From contig JAWOCD010000016.1 of NCBI GenBank assembly GCA_046483985.1, positions 1 through 64,000 on the forward strand: 64,000 bases of DNA, in the 5' to 3' direction. The position numbers and the translations under genes were made by a program. Position 1 is the first letter of the stretch. Every line of letters starts with the position of its first letter. Shown here piece by piece: positions 1 to 64,000 of the stretch. The notes under the pieces were generated by a model. The model was not told where the DNA came from. It saw only the letters and a list, made by a program, of their open reading frames with translations, and ran no database searches. The DNA is from Promethearchaeia archaeon (lineage in GTDB: Archaea > Asgardarchaeota > Lokiarchaeia > Sigyniarchaeales > SOKP01).

Positions 1-148
1 TATTTTTACTCGACATAAAGATAACTATCTTCTTTTTCCTATTTTAATTTAGCACAACAAGAAAAGAAAGTCTTGAAGTAATTTTTGTCGGATGAATCTC
101 GTATATTATACAAACATTTTTATATTTGGTTTTTGGTATTCAAATTAG

Positions 149-730
149 TTGAAAAAAATGGAAAGAATCGCGAAAAACGAAAGAATCACAAAAGAAACAT
201 CCGTAGAGATTCAACTTAACTTGGATGGTTCGGAGGATTCGCAAATTAGCACTACTGTGAAATTTTTTGATCATATGCTCACTTTGTTAGCACGACACGC
301 CGATATTATGCTCAATATAGAAGCTGAGGGAGATTTAACGCATCACATTGTAGAGGATGTGGCAATAACTTTAGGAGAATGCTTTCTAGATGCTTTAGGA
401 GATAAGAAAGGCATTAATCGGTATGGATCTGCCTTTATTCCAATGGATGAGTCTCTGGCCCGTTGCGTTATTGATTTTTCCGGCAGAAAAGCCCTAAATT
501 TGGAGTTGAATTTAAATGAGTGCAATATCGAAGATATGGCGCTGGAGGATGTTGAACATTTCTTCAATTCTTTTGCCGAAAATGCTAAAATGAACCTACA
601 TTTAAAAGTACTCTACGGGGAAGATCAACATCATAAAGTTGAAGCAGCCTTTAAAGCTTTGGCGCATTCAATAAAAAATGCTATTGAAATTGTTTCTGAT
701 AAAATCCCATCTACCAAAGGAAGTTTATAA
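149..730 (+). CDS. hisB: Imidazoleglycerol-phosphate dehydratase
   Basis: RITKET start, FFDHML, HHIVED, PMDE and HHKVEAAFKA motifs, IPSTKG C-terminus. Confidence 0.97.
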   Translation: MKKMERIAKNERITKETSVEIQLNLDGSEDSQISTTVKFFDHMLTLLARHADIMLNIEAEGDLTHHIVEDVAITLGECFLDALGDKKGINRYGSAFIPMDESLARCVIDFSGRKALNLELNLNECNIEDMALEDVEHFFNSFAENAKMNLHLKVLYGEDQHHKVEAAFKALAHSIKNAIEIVSDKIPSTKGSL

Positions 731-831
731 GGCTTCATTTTAGTTTCTTCAATAATAATTGAATAAATAAATAATAAAACTATATTATTAATAAGTAAGA
801 AATAGGAATATTATATTTTGATGATGTAAAA

Positions 832-2082
832 ATGTCCGAGGAAATTCTTGGAACCTACGACTTAGAGAAAAAGGTAGAAGATATCTGCGTAGTTTTAGAA
901 AATACGGAAAAGAATTATGGCGATCCAGACATTGTAGTAGAAATAGAGGCTGGACTTCTCAGTATGATTTCTACTAAACTTGCAATGGAATCTAAAACAA
1001 GATTTGCCTTAGTGACTTTTTCAAATCGGCATGAAGTTCGCTTGGATTTTGAAGATTTTTCTCAAGAAGTCTTTAAGGAAGCACTTTATAACATAGAATT
1101 GTCCCCTTCCAACAAAGCAAGTATAGACGTCGGAATGAACTCTGCATTTCAAGTGGTTGTAAAAAGTATGCAGAAATTGGCGGAGGGAAAACGATTCCGG
1201 ATAATAATGGTTTCAGATGGGAAATTTGAGGGAAAAGGGACAAAATGGCAAGAATTGGTGAATATTTCAGAGAAAGTTGGAATTTATATCGATTGCATTC
1301 AACTAAATCCTCACTATGGCCAGGAAAGTAATATACTTGAAAAAATAGCCAAACGAACCGATGGAACTTATTATAATGTTAATGACATCTCTCAAATGGA
1401 AGCAATCCTCACTGAAGTTATACCTGCGAAAGTACAAGAGGGGGATAATAAATTTCAATCTCAAGAAGACAGAAATCTAAAGGGCTTGCTTGAAGTTATT
1501 GCAGTGGATATGGTTACTGTCGAAAATCAAATCAAAACAGTTGAACAATTGAAAGAACTTTTGGACGATGAGAGTGAAGATATGAAATGCGGTATTTGTC
1601 GTATGCACGATTGCGCAGTAAATGGTGCACCGGCGTTTTCGTGTGGAATGTTTTGTCCTCAATGTGACACATTTTATCATAGTCATTGTGTATCTGGCTG
1701 GGCTGAGAGCCAAAAAGAGACACCTAAAACGGTTTTTAAATGTCCCGTTTGCTTTCATTTGCTCAAAGTACCGGGTTCACTACAGAGGATCAAAGTGCTA
1801 AACCAAAAGTTGAAAGAGAATCAGAGAGAACCTATTCAAAAGGGAGCTAAAAAATTTAATATAAATGAGATTGGTCCACCAGCAGCCTACAAATTTTGCA
1901 GTTGGTGTCGGAATGTATTTAAACCCGATGAGGAAGTTTATTCATGTAATGCATGTGGTGCGTTTTATCATGCTTCTTGTATGGATGAGATGAGTAAAAA
2001 AACAATGAACAGATGTAGGGTTTGTGACGCGCAGTTGGGAAAATCTCGAAAAAAATCAAAGGGTATAGAAAGAATTATTTAG
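832..2082 (+). CDS. vWA-domain protein with two C-terminal RING/PHD-like (C4HC3) zinc fingers
   Basis: vWA-type segments (FALVTFS, IIMVSDG, LEKIAKRTDGTYY); fingers CGIC..CPQC..YHSHC..W..CPVC and CSWC..CNAC..YHASC..CRVC. Confidence 0.8.
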   Translation: MSEEILGTYDLEKKVEDICVVLENTEKNYGDPDIVVEIEAGLLSMISTKLAMESKTRFALVTFSNRHEVRLDFEDFSQEVFKEALYNIELSPSNKASIDVGMNSAFQVVVKSMQKLAEGKRFRIIMVSDGKFEGKGTKWQELVNISEKVGIYIDCIQLNPHYGQESNILEKIAKRTDGTYYNVNDISQMEAILTEVIPAKVQEGDNKFQSQEDRNLKGLLEVIAVDMVTVENQIKTVEQLKELLDDESEDMKCGICRMHDCAVNGAPAFSCGMFCPQCDTFYHSHCVSGWAESQKETPKTVFKCPVCFHLLKVPGSLQRIKVLNQKLKENQREPIQKGAKKFNINEIGPPAAYKFCSWCRNVFKPDEEVYSCNACGAFYHASCMDEMSKKTMNRCRVCDAQLGKSRKKSKGIERII

Positions 2083-2177
2083 TTCCCTACTTTAATATTA
2101 TATAATATTATAATTTCTCACAGAAAAAGCCCATATAATAGAAATCCTCACGTTTGATTTGGCTATATTTTTAAAAA

Positions 2178-5100
2178 ATGCATATTTCTAATAAACTTCA
2201 AATTCTTTATATCCCCTCGAAATATTGGAATTCTTCCATTAGTCAATTCAAATTGAAATCTAAAAAAAACCTCCCTTCTTCTGCTTCCTTTTTTATATTG
2301 TGGCATCCTTTAGTTCAAAGTGAAGAATTACTTGCTAAGAAAATTAGCCAAGTTTTCCCAGAAATACCGGTCCAGAAACTATTGCTATGCAAACTTAACC
2401 TTGCTTTCCTTGAAGCGAAGGCAAACAATTCAATTTTTCGAATTAAAGATGTACTTGCAAAAATAGTACCTTTAAAACCCGGATTAGAACTACTCTTGAA
2501 TCAAAATCTTTTTCCCGAGGGATTCAATAAAAAAGAGAACTCAATGTTCAGTCCCTCTGTTAGAACGTGGACTCTCTTAACGAAATTTGTGTTTGAACTC
2601 TTAAATAAGGGGAGATTTATTCCTACCTTGCAAAACTCTGAGACCCACGAGGATCATTTGGAAGGTCATTGGAGATTAGTGCTGAATTCAGAGGGCGATA
2701 AATCTCGATTAAAAAAAATAATGAACGCCGGAAATTGGATTAGTTTTAATTTGCCCCTGAGTGCTGACAAAAATACAGGGATGATATCTCAGTTATGGCA
2801 CCCTTCTTATCTGTATTCAGAATTTATCGATAACATAGGAGATTACTTAATCAGGTCAATAATAAACCAAGGAAAATTTAATACTTTCAAGGAATTCTAT
2901 AATTTTGAAGTTGAGAAAGATAAAAAGAATGAATCCTCTCTGGCATGGGACTATAAGTTTCTAAAATCACTTCTCCGTAAAGATAACAAATTCTCCGTTA
3001 CAAAATTTCATGAAACCATAGTTCAGAAGCTAATTAACGATTGGACACGTATCGCATCTCTTTCTTCTAACATTAGCAATTTTTCCATGACGTTCAAATT
3101 AAATTATCCTGAAACATCACAAGATCAAAACTCAGAAGATTGGATGTTGGACTTAGCAATAAAGTTGGCAAATAAAGAGAATTTAATTCCTATTAAGAAA
3201 ATTTGGGAAAATTCAGAGATGAGGGAATCTCTCGTTAATAAACTTCATATAAACGAGAAAGAACTAATCGAAACCATTTTGCTGACCATCACCGATGCTG
3301 CGAAAATTTTCTCCCCTATAGAAAAAAGCCTAATGCACCAGACCCCGCAACATGTTCCCTTAACGTCTAATGAAGTAATGGAATTCCTACGTTATCCAAA
3401 AGATGTATTCATCCAAAATGGAATAAATGTGATTCTTCCCGACGTGTTTAAAACAGGAGGATCCCAGAGAATGATGGGGCGTTTAGTTATTAATACTAAG
3501 TCAGATATACAAGAAGAATTAGAGAAGAACCAAGGAAGGATTAATCTAGCTCAATTTAATCTTGACGCTCTCTTAGATTTTGAATGGGAAGTGAAGCTGG
3601 GGGAAGAAGAAATTACTCCTGGAGAATTAGAAGAAATTTTGCAAAAAGAGTCTCCCTTGATTAAATGGCGAGATCAATGGGTATTAGTTGACAAAAAGGA
3701 CTTGCATAGGCTTCAAGACACTATCCAAGAAGGTTCAATCGCCCAAGATTTAAACTATATTGACGCGCTTCGAGTAGGTCTTCAGCAACAGATAGAAATT
3801 GGTGACGGAGAATATACTTATGATGTTATTGTGGAGGGATATTTAGAAGAAATAATTGATACATTAAGTTCTATTGGATCTTTTGAATCTATTGAAACTC
3901 CCAATTTATTTCAAGGTCAATTGCGACCATACCAGCAAAAGGGGCTTACTTGGATGGTTAATATGACCAAATATAATTTTGGATTATGTTTAGCTGATGA
4001 CATGGGATTAGGGAAAACCATTCAGATAATTGCGTTTCTACTCCATCTTAAGGAAACCTATCCCGAGATTGAGAAAAGTACTCTCATAATCTGTCCCACT
4101 TCTGTACTATTTAATTGGAAACGTGAATTAAAGAGATTTGCTCCCGATTTAGAGACAGTAGTTCATCATGGCCCCGATCGTGTTTCCAAACCAAGTGAAT
4201 TAAAAGATTTTTTACGTCCTCACCGAGTTATATTGACCACTTTTGGCACCATAAGAAATGATATTGATTTACTTGAACCGGTTAGTTTGCATGGAGTCAT
4301 CGTGGATGAAGTACAGAATATAAAAAATATCAGTTCCCAACAAACGCAAGCAGTTATGAAACTCCAAGGGGATTATAGGATAGGGTTGAGTGGTACTCCT
4401 ATTCAAAATCAATTGATGGAATTATGGACTATTTTTAAGTTTTTAAATCCAGGGCTTTTGGGAAGTCGTCAGCACTTTATGTCAAAGTATGTTATTCCCA
4501 TTGAAAGATTCCAAGATACTGCCTCAATTCAAAATTTAAAAAATGTGATAAATCCGTTTATCCTTCGCCGTGAAAAGACGGATAAGGATATTATCCAAGA
4601 TCTCCCGGAAAAAAATGAGATAAAAGTATATGTAGAATTGACAGAAGAACAAAAGGCACTTTATCAAAAGAAAGTTAACCAAGTAATGAACCTGATCGAT
4701 AATCAAGAAATTGATGAACGAAAGAAGCGAGGCTCAGTACTTGGTCTCTTAATGAAATTAAAACAGATTTGTAATCACCCGATACAATTTTTAGATGGGT
4801 CAATTCCGGAATTTAAAAGCCAACAAGATGTACAAAACTTCCTTAAAAAATCCCAAAAATTAAAACGGCTTGTAGAAATGATGGATGAGGTCTTAGGTAA
4901 AAATGAGAAAGCTCTTATATTTACTCAATTCCGAAAAACGGGTCAATTTTTAAAGAAGGTACTTGAAAATTATTACGATATTAATGTTCTTTATTTCCAT
5001 GGGGGTGTTCCGGAATATAAACGCAAAGAAATTGTTGATGAATTCCAATCGGAAGACCCTGGAAGTGCCCCCATTTTGGTTTTATCACTTAAAGCGGGAG

Positions 5101-5378
5101 GTACAGGTCTTAATTTAACCCAAGGAACCACAGTATTTCATTTTGACCGGTGGTGGAATCCAGCCGTTGAAGCTCAAGCCACAGATCGTGCTTACCGCAT
5201 AGGTCAAACCGACTCTGTCAGTGTTTATAAATTTGTTTCACTTGAAACCATTGAAGAGAAGATCGATAATTTATTAGAAGAGAAAAAAAAATTAGCAGAC
5301 CAAGTAATTCCCGGAAAAGGAGAATCTTGGATTTCAGATCTATCAAAAGATAAACTAAAACAACTCTTTTCACTTTAA
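2178..5378 (+). CDS. SNF2/SWI2-family helicase-like ATPase
   Basis: LRPYQ, LADDMGLGKT, DEVQNIKN, LSGTPIQN, SLKAGGTGLNL, DRWWNPAVEAQATDRAYRIGQ. Confidence 0.96.
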   Translation: MHISNKLQILYIPSKYWNSSISQFKLKSKKNLPSSASFFILWHPLVQSEELLAKKISQVFPEIPVQKLLLCKLNLAFLEAKANNSIFRIKDVLAKIVPLKPGLELLLNQNLFPEGFNKKENSMFSPSVRTWTLLTKFVFELLNKGRFIPTLQNSETHEDHLEGHWRLVLNSEGDKSRLKKIMNAGNWISFNLPLSADKNTGMISQLWHPSYLYSEFIDNIGDYLIRSIINQGKFNTFKEFYNFEVEKDKKNESSLAWDYKFLKSLLRKDNKFSVTKFHETIVQKLINDWTRIASLSSNISNFSMTFKLNYPETSQDQNSEDWMLDLAIKLANKENLIPIKKIWENSEMRESLVNKLHINEKELIETILLTITDAAKIFSPIEKSLMHQTPQHVPLTSNEVMEFLRYPKDVFIQNGINVILPDVFKTGGSQRMMGRLVINTKSDIQEELEKNQGRINLAQFNLDALLDFEWEVKLGEEEITPGELEEILQKESPLIKWRDQWVLVDKKDLHRLQDTIQEGSIAQDLNYIDALRVGLQQQIEIGDGEYTYDVIVEGYLEEIIDTLSSIGSFESIETPNLFQGQLRPYQQKGLTWMVNMTKYNFGLCLADDMGLGKTIQIIAFLLHLKETYPEIEKSTLIICPTSVLFNWKRELKRFAPDLETVVHHGPDRVSKPSELKDFLRPHRVILTTFGTIRNDIDLLEPVSLHGVIVDEVQNIKNISSQQTQAVMKLQGDYRIGLSGTPIQNQLMELWTIFKFLNPGLLGSRQHFMSKYVIPIERFQDTASIQNLKNVINPFILRREKTDKDIIQDLPEKNEIKVYVELTEEQKALYQKKVNQVMNLIDNQEIDERKKRGSVLGLLMKLKQICNHPIQFLDGSIPEFKSQQDVQNFLKKSQKLKRLVEMMDEVLGKNEKALIFTQFRKTGQFLKKVLENYYDINVLYFHGGVPEYKRKEIVDEFQSEDPGSAPILVLSLKAGGTGLNLTQGTTVFHFDRWWNPAVEAQATDRAYRIGQTDSVSVYKFVSLETIEEKIDNLLEEKKKLADQVIPGKGESWISDLSKDKLKQLFSL

Positions 5379-5402
5379 TTGAATAAAAATTAGTCATTAC
5401 AG

Positions 5403-6359
5403 GTGTTCAAAATAAAGAAAGATAAAGACCCCCGTCGAACACGCTTCCGTAAGGATACCCATAGATTTCCAAAGACAGAGCGTGAACGACGAAAAACAAG
5501 AGAAGAAGTTCAACAAATTAAACGATCATTAATCGATTTTGCAACTACAAAATGGGGGAAGAAGTGGATCCATTCCTTATTAAAGATTGGGAGGCCATTT
5601 CGAATGCGACGTGGAATTAATTATGCTGAGGATGAAGAGAGAATAAACAATCTCACTATCCATAAAGGAGAAATATTTGCCACCGTTCAAGGAACCGCTC
5701 CATCGCCTTATAGGGTAAAAATCAAATTTGATCTAATTTCCCAAGGAATATGGGGTACTGTTTTAGATTCTTTTTCCTTAAAACTTATCAATTTGGCTCA
5801 TTTATTAGAGGGGATCCTGCCTGAAGAGTTGATAGATCTTTTTGAACAAGAAAGTCACTCACTTTTTCCGGACGCATCTTTGGGATTGGACGCAAAGTGT
5901 TCTTGTCCCGATAGTGCAGTGCCATGCAAACATATCGCCGCTGTTATATTATATCTTGCTCGAGTTATTGACTATAACCCCTTTATTCTGTTAAAACTCC
6001 GTGGAAAAAACAGAGATGAATTGATTCAAGAATTTGGATTAACCTTTCGTTCGTCCAGAAAAAACGCAGAAAAAAAAGCTCAAGAGGATACTCGAGTCAA
6101 AGAAAAAGGCTTAACGAATATTCCAGCAATAGAAATTGATGAAGTTAATTCCAAATTCGCAAAGACACCCAATGAAGTGGATGTAGAATTTCACTTTCGG
6201 AAACCGGGATCAAGGACGGGTATAATTCACAATCTCGGTGTTCCAGAGAATTTAGAGTATAAAAAAGAATTTAAAATTGTTATGAATAAAATATATGAGA
6301 AAATTATGAATTTAGTATATCGGAAGGCCACATTTTCAGAAAAAAAAGAAAGAAAATAA
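5403..6359 (+). CDS. SWIM zinc-finger protein, partner of the SNF2 ATPase
   Basis: CSCPDSAVPCKHIAAV SWIM motif, WGKKW and VQGT..PYRV; 24 bp downstream of the SNF2 gene. Confidence 0.92.
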   Translation: MFKIKKDKDPRRTRFRKDTHRFPKTERERRKTREEVQQIKRSLIDFATTKWGKKWIHSLLKIGRPFRMRRGINYAEDEERINNLTIHKGEIFATVQGTAPSPYRVKIKFDLISQGIWGTVLDSFSLKLINLAHLLEGILPEELIDLFEQESHSLFPDASLGLDAKCSCPDSAVPCKHIAAVILYLARVIDYNPFILLKLRGKNRDELIQEFGLTFRSSRKNAEKKAQEDTRVKEKGLTNIPAIEIDEVNSKFAKTPNEVDVEFHFRKPGSRTGIIHNLGVPENLEYKKEFKIVMNKIYEKIMNLVYRKATFSEKKERK

Positions 6360-6645
6360 AATCTGCTCTCTTATCTTAATTTTTTTGCGCGCCGATAATT
6401 ATTCAGAATGCGTTCCCATTTTCTAGCCAATGAGTGTAAATCGCATTTGCGAAAAAGCTTCACAGATCGACTGAGTACTTTTTCAATATTATTTTTATGA
6501 CTTAAATTATTCTTATGTTTTAGCATATTTTATTAATACTTTTAACACTTTTTATAAGGGGATAATATCAAGATAATGTGCAATTCTAAAAACTTTAAAT
6601 TTAGGGAAACTATATTTATTTGTATAAATTTTTAAGGGAGAAAAA

Positions 6646-7605
6646 ATGGAAAATACAGAAGAGCAATTAGTTATATTACTAAAGAGATATATGGAAAAAC
6701 TCGATGGATTATTGGCAACGGTCGTTTGCGATAGAGATGGCTTTCTTATGGCATCTGAAGGAGCTGATGAGGACGATTCCCTAATCGGGGTCATAACTGC
6801 ATTATTAGATAAATATATTGATCGCATAAAATCAGAGTTTGGCACTAAAGGGGATTTCTTTAACATTCTTGAAATAGAGGATCACAAATTTGCGTATTGT
6901 TCCCGAGGATCTAATTCCATTCTTACTTCTATGGCAACACCTGATACTTCAGATATTGCTTTAAAGGTTTATTCTGAACATATCGCTGGAAAGAATGAAC
7001 TCATTCTCCAAGGACAAGATCATGTCTCACTTGATATTCCGCAAATTATTGACGTGCTATCCAAAACACGTAGCGGAAAACTTCCGGAAGGAGAATATAA
7101 TACTAAGGTTATTCTAACGGGAGATTATAAAGTGGGAAAAACCAGCCTCGTTGACAGATTTGTTAATGATAAATTTGAAGAGAGTTATCTAGCTACAATT
7201 GGTCTAGATATATCGAAAAAGACCGAGGAAATCACCGACAATACCACGATGAATTTTATTATTTGGGATATTGGAGGACAGATAAAGCAGATGGCTCCAT
7301 ATCGTTCTCGCTTTTACGATGGCGCCAATGCTGCCTTTATCGTAATTGATCGGACTCGTCCTGGAAATTTGAATAGTATTAATGCGTGGTATGAGGATAT
7401 TAAAAAATCAGTACCGAAAGATATTCCTATGGTCATTGTCGGAAATAAGTCTGATTTGGTCGATGATATTGTAATAACCGAGGAGGAAATAGAGGAAATT
7501 GCAGAGAAATATGGATTCCATCACATTACTACTTCTGCAAAGACAGGTGAGAATGTCAACGACGCTTTCCTCTATATTGGTTTGAAATTTTTGGAAAAGG
7601 TCTAA
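6646..7605 (+). CDS. Roadblock/LC7 domain fused to a Rab-like small GTPase
   Basis: N-terminal roadblock (VVCDRDGFLMAS); G1 GDYKVGKT, G2 ATIG, G3 WDIGGQ, G4 NKSD, G5 SAK. Confidence 0.92.
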   Translation: MENTEEQLVILLKRYMEKLDGLLATVVCDRDGFLMASEGADEDDSLIGVITALLDKYIDRIKSEFGTKGDFFNILEIEDHKFAYCSRGSNSILTSMATPDTSDIALKVYSEHIAGKNELILQGQDHVSLDIPQIIDVLSKTRSGKLPEGEYNTKVILTGDYKVGKTSLVDRFVNDKFEESYLATIGLDISKKTEEITDNTTMNFIIWDIGGQIKQMAPYRSRFYDGANAAFIVIDRTRPGNLNSINAWYEDIKKSVPKDIPMVIVGNKSDLVDDIVITEEEIEEIAEKYGFHHITTSAKTGENVNDAFLYIGLKFLEKV

Positions 7606-7754
7606 AACTAAATTTTAAAAATTAGTTGCGTCTTCTTTTAATTAAGATTCAATTTTTAATATAATTAAAATGAAATCAAGGAGGTTGTAATAACATACCA
7701 CTTCAAGTCAAATTCAATAAAATATTAGCCTTATGAAACGCTTCTGGCTATCTT

Positions 7755-8609
7755 ATGGGTTTTTCGGTAAAGGAGTTAAAATATAAAACTAAATACTTGA
7801 TATACCTTGCAGAAGAACAACATACTGGCACGTGGTTTAGCTTTAAGATTCGACTTAAAGGCCAAAAATTTCCCATCTTATTCCATAATGTTGAGCCGAC
7901 ACCGATCTTTAGATTAGTGAACAGTAAAAAGGGAACCACAATTAATCGGATTACGTTGGATTTTGATATTAAACGGTACTTACTGAAAAATTACGAATTT
8001 AGTGACGAATTGGATGATTTAAAGGATTCTCTTGGGACTCGCCTCTATATTGATATCTTTAAATATTCGGAATCTCCATACCTCATTGCATATTTCACGC
8101 TAAAAAATATCTCGGATTATGAATTATTGGATTTCTCTATGTACTTTATATTTGACTTCGATATTAATGGTCTTCAAGGATTTGATACAGACGTCTCGGA
8201 CTATGATGAGGATGAGGATATTCTCTATCAATATGACAATACAGGGGTTCATGGAGGATTATCATCGATATCAAAACCAACACACTATGAAACAACCTTA
8301 ACAAATGAATTTAACCTCGATAAAGATCATTTAATTCTTTCCAATTCACTGGTAAAGGAACCCGGGGAAATTTTGTCCGCCTTACAGATTAAATTCCAAG
8401 ACCTCAGTCCTAACCAATCATTTCAAACTGCTATAATTCTCTCGGGAGGATTGAGTAAAGAAGAACTATTTGAAAACATTAAGAAAGGAAAAAATAATGC
8501 TATACGATACGCAAAACAAGTAAATAGGTCTATTAAATCTGAAGAGCGGAACAGCCAAGAGAAGGCGTTCGAAGATTTAAATAAAAAAGAATCAAAAGGA
8601 TGTGATTAA
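7755..8609 (+). CDS. Hypothetical protein
   Basis: 284-aa ORF with no motif I recognise. Confidence 0.7.
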   Translation: MGFSVKELKYKTKYLIYLAEEQHTGTWFSFKIRLKGQKFPILFHNVEPTPIFRLVNSKKGTTINRITLDFDIKRYLLKNYEFSDELDDLKDSLGTRLYIDIFKYSESPYLIAYFTLKNISDYELLDFSMYFIFDFDINGLQGFDTDVSDYDEDEDILYQYDNTGVHGGLSSISKPTHYETTLTNEFNLDKDHLILSNSLVKEPGEILSALQIKFQDLSPNQSFQTAIILSGGLSKEELFENIKKGKNNAIRYAKQVNRSIKSEERNSQEKAFEDLNKKESKGCD

Positions 8610-8676
8610 CACATTATTCCTTCCATGATAATGATTCAAATAAAAAACCAAGTATTTGGGAATATTTGATGAATGC

Positions 8677-8692
8677 CTCGCAAGGGTGAGGA
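8677..8692. terminator. Short hairpin between convergent genes
   Basis: CCTCGC-AAGG-GTGAGG stem-loop between the 7755..8609(+) and 8711..9184(-) stops. Confidence 0.35.
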
Positions 8693-8710
8693 ATAATGCT
8701 TATAAGTTAT

Positions 8711-9184
8711 TCATTTTCGAAGAGTTGCAATTATCATTTTTTTCTCTAATAGAAAATTAATGGCCGCAATGGGATTATGGAAAACAACATCCGCATTTAG
8801 AAAGGTTTTGGTGGAAGCACCCTCGTTTCCGATGATGACCAATCCCAAAATGGCGTGTTTTAACATCAAGGAATCATTATTTCCATTTCCAATGGCGGCG
8901 GTAACTTCTTTTCCCAACTTAAGGAGTTCATTTTTCTTACCCTCTGTTGCCGTAATTTCTTGGTCATCAATTTTGATATAGTCTGTATCTAGTTTTTTTG
9001 CTAACTCTGCCAAATTTCCGCGCGTATCCGAAGAAACTAAATAAACATGATACTCTTTTTCCAATTCTTTAAATTTTTGAATTAATCCCTCACTTACCTT
9101 CCCTTCAAATTGAAGAGTGCCGTTGATGTCAAATATTACATTCTGGATAGTCAGTGTCCCATAATTAGGAATCTCTATTTTCAT
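8711..9184 (-). CDS. HAD-superfamily hydrolase (soluble P-type ATPase-like)
   Basis: IFDINGTL, SSDTRG, AIGNGNND, GNEGAS. Confidence 0.88.
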   Translation of the reverse strand: MKIEIPNYGTLTIQNVIFDINGTLQFEGKVSEGLIQKFKELEKEYHVYLVSSDTRGNLAELAKKLDTDYIKIDDQEITATEGKKNELLKLGKEVTAAIGNGNNDSLMLKHAILGLVIIGNEGASTKTFLNADVVFHNPIAAINFLLEKKMIIATLRK

Positions 9185-9200
9185 AGTATTAAAAAAGTTT

Positions 9201-9534
9201 TATGGCTTTTCTTTCTTTCTTTGAAAGAACTCTTTAAAAATTTCAAAGGGTTCTCCGGAGGCAAAATCTTCGGCAGCATAATCATTTTCCGCTAAAAACC
9301 CCTCGTGGTTAACATACGTTGCCATATGAATTAAACGTTAGCCAGTACCTGGCTGAGTATTAAACTCAAACATTTTCCGATCCCACATATGAAGATAAAC
9401 ATCCCATTTGTCATAGGTCTCCATTCAATATCCTCTTCAGTGTCATTGACCCAGTCAACCAAATATTTCCTTTTTCCTCCTTCTCTGTATTTAACTTCAA
9501 GGTATTGTTCTTCCCAATTCTCAATGTAAAGCAT
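9201..9534 (-). pseudogene. Probable degraded gene (frameshift plus stop)
   Basis: The 67-aa ORF continues in another frame as FEFNTQPGTG*RLIHMATYVNHEGFLAENDYAAEDFASGEPFEIFKEFFQRKKEKP. Confidence 0.35.
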
Positions 9535-9604
9535 TTGTAGTTATAATTTATCCGATATGTATATTGAGAAATATCGAAAACTATTAAAATCATAACATTT
9601 GTGA

Positions 9605-10699
9605 ATGTATAACTCGATGGAGTTATTCCTAATCTTTATTGTTCTTTTTATTATATGTGCTGGAGCGGGTTTATGGTTCTATATTAAAAATGGGGAGCGG
9701 TATGGAATAGTAATAAACATTGTTTTCCCCGTAATTGGTTTTGTTATTCTAACTGTTATCTCCTTCTTTACTCTTAATCTGTTTAATCTTGGAACCCTCT
9801 CCAAGACAGCGGCGAGAAACTTTTTAATTTTATCAATTCTTGCTCGCACTTATTCTTTAAGTATTATCGGATCGCTTTATTATTATTTTTTCAAAAAAAA
9901 TCTATTAGCTCCAATGCTATATGCATTTTTTACGGCGATTATTTCGATTGTCGTGTTTTTACCAAATAGTTTTAACTTAATTAAAATTGGAACAACTTAT
10001 ATTCTGCAGATAAAGACCCCGTCTTTACTATATATTTTAGTTTCGTTTAATCTCTCTATCATTATATTAATGTGGGGTGTCCATATTCTTAATTACAAAG
10101 TATTAAAACAGAAAAAAATGGCAAAAGTAATATCTTTAGTCATTTCTATATTTACCTTGGTAGTTACATTGTACCTCTTATATTTGATTTTCTCGAACTT
10201 ATGGCTCAAATTCGTATTTGATCTTTCTTTTTTAACTAGTTTCGCAACTTTCCTTTATTTTCTTATTTCCCATCCTAATTTTTATTATAAGCTTACTAAC
10301 CAAGTGGATAACCTCATTCTCTTCCATAAATCTGGTATTTTATTATATTCATATGATTTTAATAAAAACGAACAATTAGATGATTCTCTTTTAAAGGGAG
10401 CAATTCTTATCGGAATCAATCATATTCTTTCTAATCTTGCTATTAAAGAATACAAGCTCAATTCAATAAATTTGAAAGATAAAAGGATTATATTAAGATA
10501 TAACGATAAACTAGGCTTCGCTTTTCTGCTAATTGTTGAGCGATCTTCAAGGTATTTAAAATCTTGCGTTGAAAATTTTTTGAAAGATTTTTCTGAAAAA
10601 TTTAGAGAAGATCTTCTGGATCTTAACGGTCTGGTTGATTCTTCAAAATTTAAGAATACTAAGCGCATGATACAGCAAAATTTTGCTCCTTATTTGTAG
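9605..10699 (+). CDS. Multi-pass (about 7 TM) membrane protein with C-terminal longin-like domain
   Basis: Hydrophobic N-terminal ~225 aa; C-terminal ILFHKSGILLYSYDF...LIGINHIL...FLKDFSEKF pattern typical of Asgard longin-like domains. Confidence 0.72.
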   Translation: MYNSMELFLIFIVLFIICAGAGLWFYIKNGERYGIVINIVFPVIGFVILTVISFFTLNLFNLGTLSKTAARNFLILSILARTYSLSIIGSLYYYFFKKNLLAPMLYAFFTAIISIVVFLPNSFNLIKIGTTYILQIKTPSLLYILVSFNLSIIILMWGVHILNYKVLKQKKMAKVISLVISIFTLVVTLYLLYLIFSNLWLKFVFDLSFLTSFATFLYFLISHPNFYYKLTNQVDNLILFHKSGILLYSYDFNKNEQLDDSLLKGAILIGINHILSNLAIKEYKLNSINLKDKRIILRYNDKLGFAFLLIVERSSRYLKSCVENFLKDFSEKFREDLLDLNGLVDSSKFKNTKRMIQQNFAPYL

Positions 10700-10745
10700 G
10701 GAAATTGATCGGTAATTTAAATTATCTTCATAAATTTTTGAGAAT

Positions 10746-11999
10746 ATGAATCTTCAAGAACTAAGTAAACAACTTGGTAAAGAAGCACATCAATTAATTT
10801 TCGATATCTGTGAGGTTGCTAAATATAGACTCCCTGGTTCTGAGGGCGAGAAAAAGGCTCAGGATTTTTTAGTTAAAAAGATGAAAGAATTGGGCGCAGA
10901 TGAGGTAGAAATGAAAGAGTGTTATACCTATGCAAAATTCTTTAAGTACTGGCCCAAATTGTCCTTGGCTTTCTTTTTTCTCAGTCTTATTATGTTTCAT
11001 TTTTCCCCTCTCTTGACAATCTTCTTAATTCTCTTGATGCTGGGAAACATCATTTTAAAATTATTCTCATATACATTTTTGGATGTTCTCTTCAAAAAAG
11101 AAAAGTCCCGTAACATAATTGGGAAAGTGAAGCAAAATCAAACACAAGATCCCTCTCTCCCTAAGCGGATTATGATAATTGGGGGACATATTGACAATAA
11201 TTATGAATTTCCTCTAGGGAGAAAATACGGGAAGAAGATGATCTATTTTTATGTATTTGTCTTTGTCGCAGCAGCTCTTTGGCTGCTCATTTCTTTTTAT
11301 CAACTTATAATGGACATCTTGAATGGACTCCCGCTGATTTCTTTTGTCCCAACGTTCAATTTTGAATGGTATTACCTTCTGATCTTAGCCTTGACCCCCT
11401 TTATCATTTGGATTGCATGGAATGTGGTCAGCACCCGACCAGTTCCAGGAGCAAATGATAATTTATCCGGAATATCTGTGACTTTGAAAGTGTTGGACTA
11501 TTTTGCAGAACATCCTCTGGAAAACATGGTGCTCTGGTCTGTTGCGTTTGGGGCAGAAGAAGCGGGAATGGCTGGAAGTAAAGCATTATCGAAAGACGTG
11601 AAAGAACAAATTGACAATGGAACTTTTCCCGCCGAGAGTTTATGGGTGGTTAATTTTGACAGCGTTGGATCCGATGACCCATTGATTATTGCGAAAAAAG
11701 AACCGATGTACAGAGCAACCCATGATCCTAAGGTTTATAACCAATTAGCAGAATCAGCTAAAAAAGCGAAAGTGGATTATAAATTGAAAAACATTGATGC
11801 GGGAACCGATTCTGCTCCATTTTCACGTTTAGGGATTCCAAGTGTAGGGGTAATTGCGGCAGGTTCTGATGGAATTCCCAAAAATTGGCATTCAAGGGAA
11901 GACTTACCCCAGAATTGTGATACCGTTGGATTAACGGATACCATTCGTTGTGCAATTCAATTTCTTAAGGATGTCGATAAGAACCTTTCAAATAACTAA
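10746..11999 (+). CDS. Membrane-embedded M28-family aminopeptidase
   Basis: GGHID, PGANDNLSG, GAEEAGMAGS, NFDSVG, GTDSAPF, WHSRED; four hydrophobic segments. Confidence 0.9.
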   Translation: MNLQELSKQLGKEAHQLIFDICEVAKYRLPGSEGEKKAQDFLVKKMKELGADEVEMKECYTYAKFFKYWPKLSLAFFFLSLIMFHFSPLLTIFLILLMLGNIILKLFSYTFLDVLFKKEKSRNIIGKVKQNQTQDPSLPKRIMIIGGHIDNNYEFPLGRKYGKKMIYFYVFVFVAAALWLLISFYQLIMDILNGLPLISFVPTFNFEWYYLLILALTPFIIWIAWNVVSTRPVPGANDNLSGISVTLKVLDYFAEHPLENMVLWSVAFGAEEAGMAGSKALSKDVKEQIDNGTFPAESLWVVNFDSVGSDDPLIIAKKEPMYRATHDPKVYNQLAESAKKAKVDYKLKNIDAGTDSAPFSRLGIPSVGVIAAGSDGIPKNWHSREDLPQNCDTVGLTDTIRCAIQFLKDVDKNLSNN

Positions 12000-12013
12000 T
12001 CTTTTTATTTTTT

Positions 12014-13615
12014 TTAAAATCCTACGGCTTGTCCATCTTTTCGCGGTTCTGAGGCCGCACAATATCCATTCTTTAGTTTATAAATCAGCTGCGCTCCGCC
12101 AAAATCGATAGAATGGCTATTGAGTACTTTGTGCCCCATTTTTCCCAATCTGGATAACGTTTCTTTTGGGAATTTGTTTTCCATCTTTACATGCACCCCT
12201 TCCTCTACTCTCCATCGGGGTGCATCTGCAGCTGTTTGTGGATTTTGGTGGTAGTCAAATATCCGTAAAACCATCTGTATATGCCCCTGAGGTTGCATAT
12301 ATCCCCCCATCACGCCAAAACTCATTAGAGGCTTACCAGATTCAGTTATGAATGCTGGGATAATTGTATGATATGGACGTTTACTTGATCCAACTTGATT
12401 CGGATGCCCCTTAGCTAGCGTAAACCCATTTCCACGATTTTGAAGACTAATCCCCGTTTCGGGAATTACTATTCCAGAACCAAAACTCCAGAAATTTGAT
12501 TGAATATAGGATACCATCATTCCATTCTTATCTGCGGTTGTTAAATAGACAGTATCTCCAATTTTTGGCTTGCCGTATTTAAAATCAGTTGCCTTATCTT
12601 TCTTTATCAGGTCTGCGCGTTTTTTGCAGTAATCCTCTGCTAAAAGAGCCTTTGGTTCAACTCTCATCGCTGCGGGATCGGCAATATATCTATGGACATC
12701 GCGAAAAGCCAATTTCATGGCTTCCATTTGGAAATGTAATGCCTCTGTTGATTCTGGCCTATATTGAGCAATATCAAGATGTTTGAGTATTCCAAGAGCA
12801 ATTAAAGCAGCCAAACCTTGTCCGTTGGGAGGGATTTCATGGAGGGTTATTCCATGATATTCTTGTTCAATTGGATCTACCCAATCTGCATTATGATTCT
12901 TCAGATCGCGAAATGAAATTTTGCCGCCCGTATCTTTCGCATGGGCAACGATTTTTTCTGCTAACTCCCCGCGGTAAAATGTTTCTCCGTTCGATTCAGC
13001 GATTAATTCTAGAGATTTGGCGTGATGTGGTAACTTAAATAATTGACCCGGTTTCGGAACTTTGCCGTTAAGAGTAAAAGTATCCACCCATTCTGGAAAC
13101 TTTTTATACTGTCGTGCTAAAAACCTCCATGCGGTCCCTATAATAGGGGTGATAATAAAACCTTCTCTAGCATAGTTAATAGCGGGCTCAAAGAGTTCTC
13201 TAAACTCTAAGCTCCCGAATCTTTTCCATAATTTTACCCAAGCTGATACTGCACCTGGAACAGTAACCGTGTCCCATCCTAATAGGGGCATTTTGTCATA
13301 TTTCTCCTGAAAATATTCTGTTGTCCACGCTACGGGTGATCGTCCCGATGCGTTTAGTCCAACCAATTCTTCTCCATCCCACAATATACAAAACGCATCG
13401 CTTCCCAATCCATTACTTGTAGGCTCAAGCACAGTAAGGGCAATCGCAGTTGCAATGGCTGCATCAACTGCATTTCCCCCCTTTAAGAGCATACGGAGTC
13501 CAGCTTGAGCTGCCAAAGGTTGGGAGGTCGTAACGACATTTTCTGCTAGTATTGGCATTCGCTGTGAGTCATACGGAAAGTTCCACTTAAATTGTTGATT
13601 CATTTTTTTCCCCAC
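12014..13615 (-). CDS. ggt: Gamma-glutamyltransferase family protein
   Basis: GGNAVDAAIA, TVPGAV, catalytic Thr in GDTVYL, LQNRG, RPYHTIIP, GVMGGYMQPQGH. Confidence 0.93.
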   Translation of the reverse strand: MGKKMNQQFKWNFPYDSQRMPILAENVVTTSQPLAAQAGLRMLLKGGNAVDAAIATAIALTVLEPTSNGLGSDAFCILWDGEELVGLNASGRSPVAWTTEYFQEKYDKMPLLGWDTVTVPGAVSAWVKLWKRFGSLEFRELFEPAINYAREGFIITPIIGTAWRFLARQYKKFPEWVDTFTLNGKVPKPGQLFKLPHHAKSLELIAESNGETFYRGELAEKIVAHAKDTGGKISFRDLKNHNADWVDPIEQEYHGITLHEIPPNGQGLAALIALGILKHLDIAQYRPESTEALHFQMEAMKLAFRDVHRYIADPAAMRVEPKALLAEDYCKKRADLIKKDKATDFKYGKPKIGDTVYLTTADKNGMMVSYIQSNFWSFGSGIVIPETGISLQNRGNGFTLAKGHPNQVGSSKRPYHTIIPAFITESGKPLMSFGVMGGYMQPQGHIQMVLRIFDYHQNPQTAADAPRWRVEEGVHVKMENKFPKETLSRLGKMGHKVLNSHSIDFGGAQLIYKLKNGYCAASEPRKDGQAVGF

Positions 13616-13757
13616 TATACTTTTGTATGTTTAAAATTTAACTGCTAAGCTAACATTTTCTTTTGAAATATATAATCTTTAAATTCTTGTAACCTTATTT
13701 CTGATATTCTGCGTATATACCAGATATCTAATATTTATCATAGAGATCATAAAATAT

Positions 13758-14321
13758 TTGAATCCGTATTCATTTAAAAACCATAAGATGAGAAAAAAGA
13801 ATAAAAAATATCAATTTTCCAAGGAAGAAAAGGAATTTATCCAAGATATGAAACAAAATTTGGAAATGATGGGCATCCCCCGAGATCAATGGGCGAAACA
13901 CATCCAACAAGAACTACAAAATAAGCGTAAATCAGAAAAAGGAAAAAGTCCTCTGAGCGGTAAATCTAAAATTGGAAAATTCTTTAGTAAGATAAGGCAA
14001 AAAATTGAGAAATTCTTTTTTAACCTATTCAAAAAACGTATGATGCCTAAAGAATTACTAGAGGCGGAAGAAACCTTTGAAGATATGTTCGGAGAAAATC
14101 CGTTTGAAGCGATGTCTGGAGAAAATCCGTTTGAAGCGTTATCTGGAGATAATCAATTCGGTTCTATGTCAAAACAAGAGAAAGAATTAATGGATCTGTT
14201 AAACCCAATGGGCCGTATGCAACAAGTCGATAAATTGGGAAATCAAGGTACGTTTGTTGCTGATCGAAAGGATAAAAAAAAACAAATAGTTGATCTTGAA
14301 TTTGAAGATACCGAAGAATAA
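13758..14321 (+). CDS. Hypothetical low-complexity protein with GENPFEA repeats (start may be the ATG at 13788)
   Basis: 187-aa ORF containing a 27-bp tandem repeat. Confidence 0.65.
   Translation: MNPYSFKNHKMRKKNKKYQFSKEEKEFIQDMKQNLEMMGIPRDQWAKHIQQELQNKRKSEKGKSPLSGKSKIGKFFSKIRQKIEKFFFNLFKKRMMPKELLEAEETFEDMFGENPFEAMSGENPFEALSGDNQFGSMSKQEKELMDLLNPMGRMQQVDKLGNQGTFVADRKDKKKQIVDLEFEDTEE
14091..14154 (+). repeat. 27-bp in-frame tandem repeat (2 copies plus a partial)
   Basis: GGAGAAAATCCGTTTGAAGCGATGTCT / GGAGAAAATCCGTTTGAAGCGTTATCT / GGAGATAATC. Confidence 0.9.
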
Positions 14322-14330
14322 AGAAAACGC

Positions 14331-14768
14331 TTAATATCCTGACTCTGAAGAGTCTGTTTCTAAATCAATTCCGAACTCTTTGGCAATTATAAAAAGTGCA
14401 CCTTCTTCCGAGATTAATCCCTTTAATTCTCGAATTTTTGCTTTTACCAAATCATCAAGCTCTAATTTTGTCAAATTCGTATGCTTTAAAATTTGATAAT
14501 AATACTGGTCCAAATAATAATCCTCGTTGCATGCTTCATAATGAGGCGGATCCTCAAATTTACTCCTCTTTCTTCCCTCAGGTTCATCTAATATTATTGC
14601 GGGAGTTCCATCTTTCATGATCCGTATGGGAATATCATCGTTCACGGGTCGAGGATGTCTTAAATTCCAGCAGGAAAAACAATAGTAATTTCCCTTTTCA
14701 GTTACCACTAGATCTTTAAGTGCTCGAATCACATCGCAATTTTTACATCTTTCTTTATTCTTTTTCAT
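14331..14768 (-). CDS. Small protein: N-terminal C4 zinc finger plus DUF2240/RPA-N-terminal-like helical domain
   Basis: CKNC...CFSC; LVKAKIRELKGLISEEGALFIIAKEFGI resembles the N-terminal helical domain of archaeal RPA-like proteins. Confidence 0.65.
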   Translation of the reverse strand: MKKNKERCKNCDVIRALKDLVVTEKGNYYCFSCWNLRHPRPVNDDIPIRIMKDGTPAIILDEPEGRKRSKFEDPPHYEACNEDYYLDQYYYQILKHTNLTKLELDDLVKAKIRELKGLISEEGALFIIAKEFGIDLETDSSESGY

Positions 14769-15136
14769 AAGATCTAACAGTTTTTTTTAATTATTCATTA
14801 AATGTGATTGATTTTATGTTATAATTAAATTAAGTAATCAGCAAAATAAATTAATTTCCTTTCCCATAGTAAAATCTAAAAAGCAAAGATTGCAATATAG
14901 ATTTGAGAAAAGTGGGACCCTTGTCTATTGAATTTTCATTCTTTACCCATTAAACCTGTTTAATAGATTCAAGGCTCCTTTTCTCTTCTCATCTATCAAA
15001 AAAACAAAAGAAAACTCCATCCCTTAGGATTATTATTTATGTATTTCTCAAGGATGATTTCTTTTTTCGTCTTTTAGCCGAAAAAAATATTTGACCATAA
15101 AAGAAATTTAAGCGATATTGCATTTATTAAAATACT

Positions 15137-16252
15137 ATGGCGAATAATGCAGAAGAGTATGAAATACTCATAGTTGGGGCTGGCCCCAGTGGGGCTGTAG
15201 CTGCAAGAGTTGCAGCCGAGAATGGTTTAGATATTTGCCTGTTGGAAAAAAAGAATGTTAGAGAGGAAGGAAGATATAAAGCTTGTGGTGGAGCTTTAGC
15301 GTGGGAATTGGTAGAAGAATTGGATTACCCCGAGGACAAAATATCTCGGATAATCGAATCGCTGGAGTTACACCATATTGATGGGACATCTTATTCAAAG
15401 AGAGGTAAAGGCGCCGTAGTTTGGCGCTCAATCTTTGATAAACACTTTTCGGATCTGGCGCAAGAGAGAGGAGCGGAACTTCATGATGAAGAACCTTTAG
15501 TTCAAATTCAGAAAAAGGATGGTAAATATAAGATTCAAACCCCCGCAGGTACTTATATTACTAAATATGTCATTGCTGCAGATGGAGTAAATTCTAGGAC
15601 GTTACGACAACTTAACTGGCCCAGTTTTGCTAAAAGCGATCTAATTTTAACAATTACCAAGGAAATGAAAACTACGCCCTCACACATCGTCCAAGTTCTT
15701 GGAGATGATGCAATTCACCTTTTCTTTGGGAAATCCCTCATATCAGTAGGGTATGCTTGGTTATTTCCTAAAGAACGGACCATAACGGTAGGTTGGGGGA
15801 ATCAGATTAATTTAATTTCGAATTCCCGCGAGGAGTTTAAAAAGTATGTTAGTTTGCCTTATGTGAAAAAGGCTTTGAAAGGAGCCCAATTAGAAATCTT
15901 TCAACCGCATTTAATCCCTGTGGGGTTACGCCCGCAAATCTCTAAAGATAATGTTTTAGCTGTAGGAGATGCGGGGGGAATTGTGGACCCGATTAGTGGA
16001 AAAGGTATTCCTTATGCAATGATGTCGGGAAAATTCGCAGTTCAGGCAATTCTGAAAGCTGAAGAGAAAGATAGACCAGAAAAATTAGGAACTTATTATC
16101 GGCAATTATTGGATAAAAAATTCTTACGTATTCTTAAGGCTAAAAGAAAGGCTCGAGATAAAATCTTTCAAAGTGATGAAAATTTGAAAAAGTTTTTATC
16201 TCTCTGGGAAAATCATCGAAGTTCAGAAATAGTCATGAGAAAATTATTATAA
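15137..16252 (+). CDS. Geranylgeranyl reductase family FAD-dependent oxidoreductase
   Basis: VGAGPSG, KACGG, AADGVNS, GYAWLFPK, VGDAGGIVDPISGKGI. Confidence 0.92.
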   Translation: MANNAEEYEILIVGAGPSGAVAARVAAENGLDICLLEKKNVREEGRYKACGGALAWELVEELDYPEDKISRIIESLELHHIDGTSYSKRGKGAVVWRSIFDKHFSDLAQERGAELHDEEPLVQIQKKDGKYKIQTPAGTYITKYVIAADGVNSRTLRQLNWPSFAKSDLILTITKEMKTTPSHIVQVLGDDAIHLFFGKSLISVGYAWLFPKERTITVGWGNQINLISNSREEFKKYVSLPYVKKALKGAQLEIFQPHLIPVGLRPQISKDNVLAVGDAGGIVDPISGKGIPYAMMSGKFAVQAILKAEEKDRPEKLGTYYRQLLDKKFLRILKAKRKARDKIFQSDENLKKFLSLWENHRSSEIVMRKLL

Positions 16253-16313
16253 AATCATTTTATAGAATTCTAATGGATATCTCATAGAAAAGAAAACAAA
16301 GGAATGAACCAAA

Positions 16314-17393
16314 CTATACGATAAATTGATATAAGTTATCGTTCTTTTTTACTTTTTTAATTATATTGACTCCCTTTATATATTTATAGATTTCTTTCAT
16401 AATCTCCTTTTCAATCCGATTTTCCTCGGGGGAGATTAAGAGTTCATACGAGAATTGTTCATGTTTTCTATTAATCCACCCAAAATTTTTAAAGATATCC
16501 AGAATAAATTCTGGCCTTTCCTTTCTGATACAATGGGACGAGATTTCATCAATCATCTTTTTTATTTGCTTAACTCCGTCCTCAACGCTTCGAAAACTTA
16601 TAAGGGCATTGGGTTTACTTGCCATATCCAACCATAAATGATGACATTTCTCATCTTTGAGCAAGTTATGGTAATTAACCAGATGCTTGATATTTTTAAG
16701 ATAGAGTTCCTTTCTTTTATTTTTTAACAACTTTGGATTTGAAAACAAGTTTGTAGGTATAATATCCATGCGTGTATAATTATTTTCATAAGAAACATTC
16801 AAGAATTCAAAACCAAGAATACTCCCCATCATAATAAATGTTTTAGACAAAATGAAATGGATATTAGTATAGTAAGCTGAATATTCAACAATTAATTTTT
16901 CTCCCATCTGATTAATTGAAAAATTTCTGGTTATTTTATTGTTCTTCATAAAGTTATAAATTCGTTCAGATCCTTCAAGAAAATCTTTAATAGTGAACTC
17001 TTCTTCAGATTTTTTATTCTTCATCATAAAAATTCTGTATTTTGAGAGGAGAGGAAACAAAAAGTCGAAATCTTCGATAAGATATTTTCCACACTCTGAA
17101 ACGATCTCATATTGTTGGACTATTGCCTTGAAAGTAATTTTATCGAAGAAATCTAGTGTTTCTTTATCGGGTCGATTTTTTAAATCATCTAATGTTTTCC
17201 CGTGTTCTAAAAGTTTCAAGTTTTCTTTTAAAATATATGTTATGAAAGAGGAGACACTTCGATAATTATCATTATTGGGATACTTTTCTTGCTGGTCCTT
17301 TACAAATCTTTTTACCCAATCTTTTAGAAAAGGGGAGATGGTAATGGTTTGTCGTGTATTTTTCTTTTTAGAGAGATACCTTTTCTTAACCAT
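16314..17393 (-). CDS. Hypothetical protein with a possible N-terminal ribbon-helix-helix domain
   Basis: QTITISPFLKDWVKRFV...SVSSFITYIL pattern; the rest is unrecognised. Confidence 0.6.
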   Translation of the reverse strand: MVKKRYLSKKKNTRQTITISPFLKDWVKRFVKDQQEKYPNNDNYRSVSSFITYILKENLKLLEHGKTLDDLKNRPDKETLDFFDKITFKAIVQQYEIVSECGKYLIEDFDFLFPLLSKYRIFMMKNKKSEEEFTIKDFLEGSERIYNFMKNNKITRNFSINQMGEKLIVEYSAYYTNIHFILSKTFIMMGSILGFEFLNVSYENNYTRMDIIPTNLFSNPKLLKNKRKELYLKNIKHLVNYHNLLKDEKCHHLWLDMASKPNALISFRSVEDGVKQIKKMIDEISSHCIRKERPEFILDIFKNFGWINRKHEQFSYELLISPEENRIEKEIMKEIYKYIKGVNIIKKVKKNDNLYQFIV

Positions 17394-17903
17394 ATTTGAT
17401 TTATCATTGATTTATTTGGATTATATATAAATAAATTTTTCTGAAATAAAAAGTTTAATACCTTTATTTTCATAATAAAAAACACATATGAATTTATTCT
17501 TTTGAAAAGATCTATGGATAACCTATCTACGGAAAGTGTTTCTCCCATAATTAACAGTAAATAGATACAACCACCATTGGAACCCAGAGCGTTAAGGTCT
17601 TTTTTTTAAGAAAATTTTGTCATAGATGATCAAATCTTTTAAACTCTTTCCCTTTTTTTAGAGCTAAGTTTTTTGATGTCCAAACTTATATCAGAATTGG
17701 ATTTGTTAATATTTTTTCTTTGTTTTTTATCCGCAAAGGAAAAAGGAGGAAAAGTCTTCCAAAAGGCGAGAGCAGGGTGTAGCCCCTTTCTTTTATAAAG
17801 GTTCTTATCCATTTTAAATGGTTAATAAAAAAATTATAATATCATAGATTCTATTATTCTTAAGATAGTTTAATTAAAAAGAAATTTCATACTTGAATAT
17901 AAA

Positions 17904-18845
17904 TTGCCATCTTCTAAAAAATTTCGAATGCAAAAAAAGTTATTTTCTTTCCTTGACGGATATGATGAAGTTAAAGATTTTCTAAAGGCTCAAAGAAAGC
18001 AAAATCGAAAAGCTAAAAGAATAATTGGAGACCCCCACCCGTTTCTTAAATGGGCAGGAGGAAAGCGTCAATTAATTCCGCAGATGGATGAGTACTTTCC
18101 GGATGATTTTCACCGATATATTGAACCATTCGTCGGAGGAGGAGCTATTTTCTTTTATCTTTTACCAGAAAAGGCAATATTAAATGATATTAACTCGGAT
18201 TTAATTAATTGTTATCGGGTTATAAAGAGTGAAGTGATTCCACTTATTCATGCTCTAAAGAGGCATGAAAATGAGGAAGATTATTATTATGAAATCCGAA
18301 AAAAGGATAGAATGGAAGAATATTCGAACTGGTCTGCCGTAAAGAAAGCGTCTCGGATAATTTATCTTAATCGGTGTTGCTATAATGGCCTCTATCGGGT
18401 TAATAGTAAAGGACAATTCAATGTTCCATTTGGCCGGTACAAGAATCCCACTTTTTGCGATCAAGAAAACTTAATGGCCATTCATAAAGCACTACAAAAT
18501 ACCAAGTTATTGAACAAATCTTATGAATTCGTTCTTGATTTAGCTCAAAAAGGAGATTTTATTTATTTTGATCCTCCGTATCATCCTATTTCAGAAAGTT
18601 CTTCCTTTACGAGTTATACAAAAAACGATTTTGGAAAAACTGATCAAAAAAACTTAGCTGAGATCTATCACAAATTAGATAAAAAGGGCTGTTATCTCAT
18701 GCTCAGTAACTCCTATTGTCAGTTTATAACGGATCTCTATGAAAAATACGAAATAAACTTAATAAAAGCTAGTAGGGCAATAAATAGCGATGCTTCGAAG
18801 AGAGGCCCAATAAAAGAGGTTTTAGTATTAAATTATTCCCCTTGA
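17904..18845 (+). CDS. dam: Dam/DpnM-type DNA adenine methyltransferase (start may be the ATG at 17928)
   Basis: PFLKWAGGK, EPFVGGGA, NGLYRVNSKGQFNVPFGRY, DPPY. Confidence 0.93.
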   Translation: MPSSKKFRMQKKLFSFLDGYDEVKDFLKAQRKQNRKAKRIIGDPHPFLKWAGGKRQLIPQMDEYFPDDFHRYIEPFVGGGAIFFYLLPEKAILNDINSDLINCYRVIKSEVIPLIHALKRHENEEDYYYEIRKKDRMEEYSNWSAVKKASRIIYLNRCCYNGLYRVNSKGQFNVPFGRYKNPTFCDQENLMAIHKALQNTKLLNKSYEFVLDLAQKGDFIYFDPPYHPISESSSFTSYTKNDFGKTDQKNLAEIYHKLDKKGCYLMLSNSYCQFITDLYEKYEINLIKASRAINSDASKRGPIKEVLVLNYSP

Positions 18846-18955
18846 ACTACTCACGCCTAAAGCCGTGAGATTCATATGCTCCAATGCTTCTTTTTATAAT
18901 TACGAAGTATATTTATGCTTACAACCACATCTCTATCTTGTTTATATTTTGCTTT
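18842..18955 (-). mobile_element. Decayed IS200/IS605 remnant: tnpB C-terminal tail plus right-end hairpin
   Basis: Minus strand encodes KYKQDRDVVVSINILRNYKK, then TGAATCTCACGGCTTTAGGCGTGAGTAGTTCAA; the element end overlaps the dam TGA stop. Confidence 0.8.
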
Positions 18956-19097
18956 TTTTGATAAATATATCTTCATTCCATTTACAAGAAAAAGAAAAAA
19001 ATAGAAAAAAGAGAGGGTAATTGAGAATCCGTAAAAGATTATTAATCCTTTATGGAGAGAATCTAAATCCGGAGTATACAATAAAACTTTTAAGGAG

Positions 19098-19751
19098 TTA
19101 AATAAAACTTAATTCTTCAAAGTCTGAGCCGCCGATGTCTTTCTTTGCGACTTCAAGTTTTCTGACTTCTTTATTTAAACGTAAAACCGCTTCACGAACC
19201 ATTTCTTCATTTTTTGCGCCTGTACAAACAATTTTACCCGTACTAAAAATTAAAAAAACCGTTTTAGGATCTTGCATGCGATAAATTAATCCGGGAAATA
19301 CTTCTGGTTCATACATCGCATATTCCATAATAATTGCTGCCATATTGAGATCAATAAATGAATGGAGATCTCCAGATGCTACGATATTTTGGATTGTAAT
19401 TTCGGGTTCTGGTAATTTAATTCCTGCATTCTTAATTCGTTTAATTACTTTACTCACGACTGCTCCTGCTTCTGAGGCTTTTCTTAAACCAGTCACAACC
19501 ATTTTTCCTGTAGTAAATATTAGGATAGTTGCTTTTGGTTCTGTTATTCGCATGATTAGACCGGGAAATCGCTCGGGATTATATTCGACATCTGCATATT
19601 TACGAGTGATCTGTACAAGGTCGATCTTATCTTCAATATCAACCACAACAGTGGCAACTACATTCTCTATCTTATAATCGAGATTCTCTTCAAAATCGTA
19701 TTCTTCATCATTTTCATTTGAACTATTGGGATCTTCTGGCATAGGGGTCAT
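19098..19751 (-). CDS. tbp: TATA-box-binding protein
   Basis: Two TBP repeats: IENVVAT..YNPERFPGLIMR..LIFTTGKMVVTG and IQNIVAS..YEPEVFPGLIYR..LIFSTGKIVCTGAK. Confidence 0.98.
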   Translation of the reverse strand: MTPMPEDPNSSNENDEEYDFEENLDYKIENVVATVVVDIEDKIDLVQITRKYADVEYNPERFPGLIMRITEPKATILIFTTGKMVVTGLRKASEAGAVVSKVIKRIKNAGIKLPEPEITIQNIVASGDLHSFIDLNMAAIIMEYAMYEPEVFPGLIYRMQDPKTVFLIFSTGKIVCTGAKNEEMVREAVLRLNKEVRKLEVAKKDIGGSDFEELSFI

Positions 19752-20195
19752 TTAGATTTACTTTGTTTTAATTGAATTATTAAAAAATTCAGTGCATATT
19801 TAAATAAGTAATTCATATTTAAATATAAAATTTATATATTTTTTTTATGTATCTTCAAATTAATCTTCTCCGACAAAACCATTCCATCAACCTCTCCCTC
19901 TCTTCACTCATTGCCGATTCGACAATGAGATCTGACCGAAGCTCTTCTGGATCACAATACTTAATCCTCAAATAATTCTCATCCCGAGAGGCAACCACGT
20001 ATCATACGTTCGATTTGCCAACTCTGTTAAAGATAGCTTATTTTTGCGTGCTAAAGAGCAGTGCTTTTTCCTTAATGGTGATGCCACAATAATAGATTAA
20101 TGAATTTTATACACTGATTAAAAATAAATTAAAAAGTCTTTGATAAAAATCTGTTAATTGTAAATAATTATAAGGAATTTTGTTGAATTATATAT

Positions 20196-23180
20196 ATGGT
20201 ATTTTTTAGAGAGTTTGAAATCGATTTAAATGGTTTAAAAAGAGCTAAAGAGGAATATGATATAGAAAATTGGTTTGATAATTTATTTGAGAAATTAGAT
20301 CTTTCCTATCAAGCTCAACATAGAGTTTTAGAGGGTCGCCCAGATTGTTTAATTGGAGATGTAATATTAGATTTTAAATACAATATCAATGAAAAGGAAT
20401 TAGAGAAATGGGTCAAATCTAAAGGGATTCAATATATCGAAGAGTACTTTCAGACTCGTGGGGTTTATCCAACACTTTTAATTATAATTTCAGAAGAAAA
20501 TATCTGGTATTATAATAAGGATGGTTTCCTACAAAATAAAAGAAAAATATCAAAGGAAACAATTAATTCTCTTATTGAGTGCCTTTTTGAACCCGGAATT
20601 ATAGATTCAGAGCAATTTGCCATACTTTTTGGAATAAACTCACCTCTTTACGTTATTGCTTATTCACAATTAAAGGACCATTTCTACTCTCATAAAGCAC
20701 ATAAGACCGTATGTTTTCAGCAATGGAAAAATAATTTCAGCTTAGCCTATCATGATGATGAAATAGGTGTGGAATTATTTTTACGGCATTCTTATTTGAA
20801 TATGCTTCTCAAGTTAATTCTCTATAAAGAATTTATGGAACCAAATGAATATTCCAGAGACTCTTTCAAGGGACTTGAAAACTATTTCGAATTATTGGGA
20901 ATTTCTTTATTCCATTATGATTTTTTTCGTTGGATAATTAACGTAAAGAACCTCTGCGATATTTTTTTTGAAAAGATAAAATTGATGACTTTTAAAGCAA
21001 CAGATATTTTTCGGGTCATCTATCAAGAAATGATTATTGCAGGTGTGAGACATAGGTTGGGTGAATATTATACACCAGAGATCTTGTGTAAGAAAATGAT
21101 TGAAAAAGAATATGAGATAGGAATGAGGGTTCTTGATTCTTCATGTGGTTCTGGAACATTTCTAATAGAAACGCTTAAGAAAATAAATAATTATTTTAAT
21201 CTATCGGAAGCCGAAGAACCTCCAGATGAATGGTATGAATCTGTAAATAATTTGTTTGGATTCGATATTAACCCTATAGCGATATTAACTTCAAAAGCTA
21301 ATTTCCTTCTCTATCTTAAGTCTAAAAAGAACTGGATCGAAGATATTTCAATCAATATTTATTTATACAATTCAATTGACCCTTTACGGTCTTCATCGGT
21401 CGCAGATATAGAATTAGGGCGATATTATAGCTTTTGTGTTGATCTTTTAGATGAAGAAATGGAATTGAGAATTCCTGGAAAAGCCCTTTCCCCAAGTAAT
21501 ATTGAACAGTTCCAGAAACTTGTTAAGGCAGTTTATAATGTATGGGAAGATTTTAGTACTTTTGAGGATACTTGGGAGGCGGCTCTTAATAGAGTGAGGA
21601 AAGATAATAAATCTGAACTTTTTAAAAGTACATCTTCACTACTTCGGGGAATAATTACGTTTTTTAGGGAATTATATGAATTGAAATCACAAGATAAGGA
21701 TCATATTTGGTTATATATACTTAATAACCTGGTCGAAATTAGAACCTTGCTCCTTAAAAAAAAAATGGATTTAATTATTACTAATCCTCCATGGTTAACA
21801 TATAAAGATGCAGATCAAAGCCTTAGAGATAATCTTAAAGATATTTCTGAAGAATTCAATATCAAACCAGGTGCTCACAACGTAACAAATATTGAGGAAG
21901 CTATAGTATTTTTATATAAAATCCCCGATTTATACTTGAGAAGAGATGGGAAAGGTAGAGTTGCCTTTGTCCTTCCACGATCTATTTTAGTTTCTTCCCA
22001 AAATGAGAAAGCTAGACGATTTGATTATTTTAAAGATTTAGAGTTTTTTGAATTCAATGATATGATTTTCAATATTGATTGTTGTTGCTTTTTTGGAACT
22101 TATACAACTCAAACTCCAACTAAGAAAGATCCTATGAAAAAATATCCTGTAAATAGTAGATTCTTTGATGCAAAAACTATGGAATTTTTAAACATATTTC
22201 ACATAGAACCTTACGTATATTTCCAAGAGAAATTAGGAGAAAAATATAAGGTAAAGCGGTTGATAAAAAAAGAAAAAAAAGAAGATCTTTTTCCAGTTTA
22301 TTTATCTGATTATTACAAGGATTTTATTCAAGGTGCCGATCTAATTCCAAAATCATTACTATATGTGCAAATTCTTGATACTATTGAAAAAGGCCGTATC
22401 TCTCTTATAGATCCATGGATCTCTCCCCAAGCTAAGGGTAAATGGAAAGAGAGGTATTATACTCGTGAAAGAGTTGAAAGTAAACATCTTTTTAAAGCAA
22501 CTTTATCAAGAGGTTTATATCCTTTCTATATTGATCCTTATGATATATTCTTACCCTTAGATGATCACTTAGAATATAAAGTTTCCAATATTGGACCATT
22601 CGCTCGAAAACATTGGAAATTTATCAAAAAGATATATGCAAAAATCAATGAGAAAGATTTATTTGAAGTTGGGATCAATTACCGACATAAACTATGTAAA
22701 AACAATAAGGTACGAGAAGCTCAAAGAAAACCTTATAAAATAGTTTTTCCAAATGCAAAAAGATTGATGGCTGCTGTTATTGAGGACCCAGAAGGGACTA
22801 CATTTGTGGATTCCACCTTATATTATTTTGGGACTGAAATAAAAGAAGAAGCATTCTATTTATGCGGAATGCTTAATATTAGAGAACTAAGAAAGAGTGT
22901 CAAGACAATTAGCGATACTCGTCATCATCATAAAAGACCCCTTTATTTTAATATTCCTCAATATCAAGGTACTAAAATTCAAAATAATATAGCGAGGCTC
23001 TCAAAGGAATGTTATGAGATTGTTAAAAAATATGTAAAATCAGAAGGAAAACCGAGAGCTAGGAATATAAGGAAAATAATAGAAGACAAGTATAATCAAA
23101 TTAGAAATTTAGGATTAAAGATATTAAATGAAAAAGAAGGTATGAAAGTTATTAAGGAATATCTTATAAAAGAGGGTTAA
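20196..23180 (+). CDS. Type IIG-like restriction-modification enzyme (N6-adenine methyltransferase with N-terminal nuclease-like domain)
   Basis: RPD...LDFK nuclease-like motif, GEYYTP, VLDSSCGSGTFL, GFDINP, NPPW. Confidence 0.85.
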   Translation: MVFFREFEIDLNGLKRAKEEYDIENWFDNLFEKLDLSYQAQHRVLEGRPDCLIGDVILDFKYNINEKELEKWVKSKGIQYIEEYFQTRGVYPTLLIIISEENIWYYNKDGFLQNKRKISKETINSLIECLFEPGIIDSEQFAILFGINSPLYVIAYSQLKDHFYSHKAHKTVCFQQWKNNFSLAYHDDEIGVELFLRHSYLNMLLKLILYKEFMEPNEYSRDSFKGLENYFELLGISLFHYDFFRWIINVKNLCDIFFEKIKLMTFKATDIFRVIYQEMIIAGVRHRLGEYYTPEILCKKMIEKEYEIGMRVLDSSCGSGTFLIETLKKINNYFNLSEAEEPPDEWYESVNNLFGFDINPIAILTSKANFLLYLKSKKNWIEDISINIYLYNSIDPLRSSSVADIELGRYYSFCVDLLDEEMELRIPGKALSPSNIEQFQKLVKAVYNVWEDFSTFEDTWEAALNRVRKDNKSELFKSTSSLLRGIITFFRELYELKSQDKDHIWLYILNNLVEIRTLLLKKKMDLIITNPPWLTYKDADQSLRDNLKDISEEFNIKPGAHNVTNIEEAIVFLYKIPDLYLRRDGKGRVAFVLPRSILVSSQNEKARRFDYFKDLEFFEFNDMIFNIDCCCFFGTYTTQTPTKKDPMKKYPVNSRFFDAKTMEFLNIFHIEPYVYFQEKLGEKYKVKRLIKKEKKEDLFPVYLSDYYKDFIQGADLIPKSLLYVQILDTIEKGRISLIDPWISPQAKGKWKERYYTRERVESKHLFKATLSRGLYPFYIDPYDIFLPLDDHLEYKVSNIGPFARKHWKFIKKIYAKINEKDLFEVGINYRHKLCKNNKVREAQRKPYKIVFPNAKRLMAAVIEDPEGTTFVDSTLYYFGTEIKEEAFYLCGMLNIRELRKSVKTISDTRHHHKRPLYFNIPQYQGTKIQNNIARLSKECYEIVKKYVKSEGKPRARNIRKIIEDKYNQIRNLGLKILNEKEGMKVIKEYLIKEG

Positions 23181-23262
23181 GGAAAAGAGAATAATTGAAA
23201 ACTTTATTTTATAATGAATATAATTTCAAATCATATTTTTAACATTTTGAGATTGGAAAAAG

Positions 23263-23583
23263 ATGGATTCAAATAAAGGATGGAAAAAATTAGAAATTAG
23301 AGCAATAAAAATTGAAGGAGATTGTCCAGTATTTCAAAAAGGAGATGTGATGATAATTGATGGCCCGACCATTGATTTAAAAGGCTCAGATGCCGTCTGC
23401 ATACACGCATTATTTTCGCTTGGTCCCTTTATCATGGCTCTTCGTGAGGGAATACCACCCAAAAAACTTGGATTAAGCAAAAAGGAAAAGGGAGCTGCCT
23501 ATTATCAATGTCTCGATCCCGGAAAAGAATATACCGAGGGAGGAACCGTCTTGTTTGAGGTAAAACGAGTCAGTAGGGAGTAA
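23263..23583 (+). CDS. TIGR04076-like small Cys-containing protein
   Basis: GDCPVFQKGD, VCIHAL, QCLDPG, GGTVLFEV. Confidence 0.75.
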   Translation: MDSNKGWKKLEIRAIKIEGDCPVFQKGDVMIIDGPTIDLKGSDAVCIHALFSLGPFIMALREGIPPKKLGLSKKEKGAAYYQCLDPGKEYTEGGTVLFEVKRVSRE

Positions 23584-23617
23584 TTTAATGGAGTAATTTG
23601 ATGCTAAAGTGGTCTAA

Positions 23618-23891
23618 TCAAACGTAATAGATGAGCGCCATACCTCATCGACCTGTCCTGTGTGTAATGTTAAGGTAAAACCGAAAGACAGGAGTTTCAA
23701 GTGTTTCAATTGCGAATATAGAAACGACAGAGATGTGGTAGGAAGCATAAATATCTTAAAGAAATACGATCAAATTCACCGTCCCTTCGGGGACGATCAT
23801 ATCGGGGTGGAGAACCATCTTGTGTTGTCTAAGGTGTATATAGCACATTAGGGAGCACGAATCCACCGCCCTTTAGGGCGTGGTAGTTCAA
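23618..23891 (+). mobile_element. tnpB: IS200/IS605-family remnant: tnpB zinc-ribbon/RuvC-III fragment, omega-RNA region and right end
   Basis: VIDERHTSSTCPVC...FKCFNCEYRNDRDVVGSINIL, followed by hairpins and GAATCCACCGCCCTTTAGGGCGTGGTAGTTCAA. Confidence 0.88.
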
Positions 23892-24443
23892 TATGTGGAC
23901 CATGGATTCGGTCGCTATATCGGGAAAGAAGAGGCTTTCGAAATATTAGAAAAAGCGGAAGCGGACGGACTCGTTCTCCAAGTTGGCAATTCTCAGAACA
24001 TGAATTTTATTTGTACTTGTTGTGCATGTTGTTGTGGTGCTCTTCAAGCCGCAAAAATGGCACCCAATACCGCGGCATTTTATCAAACCAATTATTATGC
24101 CGAAATCGATCACAAACTCTGTACGGGATGCAAAACATGTTTAGAACGGTGTCAAGCGGATGCACTCACCATAAAAAATGAGAAAGCTTGGGTGGATTTA
24201 AAGAATTGTATTGGCTGCGGCCTCTGCGTTACCACCTGTCCTGTTGAGGCTATTTCGCTTAAAAAAACGGGAAGAGAATATCACCCTCCAAAAGGCGCAT
24301 ATCGTCTGTTCTTTAAAATTATGAAAGAAAGGTTGGGCCGATTTCAAGTTTTGAAGACTATTTTTAATGCAACCTTTCGGACTGGGTTTATCTATATCAT
24401 TACCTTTTTATTGATTTATCTGCTGATAATGTTTTTATTATAA
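23880..24443 (+). pseudogene. 5'-truncated 4Fe-4S dicluster protein
   Basis: ICTCCACCCG, CTGCKTCLERC, CIGCGLCVTTCP; the predicted start lies inside the IS right end, so the N-terminus is probably lost. Confidence 0.7.
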
Positions 24444-24459
24444 ATCAAAAATGAATCAT

Positions 24460-24819
24460 TTAGATATAAAGTGTGTCCGGAGGCTTATCTCTCTGCTGAG
24501 TTGAGGTGCTCTGTCTAAAGATAGAATTCAGAAACTCCCGTAGTCCACTTTGCCGCATGGTTCGATACAAGTCTGTGAGATCTATATTGGACACATCATA
24601 TCCTTGTTTATCGTAGAGTTTTCGTTTTTTCGGATCTTTTAACGTTTCATAAGCCTCGTTGATTTTAATAAATTTCTCTTCTACTTGGGGATCGTTCTTA
24701 TTTAAATCGGGATGATATTTTAATGCCAATTTTCGATAAGCCGTTTTGATTTCCTCAGTGGTCGCATCCGCATCAATTCCTAAAATATCATAGTAATCCC
24801 TTTTTTGGTCTGGGTTCAG
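24460..24819 (-). CDS. Small J-domain (DnaJ-like) protein, probable CTG start
   Basis: Frame extends 30 codons upstream of the listed ORF as [38 protein letters not shown]; GGTGA lies 6 nt before the CTG. Confidence 0.85.
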
Positions 24820-25025
24820 ATCTATTCACCTTCAGTCCATCTATTACTATAGTAAAAAAAATGACCATATATAAACTTCAATTTGATAAATAACAAGCCG
24901 TTATCGTTTTTCTTTTAGACGATAAAACCATTCTTGACCTTATTTTTAGAAATTAAAAACCAAAATTATTAGTAAATTAATCGCTTTTCAAACCTAATTA
25001 AAGGAGACTATATTTTACAGATAAA

Positions 25026-25145
25026 ATGTTGTTTTGTCAAACTTGTGGATATATTCTGGAGCAAAATAAAAAACCCGGCAGATATTACTATTGTCCCCGT
25101 TGTAATAAGGTGCGAATGTTTTTTGGCTCTGCAGAATTAAAATGA
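25026..25145 (+). CDS. 39-aa C4 zinc-ribbon microprotein
   Basis: MLFCQTCGYILEQNKKPGRYYYCPRCNKVRMFFGSAELK; two CxxC pairs; too short for the ORF track. Confidence 0.6.
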   Translation: MLFCQTCGYILEQNKKPGRYYYCPRCNKVRMFFGSAELK

Positions 25146-25269
25146 TAGATCAATGAAATATAAAATTATCCCTTTTCGAATGAAGAGCATATAAAATGAT
25201 AGATATGCTCGGACGACCTTGCACGGGAAAAAGGGGATATAATTAAAATGGTACTGTATTATGTATATT

Positions 25270-25776
25270 ATGAGCACTTCGGATCAAATCTCAGGTGTTC
25301 CAATAGGTTCTCAAGCCCCCGCATTTAACATGGAGGATATCGATGGCAACGCGGTGAAATTAACGGATCTCTTAGAACAATACAACGCTGTACTTATTGA
25401 TTTTTTTAGAGGTGCTTGGTGACACGGTTGAGTAAACCATCTCAAACTTCTCTCGGATAACCTCGAATTATTTCGGCGGCATAATGTCAAACTCCTAAGT
25501 ATTTCCAGTGATTCCGCAAGAAATATGAGCCAGCTAAAACAGAAACATCGGTTTGATATCACCTTTGTTTCAGATCCTGGGACAAAAATTGCTAAAAAGT
25601 ATGAAGTTTCCATGTATGAGCAACTCGGTGAATCAAAGTTGAAGGCATTGCAAGCCTTACCCTCAAAATTTTTGATCAATTCAGACGGTAAAATTAAATG
25701 GAAATATTTAGCCGAATCTAAATTGGACAGACCTTCCATCGACCAAATAGAAGGGGCACTCGAAGAATATCTATAA
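25270..25776 (+). CDS. AhpC/TSA (peroxiredoxin-like) selenoprotein with a UxxU motif
   Basis: Continuous frame MSTSDQISGVPIGSQAPAFNMEDIDGNAVKLTDLL..LIDFFRGAW-TGA-HG-TGA-VNHL..SISSDS..FVSDPG..PSKFLINSDGKIKW; TGA at 25420 and 25429 replace the CxxC cysteines; SECIS-like hairpin downstream; alternative ATG at 25261. Confidence 0.88.
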
Positions 25777-25780
25777 ATAA

Positions 25781-25847
25781 GATCCCACGGAATGAGTCAA
25801 ATATAAAATTTTAGATATTTGAGGACAGCCCTTGCAAGGGCGGGATC
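25781..25847 (+). promoter_or_regulatory. Eukaryote-type SECIS-like element in the 3' UTR
   Basis: GATCCC/GGGATC outer helix; ATGA at 25792; TCAAATAT/ATATTTGA stem with an A-rich loop; GA at 25824; side hairpin GCCCTTGCAAGGGC. Confidence 0.78.
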
Positions 25848-26567
25848 ATTTCATTCAATGATTATATCTTTGGTTCGCTGAGTTTTTTGACAATCCTCAC
25901 GTGTTTCATAGTTGGAGCCATAATTGCTTCAAAGTACATTCAATATAAGCAAAACACCTTATTATTTATAGGACTAGCAATTTGTGGAATATACATCCCA
26001 TGGTGGCCCTCTGGTTTCGCCTTTATTTATGCACTATTAACAAATGGGGCTAAAATTTCCGATCCGACCTATTTTATTATTGGGAATGCGCTCATCCCCC
26101 TATTTGCCTTTCTCTGGGTCTATGGCATCTCACTGCTCTTGAATCTAAAAAGAAAATGGCTTCTACCCGTTATATATTTAGTGATCACGATTGCAATGGA
26201 TATCTACCTATTTTATTATTTAATTACAGATTACACGGCCATTGGAAATGTTAGCGGGTATTTTGATGCGCAATATAATCCCCTTATGAGTCTTTATTTA
26301 ATTTTCATTAATTTATCAGTGGTTGTAACAGGATTATTATTTGCCAGAAGGTCATTAAAAGCCGAAAGTGAAAAGATTCGCTTAAAAGGCAAATTTCTAG
26401 TAGTCGCTTTTCTCTGTTATTTTTTCGGAGCCGTTTTCGATGCTGAGACGACTATATCTCCCATAATCTTAATAATCTCGCGATTTGTTTTAATTAGCGG
26501 TGCGATTTGCTTTTATATTGGATTTTTATTACCGCAGTTTATACTCCGGCTATTTGAATTTGAATAA
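25848..26567 (+). CDS. Multi-pass (about 7 TM) membrane protein; start uncertain (ATT at 25848 or TTG at 25887)
   Basis: Hydrophobic throughout; the frame is open upstream as ISFNDYIFGSLSF, which completes the first TM helix. Confidence 0.7.
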   Translation: MSFNDYIFGSLSFLTILTCFIVGAIIASKYIQYKQNTLLFIGLAICGIYIPWWPSGFAFIYALLTNGAKISDPTYFIIGNALIPLFAFLWVYGISLLLNLKRKWLLPVIYLVITIAMDIYLFYYLITDYTAIGNVSGYFDAQYNPLMSLYLIFINLSVVVTGLLFARRSLKAESEKIRLKGKFLVVAFLCYFFGAVFDAETTISPIILIISRFVLISGAICFYIGFLLPQFILRLFEFE

Positions 26568-26578
26568 ACTATCTTAAT

Positions 26579-27640
26579 TTACAAATGATCTATTATTTTG
26601 GTATCTGGAAATTCTAAGATAAAGTCTTCTCCAAATGCTTGGGCGGGTGTGAGCGAACCCTTTATATTCAAATTATCTATTTTTTTAACTGATTTAATTG
26701 CAGATATTGCAGTTAGCCTATAGGCTTCAATAGTACTTAACCATGCTTCCGCTTCTTCACCATTTTCATTTTTTACCCTTGCCCAGATTTGTGATCTCCC
26801 TGATTCTCTTGCTTGTTTATCAGGACCTTCAATATTTTTCTCTACCCATCGTTTTGCAAGTTTTCGCATAAACTTGACTTTAAACAAATTTCTTACAATA
26901 AACCCATACTTTGTCATTGCATTTTCAAACTGTCTGGGGATCGGCATATAGGCGGTAATATTTGGAATTCCGGTAGATCTGTAGGCGGTTGCCACATCCC
27001 CCCACCCAATAGGATATAATTCTCTTGTTTTATCTAAAAATTTGATTGCTCTAGCATCTTTTCCGAATGTTTTTTCTTTTAATTTCCCATTTCTTCTTAC
27101 CACCACGGCAGAAGGAATACTTTCAATCATTGTTTTCATTGTTCCGGGACTGCTCTGACTGAGAGCAAGTATCCCCAGCTCTAAATCTATAGGATTATTT
27201 ATTTTTTCGCTTACATAAACAGATAAGCAATCACTAGGCACAACATCAAAACCTACTCCCGAAATAATTGCAATATCTTTTTCAATTGCTTTTTGATTAC
27301 GTGCAAAATTTTGCTCAAAAACGCTAATTTCTCCGGTAATATCCAAGTAATTCACAGAATGCTGAAGACAAGCCTTCACTAATGGCGCACTTGTATGTTT
27401 AAAAGGGCCAGCAGCATTAAAAAGGATATCATATTCAGGGATGATATTATTAATCTTGTTTTCCTCTTTTAAGTTGAATATTTCATAGTCTAATTCCTTT
27501 TTTTCGGCAAGAACTTTTACTTTTTCGGCATCCCGACCAGAAATTACTGGTTTTAAGTTTTGCCGCATCGCTTCTTCGGTAATTAGTTTACCAGTATAGC
27601 CATAGGCGCCATATAATAACCATTTCATTTTTTTTATCAT
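26579..27640 (-). CDS. Saccharopine dehydrogenase-like oxidoreductase
   Basis: YGAYGYTG, NAAGPF, YLDITGE, GVGFDVVPSD, SPGT, WGDVATAYRSTGIPNI. Confidence 0.9.
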   Translation of the reverse strand: MIKKMKWLLYGAYGYTGKLITEEAMRQNLKPVISGRDAEKVKVLAEKKELDYEIFNLKEENKINNIIPEYDILFNAAGPFKHTSAPLVKACLQHSVNYLDITGEISVFEQNFARNQKAIEKDIAIISGVGFDVVPSDCLSVYVSEKINNPIDLELGILALSQSSPGTMKTMIESIPSAVVVRRNGKLKEKTFGKDARAIKFLDKTRELYPIGWGDVATAYRSTGIPNITAYMPIPRQFENAMTKYGFIVRNLFKVKFMRKLAKRWVEKNIEGPDKQARESGRSQIWARVKNENGEEAEAWLSTIEAYRLTAISAIKSVKKIDNLNIKGSLTPAQAFGEDFILEFPDTKIIDHL

Positions 27641-27786
27641 TTTAAGTAGTAATTAATAGATAAATCTAATATTTTTAAAGGTCTCCGCAAATATAAATCC
27701 TAATTAAATGGATTAAAAGATAATTCAATTTAAAAAATACCAACAAATAAATAAGTAAGGAGTATTATTAGGTTAGCAGCATCACA

Positions 27787-28293
27787 ATGAAAGAAAAAAT
27801 ATTTATTCACGCCCTCATCATATCAGACGAGCAGGGAAGATTTTTAGTCGATCTTATCCGTAATAAGAATCTCGATACTGCCCAATTGTCTGGTTTTATC
27901 TCTGCATTAAAAATGTTTGGAGAGGAAACATTAGGTGACATTGAAGCCATTTCAATAGATGGATTAGATATTGATATGTTAGTGGTTAGCAAGTATGATT
28001 TGGTCTTTATATCTATCATGGACACGTATTGTGCTCAAATCACAGATTTTCGGAAAGGATGTGAAAAGGCTTTAGATACTTTTTATAAGAAATATAAAGA
28101 TAAATTATTCAATTGGGATGGGGATCTCAGACAATTTCGGGAGTTTAAAGACATTCTAAAAGACCAAGTTAAAAAATACCTCGAAAAAATGAGAGAATAC
28201 GAACGACAAATGATACAAGTAGTTCAAAAAGATAAAAATAATGAAGATCTTAAAAGAAGTAAGCGAAGATTCTCTAAGAAGCGTGGAGAATAG
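27787..28293 (+). CDS. Longin-like domain protein
   Basis: LIISDEQGRFL, LSGFISALKMFGEE, ALDTFYKKY..WDGDLRQFREF. Confidence 0.72.
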   Translation: MKEKIFIHALIISDEQGRFLVDLIRNKNLDTAQLSGFISALKMFGEETLGDIEAISIDGLDIDMLVVSKYDLVFISIMDTYCAQITDFRKGCEKALDTFYKKYKDKLFNWDGDLRQFREFKDILKDQVKKYLEKMREYERQMIQVVQKDKNNEDLKRSKRRFSKKRGE

Positions 28294-28333
28294 TATTCTT
28301 GTACAAAACCGTGTTAATAATAAAAAAAAGATT

Positions 28334-29764
28334 TTAACTTATCTTAAATGATTGTTTTCCCGTTTTTATTTCATATTCTTGGGAATTTATCATCAAGGTA
28401 TATGGTCTGTCAGACTTTACATTAACCCCTCCTTGTTCATAAATTAAGTCCGAACTTATATTTCCAAACTGAAGATTTTTTAACCCGTGCCGTTCTTTTT
28501 GGTATAGGTTCCATTTTATGTACTTTTTATGGGCATTTATCTCATAGATTCCCAGAATATTCTCGATAAAAAGAGATATCGGTCCCAGTGCTGACCACCC
28601 GCAGAATTCGGGGCGAAACACCTTTTTATTTTTCTTATAGGTTGCTGGTTTCGTCTCGGTGGGGGAATATACTTCCCAGATTGTATGTGGCTCGTATTTT
28701 TTATATGTTTCGACCATGTGAGTTAGTAAATCTACCGCAGCTCGATTTGCCATCTTGAAAAACCCGTACGTCTCTAGTGCTTTTGTTCCCATATATGCCA
28801 TCGGCAACCAAACGCCCCCCCGCCAATATTGTCCTTCAGGATTAAAATCTTTATCATCTCGCGATACGGACGGCCATGGGGGTATTCCGCCAAAACAAGT
28901 AGGATCTTTTATTTTTTTTGCTAACTTTTCTGCTTGTTTTTGAGAACAGATTTCTGCCAGCATTGGCCAATAAGTTGCGGGAGTTTTTACCTTTATCTGC
29001 TTTTCGGGTGTTTTCCGGTAAATATCATAATATATTCCATCGCTTTCGTTCCAGTAATATTGATTTAGGAGTTCTTTGATTTTTTGATATTTTTTTTTAT
29101 ATTTGCGATATATTGATTTGTTTCTCAGAACATTTGCAATTTTCATAATATACCTTGCAGATAATCCTTGTTGTGCCAATAGGTCAAACCATAACATTTT
29201 TCGCGTTTTATTTCTCCCTCGGGGTGTATTATCCATCCCGCTCGCTATTCCTCTCCATTGAAATCCAAACTTTCGTTTACGTGCAAAGGTGCAAACCCTA
29301 CCTGCTTTTTTAAGATGATATCGCTTACAATTTTCGATATAGTTGAAATGTTTCTGTAAAAACCTTTTCTCCACCAAAAGCCAATTTAATCGATCAAGAT
29401 CAGCCGTTAATTTAAAATTCTCATACTCCACCCAAGCAAAAAGGGGTGGATTATCCACATGTTGAATCTTTAGAGGACTTTTGACCCCTTCATGCAAGGG
29501 ATAATAAAAATTATTAAGGCTTTCTGCAGAAGGAAAGAGCCGAAATGCATATCTGCAATATAGAGCCATAAAACATGTATCCCAAATCCAAATTATGTCC
29601 TCATTTAGAGCCTCGTCAATATACGGAGATTGCGGAGCATCCTCATTGGTGAGCACCTGCTTCCAAGCCAATTCCCATGCTTTCCAATATAAATCCACAA
29701 AATCTTGATTAGGAAAAATTGGTTTTGGTATGAGAGACTTATTAAATTCTCCTTTTCGAGCCAT
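28334..29764 (-). CDS. GH63/trehalase-like (alpha/alpha)6 glycoside hydrolase
   Basis: IWIWDTCF, NPPLFAW, SGMDNTPR, YWRGGVW, TIWEVYSP, FCGWS. Confidence 0.85.
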   Translation of the reverse strand: MARKGEFNKSLIPKPIFPNQDFVDLYWKAWELAWKQVLTNEDAPQSPYIDEALNEDIIWIWDTCFMALYCRYAFRLFPSAESLNNFYYPLHEGVKSPLKIQHVDNPPLFAWVEYENFKLTADLDRLNWLLVEKRFLQKHFNYIENCKRYHLKKAGRVCTFARKRKFGFQWRGIASGMDNTPRGRNKTRKMLWFDLLAQQGLSARYIMKIANVLRNKSIYRKYKKKYQKIKELLNQYYWNESDGIYYDIYRKTPEKQIKVKTPATYWPMLAEICSQKQAEKLAKKIKDPTCFGGIPPWPSVSRDDKDFNPEGQYWRGGVWLPMAYMGTKALETYGFFKMANRAAVDLLTHMVETYKKYEPHTIWEVYSPTETKPATYKKNKKVFRPEFCGWSALGPISLFIENILGIYEINAHKKYIKWNLYQKERHGLKNLQFGNISSDLIYEQGGVNVKSDRPYTLMINSQEYEIKTGKQSFKIS

Positions 29765-29774
29765 AAATCCTCTC

Positions 29775-31193
29775 CTATGGTAGGTGTTTTAATACAGTAA
29801 ATAAAATTCTATGCAGATATTTATTCCTCATTAAAAAGGAAACAAGACTTTCGAGCGGGGAATAAATACTTTCAAACAATTTGATCTGTCCCCATTTCTC
29901 TAACACCCTTTTTTGCGGTTTGACTTTTCCGTTTAGGAGGGGATCATCGGTTTTTTCCATCCATTTTTGAAGCTCCTGCTTTAATTCTTTGATTTTCTCG
30001 TGATACGCGGGATGATTAATTAAATTCTTTTTTTCGTGGGGATCTTTTTCTAAGTCATAGAATTCCTCATATGGACAGGAGGTTTTTGTATAATAGTTTT
30101 GCATTACCTTCCCTGACCCGTCTTTGTAGATGTCTTTGGGCATGTGAAAGAGGGTCCGCAATTTTTCGAAATTTTTGATGTATTTATAACGTTTAGTTCT
30201 TACAGAACGAATGGGATGGTATATCTCATGAAAGGTCTTCTCTGTATATATCTCATTTCGGGTTTCTTGCTTTTCTCCGCGTAAAATAGGGAGAAAACTT
30301 TTTCCTTCCAGATCATTGGGAATTTCTGCCCCTATGAGATCTAATAAGGTGGGCAGTAAATCTATGTTGCTAATCAAGGATTCACATATTTTTCCTCCAT
30401 TAAATAAGGGGGATTTTGGCCATTTCATAAGTAAAAGGATCTTTATTCCTGGATCATATAGGGTACATTTTGCCCTGGGAAAAGCTTCTCCGTGATCGGT
30501 GGTGTAGATGAAAAGGGTGTTTTCCTCAAGTCCGAATTTTTTTAGTGCGTTTGTCAATTTTCCGATAACTTGGTCAACGGACTGAATAGCCCCATAAAAC
30601 TCTGCGATATCCCTCCTTACCAGACCGTGGTCTGGTAAATACGGAAACACTTTTATCGTTTCTGAGTCCACGCCTTCTCCAAATACGGGATAAGGACGGT
30701 GAACTTCTGGCGTTCCAATACAGAGAAAAAAGGGCTTTTCATCATCCTTATGCTTTTGTAAAAAGCGTACATACTCATCTACGAGCATTTGGCATGAATA
30801 TTGTGGCTCCGGACCCCGTTTGCTGAATGTATCGTATCCTAGGGTTTTCACGTCCCGTACTTCATGTTGAAATCCCATTAAATGAGTTGTATATCCATTT
30901 TCTCCTAAAAACATGGGGATGGTTTTATTTGATGCGGGTAATGTCCATCCTCGATTTACTAACCCCATTAATCCGTTTTGATGGGGGTATTTGGATGTTT
31001 GCATCCCTCCTCTGCTTGGACTGCATTGTGGTGCAGTACAAAAACTATTTGTAAAGTGAATACCATGATTTCCAATTTCGTCAATATTTGGGGTATTTAA
31101 TGAATTGGGTGTCCTTTCTGAATCATAAATCCCCACATATTGCCCTTGATCATGGGTAATAAATATAATTAAATTTGGTTTTTCTGGTGCCAT
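29775..31193 (-). CDS. Sulfatase (Cys-type, sulfamidase-like)
   Basis: PNLIIFITHDQG, CSPSR formylglycine motif, TTDHG, EEFYDLEKDPHE. Confidence 0.93.
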   Translation of the reverse strand: MAPEKPNLIIFITHDQGQYVGIYDSERTPNSLNTPNIDEIGNHGIHFTNSFCTAPQCSPSRGGMQTSKYPHQNGLMGLVNRGWTLPASNKTIPMFLGENGYTTHLMGFQHEVRDVKTLGYDTFSKRGPEPQYSCQMLVDEYVRFLQKHKDDEKPFFLCIGTPEVHRPYPVFGEGVDSETIKVFPYLPDHGLVRRDIAEFYGAIQSVDQVIGKLTNALKKFGLEENTLFIYTTDHGEAFPRAKCTLYDPGIKILLLMKWPKSPLFNGGKICESLISNIDLLPTLLDLIGAEIPNDLEGKSFLPILRGEKQETRNEIYTEKTFHEIYHPIRSVRTKRYKYIKNFEKLRTLFHMPKDIYKDGSGKVMQNYYTKTSCPYEEFYDLEKDPHEKKNLINHPAYHEKIKELKQELQKWMEKTDDPLLNGKVKPQKRVLEKWGQIKLFESIYSPLESLVSFLMRNKYLHRILFTVLKHLP

Positions 31194-31295
31194 TTTCTCA
31201 TCTTTTCACTTCTTCTTAAACCTTATATATATATAATATAGAAGGTGATTATTCAATAAAAATTATAATTATATAATGCTTCAGACTAATATCTT

Positions 31296-31429
31296 AGCAT
31301 TAATATACTTCGTAATTATAAAAGAAGGAGAACCTTACTTTACGGTGGGAGAACCAACCTGTATTGTCTAATGTAATGATTACGCATTAGAGAAGATGAA
31401 TCTCACGACTTTAGGCGTGAGTAGTTCAA
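31296..31429 (+). mobile_element. IS200/IS605 remnant (tnpB tail, omega-RNA region, right end)
   Basis: AGCATTAATATACTTCGTAATTATAAAAGAAG (SINILRNYK) shared with the 18842 copy; ends CACGACTTTAGGCGTGAGTAGTTCAA. Confidence 0.8.
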
Positions 31430-31580
31430 AACAGATAGTAGATATGTCAAGTTTGTGATAAAAAATAAAAATTTTATAATATTGACAAATAATTAATACA
31501 AATATTAATTTAAAAAATTAATACATATTAAATCATAAATACAATAAACTAAAAACAATCAATAAGCAGAGAGAATTATT

Positions 31581-31862
31581 ATGTCTAAAGATGAGAATGC
31601 CGTTTACATTGGTAAGAGACCCACCATGAATTATGTAATGGCTGTGATGATGGTTTTAGAGAAAGATGAGGATTGTGTTGTCAAGGCCCGCGGTCGTGCA
31701 ATTTCACATGCCGTTGATGTCTGCGAAATTTTACGCCATCGATTTATGGAAGGCGTGGAGTATAAAGATATTATTATTACGACGGAACAACTAGAATCCG
31801 ATGACGGCAAAGTTAACAATGTCTCGAGTATGGAGCTTATCCTTTCACCCCCTCCAGAATAA
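31581..31862 (+). CDS. albA: DNA/RNA-binding protein Alba
   Basis: VYIGKRPTMNYV, KARGRAISHAVDV, VSSMELIL. Confidence 0.96.
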   Translation: MSKDENAVYIGKRPTMNYVMAVMMVLEKDEDCVVKARGRAISHAVDVCEILRHRFMEGVEYKDIIITTEQLESDDGKVNNVSSMELILSPPPE

Positions 31863-31980
31863 TCAATCCAACACAAACATCTAACACATACATTTCCGTT
31901 ATTATTTTTTTTAATTTTTATTTTGACTCTCAACCTAAAACCGTTCTAAAAGAAGAATTTTATCATAGACGGCAAAAGAA

Positions 31981-32006
31981 AACGTCCTTAGGCGCGAGTA
32001 GTTCAA
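31981..32006 (+). mobile_element. Isolated IS200/IS605 right-end fragment
   Basis: CGTCCTTAGGCGCGAGTAGTTCAA matches the other right ends. Confidence 0.65.
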
Positions 32007-32072
32007 ATATCCATCTTAGATATATATATTCCAAGATATTTAGTATTCTATAAAAAACTCCAAGTTAAAAAA

Positions 32073-32621
32073 ATGATAGTAGCCATCACCGGTGCTTCAG
32101 GAGTAACTATTGCGGTTAAATTACTTGAAGTACTTAAAAAACAGCATATTGAAACAGAATTAATCATCTCAAAAGCAGCAGAGAAGGTAATTGAATTAGA
32201 ATCCAAATTTAAAATATCCGATATCCAAAACTTAGCAACAAAAACTTACCAAGAAGATGATTTAACCGCACCTCCTTCAAGTGGTTCTTATAAATTTAAA
32301 AAGATGGTTATTGTTCCTTGTTCCATGAAGACTCTCTCCGCGATTGCTCACGGTTATGCCGATAATCTAATCACAAGAGCAGCCGATGTAGCAATAAAAG
32401 AAAAAAGGGAACTTGTTCTCGTGGTAAGAGAAAGTCCTTTAAGTTCGATACATTTGGAAAATATGTTAAAGCTAGCGAGATTAGGAATTATTATTGCACC
32501 ACCAATCCCCTCTTATTATATAAAACCAAAATCTGTTGAGGAACTTAATGATCAATTGGTTGGGCGTATTTTAGATTTGATAGACATTGATATTGATATT
32601 AAAAGATGGGGAAGTTTTTAG
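32073..32621 (+). CDS. ubiX: Flavin prenyltransferase UbiX
   Basis: AITGASG, SSGS, VPCSMKTL, NLITRAADV..KEKRELVLVVRESP. Confidence 0.95.
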   Translation: MIVAITGASGVTIAVKLLEVLKKQHIETELIISKAAEKVIELESKFKISDIQNLATKTYQEDDLTAPPSSGSYKFKKMVIVPCSMKTLSAIAHGYADNLITRAADVAIKEKRELVLVVRESPLSSIHLENMLKLARLGIIIAPPIPSYYIKPKSVEELNDQLVGRILDLIDIDIDIKRWGSF

Positions 32622-32675
32622 AGAAATTTTAGTAAAATCTATTAAATATTATTCACCTTTTGGAGGTAGATTTAA

Positions 32676-33932
32676 TTGAGAACTTTTTTGGAAAAAATTA
32701 GTATTAAAAAACATGAAGAACGCATTGGAATTAATCAAATTGCCGGAGAGATTAAGAATTCAAGGGAAACCCCTACGCTTTATGAAGTAAAAGAATATGA
32801 TTTTGAGATCTTAGCAGGCTTGATCAATAATCGGAAAAAAATAGCAGCAGCATTAGATATCTCCCAAGAAAAAATCATTCCACATATTCTGAGTAAACTG
32901 AATAGAATTAAGAAGTACAAAATCAAAAAAGCGGCTCCATTTTTACAGAACAAGATTCAGTTAAATTCAAATAAGACCATTGACCAATTTCTACCCTTAA
33001 TTGATTTTTACGGAGGAAAAAAATACACAACTTCGAGCATCGTAATAGTTAATTATCCAAATGAAGATCGTCAAAATGCTTCTTTCCATCGTATGATGTA
33101 CCTCGATCAAAATAAATTTTCAATTCGAATTGTTGCTCAGCGGCATTTGGATAATGCATATCAATATGCAAGGCAAAATGATAAAGATCTTAAAGTTGCT
33201 GTTATTTTTGGAGTCCATCCCGCGATAGAAATTGCTTCTGCCTTTTCAGCTCCAGAAATGGATGAATTAGAATTAGCGGCATCCTTTTTAAATAAACTTG
33301 ATATGTATAAACTTCCTAATGGTATTTTGGTTCCATGTGGAACTGAGTTTGTATTAGAAGGAAGAATTACCTCTGAGTTTGCTGATGAGGGCCCATTTAT
33401 CGATTTGACGGGAACTGTCGATAGGATTAGAAGACAACCCGTTCTGGAAGTGGATTGTATCTATTTTAGAGAAAAACCCATCTTTAGAACAATTTTACCG
33501 GGCGGCAGAGAACACAAGATGTTAATGGGAATTCCACAAGAGCCAAGAATTTTCAAATATGTTTCAAATACGATTCCCACTGTGAGGAATGTCATTTTAA
33601 CCCAAGGTGGGTGTTCTTGGCTTCATGCAGTCGTTCAAATCGAAAAAAGGACGGAAGGTGATCCGAAAAATGCTGTTTTAGCTGCATTAGCAGCCCATCC
33701 AAGTTTAAAACGGGTGATTGTGGTTGATGAAGATATCAATATTATCGATCCCCATGATGTAGAATGGGCTCTGGCAACACGATTCCAACCAGATAAAGAT
33801 CTCTTGCTTGTTTCCAATTCCAAAGGCTCCTCATTAGATCCTTCATCAGAGAACTCTCTAACTTGTAAGTATGGTATGGATGCCACCAAGCCAATAACTG
33901 ACAATGAAGAATTTAATAAAGCTGATATTTAA
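32676..33932 (+). CDS. UbiD-family decarboxylase, probably anhydromevalonate phosphate decarboxylase
   Basis: EFVLEG, EGPFIDLTG, GGCSWLHAVVQI, VVDEDI..VEWALATRFQ, GSSLDPS; clustered with ubiX and aconitase X genes. Confidence 0.88.
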   Translation: MRTFLEKISIKKHEERIGINQIAGEIKNSRETPTLYEVKEYDFEILAGLINNRKKIAAALDISQEKIIPHILSKLNRIKKYKIKKAAPFLQNKIQLNSNKTIDQFLPLIDFYGGKKYTTSSIVIVNYPNEDRQNASFHRMMYLDQNKFSIRIVAQRHLDNAYQYARQNDKDLKVAVIFGVHPAIEIASAFSAPEMDELELAASFLNKLDMYKLPNGILVPCGTEFVLEGRITSEFADEGPFIDLTGTVDRIRRQPVLEVDCIYFREKPIFRTILPGGREHKMLMGIPQEPRIFKYVSNTIPTVRNVILTQGGCSWLHAVVQIEKRTEGDPKNAVLAALAAHPSLKRVIVVDEDINIIDPHDVEWALATRFQPDKDLLLVSNSKGSSLDPSSENSLTCKYGMDATKPITDNEEFNKADI

Positions 33933-35074
33933 TGTTTCTGACCAAAGAAGAAGAGAATATTTTGGATGGAAAATTGGGACCAATTAAGGCGAAAGCGATG
34001 CGTATTCTCGCTACATTGGGAGATATTTTTGAGGCCGATAAATTATTACCTATTGAATCAGTTCAAGTTTCAGGAGTTTCTTATAAAACAATTGGCGATG
34101 CCGGATTAAACTTTCTCGAAGATTGGTCGACTGCGAATGTAGTTGTTGATACCCGGATGAATCCTGCGGGGATGGATCTTACCGATTGGAAAGAAATGGG
34201 AATTTCTGAAGAGTTTGCTAATAAACAATTAAGGATAATAGAAGCCCTTACATCTATGGGAATTAAAAAAAGTTGTACTTGTACACCTTATCATGCAGGC
34301 TTGATCCCGCGAAAAGGTACTCATATTGCTTGGTCCGAATCGTCTGCCGTTGTTTTTGCTAATTCCGTTTTGGGTGCAATGACTAATAGAGAAGGAGGCC
34401 CTAGTGCTCTTTCGGCTGCGCTAATAGGGAAGACTCCAAACTATGGAATGCATTTAAAGGAAAATAGGATTGCCGAAATTATCTTTGAAGTCGATTTTGA
34501 TCTTTCATCTTTAGATTTCTCATTATTAGGGTATTATATCGGGAAGAAGTCTAAAAATAAAATACCTGCAATAACGGGAATAGAAAATGCAACTCAAGTA
34601 CAATTAAAAGCATTAGGGGCTGGAGCAGCGGCATCTGGTGGAGTCCCCCTATTCATGATAAAGGATATCACTCCCGAATATAATACAATAGACTCACCAG
34701 AAAATATAAAGGTTTCCTATAATGACTTAACTCAAATTCAAGAAGATCTAACAAATTGTAATGCTCCAGATATTATCAGCTTTGGTTGCCCTCATTGCTC
34801 GCTGGAAGAGGTCAAGGAAATAATCGAAAATATAAATACAGATAAAGAAATTTGGATTTGTACTACCCGCGAAATTAAAGCACAATTTAAGGAAACCCCA
34901 TCGAATGTGAAAATTTTATCTGATACATGTATGGTGGTCGCTCCCGTGGAACAATTAGGGATTAAATGTTTAGCGACAGATTCAACTAAATCCGCGCATT
35001 ATTCCCAGAATTTATCTAAAATCAAAACAATTGTTAATTCAAGAGAAGAACTTTTAAATGAAATTAAAAGGTAA
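33932..35074 (+). CDS. Aconitase X catalytic subunit, probably phosphomevalonate dehydratase large subunit
   Basis: SGVSYKTIGDAG, SCTCTPY, AWSESSAVVFANSVLGAMTNREGG, GCPHCS, DTCMVVAP. Confidence 0.92.
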   Translation: MFLTKEEENILDGKLGPIKAKAMRILATLGDIFEADKLLPIESVQVSGVSYKTIGDAGLNFLEDWSTANVVVDTRMNPAGMDLTDWKEMGISEEFANKQLRIIEALTSMGIKKSCTCTPYHAGLIPRKGTHIAWSESSAVVFANSVLGAMTNREGGPSALSAALIGKTPNYGMHLKENRIAEIIFEVDFDLSSLDFSLLGYYIGKKSKNKIPAITGIENATQVQLKALGAGAAASGGVPLFMIKDITPEYNTIDSPENIKVSYNDLTQIQEDLTNCNAPDIISFGCPHCSLEEVKEIIENINTDKEIWICTTREIKAQFKETPSNVKILSDTCMVVAPVEQLGIKCLATDSTKSAHYSQNLSKIKTIVNSREELLNEIKR

Positions 35075-35444
35075 AACAATCGTTCCGGGGAAGGTAACGG
35101 CATATAGTCTAGTTAGTTCAGCCCCCATTTCGTTTCTTGGAGATATTGATTCCAATTCGGGGGAAATAGTAGATAAAAGAAATTCTCTGTATGAGGAATC
35201 GATAGTTGGAAAAGTTTTTGTATTCCCACATGGAAAAGGCTCTACTGTGGGTACATATGTCATATACCAGCTTCAGAAAAATGCGAAAGCTCCAGCGGCA
35301 ATAATTAATACACAAGCAGAAGCGATTGTGGCTGTAGGAGCAATTATCTCTGATATTCCCATGATACAAGAAATAGATATGGATAAAATTCCCCATGATA
35401 AAGAAATTTTTGTAAATGCCACCGAGGGATATATTGAATTTTAA
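35058..35444 (+). CDS. Aconitase X swivel subunit (DUF126), probably phosphomevalonate dehydratase small subunit
   Basis: ISFLGDID..GEIVD, GKGSTVGTYV, APAAII; overlaps the large-subunit stop. Confidence 0.92.
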   Translation: MKLKGKTIVPGKVTAYSLVSSAPISFLGDIDSNSGEIVDKRNSLYEESIVGKVFVFPHGKGSTVGTYVIYQLQKNAKAPAAIINTQAEAIVAVGAIISDIPMIQEIDMDKIPHDKEIFVNATEGYIEF

Positions 35445-35455
35445 AAAATATTACC

Positions 35456-35817
35456 TTGAAGCCCCCTAAAAGAAGGGAATTCCTACGATTCCATTAAACG
35501 TTTGCTACTGGGCATATCTTGGGGCTGTGTGTCATAAAAGATACTATCCATCTATCCAGAAAGGATCCCTCCCTCAAAGAGGGCTGATGCAAGAGGCCAG
35601 CAGACGTGAGAAATTTGGGTCTGATGTTAACGGCTGAATTCAAGTCCCGATCCATTCCGTGACCACAGTGGCAAATAATAGAGCGTTTGGATATTTTTGT
35701 TTGACTCGTTTCCCGCATTTCGCACATGTTTGTGTTATATAGGATTCATCAATTTTTACTAATCTTTTTTCTATTTTTCATGCCTTATATGTTAAAATTG
35801 GACAAATCTACCCAATG
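35456..35817 (-). mobile_element. tnpB: Frameshifted tnpB pseudogene with IS right end
   Basis: Minus-strand fragments LTYKA*KIEKRLVKIDESYITQTCAKCG and CHCGHGMDRDLNSAVNI; ends ...TTTAGGGGGCTTCAA. Confidence 0.82.
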
Positions 35818-35877
35818 AACCTCAGACTTCTTTCGCTATAAGTTAAATTTTTTTAAGATTTCGCATTTATTAACTCA

Positions 35878-36594
35878 ATGAACGAAAACGATAAAAAGGA
35901 ATTCTCACGCATACAAGAACTGGAAAGTATAAATCTCTCAACGGAAGCAAATAGAGATTCAGTTGTCCAGACAAAAAAGCAAGTCGCAGCGGACAATAAG
36001 CAGCTTGCCGATCATATTAACGCATCTTTTCGTGAGCATAGTATTAAATCATTCGATATTGTGGGTGCCATTGGTGCGGGAAAGACTGCCTTAATAGAGA
36101 ATATTTGCGAGAAACTTCCTCCATCGCAACGCATATTAGTGGTATGTGGGGATGTGACCACGCGAGTAGACGCGGATAGAATTGAGCAGCATGGGGCAGA
36201 AACCGTTCAAATTAGTACGGGCAGGGAATGTGCCTTAAATGCTTACCATGTCCTTCAAATCATTAAAAATAAGGATCTGGATAATTATGATATCGTGTTT
36301 GTTGAAAATGTTGGGAATCTTATTTGTCCTTCTGAATTTACTCTCGGAACAGATATGCGTATTACTGTGGTCTCTGTCACGGAGGGAGAATGGGTGGTGG
36401 AAAAGCATCCAATGCTTTTTAAAATGTCTGAAATCGCAATAATTAATAAAGTTGATTTAGCCGAAGTGTTGGGAACGGATTTACGGAAGATGGAAGAAGA
36501 CGCAAAAAAAATCAATCCGGATATTGAAGTCCTCTTTACCAGCGCAAAAACGGACAAAAATATTAATAAACTTATTAGCGCGATGGGATTATAA
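35878..36594 (+). CDS. hypB: Hydrogenase nickel incorporation GTPase HypB
   Basis: GAIGAGKT, DADRI, ENVGNLICP, SVTEG, NKVD, SAK. Confidence 0.9.
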   Translation: MNENDKKEFSRIQELESINLSTEANRDSVVQTKKQVAADNKQLADHINASFREHSIKSFDIVGAIGAGKTALIENICEKLPPSQRILVVCGDVTTRVDADRIEQHGAETVQISTGRECALNAYHVLQIIKNKDLDNYDIVFVENVGNLICPSEFTLGTDMRITVVSVTEGEWVVEKHPMLFKMSEIAIINKVDLAEVLGTDLRKMEEDAKKINPDIEVLFTSAKTDKNINKLISAMGL

Positions 36595-36626
36595 ATATAA
36601 TAGAATAAAGTAACTGTGATTATAAA

Positions 36627-37058
36627 ATGGAAAAGTTAGAAAAGATTAACGATTTACTCAAACAGAAGGAGATAAATGTCGAGCGGGTAAAAGACTGTTT
36701 TGAAACTGTTTTAAAGAAAGAGATATCATATTCTCATAAAATCTCTAAATTTGAAGGAGATTTTCCAACCTTTATTGAGCCCGTCTATATCGGAGAAAAT
36801 GTTAAAATCGGGGATGACGTGATGATTGGTCCAAATGTGTATATTGGAAAGAATGTCACAATCTCGGATTATGTAGAAATAACAAACACTATTATTTTAG
36901 ACGGTGTCACCATTGGAGAAAATCTCTTTTTTGAAAAGTGTATTGTGGGAGAAGGGAGCAATCTTAACTTTCGCAACGCTCGTATCAAAAACAAGATTAT
37001 TCTGGGAGAGGGCCAAAGTCTTGATGAAATAAAACAAGTTCCCATTATAATAAAATAA
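36627..37058 (+). CDS. Left-handed beta-helix (hexapeptide repeat) protein
   Basis: PVYIGENVKIGDDVMIGPNVYIGKNVTI repeats. Confidence 0.8.
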   Translation: MEKLEKINDLLKQKEINVERVKDCFETVLKKEISYSHKISKFEGDFPTFIEPVYIGENVKIGDDVMIGPNVYIGKNVTISDYVEITNTIILDGVTIGENLFFEKCIVGEGSNLNFRNARIKNKIILGEGQSLDEIKQVPIIIK

Positions 37059-37076
37059 AATTTAACGATCTGCGAA

Positions 37077-37104
37077 AGAAGTCCCCATCCCTTTAGGGTG
37101 GGGA
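37077..37104 (+). mobile_element. IS200/IS605-type terminal hairpin
   Basis: TCCCCATCCCTTTAGGGTGGGGA stem-loop with the CTTTAGG loop shared by the other copies. Confidence 0.65.
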
Positions 37105-37364
37105 TACGAACTTGATAAAGGTGCTCATTCGGTGTATTCATAATTCTTAACCAAGAAACCGATCTTGATCACATACACATTATATTCAAAACGAAACCAC
37201 GACACACCTTACAAAATTCATCAATTCGTTGAAAGGAGTATCTTCACGATACCTTTTTCAAGAATTTCCAGAGATAAAAGAAAAATTAATGGATGGGCAT
37301 ATATGGTCTCCGAGTTATCTCTTGGTTACGACCGGTCAAGTTACATTAGATCAATTGAAAAAAT

Positions 37365-37586
37365 ATGTTGAATATTGGTCTTCTTTCAAATAAAATGGTG
37401 ATTATCAGGGCTGTTGCAGTTGTTGCTACAATGATCTTAATTCTCTATATTCCTCTCTTTCAAGCAATATTTCAAGTAATCCCACTACAACCAGGGGATT
37501 GGGTCTTAGTTCTATTTGTTTCCTTCGCGGCTACTTTTTGGATTGAACTCGTAAAGATCTACAGAATTGAAGCCTCCTTTCCCTAA
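37365..37586 (+). pseudogene. C-terminal fragment of a P-type cation-transporting ATPase
   Basis: LLSNKM..ILYIPLFQAIFQVIPL...DW......IELVK resembles the ATPase C-terminal TM hairpin; no upstream domains; 3' end runs into an IS end. Confidence 0.65.
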
Positions 37587-37605
37587 AGGAAGGGGAATGA
37601 AATTC
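37567..37605 (-). mobile_element. IS200/IS605 right end
   Basis: Minus strand reads ATTCCCCTTCCTTTAGGGAAAGGAGGCTTCAA. Confidence 0.65.
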
Positions 37606-37676
37606 TATTTCGAGAAATAATAATTCTTTATTTTTTTAAATTTTCAATTCTTAGAAGAAATAGGATGTGAAAAAAA

Positions 37677-38744
37677 ATGAAATTTGTTGAATATTCAAAA
37701 AATTGTAAGCCGAAAATTGATGATCAATTGGGGGATTTTCTAAAGAGTCAAAAAGAAAGAGTAAATCATCCATTTCTTGAGGCCTATTATGAAGAATTGG
37801 GAGAATATCTTCTAACGGGAGGGAAGAGAATTAGACCCTTATTAACAATTGCCACTTACCGGGGGTTTTCTTCTGGAAACGATGACAAAATACTCTTTCC
37901 AAGCATCGCTGTGGAACTTCTTCATAATGCGTCATTAATTCATGACGATATCATCGATAATGATGAATTAAGACGAGGGAAGCCTGCATTTCACTTTCGC
38001 TTTAAAAATTACCATGAAACTCATCAATTACCTTCAATGCAAGCTCAAGAATTTGGTTACAATATGGGAATATTGGGAGGAGATCAAGTCTATTTCTTGG
38101 GGCTTGAGCCCTTGAGCAACAATTCTTTTCCGGACACGCTGAATTTAGAAGCGATTAAACACTATAGAAATGTCTTTACGGAATTGTGCGAGGGTGTGCT
38201 AATTGAAATAGATATGCTTAACAGATCGGATGTGACAATTGAGAATTATATTAAGATGATTTCGCTTAAGACTGGAGCATTATTGGAAAAGTCAGTCTTA
38301 ATCGGTGCAACCTATGCAAATGCACCAGAAGAGATGCAAATATCCCTTTCGAAGTATGCGATTAATTTAGGAATTATTTTTCAAATCAAGGATGATATTC
38401 TTGGAACATTTGGAGATGAAAAATTAACGGGTAAACCGACGGATGGTGATATCCGAGAGGGTAAAAAAACTTCTCTCTTACTTGCCGCGAAAAACAAGTT
38501 AGATGATGATAAACGGCAACGCCTTGAGTCTCTTATCCAACAAGATGAATTAACGGAAAAGGATATAGAGGAGGTAAGAAACTTATTTAATCAAGCAAAT
38601 GCACTTAATTTTTGCAAAAATTTAGTTGACTCTCACTACAAGGAAGCCTTAGATGCACTTAAAAAGATTAAGCCGAGCTTTGCTTCAACTGAGTACCAAT
38701 TTTTACGTGATTTACTAGAATTTGTTTTTACGCGGGAATATTAG
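37677..38744 (+). CDS. idsA: Geranylgeranyl diphosphate synthase (polyprenyl synthetase)
   Basis: GGKRIRP, LIHDDIIDNDELRRG, KTGAL, FQIKDDILG, DIREGKKT. Confidence 0.92.
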   Translation: MKFVEYSKNCKPKIDDQLGDFLKSQKERVNHPFLEAYYEELGEYLLTGGKRIRPLLTIATYRGFSSGNDDKILFPSIAVELLHNASLIHDDIIDNDELRRGKPAFHFRFKNYHETHQLPSMQAQEFGYNMGILGGDQVYFLGLEPLSNNSFPDTLNLEAIKHYRNVFTELCEGVLIEIDMLNRSDVTIENYIKMISLKTGALLEKSVLIGATYANAPEEMQISLSKYAINLGIIFQIKDDILGTFGDEKLTGKPTDGDIREGKKTSLLLAAKNKLDDDKRQRLESLIQQDELTEKDIEEVRNLFNQANALNFCKNLVDSHYKEALDALKKIKPSFASTEYQFLRDLLEFVFTREY

Positions 38745-40273
38745 TAGGAAAGTTCTACTTTTTCTTTTAACTGTTTTAGATATTCTCTCTCTTTCCTCTT
38801 GTGAATTTTTGCCAGTTTTTCTTTTTCTTTTTGCCATTTTTCCCCTTTTAATGGAAAGAAATTCATCGCGATTGCACTAATCAAGATGAAAACGGCGGGA
38901 ATTATTGTAAATCCTAACATTATTCCAAATTGAGCAGACTCTGTTTGCGTGCTGATTTCACTATTAAATCCAAAGGCGCTTATTATTGTAAGGAAAAGTG
39001 AAGCCGCAAGAGACACTGCGGGCTTTGTCAATAAAGCGTTCGCTCCTGAATAGGTAGTTTCTCTGCGTTTTCCAGTACGTACCTCATCATAATCAATCAC
39101 CTCAGCCATTACCATTTGTCCCATCAAGAAATAACCAGAAAAACTTATTCCGAGTAATATCATCCCAATTATTGCCGAGGAAAAGTTCCATCCAATAAAA
39201 AAGAAGAGTATGAAGCTAAATCCTGTTGAGGTGAGTGCTATAATATATGCCTTTAATAAGCCAATTCGTTTAACCATCTTATTATATACTGGAATGAAGG
39301 CAAATACCATTGAAAAAAATAAAATAATGGGGATGATTGAGGTAATTCCGCCTAATTTTAATACATAATCAATATAATAGAAGACAGAAGTTGTTAGGAT
39401 AGTCCTAGCCAACACAAAAGAGAAGTTAGAAACCTCAAAAATGAGAAAGGACTTGTTTTTAAAAGTCTCTTTAAGTCCTTTAAGGAAATCCATTGATTCT
39501 TCCATAATTGTATATTTGTTTTCTTTAATAAAGTAACTGCTTATGAATATGATCAGACCACACGTAATACCAAGTATGACCATAGTTGGGCGAAATAAAG
39601 GATTGAGATGTGGAGATTGATCCCCCGTTAGTAAAAGCAAAGGAATCACGAATGAAAGCAGAATCCCTAAGCCGTTAAAAATTGCTCCGAATATCATGAG
39701 GTTTGATCTTGTCTTAGATGAGATTGCCATTTCAGCTGGAAGAGAATAAGTGATTAATCCAATTATGGTAAAAAATGTGTCAAAAAGAAATAAGACTAAA
39801 ATTAAATTCACAAACAGTGCTATATCATTACTGGGATTTACCACGGGATACCAACACAATATAAAGAGGAAACCATAGAATGGAGCTCCAAATCGTAGGT
39901 ATGGAACTCTTCTTCCGTATTTTTCAGATTTAGTACTATCTTCAATAAAACCAAATAGTGGATCATTTAACGTATTCCAAATTATGAATATAACCCATGC
40001 AAGTGAGCAGAGTTCTGCGCTTAACCCAAGTTTTACATTATAGAAGAAAGTAATTGGACCAAATACTATTCCAGATAAGATTGCGCTCGAGATAGTGGTC
40101 CCTCCAAAAGCGAGCTTTGATTTTAAAGGTAATATTTCTTCTTCAAGAAGATCTTCAGTTTGTTGAAAATCGCTTGGTTTTTTCTCTTTTTTACTTTTTT
40201 GGCTCAAAAATAATCCCCTTCCTTTCTCTAAAAAGCATTTAGTAGATAAGAAATGCGAATCTTTGTTTATCAA
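38741..40273 (-). CDS. MFS transporter, glycoside-pentoside-hexuronide family
   Basis: WNTLNDPLFG, GRRVPY, EVIDYDEVRTGKRRE; about 12 TM helices. Confidence 0.9.
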   Translation of the reverse strand: MINKDSHFLSTKCFLEKGRGLFLSQKSKKEKKPSDFQQTEDLLEEEILPLKSKLAFGGTTISSAILSGIVFGPITFFYNVKLGLSAELCSLAWVIFIIWNTLNDPLFGFIEDSTKSEKYGRRVPYLRFGAPFYGFLFILCWYPVVNPSNDIALFVNLILVLFLFDTFFTIIGLITYSLPAEMAISSKTRSNLMIFGAIFNGLGILLSFVIPLLLLTGDQSPHLNPLFRPTMVILGITCGLIIFISSYFIKENKYTIMEESMDFLKGLKETFKNKSFLIFEVSNFSFVLARTILTTSVFYYIDYVLKLGGITSIIPIILFFSMVFAFIPVYNKMVKRIGLLKAYIIALTSTGFSFILFFFIGWNFSSAIIGMILLGISFSGYFLMGQMVMAEVIDYDEVRTGKRRETTYSGANALLTKPAVSLAASLFLTIISAFGFNSEISTQTESAQFGIMLGFTIIPAVFILISAIAMNFFPLKGEKWQKEKEKLAKIHKRKEREYLKQLKEKVELSY

Positions 40274-40281
40274 TCTTATTA

Positions 40282-42201
40282 TTATATTTTCTTAACCCAT
40301 TGAGCTAAATCTTCTTTAATGAAAAAGCTATCTTCTTGATTTTTGAAACTCGCAATATTAGCAATATTAAGTAACCACATAGTTGATTTTAATTCTCTTT
40401 TGAGTGTTTTTACCTCTTTTATACTATTGTCTAGTGTGTTATTTTTAAGATCTTTCCATACTGACTGGAGAAATTTATTGGCAAAACCGCCAAAATTAGC
40501 ACCTAATAATAAACTTTTTGCAATATCGATTCCATTTCGTAAGCCCCCAGTGGCAATGAGAGGTTTATCGGTCAGACGGCGGGAATATAGAATGCTTGCA
40601 GGAGTTGGTATTCCCCATTCGCGAAAGGTTTCTCCTAAGTTTCTGGTATAATGGTTCCCTTCTTTTTTAGTTCTAAGCCCCTCCAGAGCGGCAAAACTGG
40701 TCCCTCCCGCTCCGCCCACGTCAAAACCATCAAATCCGAGTTGATCAAGCAATTTGATGGTTTCCACGTCGAATCCGGTACCGATTTCCTTGGCAAATAT
40801 CGGGATATCAATTTGATCTCGAATTTCCCCGAATTTTTCTTCAAAACATTCAAAGGATCTGTCGCCATGCTTTTGTAGGATTTCTTGTAAGGAGTTAAAA
40901 TGGATTGCCATGATATCGGCATCTATCATCTCAATGCAGTTTTGAAACTCATCAACTGAAAATTCTGGACTGCTTATTTGCCCGATCCCAATATTACCCA
41001 TGACTGGGATGTCCTTGGCTTCAGATCGCACGATTCGGAAAGAATCCGTAGTAGATTCATCTTCAATTCCAATCCTTTGGCTCCCGACACTCATCACGAT
41101 TCTTTCCTTCTGAGCAACTTGAGCCAAAATTTGATTTATTCGCTTAGCCGTTTCGGTCCCTCCCGTGATTGCAGAGATGAAAATGGGAGCTTGCAGATTA
41201 TATCCATATAATTGAGTTTCGAGACTGATCTTCTCATAATCATATTCGGGGAGGGCATGATGGATAAGTTGGATCTCATCAAAGAAGTTTTTTTCATGTT
41301 GCACATCGTATTGTATTGGAATTTGAAGATGTTCTGTTTTTCTCTGTTGAATGATTTGCTTTGATTTCTTGGGAGAGATTTTGACACGAGTGGATTTTAC
41401 TTCCTCATTACGGAGTCCCTTTAAGATATATTCATCCTTTAAGCCATTAACAAGTTGGACGGGAATTCCCAACTGAGTAATCTTATCTATTGACTTAAGT
41501 TTTCCCTCTATACCCCCAGTAACATCTATCTTTCCCGAGAATTGAGCTAATTTCAGATCAGGGATCTCATGCTCATATATTTCTTCTGCTAACACCGGTC
41601 CTTTATTATCTTCCTGGCTTTGGACAAATATTCCATCCATTTCCATTGCAAAAATTACCTTTCTAACTTGATATTTCTTTAACTTCTTACATAATTGATA
41701 GATTATTTCATCTCCAGAGAGAATGGAAAAAACTTGACTTGAATCATAGACAATATCACCGTATAATATTGGAATTATCCCTAATTCGAGGGACATTTCA
41801 ATTTGTTTAATTCCCATGAACTGTGTACCCCGTTCTTGTTTTAAACAAATGCTTGAAGGTTGTATTGCAAGAGCTGGCTGTTTCTTCATTAAAAACGCAT
41901 CGACCACAAATTGGTTTAATTCTTCCATTGCTGCATGAGTTTCTGCGAGTCCAAGCTCTTGATTTTTTATTATTAGATTTCTTCCCTCTTGGATATTATA
42001 TTCCTTCGCAATGGGATGTCCAAATGATCCCCCTCCATGAACTAATATAATCGGTTCTTGACTTTCAATGATCTGCTTTATAGCCTTATTAATAATATCC
42101 TTTCGCAAGGAAAAAGGTTGATTCTTTTCTGTTATCATACTGCCGCCTAATTTTAGTACGGCGATACTCTTTTTATTTGACAATTTGAACTCCTTCCTCA
42201 T
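40282..42201 (-). CDS. Isopentenyl phosphate kinase fused to type 2 isopentenyl-diphosphate isomerase
   Basis: N-terminal LKLGGSMITEK, VHGGGSFGHP, SGD, DVTGGIEGK; C-terminal RKTEHL, SAITGG, VGSQR, KEIGTG, GAGGTSF, ATGGLRNG. Confidence 0.92.
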   Translation of the reverse strand: MRKEFKLSNKKSIAVLKLGGSMITEKNQPFSLRKDIINKAIKQIIESQEPIILVHGGGSFGHPIAKEYNIQEGRNLIIKNQELGLAETHAAMEELNQFVVDAFLMKKQPALAIQPSSICLKQERGTQFMGIKQIEMSLELGIIPILYGDIVYDSSQVFSILSGDEIIYQLCKKLKKYQVRKVIFAMEMDGIFVQSQEDNKGPVLAEEIYEHEIPDLKLAQFSGKIDVTGGIEGKLKSIDKITQLGIPVQLVNGLKDEYILKGLRNEEVKSTRVKISPKKSKQIIQQRKTEHLQIPIQYDVQHEKNFFDEIQLIHHALPEYDYEKISLETQLYGYNLQAPIFISAITGGTETAKRINQILAQVAQKERIVMSVGSQRIGIEDESTTDSFRIVRSEAKDIPVMGNIGIGQISSPEFSVDEFQNCIEMIDADIMAIHFNSLQEILQKHGDRSFECFEEKFGEIRDQIDIPIFAKEIGTGFDVETIKLLDQLGFDGFDVGGAGGTSFAALEGLRTKKEGNHYTRNLGETFREWGIPTPASILYSRRLTDKPLIATGGLRNGIDIAKSLLLGANFGGFANKFLQSVWKDLKNNTLDNSIKEVKTLKRELKSTMWLLNIANIASFKNQEDSFFIKEDLAQWVKKI

Positions 42202-43135
42202 TAATGGATGTTATAATATTCTTAAATCCATTTTTCTTTAAAATTTTACTTACTTGTTTCAACTTGTTCCTTTCTCCAACGCCAATAACACACCCACCGA
42301 GTCCAGCACCTGTTAGCTTTGAACCATATAAACCGTGTTCTAAAGAGATTTTATTGATTCTTTCAATTCTTCTATTTGAAACCCCCAGTTTCTCCAATAA
42401 CTTCTGATTCTTGTTCATTAAATTTCCCATTTTAATTATGTCCCCTTCTTTTATTGCTTTTTCTGCACGCTGTGTGAGTTGTCCAATAGTATAAAAAAGA
42501 TCATCCACATATTGTTTTTTCTTTTCTCTAAGGTCAGCGATTTTTTGAATTGCTTTCTTGGTAGAATGATCCATATTGGTGTAAGTGATCATTATGTCAA
42601 ATTTAGGGATATTATTCAAGATTTTAAATTGCTTATTTTGATAGATGAGAATGTTTCCATAAGTACAAATTGTATTGTCAATTCCCGAAGGCGTTCCATG
42701 TACTATTTTTTCCATTTCAAACGCAAAATCGGAAATTTGGGAATTTTCTAACGCCAAATCAAAAAAGTCTCCGAGAGCTGTTATTAGGGCTACAGAAGTC
42801 GAAGCAGATGAGCCGAGACCCCCTCCCATAAAAAGTTTCGAAGAAATAATTACTCGTATTCCCAATAAATCGAAATTATATCGATTATAAAGCAAAAGAA
42901 GTCCGCTTTGAAAATTTTTAAACTCCTCCGGAAAATTCTCTTGGATCTCTTTGATGGAAGAAAAAGTAAAGGTACGATTATAATTCTTTAAATGAAAAAT
43001 AAGACTATTTTTGTCAATTTTTTCGATTTCACAGCGAGAATGGATCCCAACCCCCATTGCAATTGCAGGATATCCGTATACTACTGCATGCTCTCCAAAA
43101 AGGATGCATTTGCCTGGCGCAATAACTTTAGACAT
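42173..43135 (-). CDS. mvk: Mevalonate kinase
   Basis: APGKCILFGEHAVVYG, GLGSSAS, HGTPSGIDN, KLTGAGLGG. Confidence 0.96.
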   Translation of the reverse strand: MSKVIAPGKCILFGEHAVVYGYPAIAMGVGIHSRCEIEKIDKNSLIFHLKNYNRTFTFSSIKEIQENFPEEFKNFQSGLLLLYNRYNFDLLGIRVIISSKLFMGGGLGSSASTSVALITALGDFFDLALENSQISDFAFEMEKIVHGTPSGIDNTICTYGNILIYQNKQFKILNNIPKFDIMITYTNMDHSTKKAIQKIADLREKKKQYVDDLFYTIGQLTQRAEKAIKEGDIIKMGNLMNKNQKLLEKLGVSNRRIERINKISLEHGLYGSKLTGAGLGGCVIGVGERNKLKQVSKILKKNGFKNIITSINEEGVQIVK

Positions 43136-43152
43136 AGTTTTGAAAAATAATT

Positions 43153-44328
43153 CTACGAAGAACCTGATTCTTTGAATTTCCTTTTATGTAAGACCATATG
43201 ACCTTGTTGAATCCCTTCTGTTGCCAATGCTCTCAGCGCAGCCAAATTCTGAGCCAGACCAAGGGCCGCCGCAACTTGAGTAAGTTCTTGTCCGCTTTTT
43301 ACATTTAAGATTTTCAGAGCTATTCTTACCATGGGATGGGTGTTAGTCATTCCCCCGATCACCCCTAATGCTAGGGGGATTTCAATCTTTCCAACTAAGT
43401 GTCCATCTTTATTCTTGTAGTAATTTGTTAAAGGGGAATAAATTCCTTTCAATGAAGCGTATGCATGAGCCCCAGCTTCAATAGCTCTTGTGTCATTTCC
43501 CGTGGCTAAGGTAAGGGCGGATATTCCATTCATAATCCCTTTATTATGAGTTGCCGCTCTATATGGATCTGCGAGGGCAAAGTCATAAGCACTTAAAATT
43601 CCATCTACCACTTCCTCACCACCCAATAAATCCTTATCAAACACAGCCCTACTTTCGGCTATTCGATGCATACATAGGTTGGACACGATCCGAAGATATA
43701 CCTTTCCTCCTGTGATTTTTTCTATATATGGAGCAATTGCCTCTGCCATTGTATTTACAACATTTGCGCCCATTGCATCGAGCACATCAACCAATAGATG
43801 GATTATAACCATTTTGCCCCTACGAGTTGTGAGTTCTCTGATCTTAAAATCGAAAGCCCCACCTCCCAATTCGTTAAGTTTCGGATCTTTTTCATTAGCA
43901 ATTTCTAGGATCTTTTTTTTATGATTCCAAAGCGTTTCAATTACTTCAATCTCATCATCGATATCCGTTAATTGAACTTGTGCGATCATCACTGATTTAA
44001 TCTCTGAGGATTGAAATCCTCCATGTTTACGAGCTATCTTTGCGGCTTTCGATGCAGCGGCGATAACAGAAGGTTCTTCAATAGCCATAGGTATTAAATA
44101 GTCCTTCTTGTTAACTTTAAAATGGCATGCAACTCCCATAGGCATTTCAAATGTACCGATTACATTTTCTATGAGTTTATTTAGCTCCTCTTCCTTGAAA
44201 TAGCCGAAGTTTTGGAGAATCGCCTTTTCCTCCTCTGAGAACTCAAAAAAATCATCTAATCTTTTTTGACGTTCTCCCACTGAAAATTTATAAAAATCTG
44301 AAATGTCCGAATCTATATTTTTTTTCAT
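43153..44328 (-). CDS. mvaA: HMG-CoA reductase, class II
   Basis: ENVIG, EEPSVIAA, DAMGAN, RAATHNKGIMNG, GNDTRA, EGIQQGHM. Confidence 0.93.
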   Translation of the reverse strand: MKKNIDSDISDFYKFSVGERQKRLDDFFEFSEEEKAILQNFGYFKEEELNKLIENVIGTFEMPMGVACHFKVNKKDYLIPMAIEEPSVIAAASKAAKIARKHGGFQSSEIKSVMIAQVQLTDIDDEIEVIETLWNHKKKILEIANEKDPKLNELGGGAFDFKIRELTTRRGKMVIIHLLVDVLDAMGANVVNTMAEAIAPYIEKITGGKVYLRIVSNLCMHRIAESRAVFDKDLLGGEEVVDGILSAYDFALADPYRAATHNKGIMNGISALTLATGNDTRAIEAGAHAYASLKGIYSPLTNYYKNKDGHLVGKIEIPLALGVIGGMTNTHPMVRIALKILNVKSGQELTQVAAALGLAQNLAALRALATEGIQQGHMVLHKRKFKESGSS

Positions 44329-44357
44329 GATATTATTTTAAAAATTAATATGAAAAT

Positions 44358-44576
44358 TTATTTAAATTTATTGATATTTCCTTTCAATATTTCAATTTTA
44401 GGAGAGTTTGGCTTTAATACTTTTGCTTTCTCCCCAATTTTTCCCTCAAGGATATTTAAAGGATTCACAAACGAATTTAATTGTTTTTTTATCGTTTTCT
44501 TATGTGTTTTAGGGAGCAAGATATTCACGGAAGAACAAGTGTCAAGTGAATAATATACTGGAATTTCTTCATTCAT
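44358..44576 (-). CDS. Small hypothetical protein between HMG-CoA synthase and reductase
   Basis: 72-aa ORF that fills the gap co-directionally (34 and 29 bp spacers). Confidence 0.4.
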   Translation of the reverse strand: MNEEIPVYYSLDTCSSVNILLPKTHKKTIKKQLNSFVNPLNILEGKIGEKAKVLKPNSPKIEILKGNINKFK

Positions 44577-44610
44577 GGATTAATCAACTGAGATGTGGAA
44601 GGTTGTTCGG

Positions 44611-46239
44611 TTAAAAAATTTCATTAGTGGGGAAATATGTAGGAATCCAATTTTTTAATCCGTCAGCGTTATAATTGTCTTCGTCTTTATTCTCGACACT
44701 TCTTAGTTCGTATTCCAAATTACTTCCCTTCTCGAGATTATGGGTGATCCTAACTAATCCTTTGCTCAAAAAACTACAATTTCTCCGATTCTCGAGAATA
44801 ATTGGTTCTGAACTTAATTTCGCGTATAAGGGAAAAAATCTCGTGTGAAATCCCTTATGACCTTGCGGGCAATAATTTAATCCTTTTATATTTGGAATAA
44901 CGCATCCTTCATCACAGAAGTTCAATGTGAATCCCCTACGGTTATTCTGTTCGTGCTCCAAGATCTTTCCCACGTAAATTTTTGACTCTAAATTTCCTTC
45001 TTTTAGTTGCTCATACTCATAAATAGTTTTCCGTTCTTTTATTTTGATGAAATCGTTTATATATGGAGGTTTCCTTACGATTTTTTTGTATCCGCGTTTA
45101 ATCTTTAGCAATCCTGAAATACATGTTGCCCCCGATCCGTAGGAACCAAAGTAGATTGTGTTACTGGGCTTGCCGTAATTCTCCAATATGTAAATTATTT
45201 GCGACCATACGGCTGCATTATACATATTCCCAAAGTGGCTGGGAACCCGCAATTGCGGCAGGACTTTTGCTTTTACATTATCAATGAGCCAATGAGAAAC
45301 ATCTTCCAAGACTTTTGATGAATAGCCCTTTTCTCGTAACTTGAGATACACATATTCGGGCAAAACGGAAAAATCATGCAAAAAATTATCAAGCTTTTTC
45401 AGGATGGATGAAATAAATCCCCGTACTTTAAATTTGGGTAAATTATTAATATGTGTAATCCACCGTTTTTGAATAATTTGACGCATACATTTAATGGGTA
45501 ATTTTGCATATGGGGCATGAAATGTATAATAATCTGCGTGAAAATCCCCGAGATTATCGATCAAATCATCGTAAGCTTTTAATTGGAAGTTTAGATATGC
45601 TTTTACTGAATATTTACCAAAAACTTTTGCATTTTTCTCGTTTGGTAAACGATAAAAGTCATTAATATTCGATGAAACTTTCCCAAATTTTTTGCTAAAG
45701 ACTGCAACACGAGGATTTTTAGTTATGACCATGGCAATTGCCCCAGAACCTTGGGTAGGTTCACTTGGGCTATTTAATTTATAGTTAGATATGTCTGCAC
45801 AGATCACAAGCGCTTTATTAATTACACCTTTCTCAATCAGACCAATGGCATTTAAAATAGCTAAAGTCCCTCCGGCGCAAGCATTGTATATATCTTGTGT
45901 CATGCAGTTATTTGAGATTTCTAAGTAATCTGCAAATATATTAGATACTGACTTTGCCGCATAAGTGATTGTTTCTGTCCCTACAAAGAGGGCATCAATT
46001 TCTTCTGGATCGATATTCCCCTTTTGGAGAGCGTGATACCCAGCTTTAAGTCCCAATGTGACGATATCTTCGCCGATTGCGGGTAGGCGCATTTCAAGAG
46101 ACAGAAGTCCCTTAGTATATTTCTCAGGATCAACATCTCTCTCTGCTGCTAAATCCTCTAACCTAATAAAATAACGTGGGGCATAAAAACCAACAGAATC
46201 GATTCCTATATTGCTGAATAGATGACTATTCCGTAACAT
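44611..46239 (-). CDS. HMG-CoA synthase with an internal insertion and a C-terminal extension
   Basis: Catalytic E (GTET), C (NACAGG), H (FHAPY); GNMY and SYGSG motifs. Confidence 0.9.
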   Translation of the reverse strand: MLRNSHLFSNIGIDSVGFYAPRYFIRLEDLAAERDVDPEKYTKGLLSLEMRLPAIGEDIVTLGLKAGYHALQKGNIDPEEIDALFVGTETITYAAKSVSNIFADYLEISNNCMTQDIYNACAGGTLAILNAIGLIEKGVINKALVICADISNYKLNSPSEPTQGSGAIAMVITKNPRVAVFSKKFGKVSSNINDFYRLPNEKNAKVFGKYSVKAYLNFQLKAYDDLIDNLGDFHADYYTFHAPYAKLPIKCMRQIIQKRWITHINNLPKFKVRGFISSILKKLDNFLHDFSVLPEYVYLKLREKGYSSKVLEDVSHWLIDNVKAKVLPQLRVPSHFGNMYNAAVWSQIIYILENYGKPSNTIYFGSYGSGATCISGLLKIKRGYKKIVRKPPYINDFIKIKERKTIYEYEQLKEGNLESKIYVGKILEHEQNNRRGFTLNFCDEGCVIPNIKGLNYCPQGHKGFHTRFFPLYAKLSSEPIILENRRNCSFLSKGLVRITHNLEKGSNLEYELRSVENKDEDNYNADGLKNWIPTYFPTNEIF

Positions 46240-46454
46240 TTTAATTAGTATCCCAGTAAATGTTTATTATTGTCTTCAAAATAAAGGAAAAAATAAGTCT
46301 TTGAGTAAAATAAACTTAATACTTTGAATCTTTTCACGTTTTTCAAATTACAAAAATAATTATTCAAATATATATTTAATTAAATTACAAATGTTCTAGA
46401 TCTTTCTTATATAATTGTTAATAATATTTAGTTGGTTTACATTAATTTTATTAG

Positions 46455-47192
46455 GTGTTTCGCTTGAGTGACCTTGAAAAATTGGCAAAAAATGGAAACT
46501 TACCCAAACATATTGGACTAATCTTGGATGGAAATCGTCGCTGGGCGCGAGAACGAGGGATAGACATAAACATGGGCCACTTAGAAGGTTACAGAACGAT
46601 AACCAATATTTTGAAGAGCTTTTTTAAGGCTGGAGTTCGCTATCTTAGCATCTATGCCTTATCGTTAGAAAATTATCATAAACGATCTCAAGATGAATTG
46701 GCCTACATCTATAAAATGATTAAGCGAGCTGTAGGACAGGTGAAAGAGGAACCGATTATTAAGGAAGAGAAAGTTAAGTTCAATGTAATTGGTCGTTGGC
46801 AGCTACTTCCTCAAGATGTTCAAGAGAAGATTAAAGAAGTTAAAGAATATACAAAAAGGCATAACAACGCGTTTATAAATTTATGCTTAATGTATGATGG
46901 ACAAGCAGAGATTGTGGATGCGGTTAAGAAAATTATTAAAGATGGAGTAAATCCAGAAGCAATCGATAAAAAGTTATTTAAGAAATATCTTTATACTGAA
47001 AACTTTCCCGAATTAGACTATATCATAAGAACGGGCATGGAAGATGGAGCGAGAATATCGGGTTTCTTACTCTGGGACGCATCTTACGCAGAATTTAAAT
47101 TTAGAAATGAGTATTGGCCTGAATACAATGAAACTATGCTGATTGAAGATCTCAAGGAATATTCAAGAAGAAACAGACGAAAAGGAAAATAG
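46455..47192 (+). CDS. uppS: cis-prenyltransferase (polyprenyl diphosphate synthase)
   Basis: HIGLILDGNRRWA, YALSLEN, IIRTG..RISGFLLW. Confidence 0.95.
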   Translation: MFRLSDLEKLAKNGNLPKHIGLILDGNRRWARERGIDINMGHLEGYRTITNILKSFFKAGVRYLSIYALSLENYHKRSQDELAYIYKMIKRAVGQVKEEPIIKEEKVKFNVIGRWQLLPQDVQEKIKEVKEYTKRHNNAFINLCLMYDGQAEIVDAVKKIIKDGVNPEAIDKKLFKKYLYTENFPELDYIIRTGMEDGARISGFLLWDASYAEFKFRNEYWPEYNETMLIEDLKEYSRRNRRKGK

Positions 47193-47339
47193 TCGATTTA
47201 AATTAGAGAATTTTTATAATCAATTAAAAACTCAAACTTACTAAAACTTAAATTTTCTAACCTCAAAATAAAATTAAGAATATTTATTTTTATTAAATAA
47301 TTTGGTATTTTAAAATTAAATTGGAAATTATCATTAAAT

Positions 47340-49289
47340 ATGACTTCGCCAACCAACGATCAAACACTTTCGCTAAACATAACTGAATACCCTCAAAATC
47401 TCCTAGTTCCTACAGTTGATAATCTGTTTTCATTTCAAGCAACGTGTTATTTAGACGGAAATCAAGATTTTAAATTCGAGTTTATCGGCGAAAATCTCCA
47501 AGTTGATGTCCCTAATGAATTGAGAGAAAATGTAACATTTAACGGAAGGGAAACAAAGGATTATAATTTAAAACTGATTCCCACGGCAGATGGTTACGGA
47601 AAATTGACGATAAATATTAATTGGATGAAACTTGTCGAATATACCGTTAAAGTGCAAAAAGTGAGAGATTCAGTATCCTCCAGCGCTCTTCAACGGATCT
47701 TTTCTAAAAGACCTCTGAAAGCATCTGGGGTTGTCGATTCCTTTGATCCTAAAGAATATATCATTGAGATGACGGAAGAAGAAATTCAAAGTCTTCTGCA
47801 AGAAATTGAAAGCAAAAAGCAAAAATATGAGGAATTTTCCGAAATTTTGCAAGAATGGGAACAAGAGAAAAGGGATTATAAAAAGGCACAACAAGAGAGT
47901 CTAAATCCTCAATCTACTATTTCAAATCCGGGACCAAAACCAGTTCGTCAAGTTACCTTGGAAGATATTGATAATTTAATTAAGAAGGTTGCGAAGGCAT
48001 ATCTCTCTCAAAATAAATTGCAAAAGGCTTTAGATATAATTGAAGATGCTTCAGCAGATCTTGATAAGCAAGCATATTCTTATAAACTTATAAGAGCAAA
48101 TAACTCCATCGATTTGGAAGGAACGCTACATGCTATAGAAAAGCTAAATGACAGTGAAGAGAAACATAAATTAATACGGAAATTAGCGCTTGACAGGGTA
48201 AGTATTGATCCCGAACAATCTGGAAGAATTGCAATGTTGATAGAACAGTCAGAATTAAAAGACAAACTATTAAAAGATGTGATCATCAAGTCCCTTTCTT
48301 CCCATCCAGGGAAAGCCAAAAAACTGTGCTATTTAATAGAGAATGATGATATTCAAACCACCTTATTGTTTAATATCGCTAAGCACTATCATAATAATGC
48401 TGCAGACGCAGAGGCAGCTGATATTTTAAGAGAACTTTCTCAAAAACTTCTTAATTCACCTGCTTTTGACTTATCTGCAAATGATTATTCCAATCCGGAC
48501 TATGAGCTTTTTAAAGACGCGCTCAATGCAATTGCAGAATTAGCAACGCCTCACACAGCCGATCAGATTATTGAAAGTTTGAGTTCTCAACCTCTAAAAG
48601 AAAAAATCGCAATGGACCTCTTCGATACTATTTACAAGATGGTCGATGAGGTAAAGACCAAATTAGAGCCGACAAACATCTTATCTCAATATTATATGTT
48701 TAATGTATATAGTTCAGATGTTGGTCAAAACATTAAACGGTTCAGTCTGAATGGAGGCAACCTTAGCAATAACATTTTACTGCAAGATTTTAATTTTAAT
48801 GTCATATTTGTTTCATTATTTAGTTTTAATTTCAGTATTTTTCCTACCTTTGACAGGATATACATGGATCTTAATCAAAATTCAAATGGTACTTTTGGGT
48901 ATTTTATCCACCCCTCAGAGAATAATTATGATAAAAACGAATTTCATATTCTTAAATCTACTTTAAACCACTTTATTTTAAAAAATCAGCATCAAATACA
49001 AGACGAGGTTTCCCTTTTTAATATTGATTTTATACCATATCTTGGGAAACCCACTGCTATTTTTTCATGTGATGAGTCAACTTTCTCAAGTTTTCAAAAG
49101 AAAGTAGCAAACTTAGGAGAAAGCGTCAAAATTTTTAGAGATGACTCGATCTTTAAAGGAGGCGAAATAACGGAAAAGTTAGAATCTATATTTCCATCCC
49201 AAAAATTTGATATTACGAATTTAGTGTTTAGCTATGAATTTATTAATAATTATAATATTTTTAAGTCATTTATTCAATCAATTATTTAA
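47340..49289 (+). CDS. Large hypothetical protein: beta-rich N-terminus, coiled coil, helical-repeat middle
   Basis: 649-aa ORF; amphipathic helical repeats around residues 205-430. Confidence 0.7.
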   Translation: MTSPTNDQTLSLNITEYPQNLLVPTVDNLFSFQATCYLDGNQDFKFEFIGENLQVDVPNELRENVTFNGRETKDYNLKLIPTADGYGKLTININWMKLVEYTVKVQKVRDSVSSSALQRIFSKRPLKASGVVDSFDPKEYIIEMTEEEIQSLLQEIESKKQKYEEFSEILQEWEQEKRDYKKAQQESLNPQSTISNPGPKPVRQVTLEDIDNLIKKVAKAYLSQNKLQKALDIIEDASADLDKQAYSYKLIRANNSIDLEGTLHAIEKLNDSEEKHKLIRKLALDRVSIDPEQSGRIAMLIEQSELKDKLLKDVIIKSLSSHPGKAKKLCYLIENDDIQTTLLFNIAKHYHNNAADAEAADILRELSQKLLNSPAFDLSANDYSNPDYELFKDALNAIAELATPHTADQIIESLSSQPLKEKIAMDLFDTIYKMVDEVKTKLEPTNILSQYYMFNVYSSDVGQNIKRFSLNGGNLSNNILLQDFNFNVIFVSLFSFNFSIFPTFDRIYMDLNQNSNGTFGYFIHPSENNYDKNEFHILKSTLNHFILKNQHQIQDEVSLFNIDFIPYLGKPTAIFSCDESTFSSFQKKVANLGESVKIFRDDSIFKGGEITEKLESIFPSQKFDITNLVFSYEFINNYNIFKSFIQSII

Positions 49290-49316
49290 AAGGAGTTAAG
49301 AAAAGGAGGAACAACT

Positions 49317-51119
49317 ATGGGTTTATTCAGCAGAAAGAAAGATAAGGATAAAGAAGAACCAAAAAGGCGCAGTAAGAATATTTTTGATTTCGGTGACTCA
49401 GAAGAAAAAGAAGAAGCTTCACAAGAGAGCAATGCTTCTACCATACCATTTGAAGGAGGAGGAGAAGGAGAAGGAGGTTATGAAGAACCTGAAGTCACAG
49501 AAAAGAGAAAAGAAAAACCTACAAAGAGAGAAGTAGAACCCGGATTGCCAGAAGGAGTAGAATTAGGAGAAAAAAAGAGTTGGGAAAATGATAAACTATT
49601 TGTCGGAGAAGATTATAGAGAAGTGTTCTCTTGGGAATATGATCGAACTTGGCAAGAAATATTATCTGATACCCAACGATGGAAACCAATGCCTTTTACT
49701 TTAGGAATAGAACAAGAACTAATCATAGCTTACGAGGACGGCTCTTATCCTCCAGGAGAAGAAATGGTTTATCGGATGAAGGAAATTGTAAAGGATGCAA
49801 TGCGGATTATGAAACAAATAGTTAACGGGGAACGTAATGATTTCCTACCGATCCCCAATTATATCAGAGAGAAAGTTAAAAAGATTTACGGAAAGCAAGA
49901 TAAAGAAAAAGGATATGTAATGGATATTGGCTATAGATTGCCCAACGGTTCTTCAAATTCCCAAGTGGACATCGATACATTCGGAAGGGACGGAAATGTA
50001 ACTGCAATTACCTATATTTTGGAATTAGTTACCCCTCCTTGCGAATATATTGAAGAATTAGCATATTGGGCAAGTACTCTCTTTTTGTTAGCTAAAAAAA
50101 CTCTTCCCTCAGATCTGCATATTATCGCGTCAGGGATAAATCCGGCACCAAAGAATTATATGAGAGGCTTAACGCAAGCTGATCATTTTCATATAGATCT
50201 GTTCAAGAGTGATACAGAAAAAGCAATGGTCTATTGTATGCTTAGAAATTATATCCCTCATTTAATTGCTCTTTCCGTTAATTCTCCAATTATAAATAAT
50301 AAGCCAACTGACGTTGTTAAAGTTATCAAGGAGCGAATTGCAGCCCCTAATTGTATTCGTTCTTTACGGTTAAAACATAATGCTAGTATGTTATCTACGA
50401 ACGTGCCTGATGGATTTCTCCCTTATCTTACAACAACTGGCAAAGAGGGTCAAGAGAAATTTTTGAAGGCAGTTAAAAAAGCTAGTCTGGAAGATGGGCG
50501 AATGCAAGACATATTTCCTTTCACTGAATTTGGAACGATTGAATTTCGAGTGTCCGATGCACAAATTTCAATCTGTAGAAGAATTGGAATGGCGATGATA
50601 ATTCAAGCTCTTGCACTAAAAGCACGTAAATTGTTAAAGAAAGGGAATTGGGTCCCTAATGCTGGTGCAGCCACAATCTCAACAAATAGAAAGCGAGCTT
50701 ATGAACGGGGGCTAATCTCTTTATTTAGATTTAAAGACATTGATAGGGAATCTTTAGCGCAATATGATCCAGATTTTGCCAAGCAATATATGGGTCCGGA
50801 GGAGGATCCTGTTCGGTATATGACGCAAGCAGTCCAGAGGATGTTTATTTATATCCAGCCAGAGTTAAAAGAATTGGGTTTCTTATACTCTCCTTTCTTA
50901 AAGCCTTTACTTCAATCGGTCTTTGGAAGCGTAACTTATGCGAAACCGCCCATCACCGAAGCAGAGTATCAATTATCCCTTTATGATTATAAGGTTAAAC
51001 AAGGAGAAGAACCAAATGTATTGAAAGATCTAATCTATTTTACAGTACAATATTGCCAAGATCCTTTAAATAATCCTTTAACAGGAACACTTACATTACC
51101 AAAAGAAATGAGACGGTAA
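49317..51119 (+). CDS. Glutamate-cysteine ligase family 2 (GCS2/YbdK-like carboxylate-amine ligase) with a long disordered N-terminus
   Basis: TLGIEQELII, LELVTPPC, HFHID, LIALSVNSP, TIEFRVSDAQ. Confidence 0.85.
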   Translation: MGLFSRKKDKDKEEPKRRSKNIFDFGDSEEKEEASQESNASTIPFEGGGEGEGGYEEPEVTEKRKEKPTKREVEPGLPEGVELGEKKSWENDKLFVGEDYREVFSWEYDRTWQEILSDTQRWKPMPFTLGIEQELIIAYEDGSYPPGEEMVYRMKEIVKDAMRIMKQIVNGERNDFLPIPNYIREKVKKIYGKQDKEKGYVMDIGYRLPNGSSNSQVDIDTFGRDGNVTAITYILELVTPPCEYIEELAYWASTLFLLAKKTLPSDLHIIASGINPAPKNYMRGLTQADHFHIDLFKSDTEKAMVYCMLRNYIPHLIALSVNSPIINNKPTDVVKVIKERIAAPNCIRSLRLKHNASMLSTNVPDGFLPYLTTTGKEGQEKFLKAVKKASLEDGRMQDIFPFTEFGTIEFRVSDAQISICRRIGMAMIIQALALKARKLLKKGNWVPNAGAATISTNRKRAYERGLISLFRFKDIDRESLAQYDPDFAKQYMGPEEDPVRYMTQAVQRMFIYIQPELKELGFLYSPFLKPLLQSVFGSVTYAKPPITEAEYQLSLYDYKVKQGEEPNVLKDLIYFTVQYCQDPLNNPLTGTLTLPKEMRR

Positions 51120-51165
51120 TGAATTATATTAATAATGAAAAACCAAATAATTACAAATAAGTAAA

Positions 51166-52716
51166 ATGCTGAGAGCAACTATTGAAAAAAATGGGAAGAA
51201 AACAATAGAAGATTTTATTGTAATCGATTCGCACAGCCATTTAGGTCAAGATGAAGATGGGGCTGCAATGATGAATCCGTTGGCGCCAGGGTCTGGAAGT
51301 TTTGATTTTTGGAGTAAAATACAAGGAAAATTAAAGACAGAATTAGAAAAACACGATGAAATGTCTTTCTCTACTACTATTGATGGAACTCCGACCAAAC
51401 TCTCATGGGCCTTTGAAACCTTTCCCTTTTTTAATGAAATTTATGACTCCTTGGAGAATGTTGGGAAAAGACACGCACATCTGAAGGAACAAACAAAATT
51501 TAGTTCCTTAGTAGACCAAGCCGTTGTCTTTCCCTTTCAAGATATATTTCGAGCAAAAAACAGCGAAGCGCGTTATAGGGCAAGCAATTTAAACGTGTCG
51601 AGATTCACGACGCGATTCCCCTTCTCTACTCGGTTGATTGGCTATTGCAGAGTAGACCCCCAAGAGGGGAAAAAAGCTGTTAATGAAGTAAAATATGCCA
51701 GAGAAGTTCTCGGATTAAGGGGATTAAAACTTCACCCTCGTTCTGAAGGGTGGGTAGATAAAGTAACCACCGATTTGGCTGTTGATTGTATGGTTGAAGC
51801 GGCAAAACATTCTATGCCCATTATTTTTGATACAAGAGGGAAAAGGACAATAATGGATATTGGAGTTTTAATTTCAAATGCTCGGAATGCCATTAAGCAA
51901 AATTATCCCGAGTTCTTGCCTCATCTAAAGGTTATCATTGCTCATTTCGCTCAAGGAAATGTGGGAGATTATGAGGTTTATAATACGATAGTTCAGCCTA
52001 ATACTTATGGAGACCTTTCTATGCTTCATGGTGAAGGAGCGGGTAATTTTTTCAGTGATTTTCGTGAATGGTTCAAGCAAAATAAGAAAAAACGGGTGGA
52101 TGGAAGAGATTGGTCCGAATATTTATTATTTGCTACCGATTATCCCTATTTTGGAGCTGTTCATGCTGAAAAACTTCTTATTTATATAATTAATAAGCAA
52201 TTTTTCGAAACTGGAGGGACTCTAAGGGACACTAAGAATATTCTCGGTTTAAATCAATTAAAGATTTTACCAGAATATAATCTTCCTTTTGAACATAAAA
52301 ATTCAAAACCATTACCGAGTACTATAGTATCAACTTTGAAAAATCAACAAAAGAAAAAAACTGCGTATAAAATGGCGTTAGATGCCCTTGCTGAAGCTAT
52401 TGGTGACAATAAAATTGATATTAAGAATTTTAGGTTTCAATTTCGAGAATCTTGGGATAATTTATCCGAGGAAGTTACTCTGACGGCGACTCCAAAAGGA
52501 TCAGAAGAAGAAATTCCCTTGCAAATAATTAATTTAATCAAGGATAAGATCACATTAGTGGGTTCTCTTAATCCCAACATGAAATGGTCTAAATTTGGCT
52601 ATAAATATTTCAATCCCGAAGACCGCGCATCATTTGCCTCGTTATTTGATACATGCTACTTGGGAACAGACCAAAACTCAGTTAAGCAAGGTTTAAATCA
52701 AATTATTGATAGTTAA
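51166..52716 (+). CDS. Amidohydrolase (Amidohydro_2-like) with a C-terminal extension
   Basis: IDSHSHLG, GLKLHP, IIAHF, LFATDYPY. Confidence 0.87.
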   Translation: MLRATIEKNGKKTIEDFIVIDSHSHLGQDEDGAAMMNPLAPGSGSFDFWSKIQGKLKTELEKHDEMSFSTTIDGTPTKLSWAFETFPFFNEIYDSLENVGKRHAHLKEQTKFSSLVDQAVVFPFQDIFRAKNSEARYRASNLNVSRFTTRFPFSTRLIGYCRVDPQEGKKAVNEVKYAREVLGLRGLKLHPRSEGWVDKVTTDLAVDCMVEAAKHSMPIIFDTRGKRTIMDIGVLISNARNAIKQNYPEFLPHLKVIIAHFAQGNVGDYEVYNTIVQPNTYGDLSMLHGEGAGNFFSDFREWFKQNKKKRVDGRDWSEYLLFATDYPYFGAVHAEKLLIYIINKQFFETGGTLRDTKNILGLNQLKILPEYNLPFEHKNSKPLPSTIVSTLKNQQKKKTAYKMALDALAEAIGDNKIDIKNFRFQFRESWDNLSEEVTLTATPKGSEEEIPLQIINLIKDKITLVGSLNPNMKWSKFGYKYFNPEDRASFASLFDTCYLGTDQNSVKQGLNQIIDS

Positions 52717-52803
52717 CCAACCTCTATTGTCAAAGGTAAGGATCCGCATTAGGGAATGTGAAATCCATGCCTTTAGGCGTGAATTTTTTTTTTTTTTTTT
52801 TTT
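52715..52803 (+). mobile_element. Decayed IS omega-RNA/right-end copy followed by a ~20-T tract (possible terminator)
   Basis: AACCAACCTCTATTGTC..GCATTAG..CCATGCCTTTAGGCGTG aligns by eye with 31352-31420; T run at 52784-52803. Confidence 0.7.
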
Positions 52804-52890
52804 CAATCAAAAAAATAAAATAGGTTCAATTAATAATTATTATATCGTAATACAAATTTGAAACAAAATCAATTTTAAAGTGATCTTAGA

Positions 52891-54195
52891 TTGAAAGGAA
52901 TAATGATTATCGGATTTAACAAATCCCCTGGAGCTTATATTGATTCTCAGCATCCCGATGATATTTCAGAGAGGTTGAATGTGAAAACTTCTGATTTGAT
53001 GAATATTTATGCACTCCACCGAATGAGAAATATGGAACCAAATTTCATCCAAATGAAGATAAAAAAGGTTAGTGTAGCCAGTTTTTATACGGGCTTTAGT
53101 TCTAAGCATTATGTGGGTAAACCAGATTTTGCAATCACGGTGTTTCTTTCGGATGATGAGAATCCCGATAAGGAGTTTGAAGGAATGTTACGGAGAATGG
53201 CTAACGAGTTATTACCAGAAAGAGATTCACTGACGTTTGACCAAGATCTTCTCTCTTTTTACGAAGATTTGAAAAGTGAGCGTATTGAACCCTATTGGGA
53301 AGAGGTTATCGAAGGAGAAGGGAGCAAAATCGCCACCATCCATGGGGAGAAAGAGGCTCCGGAAAAAGTTTCCGGGAAACCGAAATCTGAGGAAGAAACG
53401 TTTGAGTTTGAAGAGTTAGATTTTGATGAACAATTTGAGAATTTTGAGAAAGAGGAATTAAAAGAAGAACTAGAAGAGCTGCAAGAATTGGTTACTCAAA
53501 AAAATAAAAAGATAAGAGAACTTACCAAGAAAATCACCGAGGAAATCTCAGAAAAATCAGAACATACTGAAGAAGTGAATATGTTAAAGGAACAGTTAGA
53601 AGAGAAAAATAAAAAGATAGAGGAATGGAGTGATAAGTTGGTAGACCTCAATGAGAAAAATACAATACTTCAAGAAACGGTACGTAAACTTACCGAAATG
53701 TCCAATCAACAGACTGAAGAGATGGAACAACAAGCTCAAACAATAGGGAAACTGAAAAAGGACCTCAAAAAGAAAGAGGAAAACATCTCAGAGAGGGAAT
53801 CGACCATCGATGAATTAAATAAAGAATTAGAGAACGCAAAAGCAAGGGCTACGGAGAGAGAGGAACAGAGGGTACAACTCCAAGAAAAGCAAGAGAAAAT
53901 TAGAGATTTAAGCCAACAATTTGATTCCCTTCAAGAAAAATATGACGAATTAGAGATTGAACGAAATAACCTAAAAGAGCGCTGCGACTCGCTTGAGGAA
54001 GATAATGAACTTCACTTGGAGACAATTTCTCATTTAAAATTGGATATTAAGGAATTAAAGGAACAATCCTCCTCAGAAGATGGAGTGTATGACGATCTTG
54101 CGGACCAGATTATTGATCTTAAGAAGGATATTAAGGTTCTTCGCCGCGAACGGGATCATTATAAACAAATAGTGAAAGAGAACGATCTGTTATAA
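52891..54195 (+). CDS. Longin/uDENN-like N-terminal domain plus a long coiled coil
   Basis: Globular N-terminal ~135 aa (GIMIIGFN..GAYI..VASFYTG); about 250 aa of E/K-rich heptads. Confidence 0.7.
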   Translation: MKGIMIIGFNKSPGAYIDSQHPDDISERLNVKTSDLMNIYALHRMRNMEPNFIQMKIKKVSVASFYTGFSSKHYVGKPDFAITVFLSDDENPDKEFEGMLRRMANELLPERDSLTFDQDLLSFYEDLKSERIEPYWEEVIEGEGSKIATIHGEKEAPEKVSGKPKSEEETFEFEELDFDEQFENFEKEELKEELEELQELVTQKNKKIRELTKKITEEISEKSEHTEEVNMLKEQLEEKNKKIEEWSDKLVDLNEKNTILQETVRKLTEMSNQQTEEMEQQAQTIGKLKKDLKKKEENISERESTIDELNKELENAKARATEREEQRVQLQEKQEKIRDLSQQFDSLQEKYDELEIERNNLKERCDSLEEDNELHLETISHLKLDIKELKEQSSSEDGVYDDLADQIIDLKKDIKVLRRERDHYKQIVKENDLL

Positions 54196-54490
54196 CTCGG
54201 GCTTTTAAAAATCAAACAATAATATTTTTTGCGTCCCTTTTCGGTTTTTTATAGCATTATTCAAAAAAAGACGCTTCTTCCTTTCCTAACGCATATCTCA
54301 TATTTTTGAGAGGAAGAGTTGTATGTGAAATCCAAACTAATAAATACCTACAATAACATAAATATATTAATAAGAATTATTTATTGAAGATTAAATAGTT
54401 TTTATACGATTAAAATTATATATATTATAACAGAATTAGAGTATTTATAAAACAATAAGTTAATATAAAATTCTGAAAAGGTGAATTAAA

Positions 54491-54946
54491 ATTAGTTTAG
54501 ACACACAAAGCTTCGATGAAATCCTCAGTAAGATTATTAAAAGCGAAAGCGGCATTAAAAAAGTTATTTTGGTCGATAGGACTGGACTTACAATCGCAAG
54601 CGTTTCTAAATTTAGTTATTTTCCTGCAGATGTTGATGGGATTGGAGCAATTGCGAGCGCAGTATTCTGTGCTTCCGAAGAACAAGGGAAAAACTTGGAA
54701 TTAGGGGATTTGGATATTGTCACTAGTGAATTCTCAGGGGGAAAGATTTTTGCAGCCAGCTGTGGTCCAAAAGGTGTGTTATGTTTAATTTCTGATCCCG
54801 AGATTAATATTGGATTAATTCGATTAATCCTAAAACGTTCTGGAGAGGAACTCAGAGAAATCTTAGACGAATTTCTCTCAGAAGTACCAGAGACTTTGGA
54901 TAGTGGGTTAGATCTGTCTGACTTGGACGAGCTTACGCCAGACTGA
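54491..54946 (+). CDS. Roadblock/LC7 domain protein, probable ATT start
   Basis: Frame open upstream as ISLDTQSFDEILSKIIKSESGIKKVILVDRTGLTIAS, the first helix of the fold; GGTGA lies 6 nt before the ATT; in-frame TGA at 54482. Confidence 0.88.
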   Translation: MSLDTQSFDEILSKIIKSESGIKKVILVDRTGLTIASVSKFSYFPADVDGIGAIASAVFCASEEQGKNLELGDLDIVTSEFSGGKIFAASCGPKGVLCLISDPEINIGLIRLILKRSGEELREILDEFLSEVPETLDSGLDLSDLDELTPD

Positions 54947-55227
54947 ATAAAAATTAATTTTTTTATCTTCTTTTATTACGCTTAACTCACATCATGAAAC
55001 TGCTAAGGGGATTCTACATCTCTTAATTAATTTAAAAATGGGCGAACGTGAATGAACTTTTTTTACCACTAGAGTGCGAGAAATCATCGTCTCTTTTTTA
55101 ATTTAGTTAACAGACGCATTTAAAATGAGGCGAATCTAACCAATTATTTTTTGGGTCGAAAGGCGTTTAAGTAAATTTTAAAGTAAAAGCTAATACTCAA
55201 TTCTAATGAAAATAAGGGAAGGGAGAG

Positions 55228-55611
55228 TTATTTATACCCTTTTCGGACCAATATCGTGCCCAGAATCAGTAATGTTGGTGCGCTAAACTTCATAAAGATC
55301 CGCGTAAAAGGCAACGCTGCTAAAAGATGCACGACCGTGGGGGCGTCAAATCCGCTCCCGAATACAATAAGAACTAATCCAGCGGTAATTAACAAGGCAC
55401 GTGTTCTGGCATCTCCCATACTCTGAGAGGCAATATATAAATAAAACACCGCAACGCCAAAGATCATAATAATATAGAGCGGCGCAAGAATATATAAAGG
55501 TACTGGCACGGAATAATTCACAATCGATAAAATAATAACCACTATGACAAGAATACTAAAGATATAATGCGTTTGCTTCAAGGTGGTCCGCTCTATGAAA
55601 AAATAGAACAA
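55228..55611 (-). CDS. Membrane protein, possibly a 5'-truncated fragment
   Basis: Four hydrophobic segments resembling the C-terminal half of the 25848 protein type. Confidence 0.5.
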   Translation of the reverse strand: MFYFFIERTTLKQTHYIFSILVIVVIILSIVNYSVPVPLYILAPLYIIMIFGVAVFYLYIASQSMGDARTRALLITAGLVLIVFGSGFDAPTVVHLLAALPFTRIFMKFSAPTLLILGTILVRKGYK

Positions 55612-55670
55612 AAATAATCTTTAAGTTTTTGACTGGAGATGGAATAATTCATAATCTTCAGTATAATGTA

Positions 55671-57089
55671 TTATTTTGGTCGAAAGTCCTTTATTAGTTT
55701 TGTAGTATTGTGTTCCATTGATTTTTGAACGGCAAATCCCATATAATGAGATTCCATTGCGCTTGAAATGGTGGTCAATCCCGCTTCTTCAGCCGTTTTT
55801 TCACCTAATAAGACCGCCGTGAATTGGTCCATTAGGAGAGAATCTGCCCCTCCATGATCCCCCTCTAAACTCGCACCGGATTCATGGACAACTTCCTTAT
55901 TGCGATATCGAAAATCTGTGATCCATAATTTTTCTCCATAATGCCGAAAATAACCCCTTAAGGTTCCCTTTGTCCCAAAAACGCGTAATTCCCGTCCTTC
56001 GTGTTCTGAAAGGCCATGAACTGTTAAAGTACCGGTGGTTCCGGAAGGGAATTGGAAGGTAGCGACTAAATGATCCACGACATTATTTCCGCATTTATAG
56101 ATACATTTTCCGAATTGTCCTTTGCGGAGTGCTTTCATCTTTCCCTCTGTGGAAAGATCAGCGCCCAAGGCAATTGCGGGAAAATACTGCCAATTCAACA
56201 CGGTACGGATGCGTGGGATAAAATAGCTCAGAAATTTTACAAATTTCCGGTGTTTTAGGATCAAATTCGCTCCGAATCTTAACAAGGCGGAATCAGATTC
56301 GGTGCCAATTCGAATCAGTTCTTCTCCTCTCATATATATTCGCGGAGCATACCAAGGACACTTTTTTGCATGGGGACATCCGTCAGTGCACCGTTCTGGA
56401 GCATCTAAAGGCGCATATTCCTCTTTATAGAAGGTTAAATCCCCTGTTGCTTTGACTTCTTGAGGTTTTCCCAAATTCCAGTACATTAAATCAAGATCGT
56501 GACAGGATTTTGCTAAGATCAAGGGATTGGATTCTTCTTTCTTTTTGTAAAACCCGCGCACATAAGAATGTCCAAAATGCCAGTATGATACATTCTCAGA
56601 ATGCTCATAGTGGATAACTTTTCCAATTCGTCCGGATTCAATTACCTCATGTACCTTTTTCCAGAAAGGGTGGAACCGGAGTACATGCCCAACTTGAACA
56701 ATTGTTCCCATTTCTTTTGCCTTTTTTTCTAAGTCCTGGCATTGTTGGAGGGAGGGTGCTATTGGTTTTTCTAATAAGAGGTGATATCCCAAATCTAATG
56801 CTTCCATTGCCGGCTCATAATGAAGCCTATCCCCCATACATACAAATGCGGCATCAGCCATTTTTCCTTGATTTAACAGATCTACCCAAGTATCAAATGC
56901 CCGTTCATCTGGAATATTATGCTCTTCTTGAAATTTCTGGCGTTTTTGTATATCGGGTTCTGCAATTCCGATAAAATTTATACGGTCGGGATGGTTTTGT
57001 CCGTACATCCCATATGCATGTCGCCCGCGGGTACCGGCACCCATCATAACGGCAGTAACTGGTTTTTTTCCGCTAGTTTGTTCATCCAT
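55671..57089 (-). CDS. Gfo/Idh/MocA-family oxidoreductase
   Basis: MGAGTRG, LLEKP, GHVLR, HSYVRG, LAKSCHDLD, HGGAD; ATG at 57089 preferred. Confidence 0.92.
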   Translation of the reverse strand: MDEQTSGKKPVTAVMMGAGTRGRHAYGMYGQNHPDRINFIGIAEPDIQKRQKFQEEHNIPDERAFDTWVDLLNQGKMADAAFVCMGDRLHYEPAMEALDLGYHLLLEKPIAPSLQQCQDLEKKAKEMGTIVQVGHVLRFHPFWKKVHEVIESGRIGKVIHYEHSENVSYWHFGHSYVRGFYKKKEESNPLILAKSCHDLDLMYWNLGKPQEVKATGDLTFYKEEYAPLDAPERCTDGCPHAKKCPWYAPRIYMRGEELIRIGTESDSALLRFGANLILKHRKFVKFLSYFIPRIRTVLNWQYFPAIALGADLSTEGKMKALRKGQFGKCIYKCGNNVVDHLVATFQFPSGTTGTLTVHGLSEHEGRELRVFGTKGTLRGYFRHYGEKLWITDFRYRNKEVVHESGASLEGDHGGADSLLMDQFTAVLLGEKTAEEAGLTTISSAMESHYMGFAVQKSMEHNTTKLIKDFRPK

Positions 57090-57125
57090 ATAATTTAAAA
57101 TTTGCAATCATTATTGAGTATTATT

Positions 57126-57929
57126 ATGGATTTAGGATTAATCAATAAAAATGTAGTCGTGCTTGCTTCCAGCAAGGGATTGGGTTTGGCATGTGCAAAG
57201 CAGTTATATCGAGAAGGAGCAAATGTCCTTATTTGCAGCCGGTCGGAAGAAAATCTCAAAAATGCGAAGGAAGAGATTAAAAAAGAAGATTCGCTTAGTA
57301 CGGATAATTCTGTGGAGTATATGGTGGCAAATTTATTGTATGAAAAAGATATTAATAATTTGGTCGAATATTGCCTTGAGCGATTTGAAACTATTGATAT
57401 CTTGGTACATAACGCGGGAGGTCCTCCTGTGGGACCCGTGGAGGAAATCACCGAAGAGCAATGGACACACTCGATCAATTTAAACCTTCGCTCTTTCATT
57501 AGAATCTGTGATCTGCTATTACCTCAAATGCAAGAACAGAAAGGAGGAACTATTATTACTATTGCATCTGTCTCCGTGAAACAGCCGCTGGAAAATCTAG
57601 TGCTTTCAAATACAAATCGGTTGGGAGTGGTGGGCTATGCCAAAACGGTTGCAAATGAATACGCATCAGATAATATAAGAGTAAATGTGGTCTGTCCTGG
57701 ACCCACACTTACAGACCGGATGAAAGAACTTATTCAAAATAATATGGAGCAAACTGGGAAACCAGAAAAAGAAGTTAAGAAACAGTGGACAGACAAAATT
57801 CCTATGGGACGATTGGGAAGGCCAGAGGAGTTGGCTAATATGGTAACTTTTCTTGCATCAGACAAATCCAGCTATATCACTGGAACGGTAATTCAAGTAG
57901 ATGGCGGCTTTGTAAAGGCACCTTTTTAG
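57126..57929 (+). CDS. Short-chain dehydrogenase/reductase
   Basis: ASSKGLG, NAGGP, NVVCPG, GRLGRPEE, VDGG; ATG at 57126 preferred. Confidence 0.93.
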   Translation: MDLGLINKNVVVLASSKGLGLACAKQLYREGANVLICSRSEENLKNAKEEIKKEDSLSTDNSVEYMVANLLYEKDINNLVEYCLERFETIDILVHNAGGPPVGPVEEITEEQWTHSINLNLRSFIRICDLLLPQMQEQKGGTIITIASVSVKQPLENLVLSNTNRLGVVGYAKTVANEYASDNIRVNVVCPGPTLTDRMKELIQNNMEQTGKPEKEVKKQWTDKIPMGRLGRPEELANMVTFLASDKSSYITGTVIQVDGGFVKAPF

Positions 57930-57997
57930 CAGATAAAAGATCTATTAATAAACTTACCGATTGTTTTTTCTCCTGTCATTGGTCTTAATTAATGAGA

Positions 57998-59065
57998 TTA
58001 AAAGAAGTGTGGCTCTTCAATTCCTAAGTAATCTTTGATTAAATTCGTGACCTCCTCCTTCGTGCCCATATATGCCAATAGTTCATGGATGGCTTTTCCG
58101 TGTGAGGTGTTGTCGATAGTTTCAAACGGTGCCAATTGAAGTTCTATCTCTCCATATCTTAACTGCGGATCGTTTGGGGATTCGGAATTGTATGATTGAA
58201 TAACACCAATCTCCTCTCTTGGATGATCTCTTGCCACATCCCAACATTTTTCTTGACTTTCGGGGATATCCTCTGAGCGCTTTACCAGGAAGCCATACTC
58301 TTTGGATTCTGGCATTTTTATTACATACCCTATTTTTGATTTTCGACTATAATCTATATCTTCGGGCCGAATAGCGAGTTTATAGATATCCTGCACATCG
58401 ATTTTATATGCTACATAATTTTCCGTAATATGAAGTCGCTCTTGGGGGATCGTTCGGAAATAGGAGAGCGGTTTTGCTTTTTGCTTGGTTGGAATTAAGA
58501 CCGTTCCGGGATTTGACACTCCGCCACTGATGACATTAGCTAAGCTCCAGCCATTAATCTTTTGATCTGGCTTATATATCACGCAATCATCGATATATTG
58601 AAGTCCGCAATAGTCTAATCCTGTATCTTTAGGATCTGCAATAACAGAAAATTCTCTGGTAATTTCACCTGTTAACGTTTCATCCGTCCTCTGATTTTTT
58701 ATAAACAGCTTAGTAGAGAGCGTGCACATGTTGTCCCGTTGCCCTAAGACTTGATAATCCGCGGGATCCAATCCTTTCGGGCAAAACCAATTTTTCCAAT
58801 TCTCGGGGTCTTTATAGAAATAATCTTGTTCTGGACTAATCCAAAATCTATCTCCTCCAATTAATCGACTCTTTGTCTCGATCGCTTTTCGAATATTTGG
58901 GTCAATCCAAAGAAGGCTTTTTCCATCTTTCCGAGGGAAAAATCCCAATGGGCGTCCTCCATATTCAGAAATGACAACTTGGCCCCCCTGATCCGAATCC
59001 AATTCAATTAATGTGGTACTTTTTCCTATCTTATCAATTAAATCTTGCTTGGAAAAATAGTTCAT
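57998..59065 (-). CDS. Conserved hypothetical protein (DUF6786-like, aldose-epimerase-type fold)
   Basis: YGGRPLG, GGDRFWISPE, YGEIE. Confidence 0.6.
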   Translation of the reverse strand: MNYFSKQDLIDKIGKSTTLIELDSDQGGQVVISEYGGRPLGFFPRKDGKSLLWIDPNIRKAIETKSRLIGGDRFWISPEQDYFYKDPENWKNWFCPKGLDPADYQVLGQRDNMCTLSTKLFIKNQRTDETLTGEITREFSVIADPKDTGLDYCGLQYIDDCVIYKPDQKINGWSLANVISGGVSNPGTVLIPTKQKAKPLSYFRTIPQERLHITENYVAYKIDVQDIYKLAIRPEDIDYSRKSKIGYVIKMPESKEYGFLVKRSEDIPESQEKCWDVARDHPREEIGVIQSYNSESPNDPQLRYGEIELQLAPFETIDNTSHGKAIHELLAYMGTKEEVTNLIKDYLGIEEPHFF

Positions 59066-59189
59066 ATTATTATTTAGTATGAAACTTATAATAAAGATTA
59101 CATAAATAGATCTTAATCATGATTCCGAGCCCTAATAATCTTCTAAATGTCTTCTATCTTATCAATATAAAGAAGATTTTTTATTATAG

Positions 59190-59693
59190 TTATTCTCTAC
59201 TCCACGAATAAGATCTCCACAGACCAATTAAGAAGGAACAAGCGGAGGTCCTCTTTTTATATTTTTTATACTCATCCCCAAACTTCTCAACCAATTTCTC
59301 CTCTTCTATATATATAGTTAAGCCAAATGCTGCGATGGCTAACCCAGCAAAAACAATTATTTCCACGGACTGATTTGGGAAAATCATTGCAATAGCAATC
59401 CACATCCCACCCGTATATTGAGGATGCCGAATAATGCTAAATATTCCGCTATCAACTAATTTTTGCGTGTTTTCATAGAAATCCCCTTCTTTCACATTGC
59501 CCTCCTTTCGAAACTTAAAAAAGGGGATTATAATCATTATCATCCCTGGAATCCAAATGAACCAAAATAACATCTCCAGCCACGGAATTGGCAATGCAGA
59601 AGAAGGTGGCGAAGTAAACCATAACAATATCATCTCTACAACTAAGAAAATCCCCCACGAGTGAAGTACCAGCTGATTTTCTTTCCACGACAT
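59190..59693 (-). CDS. Isoprenylcysteine carboxyl methyltransferase/PEMT-family membrane protein
   Basis: LVDSGIFSIIRHPQY, EEEKLVEKFGDEYKKYK. Confidence 0.88.
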   Translation of the reverse strand: MSWKENQLVLHSWGIFLVVEMILLWFTSPPSSALPIPWLEMLFWFIWIPGMIMIIIPFFKFRKEGNVKEGDFYENTQKLVDSGIFSIIRHPQYTGGMWIAIAMIFPNQSVEIIVFAGLAIAAFGLTIYIEEEKLVEKFGDEYKKYKKRTSACSFLIGLWRSYSWSRE

Positions 59694-59990
59694 ATTTTAT
59701 CATTCAAAAAATTTTTTAATATTTTCTCTCTGGGAAGAGAATCTCATAATCAAATAAATTCGGAAATATTATGAAAGGTTTTATCATAATATAAGAGATT
59801 TATAAATTAAAGTTTTATAAATATCAAACTGTTATCATTATAATCTTTTGCTATAATAATTTATGTGGTAGAAAGGTCTCCCAAAAGAAGGTCAAAAGGA
59901 TTATGAACTCTAAACTCAGTATTGTGAAAACAGTCCTTGCGAACGGACTATGTATTGTAATATATGTTGTAATCATTTTACTTATAGCGA

Positions 59991-60020
59991 GAGAAGTTCC
60001 CGTCCTTTAGGGCGATGATG
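59991..60020 (+). mobile_element. Degenerate IS200/IS605 terminal hairpin
   Basis: GAGAAGTTCCCGTCCTTTAGGGCG resembles the 37077 copy. Confidence 0.5.
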
Positions 60021-60175
60021 TATTTTGATACAAAATCTTTGTAATTCTTCCTACCGAACCTATAGAATCTACTTCTATATAAACTTCGAGAACCAGCTTG
60101 ATTTCCTTAAATTAAAATAATATGAATCGTCTTTCATGTTTATAAAGAAATTAATATATCGGGAAGATTAAAAAT

Positions 60176-61102
60176 ATGTCAAAAAAGAAACTGGTACTTG
60201 TTGGTCCTCCAGAAACGGGGAAGACAACTATAAAAAAGGTTATCTTTAGCGGGGCGGATCCAATAAAATTGTTAGAAGAGCCTTTAATACCTACACGAGG
60301 TTTGGAACCGTCTCTTCATTCTTGGTTGGATCTGGAGTTGGGGGTTTTTGATTCTCCGGGCCAAGAAATTCGAAAACTGTTAGAAGATGAGAAAGTACAA
60401 TTAAAAACATTCGGAGATGCGAATGTGGTTATTTATCTTATAGATTTCAAAAGATGGCAGGATAAGGAAGCGGATTTTCTGCAACAAATAAAAATTATCA
60501 AACAAATACTAAAAAAAAATACTAAGAATGCAAATCTCGCGATATTCTTTCATAAGATTGATCAGCTTCCAGAAGATTCACGAGAGGATCAGATTGAATC
60601 CATTCGCGAGAAAATTTCAGAACAGTTTGAAATTCCCATTTATTTTACTTCAATTTACCCGAATTTAATTTATAATCTCTATTCTGCATTCTACGATGTT
60701 TTGGGAAACCTTTCTGAAGATACGGCCAACATTAAAGAGATTTTAGACAAGAAAATTACAGACAAGTCTCAAACGATGATATTTGTTACGAACGAGAAAG
60801 ACAATATTGTGGTTCAGACAACGAATCGTGATTTCGAATTTGGGTTGATTAATTATATTCATGAAATGATTGGACAATTAACAGGGACATTAAAGGAGAT
60901 GAAAGCCGATGATGAGATTGAACATTTTACCTTGCAAACGGCAAATGAATTTAATATCATCCTCAAAGATATATCTCATTCAAAGCATAATTTACAGAAT
61001 GTGGTCTGCATCTCGGGGGATATGAACGCAAATAAACTTATCTTTATGGTGGGAAAACTTTCTCGCGAGATTTACAATTATTACTACAAGAATAAAAAAT
61101 AA
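60176..61102 (+). CDS. Rag/Gtr1-like small GTPase with a C-terminal roadblock-like domain
   Basis: GPPETGKT, PTRG, DSPGQ, Rag-type HKID, TSIY; about 120-aa C-terminal domain. Confidence 0.87.
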   Translation: MSKKKLVLVGPPETGKTTIKKVIFSGADPIKLLEEPLIPTRGLEPSLHSWLDLELGVFDSPGQEIRKLLEDEKVQLKTFGDANVVIYLIDFKRWQDKEADFLQQIKIIKQILKKNTKNANLAIFFHKIDQLPEDSREDQIESIREKISEQFEIPIYFTSIYPNLIYNLYSAFYDVLGNLSEDTANIKEILDKKITDKSQTMIFVTNEKDNIVVQTTNRDFEFGLINYIHEMIGQLTGTLKEMKADDEIEHFTLQTANEFNIILKDISHSKHNLQNVVCISGDMNANKLIFMVGKLSREIYNYYYKNKK

Positions 61103-61230
61103 ACATAATTCATTTCTTTGCTTTGAAGCAAAAAATATTTAATGATTTATGAATTTAATAACTCATAAAATTAGTTGAAATGGGAATTTTTAAGTTCTAC
61201 CTACCGATCAATTTCCCATCGAAAATTGGT

Positions 61231-61337
61231 GCCTCAATAGCTCAGCTGGTAGAGTGTTGCCTTGGTAAGGCAAAGGTCGGGGGATCATAGCAATTCATGA
61301 AGCAATTCGCTTCAGTGGGATAAACCCCCTTGAGGCT
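61231..61337 (+). tRNA. tRNA-Thr(GGT) with a T-loop intron (about 61290-61323)
   Basis: Acceptor GCCTCAA/TTGAGGC, D arm GCTC/GAGT, anticodon stem TTGCC/GGCAA with GGT at 61264, T stem GGGGG/CCCCC split by a 34-nt insert. Confidence 0.9.
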
Positions 61338-61352
61338 CTATTCATATATCAT

Positions 61353-61519
61353 GCCGGCGTAGCTTAGCTGGTTATAGCGCCAGACTCATAATCCTTCTGA
61401 AAAAAGGGTCAGACAGGATGTAAACGGAAGTCGCTAAGGCTCCCAGATGGACTCTGGAGGTCAGGGGATCATAGGAAATGGAGCATTTCGCTCTCTCCGA
61501 TTAAACCCCCTCGCCGGCA
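61353..61519 (+). tRNA. Elongator tRNA-Met(CAT) with two introns (about 61392-61452 and 61473-61504)
   Basis: Acceptor GCCGGCG/CGCCGGC, anticodon stem CCAGA/TCTGG with CAT at 61387, T stem AGGGG/CCCCT; bulge-helix-bulge GATC-ATA / GATT-AAA. Confidence 0.9.
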
Positions 61520-61661
61520 CTTACTTCCAAAATAATTTCAATCAAGGAAAGTCTACCTCCTATTTTGAATATTAATATTCTACAATCACAAAATTCTCTC
61601 AAATTTTGAGAGAAATTAGAAATAATTACATATATTAGATAAGCAGTTTTAAATGTAAATT

Positions 61662-63227
61662 ATGAAAGATGATGAAAAACTAAGTTCTTTAGACATTGGG
61701 AAATTGGACAAAAATGCAGAGTGGTTGGGTATCCCTCCAACCCATTTAATGGAATGCGCGGGATATTCGTGTGCATCAGAGATCTATGACCGATATCAAC
61801 TGGAGAAAAATCCCAAGAAAAAGGTCTGCATTTTTTGTGGAACTGGCAATAACGGGGGCGATGGATTTGTTGTGGCGCGGCATCTTGCTGCATTAGGAGT
61901 ATCAGTTTCTCTTCTTCTTATTGGCAATCCCAAGAAAATTCGGTCGGATGAGGCTAATCTGAACTGGAATATTGTTTCTAATAATTTAACGGACTCTGTA
62001 TGCTCAGAAATTGCCAAAGATTCCACAGATGTGTTCGAATTTAGAAAGGAAATCGAAGATGATGGGAATTTTGATATAATTGTGGATTCTCTATTAGGGA
62101 CAGGGATAAGTGGGACTATTCGGGAACCAATTGCAACAGCAATTGAAGTTATTAATGCTTTAAAGGAGGAAGAAGGAGAAGATCTTAAGGTCGTGTCCGT
62201 TGATGTTCCTTCTGGCTTAGATCCGGATACGGGTCATGTGAATGATATGGCAATTAAAACTGATCTGGTGATTACTTTTCATAGAATGAAGCAAGGATTC
62301 GATCTTGACAATGAATATATCGGTGAAATTGCGGTAAAGAGCATCGGCATTCCACCCGAAGCCTCAAGATATGTGGGAAGCGGAGATGTCCTACCCACGC
62401 TTAATCAGCGTGCTCCCTCCAACCATAAAGGGCAATTTGGCAGACTACTTATTATTGGCGGTTCTAAAAACTATTCGGGAGCACCAGCTTACTCCTCACT
62501 TACGGGGATAAGTTATGGGATTGACTTAGTCATTACCTATACACCTCAAGTTGTTGCTGATGTGTTGAGAAGTTATTCTCCAAATTTAATCGTCCGTTCC
62601 AGTCCAGGAGATTGGCTGACCATGGATTCCTTTGATGAAATTGCTGAATTGGTGGAGTGGGCAAATAGCATAGTTATCGGTCCTGGTCTAGGTGAAGAAG
62701 AAAGTACAGAAAAATTATTGGTTTCTTTACTGAAAAAATTCCGGAACGAGAGAAAGTCTTATGTGCTTGATGCAGATGGGCTTAAATTAGTGAAAAATCA
62801 TATGGATTTAATTAAGGGAGAATCTGCGATCTTAACCCCGCATGAGAGGGAATTGAAAATTATGACTGGAGTCTCTCTTCCACCAGTAGATCAAAAAAAG
62901 GAAAGAGGAATAAAAGTTTTTGAACTTGCTCGAGAACTGAACGTAACATTATTAGTCAAAGGGCCTTATGATTATATTGCAAATCCAAAGCGGATGAAAT
63001 CTAACAAAACGGGATGTCCAGAGATGGCCATCGGGGGAACTGGAGACGTGTTGGCAGGATTATGTGCAAGTCTGATGGCTACTGGAAATGATCCTTTTGA
63101 GGCTGCTTGCTCAGCGGCGTTTATTAACGGAAAAGTGGGAGAATTTTGTAAGAAAATTTTCCATCAGCGCTTTACTGCAATGGATATGATCGAGAATCTC
63201 GGAGAAGTTCTCGGAGATCTACAATAG
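61662..63227 (+). CDS. nnr: Bifunctional NAD(P)H-hydrate epimerase/dehydratase
   Basis: LMECAG, GTGNNGGDG, VDVPSG, HKGQFG, IGPGLG, VLDADG, LTPHERE, GGTGDVLAG. Confidence 0.95.
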   Translation: MKDDEKLSSLDIGKLDKNAEWLGIPPTHLMECAGYSCASEIYDRYQLEKNPKKKVCIFCGTGNNGGDGFVVARHLAALGVSVSLLLIGNPKKIRSDEANLNWNIVSNNLTDSVCSEIAKDSTDVFEFRKEIEDDGNFDIIVDSLLGTGISGTIREPIATAIEVINALKEEEGEDLKVVSVDVPSGLDPDTGHVNDMAIKTDLVITFHRMKQGFDLDNEYIGEIAVKSIGIPPEASRYVGSGDVLPTLNQRAPSNHKGQFGRLLIIGGSKNYSGAPAYSSLTGISYGIDLVITYTPQVVADVLRSYSPNLIVRSSPGDWLTMDSFDEIAELVEWANSIVIGPGLGEEESTEKLLVSLLKKFRNERKSYVLDADGLKLVKNHMDLIKGESAILTPHERELKIMTGVSLPPVDQKKERGIKVFELARELNVTLLVKGPYDYIANPKRMKSNKTGCPEMAIGGTGDVLAGLCASLMATGNDPFEAACSAAFINGKVGEFCKKIFHQRFTAMDMIENLGEVLGDLQ

Positions 63228-63289
63228 GTTTCTTATCTTTATTTTTTTTCTGTATTCACGTTTAAAAAAAGGAGACCCAAAAAGAATAT

Positions 63290-63973
63290 TTAAATCTCTG
63301 AATATAAGTATCCAAGCATTCTTCCGAATGACTCAAATTCTTCTCTTTCTTTTATCTGGATGAGTTTTTCTTCTTTAAAATTAAATAGACTTGTTTGGAA
63401 TAGATGACACAGAGGAGATCTTAACATATCTCCTAAAAACTCGGCTAACTTCTTTTTATAGACTTCTAATCGTTTAAGACTTTCGCATAAGTCGCATTTG
63501 TGCAGAAAAATGTATAATTTTGGTTTAGTTGTATAGATGTGATCCAGTTGCTTTAGATACAGATTTTTAATCAAATCCTCCAAATACTCTAAGGATTGAA
63601 TAAATTTTTCTCTTGGAAGGGGATTAATTACATATAATAACTCATCAAAGCCCGAAAGTTTTTCTAGTTCATTTAACCATCGAATCCGAGATCTGAGCAC
63701 TCCACTATGATCCCATATATAATAGGTTTTATCATTGATTAAAATTGGAGTAATAGACCTTCCTTGGGTTGCCTTCAGATCTAATACGTTCTGGATAGTT
63801 CCACTTTTCATTGCCTTTACCATTCCCGTTTTTCCGGTATTTTGTAATCCCAAAACCAAAATTTTTCTTGTTTTCTGAATGGAAGTGACAATACAAAATT
63901 CCTTAGGATTTTTATTCTCTATGGTGCAATCCCAACATTTTTCCAAATTAAAATTATCTTTTTCCTTAATCAA
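63290..63973 (-). CDS. Divergent Arf/Rag-like small GTPase
   Basis: GLQNTGKT, ATQG, WDHSGV, HKCD, TSLF; close to the window edge, so the start is uncertain. Confidence 0.78.
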   Translation of the reverse strand: MIKEKDNFNLEKCWDCTIENKNPKEFCIVTSIQKTRKILVLGLQNTGKTGMVKAMKSGTIQNVLDLKATQGRSITPILINDKTYYIWDHSGVLRSRIRWLNELEKLSGFDELLYVINPLPREKFIQSLEYLEDLIKNLYLKQLDHIYTTKPKLYIFLHKCDLCESLKRLEVYKKKLAEFLGDMLRSPLCHLFQTSLFNFKEEKLIQIKEREEFESFGRMLGYLYSEI

Positions 63974-64000
63974 TTCAATTATAATTAGTTTTTATTACAT

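Follow-up and report, generated by a model that had tools for sequence, protein, structure and literature searches.

A PrxL.1-type gene with two in-frame TGA codons and a candidate micro-selenoprotein gene beside it in a Lokiarchaeon

Described relatives and the prxL reading frame

According to Mariotti et al. (2016; PMC4989117), the PrxL.1 proteins of Lokiarchaeota carry Sec in place of both redox-box Cys residues and contain no other Cys. The same authors defined the lokiSECIS, proposed a diselenide and compared PrxL.1 with SelL. The family is so far without an experimentally characterised member (PMC4989117). In a later study by Huang, Xiao and Zhang (2024; PMC11227280), Prx-like selenoproteins were reported in 43% of the Sec-using Asgard archaea, and the accompanying sequence file holds many two-Sec members, two of them with the motif WUHGU. 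A 2026 review (PMC13188914) gives the family as PF00578, with UxxC or UxxU boxes and one or two Sec.

The window analysed here is a stretch of 64,000 nt on contig C24 of a Lokiarchaeon assembly (4.06 Mb, 97% complete). It contains a gene, prxL, which has the fold, the UxxU box, the lack of any other Cys, the 3' AUGA/GA lokiSECIS and the proposed diselenide in common with the PrxL.1 type, and which differs from it in a SECIS loop of 10 nt instead of 11. We read its product as a soluble PrxL.1-type selenoprotein in which both UGAs are translated as Sec by means of one SECIS, with a probability of roughly 0.9; a role as a thioredoxin-like diselenide oxidoreductase is, taken by itself, probable but less certain.

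The prxL frame occupies 25270–25776 on the plus strand, running from ATG 25270 to a TAA at 25774–25776 (168 codons, for a Prx-like protein of 168 aa). It is interrupted only by TGA codon 51 (25420–25422) and TGA codon 54 (25429–25431), which give the redox motif FFRGAW-U-HG-U, and the protein has no Cys along its full length. ORF calling recovers an 83-aa ORF at 25525 alone. The preliminary description had taken this ORF as the tail of a longer frame broken by exactly two TGAs at the redox-box positions and shortened by standard annotation, and all three points are borne out. When read through, the protein matches Pfam AhpC-TSA (PF00578) over residues 12–144 with 91 bits against a cut-off of 26; since the match begins at residue 12, the stretch 5' of the TGAs is part of the domain. 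A search of a homologous-protein database returned a single full-length match, with Trp at position 51, which fits a truncation of the PrxL family in protein databases.

Among the matching library proteins (P0003, P0012 and P0001), the top one is a protein of 1430 aa with five Prx-like repeats. Some database entries have Trp at the Sec positions, perhaps from translation of TGA under code 4. A possible archaeal TATA box, as judged from its letters, lies at 25239–25246 on the plus strand, 24–31 nt 5' of the prxL ATG, and would permit a separate transcript with a short leader.

The closest relative found is identical at 78 of 127 residues (61%) and has the same WUHGU motif. Its termini are the same as those of GCA_014729315_U_3 and GCA_014729055_U_2 in the supplement of Huang et al. 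(2024), in which the exact sequence of the present protein was not found. Hence prxL is a further member of a family known since 2016, with a curated set from 2024, and its UxxU type is not new: this kind of protein was described, its diselenide proposed and its likeness to SelL discussed already in PMC4989117.

Selenocysteine codons, SECIS and decoding machinery

Homologues of prxL were found in 99 of the 161 genomes of the host's class. At the first redox position, which corresponds to the Thr/Ser position of peroxiredoxins and to the first Cys of the thioredoxin CxxC, TGA is present in all 111 close homologues from this class. The second position, equivalent to the peroxidatic Cys of peroxiredoxins and to the second Cys of CxxC, is TGA in 39 of these homologues and TGT or TGC in the other 72. 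The nearest relatives without Sec are F/YxRGxW-CxxC proteins (110/116 with a readable motif), Cys being aligned with the two redox positions. The part of the gene 5' of the first TGA is under purifying selection, with a pooled dN/dS of 0.19 for the family, against 0.12 in the part 3' of the TGAs; both values come from the closer within-family pairs, pairwise dS to the query being saturated.

The prxL SECIS is located at 25781–25847 (plus strand). It consists of AUGA (25792–25795), an 8-bp upper stem, an A-rich 10-nt loop ending in AG, GA (25824–25825), and an outer helix with a side hairpin, with a z-score of -3.2. The AUGA core begins 15 nt past the stop, and the core (25792–25825) lies within a three-way fold. 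In 92 homologous elements, which were chosen by sequence only, the stem positions are paired in 94.6% of cases, compared with 74% for shuffled partners, and many compensatory changes are seen. The element agrees with the published lokiSECIS (AUGA, a stem of 9 bp, an A-rich loop of 11 nt with a final G, and GA) except for its loop. The length of 10 nt is inside the 8–20 nt model of Huang et al., and it occurs only in the present element, the apical loop being 11–12 nt in 91 of the 92. An Rfam search with the element gave no model and only chance matches. Across the genome, a SECIS scan yielded 24 matches, compared with 2–9 in shuffled sequence.

An apical loop of 10 nt is seen in each of the two SECIS elements of the locus, and each is the sole such case in its set (1/92 prxL elements and 1/36 elements of the upstream micro-gene described below). 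The other well-supported SECIS of the genome have loops of 11–12 nt; the local 10-nt loops are either a real variant or a homopolymer error.

All parts of the Sec machinery that the preliminary description had called for could be located. A tRNA-Sec gene is present at C17:67637–67729 (Rfam 61 bits, gathering threshold 47), followed 46 bp downstream by the SepSecS gene, and an EFSec/SelB-like factor is encoded 4 kb away, with a score of 235.7 bits, just under the curated cut-off of 242. The genome further encodes SelD, itself with an in-frame TGA, and a PSTK-like protein that scores 158 bits, under the curated cut-off of 290. The tRNA-Sec/EFSec system would thus read both prxL UGAs as Sec, and the single eukaryote-like SECIS just past the stop would direct both insertions. 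Frame, codon states and SECIS can be read directly in the DNA; from them we infer Sec insertion.

One may ask whether the TGAs are instead signs of a pseudogene, of an assembly error in which TGT or TGC was misread as TGA, or of a genome-wide reassignment of TGA. The first two are excluded for practical purposes by conservation: the TGA/TGA pair is shared by 39 homologues spread over many genomes, selection is purifying 5' of the TGAs and the SECIS is conserved. Reassignment can be rejected as well, because TGA closes 380 long ORFs in this genome and is thus a normal stop. Taken together, these explanations are vanishingly improbable. The claim that both TGAs are Sec codons is borne out by the SECIS, the Sec machinery of the genome and the 111 TGA/TGA or TGA/Cys homologues, and at the sequence level recoding at both codons is almost certain.

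Some further observations concern the distribution of these genes. In contigs of relatives that overlap the prxL TGAs, no other letter was seen at either codon; these overlaps extend fewer than 31 letters to one side, are uninformative about expression and were given no weight as evidence. Tandem prxL pairs occur at eight loci, each pair consisting of one UxxC and one UxxU gene, and each gene having a SECIS of its own. The contig of prxL itself carries a second, distant Prx-like selenoprotein gene with a UxxC box (84957–85391, minus strand), which belongs to a different subfamily and behind which no SECIS of the strict pattern was found. Another genome of the same order has one UxxU and one UxxC prxL, and at these two genes the strict pattern likewise found no SECIS; the family of genomes to which it belongs may have a variant SECIS.

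Predicted fold, proposed chemistry and relation to SELENOL

An AlphaFold model of PrxL was obtained with a pLDDT of 92.9. Its best fold match is Bcp4 (TM 0.84), and it resembles peroxiredoxins more than ResA/TlpA, a point against an enzyme of the TlpA type. The redox box is placed at the start of helix 52–63. PrxL shares its overall fold with PrxQ/BCP peroxiredoxins (PDB 3hjp, 2cx3 and 2ywn; TM 0.84, about 24% identity), but differs from them in having other residues in place of the catalytic Pro, Thr/Ser and Arg, and in lacking a resolving Cys. In the alignment with solved peroxiredoxins, the Pro corresponds to Arg47, the Thr/Ser to U51, the peroxidatic Cys to U54 and the catalytic Arg to Pro131; neither the PxxxT/SxxC motif nor the catalytic Arg of PrxQ/BCP is therefore present in PrxL. 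All 45 sequences compared have Arg47 and Pro131. A Pro at the position of Pro131 is a thioredoxin/TlpA signature.

As PrxL lacks the catalytic triad of peroxiredoxins, a thioredoxin-like oxidoreductase is the likeliest assignment. The invariant Sec occupies the place of the thioredoxin nucleophile, and together with Pro131 this favours a disulfide oxidoreductase over a selenium peroxidase. From sequence and model, PrxL thus probably acts as an oxidoreductase of the thioredoxin/TlpA type rather than as a peroxiredoxin. For the predicted PrxQ/BCP-like thioredoxin fold, in which U51-x-x-U54 would open a helix after a core strand, we infer an Se-Se bond and the following activity. U51 would attack a substrate disulfide or a similar oxidised chalcogen bond, U54 would resolve the mixed bond, and the protein would cycle between the diselenol and a diselenide within the same chain. 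A point against this scheme is that diselenides are not easily reduced. UxxC would be the commoner box and UxxU a facultative version of it, the two having interchanged repeatedly.

Selenolates are also reactive toward peroxide, and PrxL might accordingly be read as a selenoprotein peroxidase. Its selenolate would reduce H2O2 or organic peroxides without the peroxiredoxin triad, the second Sec would resolve the selenenic acid to a diselenide, and the invariant Arg47 could replace the lost catalytic Arg. The PrxQ/BCP-type scaffold, the location of U54 at the peroxidatic position and the invariance of Arg47 are in favour of such an enzyme. However, the catalytic Arg has given way to Pro131, the Thr/Ser is lost, and the constant Sec is the first one, at the position of the thioredoxin nucleophile and not at the peroxidatic one. 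A peroxidase is therefore rather unlikely in our judgement. The diselenide oxidoreductase proposed in the preliminary description remains the best reading, given the CxxC-type box, the replaced triad and the lack of another Cys to resolve.

The preliminary description had also linked PrxL to SELENOL (SelL) and to the origin of eukaryotic selenoproteins. As far as SELENOL is covered in PMC4989117 and PMC3316567, which cite Shchedrina (2007), it resembles PrxL in having two Sec placed two residues apart, a Prx-like thioredoxin fold and one SECIS. The presence in PrxL of a UxxU in a thioredoxin-like fold, with one SECIS for two UGAs, and a weak match to the NCBIfam model SelL_rel_redox would be expected if PrxL were the archaeal orthologue or ancestor of SELENOL, with UxxU inherited from Asgard archaea. 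This match (NF040769) reaches 55.4 bits, far under the cut-off of 120, and leaves model positions 100–133 unmatched, while PF13911 gave no match at an E-value of 0.1. Not one protein in 400 genomes of the phylum scores above the cut-off of NF040769, and the best matches in the phylum, at about 80 bits, are a separate family with Cys only.

The phylogenetic data also speak against this descent. PrxL belongs to a separate F/YxRGxW subfamily, and its FFRG-type clade was found in two families of one Lokiarchaeia order only. In a proxy tree, PrxL is a group by itself (SH-aLRT 98) and is separated from the Asgard proteins with the best scores on the SelL model. On another, quick tree, made with the redox-box residues masked and rows shorter than 140 aa left out, UxxU and UxxC interchange 10 times, at least 7 of these changes being forced by well-supported branches; this tree does not give the direction of change. 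With a failed family model, a clade restricted to one order and a second Sec that switches state 7–10 times, orthology to SELENOL is rejected as highly improbable, and the link to the origin of eukaryotic selenoproteins finds no support. Because UxxU is labile inside a one-order clade, it is more likely, judging from the sequences compared, that the UxxU of PrxL converged on the SelL motif than that it gave rise to SelL. The Asgard Cys-only proteins scoring about 80 bits (L176–L187) are better candidates than PrxL for relatives of eukaryotic PRXL2/SelL.

The upstream zinc-ribbon gene and other candidates

Located 121 bp upstream of prxL is an unannotated micro-gene (25026–25148, plus strand). 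It encodes a zinc ribbon in 40 codons (CxxC-x15-CxxC), ends with Lys-TGA-TAG (TGA at 25143–25145) and is a candidate micro-selenoprotein gene, whose product would have Sec at its very C-terminus. A second lokiSECIS follows at 25167–25239 (plus strand), with AUGA at 25180–25183, 8/8 stem pairs, a 10-nt loop, GA at 25212–25213 and a z-score of -3.0, and is assigned to this gene. Neither the micro-gene nor its SECIS was mentioned in the preliminary description.

A search across the class, combined with inspection of the loci, retrieved 41 copies of the micro-gene that end with Lys-TGA-TAA or Lys-TGA-TAG. A strict SECIS accompanies 36 of them, four have near-variants and one has none. The strict elements are located 33–55 nt downstream, and their stems are paired in 94.8% of cases, compared with 65% after shuffling. 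Five more copies end with Lys-TGT(Cys)-stop, all without a SECIS, and 19 paralogous ribbons have neither the terminal TGA nor the SECIS. By comparison, a second stop directly after TGA occurs in 3.2% of the long TGA-ended ORFs of the genome. The start, the four Cys positions and the terminal Lys of the micro-gene are conserved, and one copy has a TGA also at the fourth ribbon Cys. A dN/dS of 0.54 was obtained over about 37 codons, a value that is noisy and biased by the selection of pairs.

Neither Pfam nor NCBIfam gave a family over the cut-off for the micro-gene. It is absent from the seven Asgard selenoprotein families of Huang et al. (2024; PMC11227280), it was not found in the accessible part of the table in the 2026 review (PMC13188914), and a literature search that included PMC4989117 and, in part, these two papers found no description of the family. 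The closest described parallel is formed by the bacterial terminal-Sec proteins SaoC and DUF466 (Lys-Cys-Sec-COOH; bioRxiv 10.1101/2022.07.06.499078), in which a UGA-UAG/UAA double stop likewise alternates with a terminal Cys in homologues. The micro-gene differs from these in being unrelated in sequence and archaeal, in encoding a zinc ribbon of about 37–40 aa and in having a 3' eukaryote-type SECIS.

In the model of Mariotti et al. (2016; PMC4989117), UGA and SECIS have to be some minimum distance apart, and the 37 nt between the UGA of the micro-gene and its SECIS core conflict with this model. This short distance would be explained if the upstream element were a 5' SECIS for the prxL UGAs and the TGA of the small ORF a mere stop. 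The core is 90 nt upstream of the prxL ATG, and a 5' SECIS is known from one archaeal gene. However, the element comes after the TGA of the micro-gene and not after prxL, 29 copies of it have no prxL within 900 nt downstream, and it is missing from 5/5 Cys-ending copies despite a Sec-containing prxL directly downstream. A 5' SECIS serving prxL is rejected on these grounds and is very unlikely.

The locus is thus very probably a two-gene cluster with three Sec and two SECIS, in which the micro-gene represents an apparently unpublished archaeal selenoprotein family with Sec as its last residue. This Sec would, with the same high confidence, be decoded 33–55 nt before the SECIS core, under the minimum spacing assumed for eukaryote-type SECIS. 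As prxL directly follows 13 of the 46 copies, among them every one of the five Cys forms, the micro-protein might serve PrxL as a redox partner or as a substrate, a tentative suggestion from gene order that we regard as somewhat doubtful.

Other selenoprotein candidates were noted in the genome. Three paralogues of about 150–170 aa on contigs C18, C95 and C101 (L188:1056–1511, minus strand; L189:1037–1549, plus strand; L190:1134–1586, plus strand) have adjacent TGAs in the patterns UU, C-UU and U-G-UU. Their sequence stays alike past the TGAs, a lokiSECIS lies downstream of every one, and none matches Pfam; on this sequence pattern they are a candidate for an unreported multi-Sec family. Two further frames on C37 and C97 (L191:621–1583, minus strand; L192:607–1524, plus strand) encode 306–321 aa with a start resembling a signal peptide and a C-terminal membrane segment. 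They have one TGA near residue 10–13, one near 191–193 and a SECIS at the stop, and gave no significant Pfam match. More SECIS-like elements were seen on C8 (L193, SECIS at 27198), on C107 (L194, SECIS at 2040) and on C123 (motif R-S-U-S-G-Y-Y-C), in each case following a frame that contains TGA and resembles no known family in an obvious way.

In conclusion, the flagged prxL call is correct and its gene is cut short in databases, yet it adds one more member to a known family. The UxxU copies of PrxL would offer a putative natural diselenide enzyme for testing the predicted chemistry. The micro-selenoprotein, if true, would take the Asgard selenoproteome past its seven families, and its gene would provide a natural system for asking how a SECIS of the eukaryote type tells Sec from stop at a very short distance in organisms without SBP2.

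Follow-up and report, generated by a model that had tools for sequence, protein, structure and literature searches.

The peroxiredoxin-like gene prxL lies at 25261..25776 on the forward strand of the window (the whole stretch of DNA analysed here: the first 64,000 nt of contig JAWOCD010000016.1 of a Promethearchaeia archaeon). Its product has an AhpC/TSA fold (PF00578, E 7e-26) with the motif W-U-H-G-U and measures 171 aa from ATG 25261, or 168 aa from ATG 25270. By alignment, its two in-frame UGA codons, at 25420..25422 (Sec 1, aligned with the first Cys of CxxC) and 25429..25431 (Sec 2), both on the forward strand, fall exactly on the redox-box cysteines; the reading frame is otherwise intact, and the protein contains no Cys outside that box. 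Four nucleotides 3' of the prxL TAA stop (25774-25776) begins a 67-nt element (25781-25847, forward strand), whose core is 360-370 nt from the two UGAs. This RNA is very probably the known Asgard signal for reading UGA as selenocysteine. Upstream of prxL, on the same strand, the window holds an uncalled 40-codon zinc-ribbon gene (25026..25148) with a second such element (25167..25239), and a third element (8613..8702) follows a conserved hypothetical gene.

The genome (4.06 Mb, 97% complete) has the selenoprotein set of Lokiarchaeota and the machinery to match: tRNA-Sec, SepSecS, SelB (a 205-aa part), a SelD gene that itself contains an in-frame TGA, and a PSTK-like gene that scores below its family cut-off. 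A protein encoded nearby groups with a Promethearchaeota cluster, in keeping with a Lokiarchaeia-type Asgard archaeon. The only two L7Ae-family proteins found are L7Ae and L30e, at ~123 aa each; no SBP2-sized member of the family was found in this 97% complete genome.

Structure and surroundings of the prxL element

The original prediction described an outer helix, an AUGA...GA core, an 8-bp upper stem with an A-rich loop and an extra side hairpin; every segment it quoted is exactly in place, and RNAfold returns the same three-helix fold (-21.1 kcal/mol, z = -2.9, with 1 of 200 shuffles equally good), giving pair probabilities of 0.85-1.0 for all pairs. The outer helix P1, placed by sequence and the RNAfold fold, joins a 5' arm at 25781..25786 to a 3' arm at 25842..25847. 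From the sequence, the bulged strand of a predicted kink-turn (25790..25796) comprises G25790 (position -1b, pairing with C25826), an A-A-U loop and G25794-A25795, so that the AUGA of the core spans 25792-25795. The upper stem P2 (25797..25822, supported by fold and comparison) has 8 bp (25797-25804/25815-25822) and a 10-nt loop (25805-25814) that starts with AAAA, is A-rich on its 5' side and ends with AG. The non-bulged core strand follows at 25823..25826, as read from sequence and alignment, with a G, the G-A at 25824-25825 and the C of position -1n; the side hairpin P3 (25828..25841, from fold and comparison) then forms 5 bp with the loop UGCA in this copy. All these parts lie on the forward strand.

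The core matches every feature of the Lokiarchaeota SECIS, which bears out the earlier assignment to a eukaryote-like AUGA/GA type. The methanogen-type GAA/A bulge between GC-clamped stems is absent from the predicted fold, no T-run follows this copy on its 3' side, and an Rfam scan, with matches taken up to E = 10, did not bring up any SECIS family. A descriptor combining core, closing pair and side hairpin matched three sites in the 64-kb window (8631, 25180 and 25792), compared with 0-2 matches in each of 12 simulated windows (mean ~0.4).

The element had also been said to fill almost the whole intergenic gap. It does fill 67 nt, but 110 nt separate the prxL TAA from TTG 25887, the earliest standard start codon available to the following gene, though the true start may be closer. 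This downstream gene for a membrane protein (window 25815-26567) has no ATG, GTG or TTG before 25887, yet its homology reaches back to ~25860; if translation began at an ATC or ATT at 25845-25850, the gene would run into the last bases of the outer helix.

Conservation of the two UGA codons and their element

Among 60 distinct prxL homologues tallied, the first UGA position is TGA in all 60, and the second divides into 41 UxxC and 19 UxxU, Cys thus occurring in most. Under a strict pattern the element lies 3' of 51 of these 60 homologues, each of which has at least one TGA, and the distance from first UGA to element is nearly always 364-375 nt. Five of the nine homologues missed by the strict pattern belong to family f2. 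Scans found no AUGA/GA core behind six TGA-containing prxL genes of that family (L017-L022), nor behind L111; since six such genes show no AUGA/GA core, the kink-turn is not universal. One of them, L022, has a similar three-helix layout that lacks the standard core.

In six UxxU orthologues from the home family, the ~400 nt upstream contain no other element, and therefore one downstream element appears to be enough for two UGAs, as the original prediction proposed for this gene. Tandem prxL paralogues occur at L046, L047, L049, L051, L063, L075 and L077, where the second copy is UxxU and each copy has its own three-armed SECIS.

A conserved third helix in Asgard SECIS elements

A genome scan that used the core only placed a P3-type hairpin 3' of several other elements as well. 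A covariance model built from 21 elements found 13 sites in the genome, behind prxL, two vhuU genes, three mvhD genes and several unlisted genes. It also had matches in every one of the 117 genomes belonging to this family; P3 is also present behind selD in the home genome. The structure is thus found behind other selenoprotein genes of this genome (selD, vhuU and mvhD). At three vhuU/mvhD loci of the home genome (L034, L039 and L030) the UGA within the core AUGA is itself the stop codon, so that the coding sequence takes in the 5' arm of P1.

Circularity was avoided by gathering 97 elements through protein homology alone, one of which proved to be a false core call. A hairpin stands directly 3' of the core in 90 of the 97, compared with ~33 expected from shuffled flanks, a count resting on related genomes that are not independent of one another; a further tally (79/92) is biased, many of its loci having been chosen by the P3-containing model, and the 90/97 count is the unbiased one. 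P3 extends to other Lokiarchaeia families and to families f9, f19 and f25 of other Asgard classes. Sequence comparison thus indicates that the side hairpin is a conserved part of Asgard selenocysteine signals and not peculiar to prxL. This corrects the suggestion that it may define a variant architecture: it is the general Asgard form, found behind prxL, vhuU, mvhD, selD and unlisted genes. The short upper stem is not new either, having already been described in Mariotti 2016.

The family consensus for P3 is a stem of 4-5 bp with a 5-nt loop, Y-G-Y-R-A and mostly Y-G-C-R-A, in which the G is present in all and is followed by C or U; the loop register in the prxL copy is displaced by one base relative to this consensus. 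When 32 elements were aligned in a fixed register, the central two P3 pairs formed in 31 and 32 of them. The inner one formed in 24, using four pair types, and the outer two in 22 and 15. Within the home family P3 covaries only modestly, its central pairs being near-invariant there. Compensatory variation was seen in P2, the -1 pair and the P3 inner pair. In one gene family the P3 stem is reversed (CC/GG to GG/CC) with the loop G unchanged.

The remaining parts of the element differ in how strictly they are kept. The -1 pair, between the G two bases before AUGA and the base after GA, forms in 100 of 102 elements (G-C in 94, A-U in 5, C-G in 1) and is G-C in all 32 aligned elements. The next closing pair is kept in 72/102 (39 when shuffled) and the third is at background. 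P2 shows double changes at all 8 of its pairs, with 93.8% of cells paired in the 32-element alignment. P1 is present in 42 of 44 prxL, vhuU and mvhD elements; in the UU family, which has the longest P3, it occurs in 13 of 33, near background. The G-R-A-U-G-A strand opposite G-A-C, with its covarying -1 pair, has the layout of a kink-turn, in which tandem G.A positions come after a 3-nt bulge. The canonical helix of this core amounts to only one to three pairs before opening into P3 and P1, and the alignments suggest that P3 is a more constant support for the kink than P1. Since P3 is kept where P1 is not, it is most likely a working part of the element.

Alternatively, the AUGA/GA hairpin alone could be the SECIS, with P3 and P1 forming a 3'-end protection or termination structure that has no role in recoding. 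Stable 3' hairpins commonly protect mRNA ends, which would suit P3 and P1 as an end structure; T-rich runs follow many of the orthologous elements, and published SECIS models work without P3. Nevertheless, we consider this unlikely. P3 keeps a fixed spacing of 0-3 nt from the core and its loop bases are retained (G in all, then C/U). Furthermore, such hairpins are not enriched behind ordinary genes: they occur in 96 of 1622 ordinary 3' regions (118 when shuffled) versus 11 of 14 SECIS sites. P3 is also present where an element sits inside a probable operon (zinc-ribbon to prxL), and P1 encloses the core and is therefore not a separate terminator.

If the structure serves selenocysteine insertion, it is expected behind TGA-containing genes and not behind their Cys counterparts. 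It is kept behind TGA orthologues, whereas neither the five zinc-ribbon genes with Cys nor the 24 mvhD loci of the Cys type, the two families that these comparisons covered, showed an element.

The upstream element and other UGA-containing genes

The element at 25167-25239, overlooked in the original prediction, lies 550 nt upstream of the prxL element (AUGA at 25180, P2 at 25185-25210, P3 at ~25217-25227). Its AUGA stands 34 nt after a UGA (25143-25145) near the end of the zinc-ribbon gene, which was delimited from sequence and homologues, has two CxxC motifs and ends K-UGA-UAG. Homologues of this gene at 26 of 31 loci, the window copy included, carry K-UGA followed by UAA or UAG, with an element at each; the element is 30-52 nt 3' of the UGA in 25 of these 26. 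The other five of the 31 loci read K-C-stop and have no element, although they may represent just two events because they were drawn from two genera. Together these patterns point to the zinc-ribbon gene as a candidate selenoprotein gene with Sec as the last residue. Caution is needed with this terminal-Sec reading, since UGA codons very near a SECIS have been proposed to act as stops (Mariotti 2016, PMC4989117). One zinc-ribbon homologue (L090) has an additional TGA within its second CxxC.

The presence of elements on both sides of prxL raises the question of whether two of them serve its two UGAs, the copy at 25167-25239 working from upstream in the manner of Selenoprotein P or methanogen fdhA. 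Only 112 nt separate the zinc-ribbon and prxL genes, which may be co-transcribed, and prxL is flanked by two elements here and at three other UxxU loci with a zinc-ribbon gene. However, many UGA copies of the zinc-ribbon gene have no prxL downstream, so the element belongs to the zinc-ribbon gene: it tracks the zinc-ribbon UGA-stop even without prxL and is missing where that codon is Cys. Conversely, UxxC genes have an upstream element when the zinc-ribbon UGA is present, and the six UxxU orthologues do without one. We therefore dropped the upstream element as a 5' UTR SECIS of prxL and regard such a division of labour as very improbable. That the prxL UGAs are plain stops in a pseudogene, and the hairpins chance or some non-SECIS regulatory element, is hardly credible when both TGAs sit on redox cysteines in an otherwise intact frame, orthologues keep TGA or Cys, and the same RNA stands behind known selenoprotein genes across the genome.

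The third three-armed element (8613..8702, forward strand) has its AUGA at 8631, a long apical loop, a U-A closing pair and the P3 loop CGCAA. An element here is conserved behind 25 of 25 examined loci of the ORF at 7755-8609, and an in-frame TGA lies seven codons before the ATG of that ORF in 24 of the 25; an ATA start is found in 22 of 25. In the window, this gene would run from a probable ATA start at 7695, preceded by GGAGG at 7680, to 8609 on the forward strand, reading through TGA 7734, as homologous loci also indicate. It is thus a candidate selenoprotein gene, probably starting at ATA. The idea that the 8631 element is a fossil behind a gene that reverted to Cys was rejected once the N-terminal TGA was found. 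The gene adjoins a roadblock-GTPase gene, was found in 57 of 61 genomes searched, and encodes a predicted beta-sandwich-like fold.

Elsewhere in the genome, three 150-aa paralogues of a UGA-UGA family (L024:4253-4711 on the reverse strand, L035 and L038; contigs C18, C101 and C95) each have a SECIS behind them. Their motifs are D-U-U, G-C-U-U and U-G-U-U, and they share a conserved 35-aa tail. Within the order, 126 of 154 genomes have the family, which is found in another order too. No Pfam or NCBIfam family scored over its cut-off for the zinc-ribbon, ATA-start or UGA-UGA families, and these three conserved UGA-containing families are absent from the 2024 Asgard catalogue (seven families) and from a 2026 table of 119 prokaryotic families.

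A small membrane-anchored protein (L023:3883-4266 on contig C8, also L053 and L071) has an acidic linker ending G-G-U, and a SECIS follows it; two relatives end GCGGR-U and CDLPI-U, and the tail after the UGA is not clearly conserved. A homology search for relatives of the contig C8 protein found almost nothing. Another candidate UGA gene is L037 (contig C107, ~1590-2110), where a SECIS-like element follows an ORF of 85 aa; upstream, this frame stays open if a single TGA is read through (S-A-T-T-U-T-M).

A model for the Asgard SECIS and its implications

Our data suggest that the element is the SECIS of a UxxU PrxL gene and that the hairpin published so far is only part of the Asgard SECIS, a reading that we hold to be likely. 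Comparison of sequences supports an mRNA fold made up of P2, an AUGA/GA core closed by 1-3 pairs, P3 and P1. Following kink-turn rules, G-R-A-U-G-A opposite G-A-C would form a kink-turn. Its short canonical helix would be stacked on either P3 or P1, and the stacked layout would resemble a three-way junction of the k-junction kind. An L7Ae-family protein (L7Ae or L30e) could bind the kink, while the loops of P2 (AAA...G) and P3 (G-Y) may contact the ribosome, SelB or another factor. If decoding follows the eukaryotic model, an element ~365 nt downstream would let SelB-Sec-tRNA decode both UGAs in turn.

More tentatively, the Asgard SECIS may be a three-helix k-junction-like RNA in which the P3 loop serves as a second recognition site, for a stand-in of SBP2 or for SelB, that was lost towards eukaryotes. 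Being built mostly 3' of the core, such an RNA could recode a UGA only ~30 nt away, permitting proteins with terminal Sec such as the zinc-ribbon product.

The element bears on how archaea can use a 3' UTR SECIS in the absence of SBP2, and no archaea are more closely related to eukaryotes than the Asgard group. Should the published hairpin be only half of the element, the whole junction would be required for binding assays, pull-downs and structures. A lokiarchaeal vhuU SECIS with a reported folding energy of -6.9 kcal/mol was inactive in Methanococcus maripaludis (PMC11881835). Folding energies range from -5.7 to -10.6 kcal/mol for the core only and from -10.7 to -15.7 kcal/mol with P3; from these values, the failed test may have used the core only. 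The longer SECIS model is also a sharper search tool, pointing to at least three conserved UGA-containing families in one genome. Including the third helix and closing pair changes the model of the Asgard SECIS and brings to light candidate selenoproteins that had been missed.

Comparison with known selenocysteine signals and k-junctions

Much of what the prxL locus displays is already known: the AUGA/GA core, the UxxU gene and the single SECIS for UxxU. The third helix and the closing pair are the addition. As described in Mariotti et al. 2016 (PMC4989117), the lokiSECIS consists of AUGA, a 9-bp stem, an 11-nt A-rich loop ending in G, and GA. The study of Huang, Xiao and Zhang 2024 (PMC11227280), covering >400 Asgard genomes and seven selenoprotein families, gives the type I eSECIS-like element a stem of 7-15 bp and a loop of 8-20 nt and reports no highly conserved nucleotides around the core. 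The prxL element shares with these forms the AUGA before the stem and GA after it, adenines at the start of the loop and AG at its end, a ~9-bp stem (8 Watson-Crick pairs plus a flanking G.G), a site just after the stop codon and a genome without SBP2; its loop has 10 nt, not the 11 nt of the lokiSECIS. In the available text of both papers, figures aside, there is no mention of the side hairpin, its loop or the covarying closing pair, though part of P3 may already be drawn in the published figures. No paper on a SECIS with a three-way junction came up in literature searches.

The gene itself closely resembles PrxL.1 of Lokiarchaeota, for which Mariotti 2016 (PMC4989117) gives two Sec in the redox box and a single SECIS for UxxU. 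Both have no other Cys and one downstream SECIS, and nothing substantive differs. The W-U-H-G-U motif was not found in the available supplementary text of Huang 2024, which formatting may explain.

Methanogen (euryarchaeal) SECIS elements share the 3' UTR position, and those of the vhuD type also share AUGA and GAC/AAC flanks, according to Mariotti 2016. They differ in that the Asgard element is without the GAA/A bulge and GC clamps, and in the inactivity of the lokiarchaeal core in M. maripaludis (PMC11881835).

With eukaryotic SECIS forms I and II, the element has in common a tandem G.A kink-turn core after AU, unpaired adenines atop the stem and a 3' UTR location, and eukaryotic SelL likewise uses one SECIS for UxxU. 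In contrast to the eukaryotic forms, however, the upper stem is shorter, a multiway junction replaces the long lower helix, and SBP2 is missing. The 34 nt between the zinc-ribbon UGA and its element also fall below the eukaryotic minimum UGA-SECIS distance, quoted as 51-111 nt (PMC6163693).

The predicted fold also resembles the k-junctions (Wang et al. 2014, PMC4005666; Li et al. 2023, PMC10573300), in which a kink-turn core and an additional helix attached to the non-bulged strand make up a three-way junction. P3 of the Asgard element is on that strand too but branches after 1-3 closing pairs, a different topology from the k-junction of TPP riboswitches, where the inserted third helix faces the loop.
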